A stretch of 56,444 nt of DNA, the filler included, from Squatina squatina (taxonomy: Eukaryota): assembly GCA_031763465.1 (NCBI GenBank). It is 3 parts of 3 records of this genome, joined end to end, with 100 filler letters (N's around TTAATTAATTAA, not from the genome) between each part and the next. Parts side by side here need not be neighbours in the genome. Positions count along the whole stretch, not along the records: positions 41,866 to 56,444 come from JARFOE010000194.1; 2 more parts are not named here. The stretch is one strand, 5' to 3'. The position numbers were made by a program, and so were the translations under genes. Below are positions 1 through 56,444 of the stretch, in pieces; the stretch's first letter is position 1; the number at the start of each line of letters is the position of its first letter. Below the pieces are notes generated by a model. The model did no database searches, was not told where the DNA came from, and was given only the letters and a program-made list of their open reading frames with translations.

Positions 1-490
1 CAGTACAGTGACAGACCTTACTCATATACGGCTTACAAACCAAATGTATGTTGTGTATCATGATTGCGATTTTAGCAGTGGTCAAACTGTAATTATAAAT
101 AACTATCTTGTCTTATTATTTTATTCATAATTATAAATGATTTATTGCCTATTCTATTTTTAAAGGCACACGTACTTCAATGTTTCTAGTGGGAAATTGT
201 GCTAAAGGGAGCATGGTTTGGAGAATCGAGGCCAGATTGTTGTGGCCCTATTTCCGACCCACCCTGGCATCTCAGTGTTGAATCTGAAATGAACCATTTG
301 GCATTTAAAGCAGCCTTCAGTTGGCAGTGTGTAGCAGTGAAATGGGGCAGTATGGAGGCTCAGTGCAGGAGGATGTGTGATGGATCAATACACTGGAGTG
401 GGGCACAGTGATGGGACAGTATAGTGGGATATATAATGGATCAGTCCATTAGAATGGGGCACTGTGATGGGTCAGTGCAGCGAGATATGT

Positions 491-593
491 AATAAAAATA
501 GAAAATGCTGGAAATACTCAGCAGGTCAGGCAGCATCTGAGAAGATAGAAACAGAGTTAACGTTTCAGGTCTATGGCCTTCCGTCAGAACTGG
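491..593 (-). mobile_element. Penelope-like retroelement terminal (pLTR-derived) fragment, copy 1
   Basis: AAAATGCTGGAAATACTCAGCAGGTCAGGCAGCATCTG...GTTAACGTTTCAGGTC recurs at 5926-6092 and 6749-6982. It carries a degenerate hammerhead motif on the minus strand and is flanked by the direct repeat GAGATATGTAAT (482-493 / 598-609). Confidence 0.7.
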
Positions 594-3399
594 GAGTGAG
601 ATATGTAATGGAAGAGTCGAGTGATAAGGGGCAGTGTCTGCAATCATTATGGCAGGATGTACAATAGGGCAGTCTGGTTGCGCAGTGCAGTTGGAGTCAT
701 TACACTTATTATACTCTCTAAATGAAGCTAATCCTATCTAACAGTTTTGAGATGATTATGTCATCAGAATTCCAATTTGCTTTGTCAGTTAAGCACTCGC
801 TATGGTTACACTTCACTACACAAATGCAACTCAGTAATCCATTCACACTGTCATATGCAAATTTTGCACGGTCAATAAGGGCAATGAACAAACAAATCAT
901 ATTTGCATGCAAAAAGTCAATTTTATATATATATAAAATTGAGCTGAAATGCCTTGGCTGGAGAAAGATTATGAAATCCAGAATATTAATACCACAACAA
1001 AGAATGTTAATATCCAAACTGTGTCCTTTCACAAGTCAAACAACATTGTAATAAATATAAATTGTGANNNNNNNNNNNNNNNNNNNNNNNNNNNNNNNNN
1101 NNNNNNNNNNNNNNNNNNNNNNNNNNNNNNNNNNNNNNNNNNNNNNNNNNNNNNNNNNNNNNNNNNNAGGCATGATGAGCCAAATGGCCTCCTTCTGAGC
1201 TGTACGATTCATTCGACGATCTCATTTTCTCTCCTTTCTTCCCAGCAATGGCGGTGTCCTGCACTACGGGTCGAAGCTCCTCACTTACATTTCCCAATAA
1301 AAAAAATGACAAGTGTAATGATCAGTAATCCATGCTTGAATCGCAGTTTAATGACAGCTCCTCTGAGCGCTCAGCGCCAATTATTGACTCGTGCTACTCC
1401 ACTCGCTTCTGAATGTCATATTCAGCATTGCACTGACAGAGTAAATGAACGGGAAATGGAAAAACCCGAGTCTGGCAGAGCAAATAAAAGTGATTTTGAA
1501 CATATTGTGCTAGCGTTGAATAATTTACAGAACTATAATATGCACAAAGGATATGGTAAAATATTCCCTTGCAAACCGGTGTCTTTAGGGACCCACAGTA
1601 ATGAAAGCTACCTCATACATTGCACTTTCAATTACTTTCCTAATAATCACAGTTACTACTTAATTGTAAATTCTATCTGGTTTTGAGTGATTGCAATTAA
1701 GAGCGCAAGTGCACTAGACTGCATTTGATTGCCTTCAATGTGCAAAATAAATAACCATTTATTTTTATTTCAATGTCTTTCTTGATTNNNNNNNNNNNNN
1801 NNNNNNNNNNNNNNNNNNNNNNNNNNNNNNNNNNNNNNNNNNNNNNNNNNNNNNNNNNNNNNNNNNNNNNNNNNNNNNNNNNNNNNNGTATTTTGTATCA
1901 CAGCTTGAATGGTAATAATGATCCCTCAAACTGAATCATTTTAGCTGTAAGGTATAATTAGAGGATGTTGCTTCCACTCAAAAACACATGCAAATGTTTA
2001 AAATTAGAAAGCTGTAAGGGAAACTGACTCTGCATACATTAGAACTGCAAAAAGACTGAAGGACTTGGGTAGCACAGAACAGCACTCTTTCATATCTGGA
2101 GTTTGAATCCAACTCTGACAAATGCTGTATCTTTGGTCTGAGGCTGTTAATACTTTTCATATTCCCCACACCTACTGCAAACAACATGCTGCAACTTGCA
2201 GCTTCTTATGATAATCTGGCAAATACAGGTGTCCTCAATGTTACGCTGAATCCACACTTTACTTTGCAGTGCGTTATATAGAATAATCAATAGGTAAGAG
2301 GATTGAGGGGTACAGATGGCAGCACAAAATAACAGTAATTAGGTGATCTGAAATTGTGTTACTGTCATTCCCTCCATCCTGTCCACTCATGACTTTATTA
2401 AAAGAGGTTTTGAGGCTACAAGAGCAGGTCAGAGGCTGGGTATCCTGCTGCGAGGATCTCACCTCATAACTCCCAAAAGCTTTTCCACNNNNNNNNNNNN
2501 NNNNNNNNNNNNNNNNNNNNNNNNNNNNNNNNNNNNNNNNNNNNNNNNNNNNNNNNNNNNNNNNNNNNNNNNNNNNNNNNNNNNNNNNTTTTCTATCATT
2601 TTTACTTTTCCACCTTTTTCATGCTGGTATTTGTATTTCTTTTTTCTCCTGAGTTTTATTTTATTCTCAGAAAAGTTGAGGGGACCAACGACGGTGCCAT
2701 TCCTTTGTCAGCGGTTGGCTGTGAGCATGCATGCAAAGCTCTGTAACCGGCTCGCTGCCAAGGAAGTTGCCAAGTAGGTGCCCCTGTGCCGAGAGGTACG
2801 GTTAGTGGCATAACGTTAGAACCCTCTACCTCTGTAAAGCATCTTGGCACATGGAGCTTTCTTTCGACACAGCCTAGATTGGTGAAGGCTGCACTCAGTG
2901 GAACTTTTCCTCAACGGATGGAAAACCTGCTCTGTATAATTTACATGTATTAGAATTTTTAAATGAAACCTCACCTGTTTTTGCCAAGAGCACATTAAGG
3001 CAGTTTAAGAGGATTAACAGAAGATGGCACATGGCTCAGATGCAGCAGAGATCTGGCAATATGAATCTCTGGCCATATTTACAGCCCATTATTGCCCATT
3101 ATGTTCCAATGACACTAACCATGGTGACTGGGAATAACAACCTTACATCACCAAACTCAGTTTTTAAATTTTTCTGAAGGAAAAATATGTTCAAAATGCC
3201 TTTAAGGACTCTTGTTCAATGTCTATAAGGAGCAGGAATCCTTTCCACTTAGTTCAGAGGAATTTTAAAATATACGTAGACTATGAAAGCTCGCAGACAG
3301 AGTAGGCAGTCAGTGCTGACACAAGGACAACTGGAGCAGGACAGCAAGGCACTTTCATTCATTCACTGTTCAAACGCTGAGGGGTGTGGGGGTTGGGGC

Positions 3400-3480
3400 T
3401 GAGCAGTCTAGTGAGTTAGTGCACTGCCCTTTCACCTCTGGGATTGTGGTTGGAATTCAGCTGGATCAATCAGAAGTCAG
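3400..3480 (+). mobile_element. tRNA-derived SINE head fragment (LF-SINE-like)
   Basis: GCACTGCCCTTTCACCTCTGGGA followed by a degenerate B-box. Family assignment from memory only. Confidence 0.35.
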
Positions 3481-4181
3481 GCCCTTTCTCATAGGGGAAG
3501 AAAAATAATTTGTAGGCCAGTCGTCGCTTTTGTATACTTCACAGTGACCCCTCTTCTGGTTAGTTTTGTTGGTATAATCTTAAATGTGACTTCGACAGCG
3601 CACCACTCTGAGGTTAAGGACTAGCAGATCTTGGAGAAGGTGCTACAATTTCGACCAATCAGTCATAAAAAATGTTTTGTACAATCATCCTTAGCTTGAT
3701 GTGTTCTAGCAAATTGCCCATTAATTCGTGGACGCATATGCAAACTTCATGATTCTTCTTAATAGCCCTGCCATAAAGACCAAGTTATTTGTGAGCAATT
3801 ATCTGCCCCTTGCTGAATGCTCACTGCTTGCACTTAGTAAACAGGACTTGATCCTTCTAGAAAAACACAGCTTCTATCAGTCTAAACCCTGCAAGTCTTC
3901 CAAAATCAAAGTAACTGCCATAGATTTTAGCTTTCCCACTGCAATAATTGTCCACTGCAGTCTCTGTGTCTTCCTAATGTGCATCCCATTTGCCTATAAC
4001 TGATAAAAGACATGTCAAGATCAGCATTAAGATGCAATAAATGTGTCCGAGTGAGTCATGGTTAGTTTCACAAGTGACAATATTCAGCGGACTTTATATG
4101 TGGCTATCGCAGCTACTAAATGCAGAACGCATAAATATATTTCAAAATGTTCTTTTCAATGGTTTTGTGCCAGCAAGATGA

Positions 4182-4500
4182 GGAGCCTCCCAATAGCTCA
4201 GTTGGTAAACATTCTAGTTGGTGCAGAACTAAGCCATACAGAGCAGGAAAATCCCAGGTTAATTTCCTAGTTGGTAACTGATCTCAGCTGGTGGTTGAAC
4301 TGCTATAGGTACACCTCAGCGGTATAGGGCTAGGGAGAAGATATGTCATCCAGGGTTTCCTTTCTTTGTTGCATGCGGAGCTATCATCAGGCTCAGCTTC
4401 GAGGCCTCCTATGGCCTATCAGTGCTCACTACCTAGGCCCATACCTGAAGAATGGCCACTCGGATGAAGCCAATACTTGTGTAGTCATACATGGGTCAAT
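4182..4500 (+). mobile_element. tRNA-derived SINE (second family)
   Basis: A-box-like TAGCTCAGTTGG. Internal TGATCTCAGC and GGGCTAGGGAGA motifs are shared with 44660-44960 (+), and related sequence occurs inverted at 17890-18111 and 23420-23640. Confidence 0.6.
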
Positions 4501-4843
4501 CTTAAGGAAGAAGAAATAAATTGAGATGATTTTTTTTTTAAAGAAATGAAAATATGACAATATTTCTTCCATTTCCAGATTGCACGTGTTATAAGTTTAA
4601 CATCCACTTCACTTAGTCTTACGCGATTCCCTCTGGCGTGTTGTTGCTAGGTCTGTGGCAAATTCCATACCATTTGTGTAGGTATAGTGGGCTGAATGTT
4701 ATGCTCACACACTGCATCAGTGCTACTGTTTGTTTATGCAGACATGTTGTTCTTTAGTGCGCTGCAGAAACTGAATCACCACTTAAACAATCAAATTTAA
4801 ATGAGGAATTTCAATTTGCATTTTAAAAATATTTAGTGTCACT

Positions 4844-5002
4844 GGGGTAGGAATTATTCTTGGGCGGGAGTGCAGATTGGGTGATAATGAATCGGCAGCC
4901 CGATTCACACTCCATGGAGAAGGAAATTGGGTGGTGTGTAATACGGGCTGCTGATTCGCCATCACCTGTTTTGCGCTATCACGCAAGTTAAATTTCTACC
5001 TC
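4844..5002. mobile_element. MITE-like non-autonomous DNA transposon
   Basis: Imperfect terminal inverted repeats GGGGTAGGAATT / AATTTCTACCTC (10/12) around a locally CpG-rich interior. Confidence 0.45.
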
Positions 5003-5077
5003 ATTATTTCTTCATGCCACCGAACTTGTGATTGAAACAGCATTACCTGGAAAAGGTTCTTGTGGAGACGATTTAAA

Positions 5078-5397
5078 AGAAAGAAAAAAAAACTATTTGT
5101 ATTTGTATAGCGCCTTTGAAGACCTCAGGATGTCCCAAAGTGCTTCACAGCAAATGAAGTACTGTTGTAATATAGGGAAACAAGTTACAGCAAGGCTCCA
5201 TGAACAGCAATGAAATGAATGATCAGATAATCTGTTCTAGTGATATTGGTTGAGGGAAAAATGTTAGCCAGGACACCAGGATTACTCCCCTGTTCTTCCA
5301 ATAATGCCATGGGATATTTATGTCCACCTGACAAAGCAGACAGGGCCTCAATTTAACATCTCATCTGAAAGATGGCACCCTCTGACATTGCAACACT
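5078..5397 (-). mobile_element. tRNA-derived SINE (SacSINE1/DeuSINE-like), 3' portion
   Basis: Reverse complement of the body and tail of the 7401-7824 element (TATAGCGCCTTT...CCTCAGGATGTCCCAAAGTGCTT). Confidence 0.75.
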
Positions 5398-5925
5398 TTG
5401 ATATCCGGAGGGTGCTTTCTAAATGCAAGTTTTTTTTCTCTTAAATCACCATCTACAGCTTTGTGTTCCGAGTCCAGATGACCTTTCTGGAGTTCCACAT
5501 AATAAGTTTTTTTTTCTGGATTCTCCATCTACATTATACAATAAAAATTTAATCTCATGTATTTTAATGATCAAAACTTAAGACTGCAGTGAGTTTTCTT
5601 TCAGCCTTAAGGAACAGGGAAGGATTGCCTCTGTGATTACATGAAACTCCACTACTGTCATATTCCTGTGCACCCGCACAACTATATTCTTGTGCCAGCA
5701 TTATACTGCTTCTTTAGCGCTTACACAAAGATAAATTTTTGCCACCGAATGGAGTAAAACGTTGCTGACACAACAGTAGGCACACCTAATCTTGTTGCAG
5801 CAAAATCTTGCTATTCTGGAGCAAATTATTTTATTTTTGCTTTTAAAAAAAAAATCCTGCCTTCACTGATGATAGCCCACTTCCACTCATGCTAGTTATC
5901 CATCCACAACTTCATCCATTGTAAT

Positions 5926-6092
5926 ACAAAAGTGAAATACTGCGCATGCTGGAATCTAGAATAGAAATAAAAAATGCTGGAAAAACTCAGGTCAGGCAGC
6001 ATCTGTGGAGAGAAAAACAAAGTTAACGTTTCGGGTCGACGGCCCTTCATCAGAACTGATGCTGCCTGACCTGCTGACTTTTTCCAGCATTT
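5926..6092 (-). mobile_element. Penelope-like retroelement terminal fragment, copy 2, with internal inverted repeat
   Basis: Same family as 491-593. 6058-6092 is an inverted copy of about 5972-6003, flanking a hammerhead motif. Truncated by a gap. Confidence 0.75.
6021..6057 (-). ncRNA. Minimal type I hammerhead ribozyme motif
   Basis: Minus strand reads AGUU-CUGAUGA-A-GGGccgucgaCCC-GAAA-CGUU^AACU: intact core boxes, helix I AGUU/AACU, helix II GGG/CCC, palindromic ACGU in place of helix III. Confidence 0.7.
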
Positions 6093-6748
6093 NNNNNNNN
6101 NNNNNNNNNNNNNNNNNNNNNNNNNNNNNNNNNNNNNNNNNNNNNNNNNNNNNNNNNNNNNNNNNNNNNNNNNNNNNNNNNNNNNNNNNNNNCGGAACGT
6201 TCTTTACAATTCAACACACAAAAGGGACAACATTTCTACTGCTAGCTTCACAAGGTTAATAGTCATCTCCACACAGCAGCAACTCATTTCAAACCACTCG
6301 TATCCTCCCAGCCCTTGCAGCAGCAGTTCTTAATGGGAATGAAATCTTTTACCTATAATTAAAAATAAGCTGATGAGCGAGAGAGATAGTTTGCAGGGGA
6401 AGGAGGTTTAAAACTAATCCCGCAAGTTTAGCTGTATGGTTTGTGGGTGAGTTGAATTAATTTCGTACAGCTTCAAATGGATTTGTCTTGTGTTATAATA
6501 TCACACAGTGCTATCTAGTGGAAGATGAAGGCAATTAATCTGTAAACAGGAAAAAGGAGTCACCTATTTTAAGGATTATTCCATTCTCTCTACACTGTGG
6601 CCTATTACACAGATTTAAAAGTGAATAAATAGTAAATTGGGCTAAGCTCTCTGTCTCTGGGTCATATGGACCAGAAAGGTCTGAGGCTTATTGCGTGGTC
6701 TGTGCTGATTCAAGATCTCAGCCACAACGGCAGTAGAAGCCCTTTATT

Positions 6749-6982
6749 ACAAAAGCAAAATACTGCAGATGCTGGAAAACTGAAATAAAAGCAGAAAATG
6801 CTGGAAATACTCAACAGGTCAGCCAGCATCTGAGGAGAGAGAAACAGAGTTAACGTTTCGGGTCTGTGACCTTTCATCAAAACTGGAAAAGTTAGAGCTA
6901 TAACAAGTTTTTAAGCAAGTGTAGGGGCAGGGAAAGCGGGGGGGGTGGGGGGGGGGAAAAAACAAAAGGGGAGGTCTGGGGT
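6749..6982 (-). mobile_element. Penelope-like retroelement terminal fragment, copy 3
   Basis: Longest copy of the family. Hammerhead motif at 6848-6884 with a C3U core change, followed by a G-rich tract into the gap. Confidence 0.75.
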
Positions 6983-7400
6983 NNNNNNNNNNNNNNNNNN
7001 NNNNNNNNNNNNNNNNNNNNNNNNNNNNNNNNNNNNNNNNNNNNNNNNNNNNNNNNNNNNNNNNNNNNNNNNNNNNNNNNNNATTTTCTATCTTGAATAG
7101 GGTAGATTGAATCACGCTGTGGGTACCTTGAACGTTGCCAAGAAAATAAGCAGCTACTTCCACAATTTTCTGCTTGTGACTACAAACCATCTGTACATTA
7201 AATGAGCAGTAACCCTGTCTATTGACAAAAGAGGGAGGGCACTGACAAACGGTGCATGAATAATAATATGTGCAAGAAATACTTCCCTGTCCTCGGCAAA
7301 GTACCAGACATCTGGAAAAAAATGTTTGCCCATCCAGCTGCTGCTGCTTTATTTGTACATGTTCAAAGAGTGGGTCTGTGACCTCAGTACTGTAGCAAGG

Positions 7401-7824
7401 TGTCAGCTGTGGCTCAGTAGTAGCACTCTCACCTCTGAGTCACGAGGTTGTTGGTTCAAGTCCCACTCCAGGCACCTGAGCACAAAATCTAAACTGACAC
7501 TCCAGTGGAGCACTGCATTATCAGAAGTGTGCCTCTCAGATGAGAGGTTGAACTGAGCCCCTGCCTATTCTCTCAGAGTGATGTAAATAGTGACACTATT
7601 TGATGAAGAGTGGGGGAATTTTTCCCTGGTGTCCTTTATCCTTCAACCAATCTCACTGCAAACAAGTTATCTGGTCACTATCATATTGCTGATGGTGGGA
7701 CCTGACAGTGCATAAATTGGACGCTGTGTTTCCTTCATTACAAGTGACTACACTTCAAAAGTACTGTAAAGCTCCTTGGACGTCCTGAGGTTGTGATAGG
7801 TTCTATATAAATGCAATTCTTTCT
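7401..7824 (+). mobile_element. tRNA-derived SINE (SacSINE1/DeuSINE-like), near full length
   Basis: Pol III A box TGGCTCAGTAG, B box GGTTCAAGTCC, tail CTATATAAATGCAATTCTTTCTT. Several homologous copies occur in the window. Confidence 0.85.
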
Positions 7825-8285
7825 TGCAGTGAACTGCATACTATCTGATCCTAGTGCTCAGTCAAAATGATGCCTGAAGGACTCAGCTGTTTAATACAGT
7901 GGTGACTTTAACTTCGATGGTACAGATTTAGTTGCAGGAACTGAGATAGGTCTAGGTCTTTGCTGAATTCCACCTCCTCACACACTGATAGGTACTCATA
8001 GGGCACCCAATTCGGCTTTTTTGTGTTTGTAGCGCTAAGCGCCGAATTTCACACTGGAAAGTGGCTTCTTTGAAAATTAGTGTTGAACCCTGTAATTAGC
8101 CACTTTAGACTTGGAGCGTTCAAACACATGCAAACGTTAGCGTTAAAGGGCCCATACTTAACTGAGCTTTTCGTGGTCAGGTTCANNNNNNNNNNNNNNN
8201 NNNNNNNNNNNNNNNNNNNNNNNNNNNNNNNNNNNNNNNNNNNNNNNNNNNNNNNNNNNNNNNNNNNNNNNNNNNNNNNNNNNNN

Positions 8286-8447
8286 CTCGGATTCTTCCTT
8301 CTCTCCCCCCTTGAGCTTCTTCCTGGTCATGTGGCCGCGGAAACTGGCCTGGATCTTGGCAGCAGCTGCGTTTGCCTCCTCGTCGTCCAAGGGGATGTCG
8401 AGAATGTCTTCCTCCTCATGTTTCACGCAGGTGTCTTCCTTATCGGC
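8286..8447 (-). CDS. NRGN: Neurogranin coding exon 2 (IQ calmodulin-binding motif); 3' end lost in gap
   Basis: (ADK)[47 protein letters not shown] closely matches mammalian [38 protein letters not shown], including the PKC-site Ser. Two in-frame AAG acceptors (exon start 8447 or 8438) follow a pyrimidine tract. Confidence 0.93.
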
Positions 8448-9696
8448 CTTCATTAAGCAAAAGGAGAGGAGAAAAGGAACAAGTTATTAGACCCGGTGAT
8501 TCACAAAATCGTCGCTGCTCTCTGTAAAAGTTTTCCGTCATCTCCAAGCAAACATGTCACAAGTCAAAGATAAAATACAAACATTAAATGTATTTGGTTT
8601 GGAGATTACTACAAAATCCAATTGGATTTAGCAGATAGGTGGGCGTGTAGCAGCAGACTGCAAAGGCAGATCTCATGATACAAATCATTCTTGTACCGTA
8701 ATATTGTATTTATGTGGGTGGGTGGAATTGTTCTTTGCTTTCTCCCACTCTGGGTTTCCAGTCTTCCTCCCACACCACACCTCCTCTCCTACTCAAATCC
8801 AAGTCGATAGATGATACTCACAGATGCCATGAATGCTTTGGCCAAACTGCAAAGAGGCATGCACAAGTGTACTTGGCAAAAAAACACCCTCTTCCCTTTA
8901 GCCACTCAACCCTCCCTCCCTNNNNNNNNNNNNNNNNNNNNNNNNNNNNNNNNNNNNNNNNNNNNNNNNNNNNNNNNNNNNNNNNNNNNNNNNNNNNNNN
9001 NNNNNNNNNNNNNNNNNNNNNTCGATGCAGAAGTGCCTCTACCAACTTGTCTCGTTCATGATCTTAATGTCAATTTCATTGTATCGAAGCCAATGCATCA
9101 TCCTGGGAGGAACTTTGATGAAGAGCATTTGATAAGTGCGCACCGTTCGCTACTTTTAATATTAGGTAGGACACCCTGAAAGATCATTTGTTTTGATCTC
9201 TAGATGTTTGTAGAAAATATATACTTCACAGGAGAACAGCAGGAAAAACTCAGCACTCAAAGAGTTAAAAATGCAGAAAACCGATTCCACTGATTCTTCA
9301 GTTCAAACTTCATTCCCGGACTACTTCTCATTTAGCATTGCTTTTATTAAACTCAAACCCCACAACACGAACACTACGGCTGTACGCCTGGTATCGGAGA
9401 GATCTTCAAGCCCCCTCCATATCAGATTGTGTTACTGTTAGTTATATTTTAATTTTACAAAAAAAAGTCAACTGACAGCCGATGCATTGGACAAGATAAT
9501 TGAAGTGATTTATATCGAGAACTCTTCCCAAATGCCATTAACACTAGTTATCACCTCTCTGTTCAGTCTCTCTCTCTCTCTCTGATACACATCAGTACGA
9601 GTTCAAAACTAAAGGTTCTATATGCACCAGACTTGAATTAAACCGACATATCACACAATCAAATGAGCAAGAAAAAGAACTAGAAATTATACATAC

Positions 9697-9711
9697 AGTA
9701 CAGCAATCCAT
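9697..9711 (-). CDS. NRGN: Neurogranin coding exon 1 (MDCCT)
   Basis: ATG GAT TGC TGT ACT followed by a phase-0 GTATGT donor. Identical to the mammalian NRGN N-terminus MDCCT. Too short for the ORF track. Confidence 0.92.
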
Positions 9712-9888
9712 CCTAAAACGAGTGGGGATTAAAGTCTGAAATCTGATGCTGGGGTTTAGTTACTGCAAGTAAACAACAGGCTTGACAGCGAGTGCTGTAC
9801 TCTCTCTAGACTCTTGCTCCCTTCCCTCTCTCTCTCACTCTCTTCTGGACTGATCGGCTTCTGCGGGTGTTGAAACTAGACAATCACC

Positions 9889-9899
9889 GATTACATAAC
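9889..9899. promoter_or_regulatory. PAR-bZIP/D-box-like element upstream of the NRGN start codon
   Basis: GATTACATAAC matches RTTAYRTAAY, about 180 nt upstream of the ATG. Confidence 0.3.
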
Positions 9900-12800
9900 C
9901 TCCATCGTTAGCCCAAACCGACCTATCACCAGCCCACACAAAACCTGGGCTCTTTCCATGCACAATTCTAACCGGCTCTGCCAACGATGCTTTTTACCAG
10001 TGCATGTTTTTTTTTTCCTTTTCTCTATTCTCAGCAGACATGTTGCAAGACAGTTACAGATGAGCTTTGGTGTTCTACAGCTCTTTCTGTCCTCATTTTC
10101 TCTCTCTTCCTCTTACTTTCTCTTTCTTTGAGCTCCCACACACATTAAGCCTCCATGAAATTAATTCTACCGCCTTTGCATTCCAATTTTGAGTTAATTA
10201 CATGGATATTTATTTTTTGTCCCTATATGTGTCAGAAACATGCGTTCACAATGTAAGTAAATGTCTTTTCCTTTAAAATTATTCGGTCGCAATAATTGCT
10301 AATTTAGTGCATTGCCCCTTTAGGCAAAACAGCATTGAACAAAACTATGAGGCATTCTTCAGTCTGTTTAAAAGAAGAATTTAGGTGCTCCCAGGAGCTG
10401 ATAAAGCGGAATNNNNNNNNNNNNNNNNNNNNNNNNNNNNNNNNNNNNNNNNNNNNNNNNNNNNNNNNNNNNNNNNNNNNNNNNNNNNNNNNNNNNNNNN
10501 NNNNNNNNNNNNCCAAGGAACAGTCATTTGCTAAAGTGAAAACGATGAGAAATATACATCATTCCAACATTTACATATTATAATACAACTGTTCATCTAT
10601 TTGGTCAGATATATGGTCAGATATATTACATGCCCACGACAGTTATAAGGAACACTCCCTACCCCCAAAAATTTCCTTTCCTGCCAATCCAGGTAGCACC
10701 AGTTTACTGATATAACTTTGGTGGAAAATTGGCCCACTGAGTCAGCACGTTTGGGGTCGTGGCTTTACAATTTGTCTCAATACTCCACCGCCAAGAGGGA
10801 GCCCACCAACGGGCAGCCAAAAAAACCCAGCAGTCCTGCAGGAGAAGAGGCTTGTGGGGCATTTAAAGGGGCCGAGGAACCTAAAGATCAGGAAATTAGC
10901 ATCCCAGAATGTAGAGACTGAGGCCTACATTGGAAGGTAAGAGGGCACCAGGTCAGAGGGTGAGAAGCCACTACAAGCCCTTCTATTTCTGTTGGGGGAC
11001 CTTAGGGCTGTTACCCCATCTTCCCGGGGCATACTTCCACATGGTGATCCTGGGAAATGGTAATAACTGGGGTCGCTCAGGGATTTCACCTTATTATTAT
11101 CCCACCCCAGTTCAAGGGGGATTGCGAAGGAAAATCCAGCTTATTGTGTTGAAAGGAATGGTTTGGTGGGTAAGTTATCTGTTCTTGATCAGTACTTTCT
11201 CATGCTCTTATGTAGAATCAGCGGCATATGGGAGAAAGGTGAAGCTGGGAAAGTTATCTGGTGAGTCTCAGATTGATAGGAACAGAAAAGAAAGGAATTG
11301 CAATTATATAGCGTCTTTCATGATCTCAAAAGCTTTCAAAGTACTTTACAGCCAAAGAAGTACTTGTTGAAGTGTAGTCACTGTTATAATGTAAGGAAAA
11401 GACAATTAGCTTGTGGACAAGTACAGTTGGACAAAATATTCCAGTGGATCAAATCCGACAAGGATTTGCTTCGGAGGAAAGAAAATCAAGCAATATGTAA
11501 TCATATTGTATTGGGGTAATACACAGAATCATCAGCGATAAATACTTTCAACTCACCAAGCTCTTACCCAGCACACGAAAAGGAAAAATTGCTCAAAAAT
11601 AGGTCGAATTATCTCTCTTGTTATTCACTTTTATGTATCCTGAACACATTTTTCTAGAATGGTTTAGCGTGTACTGTACTTCTATCTGATGGTGGGTTGA
11701 TTTTAATGAAGGACACTTAGTGACTTCAAAAGTGGCTTCTGACGTTTAATGGATTCAGCCACATCTGAGGAGGGAGAGTTGGCATAAACAGCCACAGGTG
11801 GCAAAAAAGCTTAGAAGTACAAAATATAAGAACAGAAATGTAAATATAGTTGACACTACTGAATGGTAATGAGGGACAAATAGTCTTGCACTTCACTATA
11901 AATTGCTAGACAGCTTCACTGAAGATCTCAACATGTGGTCCATTCTCCAATTAAGCTGCATCTTCAGCTGGATCACAGGATAGATATAAATGAGGAAGGT
12001 CACTGGGCCCAACTCAGCTCATCCATCCAGAAAACGCCTACAGTACCCCTCATCACGGTGTCTAGCTCTTTATTAAATGATTCCAGGGTTTTTGCCTCCA
12101 TCAGTCTGCCAGTTAGGTGCATAGACGTCTCTCAGAGCAGCTGTTATCCTATGTGTGTGCCATACTTCAAATGGACTAATGGCATATTTTTGAGACAAAA
12201 TCCATATCTTCCCCACCAGACTGAAAATCTGGACAAAACAAAGAAAGGAAGAGAGGAGCCTGGGCAGAGTCCCTCCCCTCAGGCAATGTGGGACATGGTT
12301 CAGCAGTGAAATACTGCATGCTCAGTGAGTTCAAAAGATGTTGATTCACATCCTGCCAGATTGAAATCAAGGCTGTGCAATTTTGGGACCACTTTTATTC
12401 ATACTATTTTATTCATACATAATTGTGGAATTCGCATTTTTATATGTTCAGATCCATATTAGTATCTAAAAAATTGAAGTGATTGTTTTGCACAGAAATA
12501 TTCCAAGAGCTGGTTCTGGCTGACTCCCCCAATGAGATGACAACACATTTGAAAGAATTAAGCTGTTTTTTTCCACATTCATTGTTACTGCAGATGACTG
12601 GAAGTTTATTGATTCTCTCCTGATACCACAAATTACCTGAGATCATTCTTAACTACTTATTAATGAAAGGAAGGTGAAAATTGCCAACATTGTAGATTGA
12701 ATTGAAATGAAGGCTGGTAGGTTATGGTTTTAACTCTTATCAGCGCCATAATGCTAACGTTTCTAATAACACTTCTACTTTTAATCATCNNNNNNNNNNN

Positions 12801-14999
12801 NNNNNNNNNNNNNNNNNNNNNNNNNNNNNNNNNNNNNNNNNNNNNNNNNNNNNNNNNNNNNNNNNNNNNNNNNNNNNNNNNNNNNNNNNCTACAGCCCCA
12901 TACATTGCAATCACTTCAGGGTTCTCTGTCTCAGCAGTACATTGTTCGACAATACAGAAGAAGAATCTGAACCAAACGTTTTACCTGCTTATTCCTACGC
13001 ACACAACACAGCATGGTTCAATAACCTACTGTAGACTAGGCAATTCTGCCCTGTTGCTTGACTCCACCACACACCACACGCCAAGGAACTCTGTCAGTCT
13101 GCCCTCTGACGCCCCATGTAAAATTAAACTCTGATCATTTACACTGGCCACCTCCCCCATTCCCTCAAGGAACTATGACAAAGAAGTCTCCCACTGTGGT
13201 GGGATTTTGCTTTTATATATGTATATATACCCCTCCTGAACTTGACAGGATAAATTCAATTTGGACTGATTTATTCCTCCTTATTGCAAACAGTCGCTAG
13301 TTTCAATGCATTATTCATTATTGTTCTGTTGCACTTTTCAGATCACAGGTGGATATGCTTTTCATTTCTGTCTGGGTCTAGCAATGAGCAGGGAAATAGA
13401 TCATTAAAGGGAAGGGATGACCATGAATTGAAACCTGCACCTGCGTTTTTTTTAGCTTGTTTTAGTCTTTAATTAATGCTTTGATGTGCGTCTTTATTTA
13501 ATTTCAATTGTTGAAGGCTTAGTTGTACTTATTGGGCATTTGTGANNNNNNNNNNNNNNNNNNNNNNNNNNNNNNNNNNNNNNNNNNNNNNNNNNNNNNN
13601 NNNNNNNNNNNNNNNNNNNNNNNNNNNNNNNNNNNNNNNNNNNNNACGTATCGCAAATCAACCTGAGAGCTGCCTTGTCCATATGGCTCAATTCCGTAAT
13701 AATGGACCGTACACTCTCAAACTGAGCCATCTGGGAGAGCTCGGTGCAATACCTTTTATAAGATGCAGTTGAATTTTACACATACTTTCATTGCATGAAC
13801 GGAGTGTTTAGATGGTTCATCGCTCCACGTGGCTTCCTGTCTCAGTTATGTTAAGTTTTGTTTATAGTGTCACTTTGCACAACTCCTCCAACTCAACTGT
13901 ATCGCATGAAGTGTTTAGTTTTTTTTTCACAGCTGCCCTTTTGCCGCTCTTTGCAAATGAAATCAGGGGTCAATCAAGACAAATTCGATTTCACACTTAC
14001 AGTAAGCAGGTGCATGTAACAATGGAGACACACAAGGGAAAGAGGTATGGAGGGAAATGAAAATCACTGAAAGCCACCAGCACCATCATTCGATTTTTAA
14101 TCAACATATAGACTGCTTTATTAGCACCAATCAACCAGGCAAAATACTCACATTTCAATAAGCCAGAAAATAATTTAAAACAAAAATAGATTCAGCAAAA
14201 CACGGCATCAATTTTACATATATTATTTTAAATCTTTTTTTTGGAGTTCAGCAAAATATTGTACAACCATACTTGCATATACACTTTTGAATCATAGGTT
14301 ATGATAACTAAAATCCCCAGACATTCCAATCCCAGCTATTCTGGTTAATGAAATATTAAATCAGCTATGACAGCATCAGTCCTCTTCATTCTTGTATATA
14401 GTTCAAGCTCCACATACAATTCATTACTTTGTTACCAAGTGAGGGAGTAATATTTGTGGCAGAGTTACTTTAAAACTCCAGCATCATGCAACAGCCATTT
14501 CTGTCAGGCAGTTATATTTAAAGGCCTCATTGTGAACTACGCTTCTAACTTCCTAATTGAAGGAAGCAGGGAGGAGATTATACAAAAATAACAAGTGGTA
14601 TAAATACACTAATGAACCAGTCTGGATGAAAGACTCATGTGTAAGAGGTTCCTAAACACAACGGGGTGACCTGATTAAGATAGTTATCATATAGCACCTA
14701 CTGTGTAAGAGGAATCTGTCCTCATTCTTTCCCATGACTGATTTGACTGAGTTTTTTCTTCTACCTCTCTTTCCATGTCTGATCAACCTGTGGGTTATAT
14801 TTCGAGAGGGAGATTGAACCGACTTGCATATAACCGACTGCTCAGACATATTTAATGCCAATACAATCATTGATCTTTCAGATTGAATGATCTATATGAA
14901 CATCCTTCAGTTTGTTTTCTCTTTTCTAAAGTAGACAAAATTAGCTCTATTTGTGTGACCAGCTGTATTGCTGACCACTTTATTGCATTGCCATCACTG

Positions 15000-15921
15000 G
15001 TAACCTTACCTCTGATTTAAAACACTAGAAAATGTTCACTTTACACATAGGTGATCTGTTGGAGATTAGGTAAGCTCACCCTCTAGAGTGGGAATGTCCA
15101 ACCGTCATTCTAGATTTGGCCCATAAGCTTCTTTCATTTGCCCCACTTCTCGTCATCTTGGCACTGGTAGAGTGGCAGGGGTGGGAGCATGAATGCTGCC
15201 ATCCTGAGAGAGGAAAGCAGGTTCGTGCTCCATGGAGCCAGAGCCACTGCCACTATCCCAGGCGGCACCTCGGCAATCCTACTGATCTGTTGGAGAACAG
15301 ATTGATGGACTGCTGTGAGGCCCTGGAAGCCCCTTTGAACACTGGTATCCATGATGGCAGCAGTCTGAGCTTTCACTGCAGCACGCAGACTTTTGATGGA
15401 GGCTACTTGTGCTGCAGTGAAAGCTGTGACATTGGTCATCAGATGCTGCATCGTGATGGGTTCCACAGGTGTGCTGATGGAGATGACCACTCATTCCATA
15501 TTGGAAAGAATGGGCTCCAATCTCCACGTAAAGCCCTGTGCCAAGTTAGTGCTGGACTCCTCCATGCTCCTTGCATTGAGCACAGGCTTTCCAGTGCACC
15601 AAGCACTTGGTTATGTACATCATCAGCCTTCTTCTATAACCTGGCCCATCAAAATCCTCATCTGATTCACCTGCAGCAGAACTAGTGTGTGACTTTACCA
15701 ACTGGCGAGCTGGCACCTGCACTATCTTTTTTCCCCCCGCCCTGGCTCTTACACATTTGTGCCTGGAGCCTCACCACGTGCAGATCCCTCCTTTATCATA
15801 CACACAGTGACAGTCTCTGAGCTGCTGGCTGCGCGTGTAAGATCGAGTGCCGATGTCTGTTCATCTTCACTGTCTTTTTTCTCTTCCTCCACTGACTGGG
15901 AAGGCTTCACTTCTTCAGCCC
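15000..15921 (-). mobile_element. Degenerate coding fragment, probably a PIF/Harbinger accessory (Myb/SANT) gene remnant
   Basis: GC-richer island with interrupted minus-strand frames (acidic AEEVKPSQSVEEEKKDSEDEQ..., then coiled-coil-like TAAQVASIKSLRAAVKAQTAAI...). Resemblance to shark Harbinger ORFs is recalled, not verified. Confidence 0.4.
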
Positions 15922-18536
15922 NNNNNNNNNNNNNNNNNNNNNNNNNNNNNNNNNNNNNNNNNNNNNNNNNNNNNNNNNNNNNNNNNNNNNNNNNNNNNNN
16001 NNNNNNNNNNNNNNNNNNNNNACAAGGTAGATCTAAGAAATAACCTTTGTTTCTCTCTATTTCCTACAAATGTTGTATTGAATACACAGTTAGAGGTCTA
16101 TTACGTATGTGTACATTGCACCTAGTTGGAGTTGGGTCGGTCAACAAACTATAGGGTAAATTTTCATCTTCAGTTGTCCTGTTACAAAGCTTGGTCTGGG
16201 GGTTGTACCCAAGTTCCCAATATGCACTCCCAGCACACCAAGCTCTCCACCCTTATGAAACAAGTAGAGATCTCATCTGCAGTTCATCCTACAACATCCA
16301 TTATTTTGTATAGCATATCAAAGTTATTTTTTTCCTATTTTCATTCACAAAATAAAACCAGCATAGGATTACAGTGAGTGACTGCACAGGGAAGGAGGCA
16401 TCTGTGAAAAATGATGGAACAATGGACGTTGAGGTCATGGAGATCAGAGGTGCAAAACAAAACTATAAGATAAAAATTGGAGAAGACTGTAAAGTGTGCA
16501 ATATAACACAAGGATGTGTAGCATCTTAGTCTCCTGGCAATGTGCATATTGTGTCAGAATATGCCAGATTATTTTCATGTAGTTTGAGCCCTCTGATCTC
16601 ATGCGTCAAACAGCACTTGCCCAGTTAATGAGGTACCAATGGCCTTATCACCTGTGTAGTCATTTCAATGATACAACAGCAACCAGTTTTCACAAAAGGA
16701 GAAACAAGAAAGGAATAGGTGTGTACATATAAGGAACAGATAGTCAGGTTTGAATTGTAGAAGTATAGGAGATTCACTAACAGTTTTCAGTTTATACATG
16801 TGTCTATGACCTGCTCCAATCCAGCGTGGGACTATATTTATGCAAATAATTCACCACAGCCATCCATTATCACCTACCATGTAATCCAGTATCTCATTGC
16901 ACATGTACAAGGGAAAAAGATTAGGCTTGTTTAGAACACTCGTTAATTTTTTGCAACGCTTATTTGATTAGTGAGTGGGAGGGCAGAAAATAAAGACATT
17001 TTGCTGGGTTCTCAAGCTTACTACATATATGTGTCTAAAGTCTTTAAAAGTTGATAGTAAACTCTAATATTGATCTTTCAAAGTGAAATGTTTCTACCTA
17101 GCACTGTACGCANNNNNNNNNNNNNNNNNNNNNNNNNNNNNNNNNNNNNNNNNNNNNNNNNNNNNNNNNNNNNNNNNNNNNNNNNNNNNNNNNNNNNNNN
17201 NNNNNNNNNNNNNNNNNNNNNNNNNNNNNNNNNNNNNNNNNNNNNNNNNNNNNNNNNNNNNNNNNNNNNNNNNNNNNNNNNNNNNNNNNNNNNNNNNNNN
17301 NNNNNNNNNNNNNNNNNNNNNNNNNNNNNNNNNNNNNNNNNNNNNNNNNNNNNNNNNNNNNNNNNNNNNNNNNNNNNNNNNNNNNNCTGTACGCACCAAA
17401 AGGCACCATGGTTTGGTCTAAGATCTTTCTGGTTCTGCATGTGGAAGAGTTGTTCCCACAGTTTAGACCATTATAGCTACTGAATTTGATGTGGTTACAA
17501 CTGAAAAAACTCTGACTATACAAGACCCAAATTTGCTGCTCCTCCATTCATTCCACTGTATTCCACTCCTCCCTGACTCTTATAAATGTGACCACTGACA
17601 ATGAGTTAAATAATAAATTGACAATAAGTTACGGCACTACTGAAAAATAGCCATGAGCCGAGAGGAATGAATGAAAGCTTGATGAATATGCACACATTTT
17701 ATATGTAGGACTAAATTTTTAAAAATAAATTATATTTAATTTTATAATTAGGGAAACGGCAGAGCTAGCTGTATATTTATCCACCAACCTTCAGAAAACC
17801 ACCTTGGTTGCAAAACAGAGTAAAGTCTCAAAATATTTGCGAGTTAAGTTGTTTGTAATAACTCAGTGCAAAGAACATGTGTGTCATATGGCCTCTGGTA
17901 CTTTGCTCAATGGGCCATGCGAGCCTAAAAAGCAAGTGCGGGCAGGCTACTCAATCACAGGACAGGTGGTAATATCATAGCCAAGCCCACCCACGACCTC
18001 CATACACGTGGGTAGTGATCAGCAGCAGGACCCGGGCTGATTTTTTTTCCCCCTTACAGGGGCCTGGTGTAGTATCCTTACTACCACCTCAGCTGAGATC
18101 AGCTAACTTAACNNNNNNNNNNCAGGAGCAGGAACCTTGGCTGCTTTTCCCATCTCTAGCTTGGGGGGCTGAGTCCAACTGTAGTACCCCACCTCTGTCC
18201 CATGTGAGTGCACTAATTAAGGACAGACTGTGAATCAAACTGGAGACCATGCAGTTTGCACGGTTTAGTTAACAGCTACTTATACCCAACAACTGGAAGA
18301 ACTGCCCAGTGCAGTTTTGTAATTAACTACCTCCTCCCGCCCCCTTTTTCCTTATTCAAGATTTTTAAAATTTGTGGGGGTTAATTCACAAAATCCCTCT
18401 TACAATCAAATTTTAACAGGACAGATAACATTCTAATTATATTTATCAAATTCTGTGCATTTTTCTTCTAAAAGATAATCCCAATATTGCAAAATAATAT
18501 TTTTCTCTGCTAATTAACTATCAAGAGTTTGAATGT

Positions 18537-19251
18537 TTACTCTACCATGCTGCTGTCTCCTTCAGCATCCTGATTTTCTTCTGCGGATGGATTGTCATTA
18601 TCTTTCATATCTGCCATTAATTTAGATTCCTCTTTATTATCCTCAGTGCTTTTCTGACTTGCATCTGCCTGATCTTGGCTGATTTCCACTGTTCCATTAT
18701 CTCCAATTTCATAGTGAAGCGCAGCTCCTTCTGTGGCCTCATCACCAGGTTCACCCTGGGGTTCAATATCAATCTCAGTGCCTTCATTGGTTTCATCGCC
18801 AGTGTCCTTCCCTGCTACAAAACTTTCCAATTCGGTGCCACAGATATCAACAGTCTCTGTACCACCGGATGTAGCTTCAAAGAAACCTTTCTGATCTAAC
18901 TCGGTCCCACAGATATCGTGTTCAGCTGTCTCAGTGTCCATATCTGGTCTAGATTTGCTGTCTTTTTTTGTGTCTGGTTGTAGTTCTGTGCCACAGATAT
19001 CTACATCTGCATTTAAGTTTTCATTTTCCAGCAGGGAGCCAAGCTCTGTAGCACAGATGTTAACCTGTGCGGTGTCAACCTTAGTTGCACTTCCATTGCC
19101 TTCCACTCTGCTCTTAGGTTCTTCATGACTCACCCGTACAGCCTCTACAAAACTGACATTTTCATCTTCGACAAATGTCAACTCTTCTCCTGAGCTGTAC
19201 TCACTTCCATCTGTAGCTGGATAATCCTCTGTAAATAAGTCATTGTCAGCT
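18537..19251 (-). CDS. Large acidic coding exon with four ICGTEL-type repeats; probable SPA17 (Sp17) extended exon by synteny
   Basis: Strong acceptor TTTATTTTTCAG|A at 19252/19251 (phase 2). Open frame of about 237 codons in AT-rich DNA, with repeat copies differing mainly at synonymous sites. It ends at TAA 18537-18539 or at a donor (ATG|GTAGAG, exon end 18546). SPA17 lies immediately upstream of NRGN on the same strand in human. Confidence 0.7.
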
Positions 19252-21409
19252 CTGAAAAATAAATGAATCTCAATTAGACTAACTCTAACATTCTCAATTA
19301 TTTCATACCTGTATTCTCACTAGGATATGGCATTGTTTCACCATCAAATATGATTACATTGACCTAATGGAATTGAGGTTCAAAATCAGCCCATATTAAT
19401 AGCATTAAAAGTCACCTTTAGCTGTTCTTTGTAACAGTCCCTTGTGAAATAGTCTTAGTCTAGTTCTTAATGGAAATGGGCTGCAAAAGTGCCCCTAATT
19501 GGCAACGTTATTGGCAATAGGATGGCTACAGTGGGAAATGAAAATTGTCACATTTGAGGATGAGGTTGAGGAGCATTTCTGGGACAGAATGGAAGGAGTT
19601 TCAACTATATTAAGTCATGCTGACCTCGGAGAGTTTGATACTGGACGTCCAAAATGTAAATGTATTCCTTTTACCAGTACAAATATTCCTCACACAAAAT
19701 TCACAAAAGAAAAAGTAAACAATTATAGTAACCCAATAAAGCTTATCAAACATGATTTAAAATGTAGCATAAATGAGCCTGGTGATGATTCTTACAACTG
19801 ATTCTCCGCATTACAAGGTACTGATCAGGAAAAGAAGGGAGGGCAGTAAAGCCTAGGGAATGACTCAAGTGCAATATGACTGGGGGTTCTTTGTGTTGTG
19901 CAACACTGGAAGGAGGATCCAAAAGATTAAGGAGGGAAATGCCATTTTTCTTAAATCAACTAAAAATATCTTGCTTTTCAACATAAAAAAACAGTTCAAC
20001 AGCTTAAATTGAATAACCTGATTTTTAATATTAAGAACTGTCAAACTTGACCAACTTGTTATTAAGTATTGGATATTGGAAAGCACAGAAGTGACTGGTA
20101 GACAGTTATTTCATGCACTGAATACATTTACAATAATTAAGGTGTGACACCCATGTGGGAAACTTATACTTATTGAACAATGTCACTAACCATAAACATG
20201 GTAATCAGCAAAAATAATCAACTGACTACAGTCATTAAAAAGTTTTGCAAATGCAAATTATTTCAAAAGTAAAGCAGAGATTCTTCATATATAAAAATAA
20301 TAAAAATGAAGCCTAATAGCAATAACCTGGATAAAGGAGGGGAGCTTCACTCATACTGAATAAAAGCAGAATTTGATGGGTACTATTTAATGTCAAATAA
20401 ATGCAGAGCTGCAAATTGGGTATCAAAGTCCAACATTATGCTGAAGGGAAGTGGAATGAGGTTATTTCCTCCAGGGAATCTTGCTCCAAGATCAGATCGG
20501 GCCACAATTCACAATTCAAGCTGCAATTCAGTGCAGCATCAGCACTGCAATGGAGTGGACTCTGTGAGTTACAAACCTTTTTTTTCCAGACCTTTCTATA
20601 AAGTGCTGATTTTATTTTCAAACTCTGATGTGTTCTTAAAATAAACTCAAACTGTAAGAATAAACACTTGTTCAAACAAGTCCCACGCACTGACAGGTAA
20701 GATGTAACTAACGTCTAATGTGTGTGGATGACTTAACAACTCAATGATGAATTATTTTAGCTATTAACAAATTGTCCTAGTTCATCAGCGTGTGGGATCC
20801 AGGACTATAAATAAATATAGAAATTAAGAAATCTCTGATTTGGAGAGTGCAACAAATTCGCAGGAAGCTGATATCACAGTAAAACAGACACCACACAGGA
20901 ACCAAAGGTCAGGGTTGAAATTGTACACGGGCGGAGACACAAAACAGGAGGTATCGCATCGAATGCCTATTACATGCCATGCCTGATATTCAGTTCCGTT
21001 GACTTCAATAAAGCTGAATATTGGACGTCTGGTATAACGGATGGCAAATGCAATTCTGTTTGTTTTACATCTCCACCAATGCAGCCCTGTTCTTTTTAAC
21101 TTCACTATTTTGCTCAGAAGTATATAACCTCATACATTTTATGACTTTTTCTATTCAAGTTCAATATCTTTATTTACCTTCTTTGTTTTGCCTCGCTGCT
21201 CACACCGTCCATTTCAGAAGAGGGAGCAACTTTGAAAAAAATCAGGAGCATAGGAAAAGTGAAGAATGGGAAAAGGTTGTTGGGCCCAGCAGAGCTCATC
21301 CCTCTTGTATCCCATCTCCCCCACCGTAGCAGTGTCTCCAATGTTTCCGTTTCCACTGCACAGCCTGGCAGATTATTCTGAACATTGGCTAAACCGGCAC
21401 TGAATACTG

Positions 21410-21509
21410 NNNNNNNNNNNNNNNNNNNNNNNNNNNNNNNNNNNNNNNNNNNNTTAATTAATTAANNNNNNNNNNNNNNNNNNNNNNNNNNNNNNNNNNN
21501 NNNNNNNNN
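21410..21509. other. Artificial scaffold-joining spacer
   Basis: 44 N + TTAATTAATTAA (stops in all six frames) + 44 N. An identical structure is at 41766-41865. Confidence 0.95.
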
Positions 21510-24500
21510 TTAAACTGAGCACAGGGTAAAATATGACAGGCTTGAACATTAATCTCCTCTGGTAAACATATATATGAATCATTACCTGACTGAGCAAATG
21601 CAATTTAGCTGAAGTATGAGTAGCAGTTCAGTTGAAGCTGCTTGCAGATAGTGGGCAGATTATAATTTGTATCTTCAATGATGCTATTGAAATATGATTT
21701 GGTGTCGTAGTTGTTTCATAAGCTACAAGTTTAATGAAGAGAAAAATAAAAGTAGTAACCCAATGGCTGATCTTTTAATGGTTCAGCCAGTTCATGCAGT
21801 GAGTAGCTGAGTCACAAGGACGAGGAAGGTTCAAGGTCCTATTCCTTGTCTATGCTGGAATGGTTAAACACAGCTGGAGCAGTGGTGAGGCTTCTACAAT
21901 TCACCTGAATGCCTTTGGGTTAAGCAGGAGAAAATTGACAAGAATTTACACTCCTGATTGCTGTCCAGCATCCCCTTATCAAATAACCTACTGAAAGTTG
22001 TTATCGTAGNNNNNNNNNNNNNNNNNNNNNNNNNNNNNNNNNNNNNNNNNNNNNNNNNNNNNNNNNNNNNNNNNNNNNNNNNNNNNNNNNNNNNNNNNNN
22101 NNNNNNNNNTGAACCCACAACCTTCCGACTCCAAGCCATTGCTAACTGAGTCTCAGCTCACACTGCAATGAACCACTTAAGGCTTGCAATAGGCTGTAAT
22201 TCTGAGCTTCACATACATCATGCCCAATTACAACTTTCCCTTGCTTAATTAAAATAAAAATTGGAAGATTCACTACATGTTATTTTTCTCTTCGAGCTAT
22301 TTGTCATAGCACAATGAATTGGATTTTTACTGTAATGGGTGGACAGAATGGCAGCTCACAACTAATGCTTTCGTGAATAGGGTCATATTTGAGAAAAGGT
22401 TTTATTCCAAAGGGATATTGTTTGCCCATATATTTGCAGAATATATGGAAGCTCCAATAACCAACCCTTCTGTTTTGCTGGTAAAATGCATTCCCTGCAC
22501 ATATTTACATTTGAATTTTAAGTACAAATTAACATTTATTTCATTTTCTATTGTCTATAATTCTCAATAGCATTGAAATGTTATTTTGTTTAAATTTATT
22601 TAAATCTTCATTTCCCATGTTTTATATGTCAAAGCACTCTTTTAAATGTTATTGTGCATCTTGTTGGGGGATGACTCCGTTTTTCATTTTAATGACAAGC
22701 TTAAAATATCCGTCAAAATGTAACATGTCATCTGACCTTTAAATACGAGTATTGTAATGAATACTGTCAGCACCAAAGGGTAGACAGAGAGATTCAGTAA
22801 CTCAGGTTGCAGTAGATGATGCACATTGATGAAGATGAAATGTTTTTTATCACTTTATTTATGATTATATTAATGAGATGGGGCATAATACAACAGACCG
22901 GGCACACAGATTTCCTCCGGCAATGTTGTTTGGCTCAAAGAGGAACAATGTTTCATGACTTGAATGCAGTGATAAATTTAAATTGTAACCAAAATAGGAA
23001 TTCAAAAAACCAAAACCTTCCACTGTGATTGGGCTTGATCAAAATATCTCCGGGGCAACACAAGCCTTTATAATGTGTTGTACTCCAGCCTTTTGTTACT
23101 TTGATCGATGACCTTGCTTATCATTTGAACTGAAGCACAGGAGACTGGTTGATTCAATAAAGATGATAAGTACTGTTTGTCATCTCTGATCAAACTTGGA
23201 TTTACGTATGTTTATTCTCTCTTCCTACACCCTCCACTCCCATGATCGATGACTTTATGCTGGAATATGGTTTTATTTTTGCCATTAACTGACTAGTACA
23301 TAGCCCAAGTGGTGAATTCTCATTTGTGAAACTTGACCTTATAGATGGGTTATTTGATTGAGGATATCTGAACATACCTTGATCCTGTGCTCTGCTGACA
23401 TCCGCACAGCACTTGTTTTGCAGAGGTCACTGGTTAGTAATGGCAATCCTAGCTTCTTATTTTCCTCCTCCCCCCCTCCCCCCGCCAACCCTTTCCTTCT
23501 CCCCAAGCCTGGGGCAAGAGACCAATTGTAGTGCCCTGTTGCTGCCCTTCATGAGATCAGCTATTTCAGCACAGATCAGACAGAAACCCAAGACCTTTCC
23601 ACTGTGTGGCTTAGTACTACATCAGGTAATACCTACCAACTCAACCGTCAGCAGAGCTGTTTATAATTCTGAGTAAATGTTTGGGATCTATCTTTTGGTT
23701 CTTGATTAAAGTGGTCAACACCACGGTGGCTAGTGCACTCTATAACGTGGATGTGTGATAATGTTCATACTGAAGGATTATTGATTGCAATATACTCACC
23801 ACAAGCTTATTGAGTGAGTAGATACTACTTGTAGATTTTTTTTCATAGACAGACCAATGTGTTTTACGACTGTCTTAGGGTAGTTACAAATTTATCTATG
23901 TGAGGAGGAATGCCCAGAGACATCAGTTTGCTTCATCAGGAAATGGTCAGTCATTGGGTGGTGTCACTTTGCGCATTCAAAATATAATCAGGTCAAGTTT
24001 GTTGGATCAGACCCGTGCATTTTTGCAACATTAACAACAGTAAATCCTGCAGATTTTAGCCAAACAACAACTTGCATTTATATGATGCCTTTAACATCAC
24101 AAGGCTAGAACCAGGGGGCACAGTCTTAGAATAAGGGAGCAGCCATTTAAGACTGAGATGAGGAGNNNNNNNNNNNNNNNNNNNNNNNNNNNNNNNNNNN
24201 NNNNNNNNNNNNNNNNNNNNNNNNNNNNNNNNNNNNNNNNNNNNNNNNNNNNNNNNNNNNNNNNNTTCCGTCATAACTATGGAGCACATTGGGACATATT
24301 TCTGCATTAAAGGCTCAAGATAAATGCAAGTCGGTGATGATCTGGGTTTGAGTGGTGGGTGGGGGGGGATGCTGTTAGTGGGGGAGCAGGATAGAGGAAG
24401 GTCCAGCACTTTGAACATTTAAACTGTACAAGAACAGTGCAAGTTATTGTTGGCCGTGGTGGAAGCAATTTGAAGCAGCAAACTGGAAGTGCATTGGCTT

Positions 24501-26849
24501 GAGTACTATTTTTCTTAAAGTGTATTGATACCAATATTTTAAATCAACTAATGGCAACACTACAACAGCTGATGAGGCTCTTTCCTTTGCATAGTAACTT
24601 CTGTGAAGCTTTCATAAACCTAGAGACGTACCTGCATATTTTTGTATTGCATTTCTAAGAACAGGAGGTAAGGAGAGGAATTTAGTTGAGAGAATTTTGA
24701 TTTTATTTCAAAGTTTTTTTCTTCTTTTAATGTTGAGAGACCATAGTTGTATCTGTGTATGTCCCAATCCTTTGTAGATGGGTCTCTGGGTTAGTAGGAT
24801 TATAGTGGGTCAGTCACTGCACAATGTGCTGTCTGTAGGAGAGAATGTGCGGCTGTAGTCTACGCAGTCCACCCACATACAACATGGCAGCCCTGGTAGG
24901 TTACTGGCAGTGTTGCTCTTCCTTCATAACTTTTAAGAATTTTCTTAGCATCATACTTTTGATAGTTTATCTACAGAATTGCAGTAAGAGTAATTCTAAC
25001 ACCAAAAATGAATTGACTCCCAAATTTGGTATTGACGATAGAATGTTTTTGTATATTTCTGTACCAGAAAATGCTCCTTATACTTGTCGACCACTGCTAG
25101 CTCTTTTGCAAGAATGAAACTTAGAAAACAGAATTGCGNNNNNNNNNNNNNNNNNNNNNNNNNNNNNNNNNNNNNNNNNNNNNNNNNNNNNNNNNNNNNN
25201 NNNNNNNNNNNNNNNNNNNNNNNNNNNNNNNNNNNNNNATGATCTTCAGTCCACCTGGTGACCCATTATTTGCTATAGATTTTATATCTAACCTTTGACC
25301 CATGAAATGATGACTTTGCCCTATCCTTGCAGGTGCTTTGGCATCACTCCAAAGATTAGCTGCACATGGCAGTGAGTTTAACTGATTTGTGATGCACCAT
25401 ATGTGTTGTATAATCTGTCTGTCTCTGCCTCTTCCTCCTTCTTGTTCTTCCCAAGTTGAATTTGATAAGTGGCCTGGCACAAAATACATTGTCCAAGAAA
25501 TGTCTATTAGCTATATGGCATTAACATCTGAAATATTTTATATATTCTTGTGCTTAAAAAAAAATTGTACTGTAACAAAACATTTGAAGTAAATGAAGGA
25601 ACACAGAACAAAATTTTTAGTGGAACACCCTGGTTTAAAAGATGCTTATTCTGGTTTAAAAAACATTTATTGCAAAGGTTTATTTTTCTTATTGAACATG
25701 TGTGGCCATAAATTGCAGAGAATCTACACTGGAGGATCTTTCGGCTTCAATTAATTTTTAATAAATATTGAAAGTAAACGCTTTTTCCCTCTTCCCCTTT
25801 CTATCATATCACAGATGCTCTCTTTTTTTGTCTTGTGAATTTTATTAATTATTTTGAACTACAAACAACTTTCTTTCAAGAGCTTTTAAAGGTAAGACCA
25901 TGCGCTTCAGTTTTAAAAGGCCAACCTTAAAACCTGCAGCTTTACGTAGGGTACCCTCTTTTAAAACTGAAGTTGATTCAAAATGTTGCTTTTTGTGGGT
26001 GGTGACTGGATGTTAGGAGAGCTTATTTTGACTGCTGGCCTATGTTCATTCTTAAGCATATGTTTATTAAATTAATTGGAATGTTTTTGTTTTCTGAATA
26101 CAATATATTGCCACTTGGAATACATCTTGCACATTCTGCTTTCATTTTATTGTTTGCCATCTGTCCTGACGTCTGCCAGCTGAGAGCGCCTCCCCTAATG
26201 TGCACTTCTGTAATTAGATGCCTGTGGCTCCCCTCAAAGTAGAAACAATGGGTGGCTTTTGTGCTGCACATCAACATGGCCTCAAGGTGGCAATTCATAC
26301 CCTTGCCAATCTGCTGTGGTGCAAACAGCCCCAGATGGCTTCCTGCAGTGGGGCTTCAGTGTTGCAAGATCTTTGTCCCAGCTTTAAGAACACCATTTGN
26401 NNNNNNNNNNNNNNNNNNNNNNNNNNNNNNNNNNNNNNNNNNNNNNNNNNNNNNNNNNNNNNNNNNNNNNNNNNNNNNNNNNNNNNNNNNNNNNNNNNNN
26501 NNNNNNNNNNNNNNNNNNNNNNNNNNNNNNNNNNNNNTGTGTGGTGGTTGGAGAAAGGGGCGTCACCATCTGTTCTTCATTCCCAGATCAGTGAATTAGT
26601 AGCCCTATGTGATGAGATCAGCTAGATCAGCTTTCACGACAGGGCACTGCACTCGCTTCATCTCGACTTCTCCATCTGGGCTGTCGTTCTCTCTAAGAGA
26701 AAGCAAGGCTTTTTAACACATCAAGGTTCCTTTTACTCTGATGGAAGGTACAGGATTTATCAAAAGTGATATGTGGCGTATACCCTGATGGTTATGTTCA
26801 GCTTGCAAGCATTTTTTTTTACTATCCTGTCTGTATCTGCCTGCCTGGC

Positions 26850-27175
26850 TTCACACTGAGCAAGGAAGTACTTCTACCCTGTTTGTTTGCTGCTGATTAC
26901 TGCACAGATGTGTTTCCCAGAGCTTCTGCACTGCAAGTTAAGTTGGTTCAGAATTCTCTTGCCCTCTCTCTCCCTCTCTGTCTCTGTTTCTCAATTCTTA
27001 CTAGATTTTTCTGAACTGCTTTTCCTGATTGAAAGTGTGTGTCTGAGCTTGTTCCCAGTTAGTGGCTTTTTTACAATAGCTTCACCGACAAGACAGCAGC
27101 AGCTTAATGAGTTGGGACCATTTCTGCGGACAGGGCTGTTCTAATTCCATTCAAAAATAATTGACTGTTTCTATG
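26850..27175 (+). other. Candidate upstream non-coding exon of SPSB4 (start approximate)
   Basis: Consensus donor ATG|GTGAGT at 27175/27176, 810 nt before the acceptor at 27985/27986. Confidence 0.4.
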
Positions 27176-28127
27176 GTGAGTATTTCTTTTGTGCTAATGT
27201 TAACATCCCAAAAGGTAATGATTGTCATTCATCTGCATTGACATTTGTCTTAGAAATGTAGATTAATTTGAGCAGGATATAAACTGTTATGACCATTTAT
27301 GTTTTTGATCAAAAATCCTAGTGAATGCCAAAAGGTGAAGCCAGTTTCATGTCTGCCCTAATCAGTGAGCTGGATGATGACCCAACACAGTCCTGCAGGG
27401 CACTATTGTCAAAGGTTCATGAATCAAACACAGTATTTGTGTTGAAATGAGTTTGGCAAGATTCATTTTGTTATCTCTAGCTCTTGAAGGTTACACAGAT
27501 TACAAGGGTTTGATATATGACTGGCGCAGCAGTGTATATGTGCAGAAAGAAAGACCTATTTGTATCTCCACTGTTTGATCGGCATTGAGTGTTAGGGCTC
27601 TATTAGATGTTCAAAATGCACANNNNNNNNNNNNNNNNNNNNNNNNNNNNNNNNNNNNNNNNNNNNNNNNNNNNNNNNNNNNNNNNNNNNNNNNNNNNNN
27701 NNNNNNNNNNNNNNNNNNNNNNGTATCCCATTATGAATCAGAGGAAGTTTCGTCTGAACTTACAGTAATGTGGGAAAATTGCATCCTGCTTCAGTTCTTT
27801 TACCGGTTACAGACTAGTAGGAGCTACTAGGAGATTTAGCTAAGGGTGTACAGTTTTTACTTTTCTTTCCCATTCCCTAAAATAAGAGATTGTTTATGGA
27901 ATGTTAGTGAAGGAAGGAGAAAAAACATTTTTGTCTGGAAAAAAATCTTCCTTGGAGCTTACTTTGATTTTTTTTTCATTTTCAGTTTTCCCTGAAGGAA
28001 GCTGTTCTCTGACTGCAAAAGGAGGAAATAAATCAGTCTGCTTGTCGTACTGTTGGCTCATTGTGAAGTGCTTACATGAGGTAACGATAGGCCAAGACAA
28101 TCTTCTCAGTGGTTTTTGAGCCAAGAA

Positions 28128-28821
28128 ATGGGCCAGAAAATCTCAGGGAATATAAAGTCTGTGGATGTGAGGGAACCAGCCTACAGGCCAGTTAAGCGAG
28201 AGTTGCGAGGTCCTGACTTCTGCAAACCAACTCGGCTTGACATGCTACTGGACATGCCATCAGCTTCTCGTGAAGTTCAGCTCAAACATGCCTGGAACAA
28301 CGAAGACCGTTCACTGAACATTTTCGTAAAAGAAGATGACAAGGTAACCTTTCACAGACATCCAGTAGCCCAGAGCACAGATTGTATCCGAGGAAAAGTT
28401 GGGTACACACGAGGGCTTCACGTCTGGCAGATTCACTGGCCCACGAGGCAGAGAGGAACACATGCAGTGGTTGGCGTGGCAACAGCTGAAGCTCCCTTGC
28501 ATTCTGTGGGATACACCTCGTTAGTGGGCAGCAATAATGAATCATGGGGTTGGGACTTGGGTCGCAACAAACTATATCACAACAGTAAAAATCAGCCAGG
28601 ACCAATCTATCCGGTGTTTTTGGAGCCAGATGAATCTTTTGTGCTGCCAGATAGTTTCTTGGTGGTTTTGGACATGGATGAAGGAACACTGAGTTTCATA
28701 GTGGATGGACAATATCTAGGTGTTGCCTTCAGAGGTCTGAAAGGGAAAAAACTGTACCCAATAGTCAGTGCAGTCTGGGGGCACTGCGAAATAACAATCA
28801 GATACATCAATGGACTTGACC
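28128..28821 (+). CDS. SPSB4: SPRY domain-containing SOCS box protein 4, first coding exon (SPRY domain)
   Basis: [17 protein letters not shown]...[42 protein letters not shown] matches SPSB4 better than SPSB1. Acceptor TTTTCAG at 27985, donor C|GTAAGT at 28821/28822 (phase 1). Confidence 0.95.
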
Positions 28822-31093
28822 GTAAGTCACATTTAAAATCTTTTGACTTTTTATTTACATACACGNNNNNNNNNNNNNNNNNNNNNNNNNNNNNNNNNNN
28901 NNNNNNNNNNNNNNNNNNNNNNNNNNNNNNNNNNNNNNNNNNNNNNNNNNNNNNNNNNNNNNNNNTTTTTAACAATCTAATTATAATTTTCATTTCAGTG
29001 TTTTAATGTTCTGTTTTAGTCAATGCACTTAATGCATTTTATGTAGATTGTGAACTGCAGTTGCCAAGCATTTATCAAATGTGAGTCTGAGGTGGAAATA
29101 GTTTTTCCTTATTGCTGGGCCTCCACAATTTGGGCATAACTCCTTAGAAATGTAAATACAAAAGAATGACATCTGGCAGATTTCAGTCTTTTCTGAAACC
29201 TGTTACTAGAGACGATGTGATTTTGAAGGGATTGTTGCAGTGATTGCAACAGCCAGGTGGANNNNNNNNNNTTTTTTAGTAAATTGAAAAATGTTTTTTA
29301 AACTGTGATTGAAAGTAACGGGGGTGGGGGTAGTCATCTCGGCAGTTGATAAATCGATATGAATTATGTCGAATCAATCTAATCCAACTTCAGTCCCTGT
29401 AGGATAGGTGCTGGCTGGAATGATCAGAGTAACGTAATTGCTGAGTGTAGCTCATGTATTTCACAAATGAAGATGTTGCAGTGTTTATATTCACTTAGCT
29501 GCTGTTTTTTGTCAACCAAGGTAATTAACCTGGGTAATTGGCAGCAATATGCAAGTTAAACCACTTTTATTCTTGCTGCCTATTTAGATTGGATTCTGGG
29601 AGGCTCATAATAAATTCAGTTCACCTAACCTGGTGGCAGAATCATTTACCCACGGAAGCGTATGTCTCGCATACTGTTGCTAAGATAAAGTTGTTGGGCT
29701 TAGTAGTATAAACTTACTAGCTGGCTCAAAGATACTGGTCTCCCAGGATCCAGTGTCAATGTAAAAGGAACTTTAGTGAACTAACTGACGGACTGTTTGC
29801 CTAGTAATCAACTACTGCAGTAATCACNNNNNNNNNNNNNNNNNNNNNNNNNNNNNNNNNNNNNNNNNNNNNNNNNNNNNNNNNNNNNNNNNNNNNNNNN
29901 NNNNNNNNNNNNNNNNNNNNNNNNNNNACAGCATGAACAGGGATGATCTCATCTGTCAGGCTTTTTTTATGGTCTCCAGTGGAGAAGTGTGAATTCCAGA
30001 TTCTGTTCATCTGGTATAATGTCCCTTGGGTCAAAGGGCTATTTTGACAAGGTTACTTGAAGTTCCTTTTGTTAAAAATTGAGCGTTTAGGTAACCTGAA
30101 AGAAAGATTTTGACCATAGAAGTTCTGCTGTTTCAGGAATGAGCAACATTTATAACCTTTAGCCTTCTGCTCCCTGGGCATAGAGCTTTGCATATTCCAT
30201 TTCTATTGGCTTACTTTTGAAATCAAGAATTTGAAATGAAAAACAAAAAATCTATTCACTGGCTCTGAAACCAATTGCGATCTGTAATTGGATAAGTGTT
30301 CAGCTTATCATGGATGTGTTAATTTTGCCTTGATTCTATTTGAATAAACCAGCAGTCCTGGCCTTTGCACAAGCAGTGTTCTGGCGCTGCTAATGGAAGC
30401 TTCTATTAGTTTGGACATAGTCTTTTTCTTTCTGTCACGTTAATGGCTGCTCTCACTTTTTTTTGAGTTGTACTGCGATGTTGAAATCTCTGTGTTGGCC
30501 ATTTAAAAAAAAAAATTCAGCTCATGCACGATGAGGTTGAAAATTCCCCTATTAATTGGATGTAATTTGTCCGGATTACAATGTGATAAATGGGGCAAAA
30601 GGTTTCCAAAACCAAATGCATTCATTGCAAGGAGTGCAGATTTCATTGGTTCAGTTGGTCAGGAATATCTGTTTGGACATTTCTTTACTCAAAGTTACCT
30701 GTAGTTCCTGGAAATACAGGAAAATTAGCTGCAAATTGTATATGAAATAACTTTACTCTGTGATGAAACTATATGTTACCTAGCCTTTACAGTTTCCCTT
30801 TATCTCTTTCTCTCAATCCAATCTTTCTTTCCCACTTATTTCTCTTTCTGTACTTAATTTGACTCTAATTCACCTCATTTCCTTCTCCATTGTTCCTCTG
30901 TTCCTTTCTCTATTCTTAAGTTTCTTTGGTTAAGGAGATGCACTGTTGGTCCCGTCATTCACTGAGGTCCCAAATGCCCCATTGCCCTCGCCACTGTTAT
31001 CAGCTCGCGCTCCCAGCAAGTTACGGCGCAAAAAGACTTGAGCTGAAGGGTGCAGGAAAAGTCTAACAGTGTATGTTGTGAGATGCCCCACTA

Positions 31094-31225
31094 CAATGTT
31101 CCCCCTAAGGTGCGCAGCCACCAATCGCTCATCAGCGCCTGCCGCTGGAAGATGCCGTGCGTGTGCGGCTGTGCAATAAATTTAAAGGGATTGCATACAT
31201 AGACAGCAAATTAGAGGGAGCATTG
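31094..31225. mobile_element. 132-bp MITE with 15-bp TIRs and a 7-bp target-site duplication
   Basis: CAATGTTCCCCCTAA / TTAGAGGGAGCATTG (13/15 inverted match). CCCACTA flanks both sides (31087-31093, 31226-31232). Confidence 0.8.
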
Positions 31226-31789
31226 CCCACTACAGCAAGTACTGGCCCATTATTTGCACTAATGTAACAGAGATGCCAGAATTAAAATACTCCTATTTTG
31301 AGAGCAAGAGGAGGGCATAAAATTAAGTTTAAAGTTGTCATCCCACAACTTGGTAAGTTTAAAAAGCCTTCCATTGTTTCATGTCATCCACCGAAAGAAT
31401 GGAAGAGCAGGCTGTCCACTTCTGGGCTTCTGCCAGCAGTATCTGAATGCACTGCTTGGTAAGGAACCGAGCTTACAGATTGAGAAGGTTACTTGTCTCT
31501 TGCTGAACTGGTTGATTTCTGCTGGAGCAGAAGTAGTTGTGTGGCAAACGACCTTCGAGAGTCTGGGCTGGGGAGTGGAAAAGGTACCTTACTCATATTC
31601 TTGATGGTTGAGTCAAGTGACTCTACTAGAATGTGCTTGTACTGGGTGTTTGGTGAGAAGATTGGGTTTGGCAAATGATGTTGAAACAGCTCTGCTGCTG
31701 TTTGCTGCTGGTATGATGGAGTCTGTACACTTAGTCATGAATAATTAAAAATCCTATTACTCTTAACACATTGCATAAATGTAAGTTCT

Positions 31790-32017
31790 TTATCACATCT
31801 CCATACATCTCAAGCTGTGTGAATTACTTTTGAAGTGCTATGTAGACACACCTAGCAGCCAGTTTATGTACAGCAAGTCCCACAAACAGGAAATGAATGA
31901 CCTGTTAATCTACATTTGGTGGTGACAGTTAAGGATAAATGTTAGTCAGGACACAGAGACCACCCTGCTCTTCTTCGTGTAGTGCCATGGGATCTTTTAT
32001 ATCTACCTGAACAGGCA
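31790..32017 (-). mobile_element. SacSINE1/DeuSINE-like fragment
   Basis: Similar to 5078-5397 (GTGCCATGGGATCTTTTAT..ACCTGA..AGGCA). Confidence 0.6.
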
Positions 32018-33683
32018 AAGTAAAGAAATGGTTCCTGATATAATTACAAATCTAGCACATTTTTACCAGTGGATCTTTACATTGAAGTCAGTTGTGGTTG
32101 CTTCCTATTGTCCACTAACTTCTGATTAGTGATGCAAATGAATGTTAGGAGTTGGCATATTAACTGGAAGCTACCAAATAAGTAGGGAGCCTGGAAGCTA
32201 TTTGTATGACATGCTGTTCAAGGGCGGCGATTATAACTTTATTGGTTCAACTGAATCACCAAGACAAAACATTTGGAAATTGGTTCAGAAATTAGCAGAG
32301 GTGAGCTTGAGGTGGAATGTTTCCCTGGCCCAACCAGCATCTACTCTATTACCCGAGAAGCCTTACTAGTGTTCCCTTTGAAGAATTGCTCTGTTGAAGA
32401 AAGATGACATTGTTCCTGCTCCTATTGCTTATGTTATGTTAGTAGAAAGGTAATGAGGTAACACTGTCCAAGGGGACTTGGGCAAAGAAGAATTGAGTTT
32501 AGAACTGATGTAATTCCTAGTTTAGCTTTCTCTTTCTCCTCTGGAAGAATCTCCAGAGTTGAATGCTGGTTTCTCCCCGTTGGTGTGCAGGATATATTAA
32601 TTAATTGATATACTAGGGCCCAGCTATAACGTGGCTTGCTATAGCGCAGAACTTGGTATAACCCGGGGTCCGTCTTGGACCCCAAAATCATGATTTTTTG
32701 AATGTGTATTATGGAAAAAGGACCTACAGTATTCCATAACTACGTGCTCCACACATTATTCAGTACCATCAATTAACATAAGGACCTCGTAATAACACAG
32801 TCTCACCTATAATGTGATATGGACAGTGTTATAGTGGGGCCCAGTGTATTGTGTTGGTATTGGTTTGATACAAAAGGCTTGACTCTTAATTTTGCAAAAT
32901 GCATATCCAATAGTTTGGAATAATGAATGGATGTGTGGAAAGGGTTTATGAACTTGCAGAGTAGACTTTGGGGTTAATGACCTTCAGATTTGGCGCTCTC
33001 AAAAATGTTACAAATTAAATAAATGAATGGTTTTGTGGCCCCCTGTGGTGAGTGTCTGCCTTGCGGTTAGATTTCAGATAATATGTTGAGAATTCCAGTC
33101 TGAGTGTCAGCAAATGTATTGACGTCTTAAAGAACACTTTCAGGGCTTCATTGTTCAGGAAAATGTTTTTAAAAGAATGCAGAACTCTGGACTACAGGCT
33201 ACTTCAAGTATTTAAGATGCCCTGTAGCAGAATTAATGAAAAGGAGGTGAATTGTAGGTTAAAAGACATGTGGATTTTGGTTTGTGCTTTTTTTCCCTCC
33301 GCATTGTTGCTTAATTAAATATTTCTTTCTGAATAGAATTGGCTGGATTCAGGAAAGACTTGGGTGTGTTTCCCTAAGCCTCCAATTATAATATATGAAT
33401 GAAGTGTTTTTTTTAAAACCTGTGTTCTAGAGCTGAATATAGATTATTATGGAGAAAGAGGTGGGGGAGTCTTTCATTAGAATTCTGTTAGTTCTACCCA
33501 GGGAAATGTGTCCATATTCTTCGGCTGTTAGACCGACAGATATCTAAATATTACAGGAAAGGCTGACATCACGTCAAAGATAAGGAGTGTCCTGGTTTAG
33601 AAAGGGAAAAAACAAATTTCTTACGGATATTTTCCAGTCTGGTTATAGTGGTTAGAGGGGAAATGAATGTGAATCACTTTACA

Positions 33684-33979
33684 CTGGCCTTTATCTCATG
33701 GGGTCTGGAATACAAAGGGGAGGAAGTTATGCTTAAGTTGTACAGAACCTTGGTTCAACCCCATCTGGAGTACTGCATTCAGTTTTGGGCACCGCACCTC
33801 AGGAAAGATATATTAGCCTTGGAGGGGATACAGTGCAGATTCACCAGAATGACACTGGGGCTGAAAGGGTTAAACTATGAGGACAGGTTGCATAAACTTG
33901 GTTTGTATTCTCTTGAGTTAGAAAATTGAGGGGTGATCTGACCGAGGTGTTTAAAATGATAAAGGCATTTGAAAGGGTA
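33684..33979 (+). mobile_element. CR1-clade LINE ORF2 C-terminal fragment
   Basis: Translates LEYKGEEVMLKLYRTLVQPHLEYCIQFWAPHLRKDILALEGIQCRFTRM...LGLYSLE, typical of the CR1 RT tail. Frameshifted near 33926. Confidence 0.9.
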
Positions 33980-35602
33980 NNNNNNNNNNNNNNNNNNNNN
34001 NNNNNNNNNNNNNNNNNNNNNNNNNNNNNNNNNNNNNNNNNNNNNNNNNNNNNNNNNNNNNNNNNNNNNNNNNNNNNNNCTAATTCAGAAGAGCAAAGGA
34101 TACAGGAGGTGATGTAGCTTTGAAGAAAGTGGCAGAGATAAGGTGGGGCAATGGGGGAATTTGCAGATAAGGATTTTTAAATTTATGCATTCGGAGATGA
34201 GAAGCCAGTGTAGATCAGCAAGGATGGAGATGATGGACGATGCAGCATTTTCTGTTTTGTTTCAGATTTCATTTGCACATTTTTTACTATTTATTTATTT
34301 ATCTATCTATCTATCAGGAAGAGATCAACCTGAATTATATTGTGCTCTCTGAATTAGATTGTGACCAAAATGGGAAGCAAAGTATATATAACATCTATTT
34401 TATGCCCTGTTACTTGTCATTGGGTTCTTAAGAGAAACACAAATTAGCTGTTCACACCTTTGTCTGAACTTTATACTGCCAATTACTTTTGGCTTGTGCT
34501 ATATATGCAGAAGCTTTTAAAGAAAAGTGTTTAAACTCCACAACAAGGAGCTCGCCATTTATGACCAGCTTTAGCTGTACTCAATTGCTAGTATAAAGAA
34601 TTCCACAAGCTATTCTTTGGGCTCTAGTCTCTGGTTGGGAAGAAACTGCTGAGGCTTTTCAGAAACATATGTTTGCACTAGCCTGACTGCAGAAGGATTT
34701 GCATGGTTGACTAGATGATGTGCATTGGAGCCAACAGAGGCATTAGGCCCACAAAGCCCATTTCAATCCTGAATAATGTATGAAGGGTCTGCTCTCAGTT
34801 GGTTTATTAACAGCTGTTGTCAAGCATGTGCCCTTTGGCTGCCTTTTTGCAAACTGCTTTCAGAAATGGCAGTACAGTTAAATTACTGGATTTTAGATAC
34901 GTGCTAACTTCTGTTGGAGGTCAACTAATGGGATTATGGATATTGTATGTCATAACCATATCAATAATGCAGAATGAGGCCACCTTTGGAATTGATTTGC
35001 CTGTGTAAAATGTAGGCAAGACTGCTGCATATGGCCAAAAGCCTCAAAAAGTAACTTGTTGTAAAATTCTGTTGTAATCTTTCGATTTGATGTTGGAATT
35101 GTGGAGTGCGGGAGAGGTAGAGAAAAAGAGATTAAAGGCGCCCAATTAGCTTCTGGCATTAAGGGACGAATTGGGGAGCACAAAGTTCAGATCTTTGAAA
35201 TTTCACTTTAAGGCCTGCAATTTGACACTTTGAAAAAAAAGTTTCAGACAGCTTTAAAAACCGTTCTAATTTCAGCGCTAAAGAGCACTTTTAATCTTAG
35301 TTTATTTCAGGAGGCGAATTGTGGGGCGGATCTCAGGAGATGCTATCAAGTGCCAGGCCACCTCAGCCCTTAAAGGGGTTCGTTCTGGAGACACAAGCAA
35401 TACATAGGTCAGTCAAATCATAGATCGTTGGTGGGTGAGGAGGGTTTGTCTTGTCGACTGCTCTGCTTGGCAGACATAACCNNNNNNNNNNNNNNNNNNN
35501 NNNNNNNNNNNNNNNNNNNNNNNNNNNNNNNNNNNNNNNNNNNNNNNNNNNNNNNNNNNNNNNNNNNNNNNNNNNNNNNNNACTACTTATTTTTTATTTC
35601 AG

Positions 35603-35730
35603 CGGAGCCACTGCCTTTAATGGACTTGTGCCGAAGATCCATTCGCCTTTCTCTTGGCAGGGAACGATTGCATGAAATAGAGACCCTGCCCATGCCTGTT
35701 TCTCTGAAGAATTATTTACAGTACCAGTGA
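35603..35730 (+). CDS. SPSB4: SPSB4 last coding exon (SOCS box)
   Basis: Acceptor TTTTATTTCAG|CG, then (P)EPLPLMDLCRRSIRLSLGRERLHEIETLPMPVSLKNYLQYQ*. 694+128 = 822 nt = 273 aa + stop. Confidence 0.96.
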
Positions 35731-36792
35731 TGAATAAACTGGGACTAAGCTGGAAAATCAATGCAAAGAGGTGGAAAGCTACAGTTTACATCATATTTTA
35801 ATCTGTGGAGGATGCCACAGTTGCTTAAAATATTGTGACTTCCAAATAGACAATGCTTAGCAGAACCAGATGAGAATTAGGGGAGCATCTGAATAAGAGG
35901 ATTATTTGCAATCAGTGTTAAGTATTCTTATTTTAACAGTAAAACAGTACCTCGTTATGAAATCCTCCTAATCCAAGAAACCTCTTTATATACCTTTGTA
36001 ATTTTAACCTGTTGTCCCTACAAGTCTACATTGTTCAAACGCATCCTGTATTATTCAGCAGATTGTAGCTTGAGGATATTTCCTTGTAATTGTTTTGTAT
36101 TTTTTCCTGTTTAAAACTGAACGTGCAGGTTGAAGAGATTCTTGAATTCAGTGATCAGCTGATAGAGGCCTCATGCCATCACTGGGGCCATTACGGTAGT
36201 TGTTTTAAAATGCAGAGGTATTGGCTTGAATACTGTGCTATTAACTTTAGCATGGCTGTCATATTAAACTGATTGAGATCTGGCTCCTAACAGGTGAAGA
36301 GAAAATATATGCATTGAAGCCTGTGTGCAAGAGCTTCTACTTATTGCAAAATTCCCTGTGAAGTTCTGCATGAATTTTTTAAAAACACTACTGAGAGACC
36401 ACACAATATTCACTCTTACAAAGCTCAAGTCACTTTTTTTTATTTGAACAAAGTTTTACAAAAACTGTTTTACTTCATTCAACTTAAACTTTGTTCACTG
36501 CAATGTACTGGTATGTGTGTGTGTAATAGTTTATCTGTGCAGAATACGTACGACTGTATTATATCTCTCTGCTCCATGCCAGTCCCTTCACTGGTGGAGT
36601 TCAGTCATTTTCACTTCTGTGCAGACCAGATGTTTTTAAGATGCTGCTGCTTAATTTTCTTAGATCTGTTTTAAAGTTGTCTGCCTGATTTAGTTTTTAA
36701 ACTGGAAACTGTTGCAGTTGCAGGGTGTCGAATGTAAGGACGGTGCTGCCTTCGGAGTTTTAAATGTGAATTAACTGAATGAAGAAGTTTCT

Positions 36793-36798
36793 AATAAA
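36793..36798 (+). terminator. Probable SPSB4 polyadenylation signal
   Basis: AATAAA ending about 1.06 kb of repeat-free, AU-rich 3' UTR-like sequence. Repeats resume shortly after. Confidence 0.55.
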
Positions 36799-38859
36799 GT
36801 TTACTGTCCAAACTAGAATTAATTATTTCTAATCCATGCCTTGCAGAATAAGTGGGTGTATATACAACAAGGCTGCCAATAAGACAGGAAGTTAATTCAG
36901 GACTAGTAGAAAATGTTACTGTGAATTAGCTGGCCATAAGATTCACATGAGAAATACGGATAAGTAAGGTCATTCTGCTCATCTTAACTCATCCATCTAG
37001 AAAAACCTACAGACAGACCCTCCCCACTTCAACATCCGACTATCCCATAAATAGCTCCAAGGCTATTTCCTTTACTACTTTATCTGGATCTCCATTCCAA
37101 TTATTGATCACTCTCTGTGATCTGGACCCTGTTGAAATCCCTTCATGGCCTTGCCCATCTCTATCGCTGTAAACTCTAGCCCTACGACCCCCACAAAACT
37201 CTGCATTCCATCCGACATTCGTCTCTTCTGTATCCATTTGTCCCACCATTGGTGGTTGTGTGTACAGTTTTCTAGGGCCCTACACTTTGGAATTTCCTTC
37301 TTAAATCCTTCTGCCTCTTGACTTCCCTTTCCTCCTTGAAGACCTTCCTTNNNNNNNNNNNNNNNNNNNNNNNNNNNNNNNNNNNNNNNNNNNNNNNNNN
37401 NNNNNNNNNNNNNNNNNNNNNNNNNNNNNNNNNNNNNNNNNNNNNNNNNNATAGCTTCAATAAAATAATAGTGGTGAACCAATCAAAAATCACTTCTGCC
37501 ACTATCATGGCTCTCCATAAACCAAGCACATCCTCTTGGAAAAAAGGTTTGTAACAGACCTAAAAAAGTAATTTTTTTTTTTAAAAAACAAAAATGAGAT
37601 TAAACTCACCTATGTTAGAAATGATCATAACAATGTTTCTCGTGGCAAGCCTGTGAGATGCCTAAACCTCAGGTTCATACAAGTTCAAAGTCATAACTGT
37701 TAGCTGAGGAGATTAACCATGATAGCAGCCTACAGCATGCATCAGTCACAACTTTTAGAATTTTGTGATCGACAAGAATGGGCATCCACGCATCATGCTA
37801 GATATTGCTGTTTCTAAACCCCACTCATCCAATGCAAAATTGCTGAAAATAGAACCCCCCCAGTTATAATTTTGACAATTAAAGTAATTGGAATCTGTCT
37901 TTTCTTTTGCATAAAAGCAATAGGAACTCCAACTTCTTTTCCTGAGGCATTACATTTGAGAACAATTTACGTTACTATATTCAAAGGGTTATTTCCAGCA
38001 TGTTTACGTATGAGAAATAAAACTTTAAACCTTTTTAAAAAAAATCAGTGCAGAAAGCCCTTATTAGAGGAACTTCCCGTCTGCTGTTATTCTTACTGCA
38101 TCGCCTCCAAAATAAAAAGAGCATCGAGCGGTGAAGACTTGGTCCTGCAATACCCAGGTGGTTTGTGTTCAATTTCTGGCACCAGCAGGGTCCCGGTTTA
38201 ACAGAAACAAACACCAGCCAGAACAGCAAGCCCTTTCAGTTCAACCACACTTCTAACCTTTACCCTGTCTATGTGACAGATGGAATTCACTTCAGAAATG
38301 TAATCCTGTACCCTGTTTACACAGCACCTTGACCTCAAAAGCAGGACGTAGGTCAGACTGTATCAAATGACGGTCTGTGGCTTGCTCTGTGTTGTGTACG
38401 GTGATAAAAACCCAGTAGGGGACAGGCAATAACTATGATATTGATTATTTTATTCAATTAAAAAAGGCAAGAAAACCTTGAATGTAAACTCAATGAACAG
38501 TTCTAAGAATGCCTTTTAACATTAAAACTGTTCAGCTGCAAAGTCAAGACTGGTTTGGACCTGTGAGATCTCTAGAAGCTTTTGTCATGTATCAGTCAAG
38601 GGTGCAGTAATTATTCAGTTCAATTGACAAGTAAGTGACTCGCAGAAGTTAATTACAATTTTGCTTTTCCATTAACCCAATAAATTGTTATCTTATTTAT
38701 TTTTCCTCTCAGAAAACTGCAGCCAAGCATGACAACCTTGATGTAATCTTGCACATAATNNNNNNNNNNNNNNNNNNNNNNNNNNNNNNNNNNNNNNNNN
38801 NNNNNNNNNNNNNNNNNNNNNNNNNNNNNNNNNNNNNNNNNNNNNNNNNNNNNNNNNNN

Positions 38860-39090
38860 ATCTCTCTGCAAATGGCAGTTAATAATATAGAGAGTCTGAC
38901 TTATCTGCTTCCTTATTTATCCCTCAACCAACACCACTAAAACAGACTGTTTAGCCATTACCTTATTGCTGTTTATGGGACCTTGCTAAGTGCAAATTGG
39001 CGTCTCTGTTTTCCACACTTCAAAAGTACTTCATTAAATGTGGGATGTCCTGAAGTTGTGAAAGATGCTATATAAATGTAAATTCTTTCT
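38860..39090 (+). mobile_element. SacSINE1/DeuSINE-like 3' fragment
   Basis: GGGACCTTGC..TGCAAATTGG...CACTTCAAAAGTACT...GCTATATAAATGTAA matches the 3' half of 7401-7824. Confidence 0.7.
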
Positions 39091-39619
39091 ACTTTTACTT
39101 CATTTGACTTGTATTATTGAAAAGGTTTGGTACCTTGTCACCTATCTGATTTAATCCACACTATTATCTGCCTGAAATTTTGTGCATTTTGGACTTTTGG
39201 GCCATTCTACAAGGTGGAAATCCTGGCTGCCAGAAAAATGGTTTGAAACAGAAATTAATTTAAAGCACATATTGAAACAGGATGTATTTATTTTCAATTA
39301 CTGTCAGTTTTCAATATCCACTTCATTAGGTCCCCTCTATTGTAGCAGATAACAGAGGTATTTAAAAAGGGAAGTAGAGCTCACTCAATTAATGTATATT
39401 TTTAGACTACATTATTTTCAATTTTCCAAGCACTCTAACTTTTCCGAACAATTTTTAAAATCTCCAGTATTTAATATATAAATTTAGGCAGTTTTGGTTA
39501 ACAACGAAGGAATTTAGTTCAGTGTTGGGACACATGGCTGTTGTTATAATCAGGTGTGTGCCCTTAAAGAAAACCAGATAAAAAGTCATGTGCTTACCTC
39601 TACACCGCTCGATGTTTAA

Positions 39620-40660
39620 ATCCCTTCAGTTTGATATTGCCTTAGTCAAGGTAATTAACAATATCTTTTGTTGTCCTATCAGTGGTGTTTTACACGGTTG
39701 GATGCTGCATCCTCTGTCTCCATCTCTTCCTTTGTGGCACTATCGCCACTTGATTCGACTCCTACCTGTTCACTGCAAGCAGAGGTTCCCTGGTATCGCT
39801 TCTCCTGGCCTATAATTCAGAGGCAGTCCAGGCTTAATCACTGAACCTTCCATAATTTTTCACATGCTACTCTTCAACAAAATTATCTGTAGGCACAGGG
39901 TCAGCTTCCATATGTATTTTGTGACGCCTAGCTCTACCTCTCCAACCTGGACTCCCAGGATCACCACTACAAGCTGTGGATGAAGCAGCAATTTCTCCAG
40001 CTAAATATTAGTAGGACAGAAGGTCATCTATTCAGCCATGGCTAAAACTGTACACTGCAGTTCCTAATCTCTGGTTGCTTGTTGAGATTGAACAACACTG
40101 CGCACAACCTCGCTGTGCTATTTGGCCTTAAGCAAACCCCACATCTTTCAATTATCAGATCATTACTCTTACCTTAAGACTACCAGTCAAACTATTGCCC
40201 GTGCTTTCCTCCCCTCCAGGGTTAAGTTCTCGAAAGTCCAGTGGCTCTCACCCTCCATAAGCTCCAACATGTTCAAAACTCTCTCACACTGCATCCCACT
40301 CGTCTATCATTTCTGTCCTCACTGATTTACAGCAACTCTCTGTCCCCAATGCAGTGAATTCAAAATCCCAATCCTTGTTTTCTGAGCCCTCCCTGGTATG
40401 CCTCTTCCTACCTTTGCAACACTACCTGCCAGAATGCACCATGCACTCTTCGAACTCTGGCCTCCTATGCAATTCCCCCTTTCGCCTGAGCCTTCAGCCA
40501 TCTTGGTCCTCTTTTGAGCTACCATGCTCTTCCAGTTCAAATGCTTCCTGAGCACCCCTCTCAGTCCTTGCCTTCGATCCCTTTCTCTAACTTTTAATTT
40601 TTTCCCCCCAGTTAAGTACCTTGAACTGTTTATTATGTTAATGCTGCTACATCAATACAA
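39620..40660 (+). mobile_element. Highly degraded L2-like LINE 3' portion
   Basis: C/T-rich decayed RT-like sequence (CAGCTTCCATATGTAT..GTGACGCCTAGCTCTACCTCTCC; TGGATGAAGCAGCAATTTCTCCAGCTAAATATT) with no intact ORF. Similar tail at 37140-37350. Confidence 0.55.
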
Positions 40661-41765
40661 CTTGTTGTATTTGGTTTGTATCAGCTAATACAAGTGTTAA
40701 ATGAAAGATAATTATCTTCTGTAATTCTATCAAATCATTTATTGGAGATCAATGTGTATACATATACATATGTGTAACAGAATCTGAATACTGCATATTA
40801 AGCAAAGATTGGAAAAGTCTATTGGACAACAGTTAGAGCTCCCTTTCCAAAAGTAACCATCCTGAACATGTTTGAGTTCAGACCAGAAGCCTGGCAAGCT
40901 TGGCATCACTATTTGATTTACTCACCCCTTTTCCTACCCTTTTCAACCCTGGCATTGTTGTACACTATGAGCCAACACCCAGGTTTCTCAACAACAATAA
41001 ATACCTGTGGTCTCAGTTACCTACAGCCACTAGGCCACAGCAGCAGTTGCTCACTTTTGAACCAACGCATCTCCCTGACAAGCTTACAGTTTTGAGAGTA
41101 GTTGCTTTAAATTCAAGGTGATACCACAGAGGAGGGAGAGAAGTGTTTCACTGCAGCATAGCAAGTGGATGAAAGCCTTGTTTAATACAGAAACCAAGTA
41201 GTGACAACAACAGTTTTATAAAAACAGTTTATTTAAAGCAAAATATACATTTGACAGCCATTTAATAAGTGTGTCTTTGCACTTTTCCATCTGAAATGTC
41301 ACATTTGGTCGAATATACCAGAAAAAAAAACTCTAAAACATTTACTTTAAGATCAGTACATTCAAAATCTGTGGCAAATCTTTAAAGGCACAGTTTCCTG
41401 TCAGCATTCCACTCATTTATCGTACATTGTATTTCCTTATTACAAAGATGGGAATTAGCTAAGTCCTGTTGTCTGTATAATATTTGTTGGAATATTGTAG
41501 GGGTGTTGCCCAAGCCCTTACGATGAACAAAATATTTTTTTTTAATCCTCTAATTCTGTACAAATCTACACAACTCAGTAGTAGCAACAAGCATTCAACT
41601 ATTATAAACAATATACAAAGTGTAGAACAGTAGCACTGGTACTAGAGCATTGGAATACCAATAATAGGGTTACTGGCTCAAATCCCAATCCCTACCGCAA
41701 CTGGCATTCAACCATGACTCTTGCTGGCTGGCAAGTTTTGACAGTCCTCAGTTGGTCACAAGGTG

Positions 41766-41865
41766 NNNNNNNNNNNNNNNNNNNNNNNNNNNNNNNNNNN
41801 NNNNNNNNNTTAATTAATTAANNNNNNNNNNNNNNNNNNNNNNNNNNNNNNNNNNNNNNNNNNNN
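41766..41865. other. Artificial scaffold-joining spacer
   Basis: 44 N + TTAATTAATTAA + 44 N. Confidence 0.95.
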
Positions 41866-42691
41866 ATGGTCGAAGACCAATTTCATTCCCTTTCTTATAA
41901 AGCAGGGCATGAATGGAACCTGAATCTCTGAAGCTAAGCAAAAAAAAAAGAAAAAAAAACTGGGCTAGATTATACTGTCCAGTCCCTGGAGTGGGGCTAA
42001 ACTGGATAACGTTCTGATTTTGAGATATGAGTCTAACACTGAGCCGAGCTGATAGTTAATACTGATCATATGGAATAGTTACAGAATACATGAAATATCT
42101 TGATGCTGATGATCATTCTTAAACTTCTACTGGAGAAACTGATATTCCTGCAACAAGCCTATCTAATGATTAATCAATATAGAGAGGTACAAGTGCTAAT
42201 GGTATCAGCTATACCATATGAAAGTGAAATCAAAACAGTGCGTGAAAGCAGATCAACTAAAAGCAACGTTTCTTTAAATAAAAGAAAAGGCAACTGCGGC
42301 ATTGGTCAACTTATTAGCCCATCTCAGTTTGAGGAAATGCACTCTTCACTCAATTCCAGTCTGTAACCAGTAATACCCAATTTTTCCAAAGAATACATGA
42401 AGAACGACATTTTTAGAATGGCTCAATTTCTAATTTATCAAAAGAAATGACAAGCAAAAATACATTATTTTAACAATAGTTCATTAACTGCTTACTATTG
42501 ATCCTTTTGTTTAAGACTTGATGAACTATTCAAATCTAATTCTGTGACTAAAATTAAATCAGTTTTTTTAGAAAAAGCAATTATTTTTCAAGCTTAATTA
42601 TCACAATGTTTCCTTGTGTACATCTGAGTAATCCATCATCTCCTGAAAGCCTTATTTTGCAAAATCTGTAACTTAATTATGATTTACTCAC

Positions 42692-42824
42692 TTCCAAACA
42701 ACCAAAGTCAGGCACTTTCCAGGTTGATACCGCTCGACCTGAACCAGATCGCCCCAACGTTCACGTATTAGCATCTGTGCCTGTGAGTGTAAAACTTCCA
42801 ATTGCAGTGACAAACAGAATGAGT
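42692..42824 (-). CDS. MED14: Mediator subunit 14 coding exon (equivalent to human exon 8)
   Basis: (H)SFCLSLQLEVLHSQAQMLIRERWGDLVQVERYQPGKCLTLVVW(N). 133 nt, CAG acceptor, GTGAGT donor. Not in the ORF track. Confidence 0.94.
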
Positions 42825-43723
42825 CTGAGATAAAAGGTTAAGGAATGCTAAAAGAAAAAGCTAACACTGAAAACATTTTTTTGATGCAAAATCTCAATAC
42901 TGTCTCGTATTTAGTAATATGAAGAAAAAAAAAACTTAATTTTATATCTTGTACAAATATTAATCACACATATTTGCTTATAATGATGATTGACTCGAGG
43001 GGCACAGGTTTTTAACAATACAAGGGCAAGGGATGGGGAGAGCAGGGAGGATAAACAACGAGGACCATAAAACGGCAGNNNNNNNNNNNNNNNNNNNNNN
43101 NNNNNNNNNNNNNNNNNNNNNNNNNNNNNNNNNNNNNNNNNNNNNNNNNNNNNNNNNNNNNNNNNNNNNNNNNNNNNNNNNNNNNNNNNNNNNNNNNNNN
43201 NNNNNNNNNNNNNNNNNNNNNNNNNNNNNNNNNNNNNNNNNNNNNNNNNNNNNNNNNNNNNNNNNNNNNNNNNNNNNNNNNNNNNNNNNNNNNNNNNNNN
43301 NNNNNNNNNNNNNNNNNNNNNNNNNNNNNNNNNNNNNNNNNNNNNNNNNNNNNNNNNNNNNNNNNNNNNNNNNNNNNNNNNNNNNNNNNNNNNNNNNNNN
43401 NNNNNNNNNNNNNNNNNNNNNNNNNNNNNNNNNNNNNNNNNNNNNNNNNNNNNNNNNNNNNNNNNNNNNNNNNNNNNNNNNNNCTCTTGATACACAAGAT
43501 TGTTGCCTTTTTTTTTTTTACAATTGTGGCCACGATTATTCACCAGATTTGTCTCACTACACATGGTGTAATAAGCGCAGCTGCTTAATGGAAGTTTAAA
43601 AGGTTTAATTGTTATCAACTTTGGATAATCCATATTATATCAATAGTAACAAGATTCAGTGACCAGCAACTCATTCTTCTCTAAAAAATTGTGTAACATA
43701 CTATTCCTTAAGAATTTGGATAC
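42825..43723 (-). other. Probable U12-type (minor spliceosome) GT-AG intron of MED14
   Basis: Donor GTATCCAAAT. Branch site TTCCTTAAC at 42845-42837, 12 nt from the exon start. Confidence 0.75.
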
Positions 43724-43831
43724 GTAAACAGTTGTACATGTCTTGCAGAGGTTTCTCATCAGCAAAGAGTCTGGACTGTACCAGCCGGTGGATGAAGTTG
43801 ATCTGCATACTATGAACCAGAGCACGACCAT
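43724..43831 (-). CDS. MED14: Mediator subunit 14 coding exon (equivalent to human exon 7)
   Basis: (D)[35 protein letters not shown](H). 108 nt, phase 1 at both ends, joins the next exon in frame. Confidence 0.94.
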
Positions 43832-45960
43832 CTGAAATAGGATAAGAATGCAGTTTTAGAAACATTAAAAAACTACTAGGCAGACATCTGTATCAACAGA
43901 AAAGCTCTATCTAAAAGAAAAGCAAAAGCTATGAAATGATTTGAGCTCAGAAAGGTGCAAGAAATTAGGAGGTGTGCTTCACATCACTGTGGTTTGGTTC
44001 AAGTCCTAATGCTGCTAATATTCAAAAATATCCCAAAAAGTAGTCAGTTCTCAGCTAATCTACGAGATGTGATTTCTAAAAAGTAGCAATAAAGTATTTA
44101 ACCTCAGGAATAAAAATCAAATGCCACTCACTTTTTGCAGAAAGCCTACAGACTATCACATGAAAATACAAGTGTGAGCTTAGCGTTTAGCTGAAATGAT
44201 GACAATTTGAAAATCTTGCAATTGTTAGAGAATTCCCAACAAAATGAAGTAATTGTGTTAAGGCAATAATTGAAACATAAATTTTGAAAAAATATAAATA
44301 CTGGGACTGGAAGAGAAGCAAGACAATAGTTTACCAGAGTAATTTTGGATTTGTTACTGAAGGCAGCACGAACTAGAAAAAATAAATGAGGACTAACTTT
44401 TGATTGACAAAAAATCCAAAGCACAAAAGGTGAGCTGTTGAAGTGCAGCCTAGTAGGCGTTCCAGCGGAAGTGTGCATCCAACAAAGAATGATTTGCAAT
44501 AATTTGTTTATAAATTATGTTGCTGCATACTTTGTTATTTTATGGATTAATCATTCAGTATTAAAATTGTGTAAGCATCTTTCCCAAAGTTTTAAGTTTA
44601 CTGCTGGTCATAGGATACCAGATGGAATGGAAAATCACTTCAAAAAGCTAAGTAAGGATTACTGGGTAAATAGGCTGTGTGGTATGATGCTAAGTCAGAC
44701 AAACAAGAATGTTGAATTCCTGTGCATTACTAAGTTAACTCATCTTGTTTAGGGCATATCATTGGTCTCGGCACCTCTGGGCTAGGGAGAGGGAAAATCA
44801 GCCAGGCTTCCCATTTTTCATTGGAATCCAATGACCAAAGCTGGAATATACATGTGTATGTAGATGATCAGATTTGGCTGTAATACCTTCTACAAAATAC
44901 TTTACTGACCGCTCACTGTTCAAACCTGCATATGAAGAATGGTCACTTCAACAAAGTACTGCAGGGCTGCTCACACTTGCAAATCTGTATGTCNNNNNNN
45001 NNNGAACATCACCCTATAGGAGAAAATTCTGGGAGTGTAGCGGGAGGAAACCAGGCAGCAGTCAAGCCTAGCTCCGAAACAGAAATGCTTACTACATAAG
45101 TTTGGAGATGAGGCTTGGCGCATAAGATAGACAAATAAAACAATGATTTCCTTAGTGTAAAAAGTGTGGTAATTTTAGGAGCTGAAGATATAGTCCAGAG
45201 ATTCAAGTCAGATTCCATCCTGCTATATTGTATGCAGTGTTAAAACTTCTGTTTCTAGTAAAAGTAAAAATTTGTGAAACGCCTGATCCTTAGCATAGTT
45301 TAGTGATATGTTANNNNNNNNNNNNNNNNNNNNNNNNNNNNNNNNNNNNNNNNNNNNNNNNNNNNNNNNNNNNNNNNNNNNNNNNNNNNNNNNNNNNNNN
45401 NNNNNNNNNNNNNTGTACAAATGTAAGCTCAAATCAACGAGAAGCCTATGAACATCTCTGTTTCATTCCATTTAGCATTGATTATTTTGCACAATGTCTA
45501 TAATTAAAACGTTCATAAGCCATTGAACTTGCTGGTCAAAAAATCTTGATTGGCTCCAGTATCACAAAAAAACAACTGTATTTGAACAATGCAGAGTACC
45601 TCAAGTATAAATAAATAAGTAGAAAACTACTGATGAAAAATAAACAAGCAGCAAAATCATTAACGCTCAACAACTAACAAGCGAGAAAAGGCGAGCAATG
45701 AGAAACCACCACAAAACCAACCAATCAAATCACTCAAAATATGTTTCCAACATTTTTTGGAGGCCATGTTGGTTTTCAAGTCACGGATGACGATATGCCG
45801 AAAAATTAAATCTATACTATATTAAAAACATGAAACACTTCTTAAAAATATCACTAAACTTGTCCATAACGTAACTATTTTCTTTTAGAAATAACTAAAA
45901 GTTTTCACCACACAGACTTGATTCTTTCTCTGGGGTTGGGGCTTGGGTTCTGGAGCTTAC

Positions 45961-46065
45961 TGCATTTCCCTAAGCTTTCCTTCCGATGTCTTGCAAGTAC
46001 AGAGCTTGAAAAACCTGGTTGCAGTCTACGATAGTTAGGAGATGCCAAGATCTCATTTTCCTTCG
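45961..46065 (-). other. Candidate 105-nt stop-containing cassette exon within a MED14 intron
   Basis: Acceptor TTTATTTATTTCAG|, donor GCA|GTAAGC. In the MED14 frame it reads RRKMRSWHLLTIVDCNQVFQALYLQDIGRKA*. Confidence 0.45.
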
Positions 46066-47021
46066 CTGAAATAAATAAAGCAGCACAAAATTGAATTTAT
46101 TTATTTGCTGCCAAAAGAAAGAAAGAAAGAAAGTCAGGCTGCACAATTTCCTGCCTGTTCATTTTTCTTCTCCCAATTATCTCCCATTTTCTTCCTTACA
46201 ATTACTTTCCCTTCCTTCAAAACAGCTAGCACAGGAAATAAAATCCGAGGCCCAGCCACGCCAAGTGCTGCCATTTCCCAAAGTGTTCCCAGACTCCAGA
46301 CCCCAAGTCTGCCAGACCCCAACCCCATTCCTACCTTCCCTGAGTGCTTTCTAGCTTCAGACCTCAGATTACACAAAATATTCTTTATTTACTGCAATTT
46401 ATTCTCTTTTATGTTAGAATGGGTGGGATACTCCATAAATATGCAGGTGTTTCTGACCACAGAAATGTGATACTATTATTCAGGGAGATTTCATTATGTA
46501 GAATAGAATCATATAATTTTATTGCACAGTGCCTTCAACTTCGGCCCATTTCCCAAACCTGTTCCCATATGCTTTAATTTTTTCTTTTTCAACTATTTAG
46601 TCACTTCTCTTTTAAAATCTATTAATACGGATTCTGCTGTCATCAGTGTTTCTGGTGGGGAATTTCAAATCTGAACAACTGTTTAAAAAAAAACATTCTC
46701 CTAACCTTACCCTTCATTCTTTTGGTGGTGATCTTAAATTTATGCCCTCTGTTACCAACTCACTGACCAGTGAAAACAGTTTCTCCCTTTTCAGTTTAGT
46801 AAAATTCTTCATTATTCTGAAGTTAAGTCAATACATACAGCCTCGGTAAGAATAACCTTAACTGCTAAAAGTTACTATCAACTAGAAAAATCATCAGCCA
46901 ACTTATTGTTTTGTATGATTTTGATTCCTGATTTTATATTAAATGAGTTACAACACAAAGGACTTCACTATAATAAATAAAACATAACTCCTGTTCTTGT
47001 GAGCTTAGGTCAGTGGCTTAC

Positions 47022-47195
47022 CCGAATACAAGTGGGCAGGCGAGGGTATGACCCCGTAGTTAGAACATCAATAGCAAATGGAATCGCAAAGCTAGGCAGG
47101 CGAGCATGAACCAAAGCATCTCTGGCTAATGATGCCATTCGATCAGCAGTGTCCACAAAGATGAATGCCTGCTTATCCAAGAAATTTGTTATCAT
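47022..47195 (-). CDS. MED14: Mediator subunit 14 coding exon (equivalent to human exon 4)
   Basis: [58 protein letters not shown]. 174 nt, TAG acceptor, GTAAGC donor, phase 0/0. Confidence 0.96.
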
Positions 47196-47619
47196 CTATA
47201 TATAAAAACAGGAAAAGAATTAATGACACTGTGTACAGTACAATGAAACTGCAAAATAAGATTATGAATATCAACAAAACTGAACTAAGGAGCTGCTCAC
47301 AAGGTTGGTGCCTTTTGAACCCAGTGATGGTGAACCTCATTATNNNNNNNNNNNNNNNNNNNNNNNNNNNNNNNNNNNNNNNNNNNNNNNNNNNNNNNNN
47401 NNNNNNNNNNNNNNNNNNNNNNNNNNNNNNNNNNNNNNNNNNNGCTGCCTGACCTGCTGAGTTTTTCCAGCATTTTTTGTTTGTATCCTCGAAACAATAT
47501 TGGGCAGATAGATTTTTGTATTTTTCTCATCACAAAAATGCTGGAGGACTTTACTTCAACTTTGCTTACCCTTTAATGTTTCTGAAAGAGGGGTGTGGAG
47601 GGAGTTTGAAAACCACTTT

Positions 47620-48330
47620 TGTTGCTTTGTCGATAGATGGCGCTTGTAAACGTGTGGCCTCCTCCGCTGGCTGGTGACATCATCATCCGGGGGCTGCGGG
47701 TGATGTCCGGCCGGGGACTGAATTGTTGGAGACTTCAAGCGGCGGCGTGAGTGGAGGGCTCGGAAAAACAGATATTCATGGAATAAGAGGGAAAATGGCA
47801 GCAACAGTCCCATTCCCCTTATATTAAAAAAAGATCCAAAGACGAACAGCCAGGAGGTTACGTAGAACCAGGGCTTTTTTATTTTACATGAAAAACAGGC
47901 TGACTTTTTTGTGGGCTGGGGTAAATTTATTATTTTTGGAAAAAAATCCGATGATGGCCTTAAACAAACGGGACAAAATCCCAGAATAACCCGATTCTCG
48001 GACCTTTATATTTTTTCCACTTTGTTTAAACCCGCTCTTCACTATTTTCTTCCTCTTGTGCGTCTCGGTGTCGTCGCAGGCCATTGCGTCTGCTCTGTTT
48101 GTGCAGTTTTTTTTAATAACGCGCACCGCCGCCATATTGTTGTGTGGCTCGGTCCTGGTGAGAGCGGGGCTGGTGGTTGATGCTGATTCAGTTAAAGGGT
48201 AACAGGAAGGAATAAAACAGAAGGGGGAAATAGGGGAAAAGAAACGAAGAAGAAACAGAAGGAAGAAAAAAAATTGGGCACTCAGTTCATCAAGTCCACA
48301 CCTTGCTGCCATGTTAACACTGCCTATCAT
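47620..48330. promoter_or_regulatory. CpG-rich promoter-like region between MED14 and USP9X, with a candidate non-coding plus-strand first exon ending at 47746
   Basis: High CpG density relative to the flanks, several YY1-like motifs (GATGGCG, AAAATGGC, CCGCCATATT, GCCATGTT), and a GTGAGT donor at 47747-47752. Confidence 0.65.
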
Positions 48331-48366
48331 GGACTCTGCCCACCCATTTAATCTCCCTTCACAACA

Positions 48367-49315
48367 CAGGAGGCAACTCGGCCTATAGTGCCTGTGAAAG
48401 AGCTATCCAATTAGTCCCAAGCCCCTGCTCTTCATCATTTTTTCCCTGCAAGTATTTATCCAATTCCCTTTTGAAAGTTACTAATGAATCTGCTTCCACT
48501 GTCCTTTCAGGCAGTGTATTCCAGATCAGAACAACATGCTGCGTAAAAAAAATCCTCATGTTCTTTTGCCAATCACCTTAAATCTGTGTCCTCTGGTTAC
48601 TGACATTTCTGCCACTTGAAACAATTTTTCCTTATTTGCTCTATTGAAACTGTTTATGGTTTTGAATAGCTCTATCAAATCTCCTCTTAACCTTCTCTGC
48701 TTTAATATGTCAGCTGTGGCTCAATGGGTAGCACACTTGTTTCTGCTATTTGAAGGTTGTGGGTTCAAGTCCCACTCCAGAGACCTGAGTGTATAAATCT
48801 GGGCTGACACTCCAGTACAGCACTGAGTGAGTGCTGCCCTGTTGGAGTGTCCCATTTGTCAGATTGTCTTATCTGCTCTCTCAGATGTAAAAGATCCTGT
48901 GGCACTATTTCAGAGCGGGGGAGTTATCCCTGGTGTGCTTGCCAATATTTGTCCCTCAATCAACATAAGGAAAACAGATTGTTGGTGGCTGTGAACGGTG
49001 CTATATAAATGTAAGTCTATCTATCTTTAAGGAGAACAGCCAGTCTCTCCATGTAGTGAAGTCCCTCATCCCTGGTACCATTCTAATAAATCTCTTCTGC
49101 ACCTCTCTGAGGCCTGGAAATCCTTCCTAAAGTGCCTAGAATTGAACACAATACACCAGCTGAGGCCTAACCAGTGTTTTATAAAGGTTTAGCATTACTT
49201 CCTTGCTTTTGCCTCCATTGAAAAAGGAAGAACCCCATAAGATTTTTCAACAGCTTTCTCAGCTTGTCCTGAGCCTGCAAAGATTTGTGTACTCCCCCAG
49301 GTCTCTCTGTTCCTG
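48367..49315 (-). mobile_element. CR1-clade LINE 3' fragment interrupted by a SINE
   Basis: Reverse complement of the CR1 3' UTR and ORF2 end. The LINE sequence resumes after 49025. Confidence 0.8.
48706..49024 (+). mobile_element. SacSINE1/DeuSINE-like SINE nested in CR1
   Basis: A box TGGCTCAATGG, B box GGTTCAAGTCC, tail GCTATATAAATGTAAGTC. CTTTAA is duplicated at 48700-48705 and 49025-49030. Confidence 0.85.
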
Positions 49316-49639
49316 NNNNNNNNNNNNNNNNNNNNNNNNNNNNNNNNNNNNNNNNNNNNNNNNNNNNNNNNNNNNNNNNNNNNNNNNNNNNNNNNNNNNN
49401 NNNNNNNNNNNNNNNCCTGTTCAATCTCACCCACCCTACGCAACCAGGCTTACAGTCCTGGAAAAGGAGACCTAATTCCTGGTAAGGCACGGGGCTCTCG
49501 AGTCATTATAATTTGTTTTATTCAATTCTGGGGGGAAGTTTAGTTGTTCAGAGATGTGAATTGTGCTCTATGGTTAAGCTAAAAAGACTAATGGGGGTTT
49601 GAAAAGTCTGGAAAGCACTGTGCATAAGGAAGGAGCTGT

Positions 49640-49806
49640 TTACATGTCTGAGGGCTTTTGACGGCGACGGTAAAGCCGGCTGCTGCCTGCGTGAGGAGGA
49701 AAATGGCTGACAGGCTTCCCTTATCTGTACGTGTGAGGGGAAAGCGTCCGTTTTTGTGCAGAAAGCCTGCATTGGGTTGATGTGTCATTGGGCCCAATAC
49801 AAGGTG
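49640..49806 (+). other. Second candidate non-coding 5' exon of USP9X (start approximate)
   Basis: Local CpG cluster with AAAATGGCT and a GTG|GTGAGT donor at 49806/49807. Confidence 0.4.
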
Positions 49807-51666
49807 GTGAGTCTTTCCCCTCCCCATCCTTAAAAATGGGTCTTCATTTCTTTGAACGAACTGGAAATTGAATATTTCCCCTTTCCTCTCTTGGACTGTT
49901 AAACGCCATTTCTGAGGTGGAGTGATTTTTTTGATGGAAAATGTAGGCCTCAGCTACGCCTGAAACATTAGGCCTTGTCCATAATTACGTGTTAAAACAG
50001 TCATTTTACAACGGATGGTGTTAATGATTAGAATATATACTTTTTAGAAANNNNNNNNNNNNNNNNNNNNNNNNNNNNNNNNNNNNNNNNNNNNNNNNNN
50101 NNNNNNNNNNNNNNNNNNNNNNNNNNNNNNNNNNNNNNNNNNNNNNNNNNGGGTATGGTATCCCTGGCTGCAGACAGACTGTAATGGGCCCCAGTTTGTA
50201 AATTTGTTGAGTGAGAAGAATGTATTTCTATATGTGTGAAACCTAATTTGTTGAAATTGGTCTAAGATTGAAAAATTCAGAGGCTAGAAACAATATCTGA
50301 ACTTGCAGTAGCAGTTGTATAAGCAGAGTTTTGGAAAAAAGTTAAAAAGCTGTATAAATTGGGATGAACAGTTATGAGAACTTGTTTGGAATTAGTGCGC
50401 TGTACCATTTCAACTTTATTTAGTAATAGAATGACTTCAAATACAAAATAAAATTAAGCTCCCATCCACCTGTAACTGCACTTAACTACATAATCTTCAT
50501 ACATGGTGTGTCTTGGCATTTATGATGTCACTGGAGTGGAACTTTGTGATGTCAGAGCTGATGGAGTTCTTTGCAAAATGTCTGTTACTAGACTGCCTCT
50601 AATCAGCAGAATTAAAGTATAAAATAGAAGCAAGAGGCAACTGAAAAGTGGGTACAGATAACTTTTATAACTTTTAGGATTATGTAACATTTAGAAGAGT
50701 ACACTGAATAATTCAAGGTAATTGGCTGAATTTGTTGGTTAAAGACATTGAGTTCCTGTTAATGTGTGATGTCATAGCATAGATTATTTTTTGTTCTTAG
50801 TTTGAGTAGAAATTGCTTGCTACTGAAAGATTTCTGCATTCTGATAGTCTATCTAAAACATTTGGTGTTTGTTAAAGGATCTGCTTGGAATCTGAGGCTT
50901 TGCACCTGAAAGACTTCTGACTCCAGAAATACATCAATCTTTTTACAGCTTCCAATTCATTCTGAGGTNNNNNNNNNNNNNNNNNNNNNNNNNNNNNNNN
51001 NNNNNNNNNNNNNNNNNNNNNNNNNNNNNNNNNNNNNNNNNNNNNNNNNNNNNNNNNNNNNNNNNNNNACAATATTCACAAGCAACACAAGGCAGCTTCT
51101 GGGAGGCACAAAATCTGCTTGCTGCTAAGATGGCATTCACATAGAAAATATGGTCTGATAACAGAGCCTGCCACTACAAAAGACGCAGCAAAGGTCACCT
51201 ATTCCCCTGACAAGTAGAGAACAGACTTGCAGCCCAGAGCAGAATGTCTGTGCTCTTGTTACGTATCCACGATGCATCACCAGTACTGGGCGGCAGCACA
51301 GGCAGCTAGCCTAATCCTTTACACTGTGCGTTCGTTTGGCAAGCAAGCCTAGGAAAAGCAAGCTGAGAGGGGTTTAAGTTTTAGCATCTGCTCACTTTCT
51401 GAGCTGATTCCTGCTGCTTAAACCAATTGCCTTTCCTTAATTGTTGGATACAGAAACTTTATACATTTCTGGTGGAAAATAGTCTTCAATTAAAGCCAAT
51501 TTTTTCCACGGGTCACTGCAACTGTTTGTTGGCAAGCCTGCAACCTTTTAACATTTTGGGGGGAAATGCAGATTCTGGAAATCCACCAGGTTTCTTGCAG
51601 AAAGTTAAAAAAAAATTCCAAGATTTTTCAGTGAGAATAAAGAGTTAAAAAAGTGTGTGCGTAGGC

Positions 51667-52034
51667 ATAGCGCCTTTCACAACCTCAAGACTTCCCAAAG
51701 CACCTTACAGCCAATGAATTACTTCGAAGTGCAGTCACTCTTTCTAATGTAGCAAACATGACAGACAATTTGTGCACAGCAAGGTCTCACAAGCATAAGA
51801 GATGATGATCAGATTATTTTTCTTTTGTGATGTTGTTTGAGGGATAAATATTCGCCAGGACACTGGGGTGAGCTCCACTGTACTTCATCTTATCCAAAAG
51901 CCAGCACCTCTGACAGTGCAGCACCCGCTCAATATTGCACTGAAGTGTCAGCCTAGATTATGTGCTCAAGTCTCTGGGATAGGACTTGGAACATTCCAAC
52001 TCTAAGGCGATAGTGCTACCACTGAGCTAAGGCT
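51667..52034 (-). mobile_element. SacSINE1/DeuSINE-like SINE
   Basis: Reverse complement of the 7401-7824 family, including the head (GGACTTGGAAC...GTGCTACCACTGAGC). Confidence 0.8.
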
Positions 52035-52581
52035 AATGCTAAATGTTGATTCTGCATTGATATGTACAGTGTGAAAGTTGATTTATGGTCTGCACTATGA
52101 AAAAAAAAATTGTCTACTGGATGTCAATATCCAACCTTTTTATGGGGCTGGTTTTTTATCGAGAAACTTTAGGAAGGACCAGTGTAGAACCTTGTCAAAA
52201 TATTTAGCATCAATTAGATCACCAGAGCATTTTATTTTCAACATGTTGATCACTGTTCATGCAGTAATACTGATTTATTTTTCTGTATCTAGGTGCACCT
52301 TTTACCTTTATTAATGTACTGTAGAATATGAGCGCATTAAACAATGAATGGAAATAAAGGGGACTTGAAAAGGAGGTATCCAACAAATGAGCAAGTATAG
52401 GAAAAATAAATTTTCTTAGATGATGGGATCAGAATTTTGGAATGCAATTTTTTAATTTGGATTTGATATTCAATTAAAATGATGCGTCATTGGCAATGGG
52501 TTTCAGCATAGACCATGTAACTTGCGGGTTACAATAAAATAAAATTGACTCAACATTGAATGTGCTTTTTCTTTACAACAG

Positions 52582-52727
52582 ACCTCTTCTCCCAATACAT
52601 CAAGCGAGAACTCACCAGTGAGCCCTCCTGATGAACAAGGTCAGGGTGATGCTCCTCCTCAACTTGAGGAGGAGGAGCCTGCATTTCCTCATACTGATTT
52701 GGCAAAGCTGGATGATATGATTAATAG
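52582..52727 (+). CDS. USP9X: Ubiquitin-specific peptidase 9 coding exon (equivalent to human USP9X exon 3)
   Basis: [49 protein letters not shown]. 146 nt, CAG acceptor, GTGAGT donor. Confidence 0.95.
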
Positions 52728-52813
52728 GTGAGTGCGACCAGACTAAAAAATTAAACAAATTAATCGTTTGTATTCATGTACGTTATTTTCATTTTTCTAT
52801 TTGCTTTCTTCAG

Positions 52814-52893
52814 ACCTCGTTGGGTAGTTCCAGTGTTGCCTAAAGGTGAATTAGAAGTTCTACTAGAAGCTGCTATTGATCTTAGTAAAAAAA
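52814..52893 (+). CDS. USP9X: USP9 coding exon (equivalent to exon 4)
   Basis: [26 protein letters not shown]. 80 nt, CAG acceptor, GTAAGT donor, preceded by an 86-nt intron. Confidence 0.95.
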
Positions 52894-55148
52894 GTAAGTT
52901 TTCAAAACCCTGTTCAGTATGTTGGAAGAATGAGCGCTTTGGATTTTAGAATGCCAACAGGTTGACTTGTTGAAATATTTGGTTTACATTTCAAGGATTA
53001 AGGAAACTACTTCTCAATATTTTAATTGTATGGGGTAAAACGGCCCTTTTGATTTGGAGAAATAGGGTTATTCAGAGAGTTATCTAGTCGTGCTTTTCTT
53101 TTCGGTTAGTTGCCATTGGTGCCTATTGATGCCTGATCTAAAATGTTGAGGCACATTCAGTGGAAGCTGAGAGCGATAGACACACACACATTTTTCAAGG
53201 GAAGATTTAAAAAAAAAACTCTCCTACCCATAAGTACTGTGATGTAGACAATGGCCCTGAATTTGCGGTCGGAGGCTTCCCGCGGGGAAATGCCTCGGGT
53301 CTGCAAATAAAATNNNNNNNNNNNNNNNNNNNNNNNNNNNNNNNNNNNNNNNNNNNNNNNNNNNNNNNNNNNNNNNNNNNNNNNNNNNNNNNNNNNNNNN
53401 NNNNNNNNNNNNNNNNNNNNNNNNNNNNNNNNNNNNNNNNNNNNNNNNNNNNNNNNNNNNNNNNNNNNNNNNNNNNNNNNNNNNNNNNNNNNNNNNNNNN
53501 NNNNNNNNNNNNNNNNNNNNNNNNNNNNNNNNNNNNNNNNNNNNNNNNNNNNNNNNNNNNNNNNNNNNNNNNNNNNNNNNNNNNNNNNNNNNNNNNNNNN
53601 NNNNNNNNNNNNNNNNNNNNNNNNNNNNNNNNNNNNNNNNNNNNNNNNNNNNNNNNNNNNNNNNNNNNNNNNNNNNNNNNNNNNNNNNNNNNNNNNNNNN
53701 NNNNNNNNNNNNNNNNNNNNNNNNNNNNNNNNNNNNNNNNNNNNNNNNNNNNNNNNNNNNNNNNNNNNNNNNNNNNNNNNNNNNNNNNNNNNNNNNNNNN
53801 NNNNNNNNNNNNNNNNNNNNNNNNNNNNNNNNNNNNNNNNNNNNNNNNNNNNNNNNNNNNNNNNNNNNNNNNNNNNNNNNNNNNNNNNNNNNNNNNNNNN
53901 NNNNNNNNNNNNNNNNNNNNNNNNACCTGAAAAAGTTTATTCCTACTCTCTGTTTTCTGTCTGTAACTAATTCTCAATCCATGCCTGTATATTACCCCCA
54001 ATTCCATGTGCTCTAACTTTGTTCACCAGTCATGGTACCTGAAAAGTTTAATTTGAAGAAAGCAATTTGGTCGGAGGAATTTTTACATTTAAGGGTGTCA
54101 CAGTTTAGATGAGTTAATTAAATCGTTAAATCTATCCCAACTTGAAAATTCTTATAAATCTTCATTGTCTTGAAAAGTAAGTTCTCTGTAAAATACTGCA
54201 GTTGAGGGCATTGTATTTCTGTTTTCTACAAAAATGTTGTGAAAGTAATGTATGGGAAATGCAGCAGGTAGTTTAATTACAGTGAAACTTGTTTCTAAGT
54301 CCTTAAATATTGTTGGGAGAATTAATCATTCAGTCATGCAGCTGTATCAAGAGACCACCTGTTCATAAATGATCAATTGAACTTTGTTCCAAATGTCCTA
54401 AAGGTGCTTATAAACTAATTTTCTTAGTACTTCATTAAGAAATTATTGGGATAATAGTACAATTACCCAGCAGTTTTCAAGTGCCTTTTTGTATAATCCA
54501 GGTATCCCAGATACACCCCAGTATCTTATTAATATTGTTCAGTGACATTGTGTAATTACATAGCTTCCTCATACGATGCAGTGCAAAATATAGTCCTAAA
54601 ATCTAGATCCTAAAATGATAGATGAGTGCGACATTGTTTTGTCAAAGATTTTTTTGATTATAAAAGTAAATGTCTGTAGCTTCCTTTATTGCTACTGCAC
54701 GTCCAAAGCCCTAATTCATAAAAGTTCGTAAACATCAGAAATGAAAGAATTTAAAAATCTGAGCCTCGTGTCCCAAGACTTAATCCCTTGAACAATTTAT
54801 CCAGCTGGTCCCAATTCGACCAAGAAGTCTGTGGCATTGACTCAGTTTTGAAAGTGTTGGGTGATGCCGATTTTGAAGCCGAGTTGCAAGTCCAAATCTT
54901 GTACAATCAAACTCTATTAGGATTTCAGTGAGAAGGGTGCATCTTCAAATAACTTTTTTTTCCAGTCGTGTGCTGGCCTATGTAACATTTTCAAATTTGT
55001 ATGTGTATAATCACACAAATAATTGGAGTTGTGTATGTATGTATTACAGTTTCAGCTTTTCTGATTTATTTGTAGAATTTCATATCGAAACAAGTATAGC
55101 CATGTTCACAGTAGTTTTGATCAGATGTAATTCTTGTTTCATTTCAAG

Positions 55149-55261
55149 GCCTTGATATTAAAAGTGAAGCATGTCAACGCTTTTTCCGTGATGGGCTCAC
55201 AATTTCCTTTACAAAAATTCTTACCGATGAGGCTGTGAGTGGTTGGAAATTTGAGATTCAT
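55149..55261 (+). CDS. USP9X: USP9 coding exon (equivalent to exon 5)
   Basis: (S)[37 protein letters not shown]. 113 nt, AAG acceptor, GTAAGT donor. The gene continues beyond the window. Confidence 0.95.
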
Positions 55262-55659
55262 GTAAGTTTTTTTGCTTATGGTGAAATGTTACATTGGAAA
55301 TTCATGAAGCGTGTATTTTAGTAAAAATTATTTGAGTAAATTGAGAAGTATCAGTTTCTCACTTTACGCTAACTTACATGATAATTCCGTGAAAGCTGCC
55401 TTTTTAAATATCTATGCAGCATTGCCACAAGGTTTTTCTTCACCTTCACATGCAAATTAATAACACCTGATATCTTATTTCTTTAAAAGATGGCCACCCG
55501 TACAGGAGCTGTCACAGATTCTTTCTCTGTTCCCATAAAGGCTTCATTCTAAACAGAATTATTTGCTGTGCTGGATAGCATTTTCCACTTGGTGTTCAGA
55601 GAAAGTTCTAGTCTGCATAATTGGTGGCTTAGTTTACAGAAGTGTGAGGCAATTCATTT

Positions 55660-55911
55660 TGAGAGAATAAACAAAGAATGGGAGTTTAAACTTAATAGCA
55701 AGACACTGAATGGTGTGCTGGACCAGTGATGTAGAGATGCAGATACACAGTTCTTTAAAAGTGTGAGTGCAGGTTGGTCAAATGTAAAAAATATATAATT
55801 TTGTTCTTCATAAGGGCAAACTGTACAAGTACAGATAGGTTATGATAAATTTATACAAGGCACAGTTAGTCATGTATGCAGTTTTGGGTACCACGTTATA
55901 GAAAGAACATG
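55660..55911 (+). mobile_element. Degraded CR1 LINE fragment
   Basis: AAGTGTGAGG...CATTTTG and TATGCAGTTTTGGGTACCACGTTATAGAAAG, similar to 33684-33979. Confidence 0.6.
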
Positions 55912-56444
55912 AAAAAACATAATCTGACATATTTGGGCTCAATTTCTCCTTGATTGAACTTCTAAAGGATTCTTAATGATTTCCTTGGTGACGAAGTAGA
56001 AAGCTGTCTGATTCCAGCATTGCAGTCAAGGAAGAGAAGAGCTCAGAAGGAAAATAGCATAGGTGTTGATGCAACCAGGCAGTGATTACAAATCTGTTAA
56101 TGTGAATCATATCTGGGAATTCATCTCACTGGGGATGTGGATAGAAGTAGGGTGTTGGGGAAAGTTATGCTCGTCAGTTCCTGGGCTTCCACCAAGTTTC
56201 AGTAGAGTGAGTTTCTTGGAAGAAAATGATGCTCATACCAATGGTTTATCAAGTGGTTGTAGAATACAAGAGTGCAAAAACTGATGTTTGAGACCACATT
56301 GAAAGTACTTGAGACTCATTTATAGTGAAACTTCCTGTACAAGGGGCCTGCACTTGGCCTGATGTGAACATCCAGGTATTTCATCGAAGACCTTGTCATA
56401 GTTACAGCCTTTCTGAGATTGCAGCACTTTCACGTTCAGCCTTT

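What the first reader, a model, noticed from the sequence alone, without database searches (positions are those of the whole stretch)
45931..46327. Long-range RNA duplex brackets the candidate poison exon and abuts its 5' splice site
Seen: in the MED14 pre-mRNA, CUCCAGAACCCAAG-CCCCAACCCCA (45955-45931, starting at donor +6) is complementary to UGGGGUUGGGG-[ucuggcaga]-CUUGGGGUCUGGAG (46327-46294). That is 24 of 25 pairs in two helices (13/14 and 11/11) with a 9-nt bulge. The duplex is GC-rich in an AT-rich intron and loops out about 340 nt containing the whole exon. Established: paired complementary regions that loop out exons can promote skipping. Inference: an RNA-structure-controlled exon, possibly sensitive to elongation rate, in a core Pol II coactivator gene, i.e. 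a potential autoregulatory circuit. Best candidate for an undescribed system in this window.
Basis: partly seen in the sequence, partly recalled or inferred. Interest (0 to 1): 0.7.

Follow-up and report, generated by a model that had tools for sequence, protein, structure and literature searches.

The report
RNA clamp around possible MED14 exon
An intron of a shark MED14 gene holds two single-copy complementary blocks that are predicted to pair around a possible stop-codon exon and would likely keep it skipped, a known kind of splicing control whose use and conservation here are untested.

Summary
The duplex is real as described: 24 of 25 Watson-Crick pairs, a 9-nt bulge, 338 nt between the arms, predicted pair probability about 0.99. 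Both arms are single-copy, so they are not the ends of a multi-copy transposon. It is the best single-copy long-range duplex in 403 kb of this genome. Chance is very unlikely by pair count (0 of 302 shuffled passes) but not excluded by energy (4 of 22). The exon is unproven: weak donor, two possible acceptors, both in frame with a TAG; such pseudo-exons fill 2.5-17% of equal-sized windows. No orthologous vertebrate intron was reachable, so conservation is untested. Best reading (0.42): a structure-silenced poison exon like BRD2 3b and BRD3 5b; a neutral inverted copy or chance is almost as likely (0.38). The mechanism is published, so this is not an undescribed system. Human MED14 has a low-level cryptic poison exon, apparently in the neighbouring intron. 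Autoregulation is speculation.

The parts
46294..46327 (-). Upstream G-rich arm (34 nt, two pairing blocks around a 9-nt bulge at 46308-46316)
   Evidence: Sequence; duplex and partition folds; single copy at up to 3 mismatches
45931..45955 (-). Downstream C-rich arm (25 nt), starting at +6 of the candidate donor
   Evidence: Sequence; single copy at up to 2 mismatches
45961..46065 (-). Candidate poison exon, short form (105 nt, phase 0, in-frame TAG); use not shown
   Evidence: Acceptor score 6.9, donor 5.4 with a recalled matrix; translation
45961..46107 (-). Candidate poison exon, long form (147 nt, same frame and stop) from the strongest acceptor in this intron piece; use not shown
   Evidence: Acceptor score 10.8; translation
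46108..46137 (-). Branch-point-like CTGAC, (TTTC)n pyrimidine tract and AG of the stronger acceptor
   Evidence: the tract is a microsatellite, so it may be fortuitous
45955..45963 (-). Candidate 5' splice site GCA|GTAAGC (non-consensus at -3, -2, -1, +6)
   Evidence: Score 5.4; sites this good occur 3.4 per kb in background
45970..45972 (-). In-frame TAG in both exon forms
46329..46337 (-). Second, stronger donor-like site AAG|GTAGGA just outside the upstream arm; role unknown
   Evidence: Score 8.7; 0.52 per kb in background
47022..47195 (-). MED14 coding exon upstream of the element (174 nt; residues 103-160 of zebra shark MED14; exon 4 by recalled human numbering)
   Evidence: covered end to end by one contig in each of 4 of 4 runs of related organisms with 3 differences

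Best explanation
The two single-copy arms are predicted to pair in the MED14 pre-mRNA and likely keep a possible stop-codon exon inside the loop skipped, as the paired regions of BRD2 and BRD3 do. Shown: the complementarity, its rarity, the exon-like signals and the in-frame stop. Inferred: the upstream arm waits in the nascent RNA; once the downstream arm emerges at donor +6, the helix closes around the exon, covers donor positions +5 and +6, and favours skipping. When the helix forms late or is blocked (fast elongation, or proteins on the G-runs or C-runs), the 105- or 147-nt exon would be included, and the TAG, far upstream of the many later junctions, would send the transcript to nonsense-mediated decay and lower MED14 output. 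Whether this is regulated or only suppresses a nuisance exon is open.
For: Best single-copy duplex in 403 kb of N-free sequence; the only higher score is a repeat-borne hairpin, next single-copy scores 21 and 20 pairs. 0 of 173 and 0 of 129 block-shuffled passes over 130.5 kb reach 24 pairs; 0, 3 and 2 of 1000 local shuffles reach -48.9 kcal/mol. Complementarity stops sharply at the arm ends, as described for BRD2/BRD3. The loop holds the strongest acceptor of the intron piece with a branch-point-like motif; an acceptor-donor pair this good lies in 50 of 2034 equal windows. Published: poison exons are looped out by more stable duplexes (PMC10573301); 25% of cryptic poison exons have a flanking pair against 13% of annotated cassettes (PMC11632617). 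Human MED14 has a cryptic poison exon.
Against: By free energy the duplex is not extreme: 4 of 22 shuffled passes over 130.5 kb give one as strong; the pair-count measure was shaped to the observation. The 409-nt region folds at z -1.5 on the sense strand and z -3.0 on the antisense strand, and the duplex shows no strand preference (-44.6 vs -43.7). The loop interior has no unusual structure (z +1.4, 94 of 100 shuffles as good). The donor is weak, and with the weaker acceptor such pseudo-exons fill 342 of 2034 windows. The strong acceptor rests on a microsatellite. The helix adds only 0.5 kcal/mol to donor opening. Strong duplexes that loop out exons are depleted in human (PMC8052449). The human poison exon seems to lie in another intron and peaks at PSI 0.037.
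Confidence: 0.42

Rival explanations
1. Neutral feature: a short inverted copy made once by template switching (or a chance G-run/C-run match) beside a pseudo-exon that is never used.
For: Template switching creates inverted repeats without selection (PMC5453318, passages). No strand bias and no G-U pairs inside the helices. The bulge lies in an 11-nt direct repeat and forms a small palindrome, which looks like local templated copying (sequence). Energy null 4 of 22. Pseudo-exons are common.
Against: No second single-copy duplex of 22 or more pairs in 403 kb, so neutral events of this size are rare. The passages read describe short-range events; 340 nt is long for them (inference). The arm begins exactly at donor +6.
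Confidence: 0.38
2. The duplex is functional but not through this exon: it would shorten the intron, decide between the two donor-like sites (46334 and 45960), or clamp a nested 405-nt GT-AG unit whose ends coincide with the arms.
For: A stronger donor-like site (8.7; 0.52 per kb) sits 7 nt before the upstream arm, and an AG (score 4.9) ends the downstream arm. Most conserved duplexes lie inside introns without looping exons.
Against: No good acceptor lies 50-250 nt upstream of 46334 (none among the 14 best); the AG after the downstream arm is weak and its tract would be paired.
Confidence: 0.15
3. The arms are terminal inverted repeats of a decayed or low-copy transposon (MITE).
For: Inverted blocks about 400 nt apart fit a MITE's size; the assembly is gappy (60% N in fetched stretches), so copies may be hidden.
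Against: One match each for both arms; a 17-nt arm motif gives 22 matches against 62 for its reversed control; the 501-nt and 156-nt searches find only this locus; no hit to 45930-46330 in 403 kb by sensitive blastn, while a nearby repeat at about 46570-46810 is detected.
Confidence: 0.05

Closest known systems
BRD2 exon 3b with R1/R2 and BRD3 exon 5b with R3/R4 (Petrova et al. 2024, PMC10789245; abstract and whole Results section read)
   Same: A short exon that brings a premature stop, enclosed by a strong intronic complementary pair, in a gene for a transcription co-regulator; sharp edges of complementarity.
   Different: There the arms are conserved, the exons are expressed, and oligos and compensatory mutants prove control; BRD2 3b is skipped more under slow Pol II. 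Here none of this is shown; the duplex is stronger (-42.6 vs -29.1 and -34.3 kcal/mol, different programs) and the stop lies inside the exon.
Pairs of conserved complementary regions, energy group IV (Kalmykova et al. 2021, PMC8052449, passages; Margasyuk et al. 2023, PMC10573301, passages)
   Same: At least 10 nt, below -30 kcal/mol, within 10 kb, intronic, looping out an exon-like stretch.
   Different: Membership needs both arms in conserved intronic regions, which could not be tested.
Human MED14 cryptic poison exon '3b', chrX:40715118-40715220 (Margasyuk et al. 2024, PMC11632617; one supplement row, parts 1-2 of 7 and passages read)
   Same: Same gene, similar length (103 nt), poison, near the 5' end of the gene.
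   Different: By its name it lies between exons 3 and 4, while this candidate follows the exon recalled as exon 4, so they are probably not orthologous; low conservation score (112 of 1000), maximum PSI 0.037; the row has no column for a flanking duplex.
Template-switch inverted repeats (Loytynoja and Goldman 2017, PMC5453318, passages)
   Same: Short, sharply bounded, single-copy inverted repeat.
   Different: Described as short-range events; no function implied.

Membership tests
Structure-controlled poison exon (BRD2/BRD3 type) | Strong complementary pair in the two flanking intron parts | tested here: met
   -42.6 kcal/mol, 24 of 25 pairs, p about 0.99; rare in background
Structure-controlled poison exon (BRD2/BRD3 type) | Canonical AG/GT exon inside the loop that brings a premature stop obeying the 50-nt rule | tested here: met
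   Both forms are phase 0 with TAG at 45972-45970; many coding exons follow. Met as sequence only
Structure-controlled poison exon (BRD2/BRD3 type) | The exon is spliced in at least some transcripts | tested here: inconclusive
   Only assembled contigs of related organisms were available; see Tried and rejected
Structure-controlled poison exon (BRD2/BRD3 type) | Disrupting the pair raises inclusion and a compensatory mutant restores skipping | not testable with these tools
   Bench experiment
[quoted passage not shown] | Both arms lie in evolutionarily conserved intronic sequence | not testable with these tools
   G000 has no relatives here; the metagenome scan returned two distant loci only; no look-alike window in the scan
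[quoted passage not shown] | Compensatory substitutions or structure-probing support | not testable with these tools
   No orthologous arm sequence obtained
MITE / DNA transposon with terminal inverted repeats | Several copies with the same termini | tested here: not met
   Single copy; the assembly is gappy
Known structured RNA family (Rfam) | Match at the gathering score | tested here: not met
   Best match mir-15, 20.7 bits against 57.3, E 0.062
Autoregulatory poison exon | The gene's own product raises inclusion | not testable with these tools
   No data; MED14 is not known to me as an RNA-binding splicing regulator (recalled)

The most novel reading that the evidence does not exclude
MED14, the scaffold of Mediator, carries a conserved, structure-gated poison exon whose inclusion follows Pol II speed, so the coactivator's own supply is tied by feedback to the transcription it drives; humans may have replaced it with a poison exon in the neighbouring intron, as BRD2, BRD3 and BRD4 did across paralogs.
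Probability: 0.1. Interest if true: 0.65.

Novelty: new member of a known kind. Interest (0 to 1): 0.3.

Why it matters
If real, it would add the Mediator scaffold to the transcription regulators tuned by structure-controlled unproductive splicing, show that control in a cartilaginous fish, and offer an unusually strong, simple duplex to test with one oligo. The mechanism itself is known, so the gain is a new case, not a new principle. I found no paper on this element in eight searches of the held library; most subscription papers are not in that library.

Tried and rejected
Expression: no RNA holder on record was listed; 8 runs guessed to be RNA, of two related organisms in two studies, shared 6-7% of the words. 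Their assembled contigs were laid at 80% likeness: the coding exon is covered in the 4 of 4 runs laid over it (depth 9-20), and 0 of 8 runs have a contig on 45804-46518. This is no evidence either way: contigs drop rare forms, and unique intron sequence is almost uncovered too (one 152-nt piece at 46816-46969 in one run). Orthologues: the metagenome scan gave two distant loci at 67-69% protein identity, one without an intron at this place and one with a short intron; the scan of prokaryotic genomes gave three chance 19-nt matches; protein searches with frames over the exon and arms found nothing or one 39% repetitive hit that I set aside; 0 of 120 listed MED14 proteins carry the candidate exon's peptide after the upstream exon (120 of 378 hits were listed). 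Rejected: a long fold-back or conserved inner structure (z between -0.8 and +1.4); a G-quadruplex in the upstream arm (not in the minimum-energy fold); a coding or Pfam role for seven overlapping frames (no match at a curated cut-off); the Rbfox-regulated mouse Med14 exon (132 bp at residue 1049, another exon). Supplements: no MED14 in 5 held files of PMC8052449 (far too small to hold its 916,360 pairs) or in 1 file of PMC10123112; those of PMC10573301 could not be read, so a human MED14 pair may be listed where I could not see it. The first three MED14 exons were not located, so the exon number is recalled, and the statement that human 3b lies in another intron is not verified.

Full report
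Setting. The window is a pack of three stretches. The finding lies in the third, in an N-free contig at 45414-47343 that maps to G000:C194. By recalled human numbering this is exon 4. The next two coding exons were not found and probably lie in gaps, so the element sits in the intron after this exon, 695-1090 nt past its donor.

Observation. The pairing is exactly as reported: 11/11 and 13/14 pairs around a 9-nt bulge, -42.6 kcal/mol for the arms alone, pair probabilities mostly 0.96-0.99, stable in a 1.1-kb context. One more G-U pair reaches donor +5. Complementarity does not extend beyond the arms.

Is it chance? Three tests differ and all are reported. Locally, 0, 3 and 2 of 1000 shuffles of a 600-nt region (global, 60-nt and 30-nt blocks) reach the observed -48.9 kcal/mol of the same seed-and-extend measure. 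Over 130.5 kb of N-free sequence, both strands, 4 of 22 block-shuffled passes give a duplex that strong at spans of 200-600 nt, which I scale to roughly 0.06 for this window. With a strict count of Watson-Crick pairs in two helices, 0 of 173 and 0 of 129 passes reach 24 pairs, and 22 pairs occur 0.05-0.06 times per pass; that measure was shaped to the observation. In real sequence, 403 kb hold four duplexes of 20 or more pairs at spans of 100-600 nt: a repeat-borne hairpin (31), this one (24), and two single-copy ones (21, 20). By energy, ten rows in 130.5 kb were stronger, all with spans of 161 nt or less. So the duplex is probably non-random, which does not yet mean selected.

Is it a transposon? 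Each arm matches once in the 1.5-Gb assembly, a shorter arm motif is not enriched over its reversed control (22 vs 62), and DNA searches return only this locus.

Is there an exon? Two acceptors precede it: 46065 (6.9, above 10 of 17) and 46107 (10.8, above 15 of 17, the best in this intron piece, with a branch-point-like CTGAC but a microsatellite tract). They give 105 or 147 nt, both in frame, both ending translation at TAG 45972-45970; with the many later junctions the transcript would be an NMD target by the 50-nt rule. Such pairs are not rare: 342 of 2034 windows of 338 nt hold one with the weaker acceptor and 50 of 2034 with the stronger (background includes real exons and this site). Use of the exon could not be shown or excluded.

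Structure and the splice sites. The donor is predicted paired, partly by a 6-bp stem inside the exon, and is more open in a nascent RNA that ends at +6. Blocking the upstream arm lowers the opening cost only from 6.0 to 5.5 kcal/mol, and the real exon's donor costs 7.1. The loop interior folds no better than shuffles. The whole 409 nt score z -1.5 on the sense and -3.0 on the antisense strand, and the duplex has no strand preference. If the duplex acts, looping-out is the likelier route than masking of the donor (inference).

Conservation. This is the deciding test and it could not be run: the genome has no relatives here, the metagenome scan gave two distant loci, protein-level detours found nothing, and the scan's notes show no look-alike.

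What is known. BRD2 exon 3b and BRD3 exon 5b are poison exons enclosed by conserved complementary pairs; oligos and single mutants raise inclusion, compensatory mutants restore skipping, and BRD2 3b is skipped more when Pol II is slow (PMC10789245, Results read). [quoted passage not shown] A table of human cryptic exons lists MED14 '3b', 103 nt, poison, maximum PSI 0.037, cycloheximide change 0.018 (PMC11632617 supplement); by its name and my recalled numbering it is in the preceding intron. The regulated mouse Med14 exon in a cortex study is a different, 132-bp exon. Eight library searches showed no paper on this element; the full human pair tables were not visible to me.

Verdict. It works most likely like the BRD2/BRD3 arrangement (0.42), with a neutral inverted copy or chance close behind (0.38; template switching makes such repeats, PMC5453318, passages), another splicing role at 0.15 and a transposon remnant at 0.05. 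These odds are my judgement from the rarity of the duplex, the modest rarity of the enclosed exon signals and the missing conservation data. It is a candidate new member of a known kind, with membership untested on conservation, expression and function. The feedback reading, in which Pol II speed sets MED14 supply, stays possible at about 0.1. Interest 0.3.

Noticed in passing
window 43833-47021 (G000:C194 about 7008032-7011220): The MED14 exons for residues 161-246 are not found in this stretch or, with that query, elsewhere in the assembly; they probably lie in the N gaps, so the far end of this intron is unseen.
   Followed up: partly
window 46334 and 45931-45930, minus strand: Both arms start 6-8 nt into a donor-like site, and the downstream arm ends in an AG, so the arms also clamp a 405-nt GT-AG unit.
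   Followed up: partly
window 45963-45980 and 46272-46289: An 18-nt direct repeat (83% identical) lies just inside each arm; chance is plausible.
   Followed up: no
window 46296-46322: The upstream arm holds an 11-nt direct repeat with period 16 and a 5-bp palindrome across the bulge, allowing a second pairing register and hinting at local templated copying.
   Followed up: no
window 46065-46126: An 11-bp A/U hairpin between the two candidate acceptors covers the second one's pyrimidine tract; it gives the weak mir-15 score and is not beyond shuffles.
   Followed up: yes
window about 46570-46810: Fragment of a multi-copy repeat, hit by many contigs of related organisms; it carries donor-like sites at 46710 and 46705.
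   Followed up: partly
window 4895-4951, 5972-6092, 15368-15425: Strong short hairpins (-54 to -60 kcal/mol); the one at 5972-6092 is part of a repeat family, the other two were not examined.
   Followed up: partly
window about 47884-48135, minus strand: An ATG-started open frame of about 83 codons upstream of the coding exon, unrelated to MED14.
   Followed up: no
L006 after 2393; L007 after 542: A distant MED14 locus has a short intron at the same position as the shark intron; another has none there.
   Followed up: no
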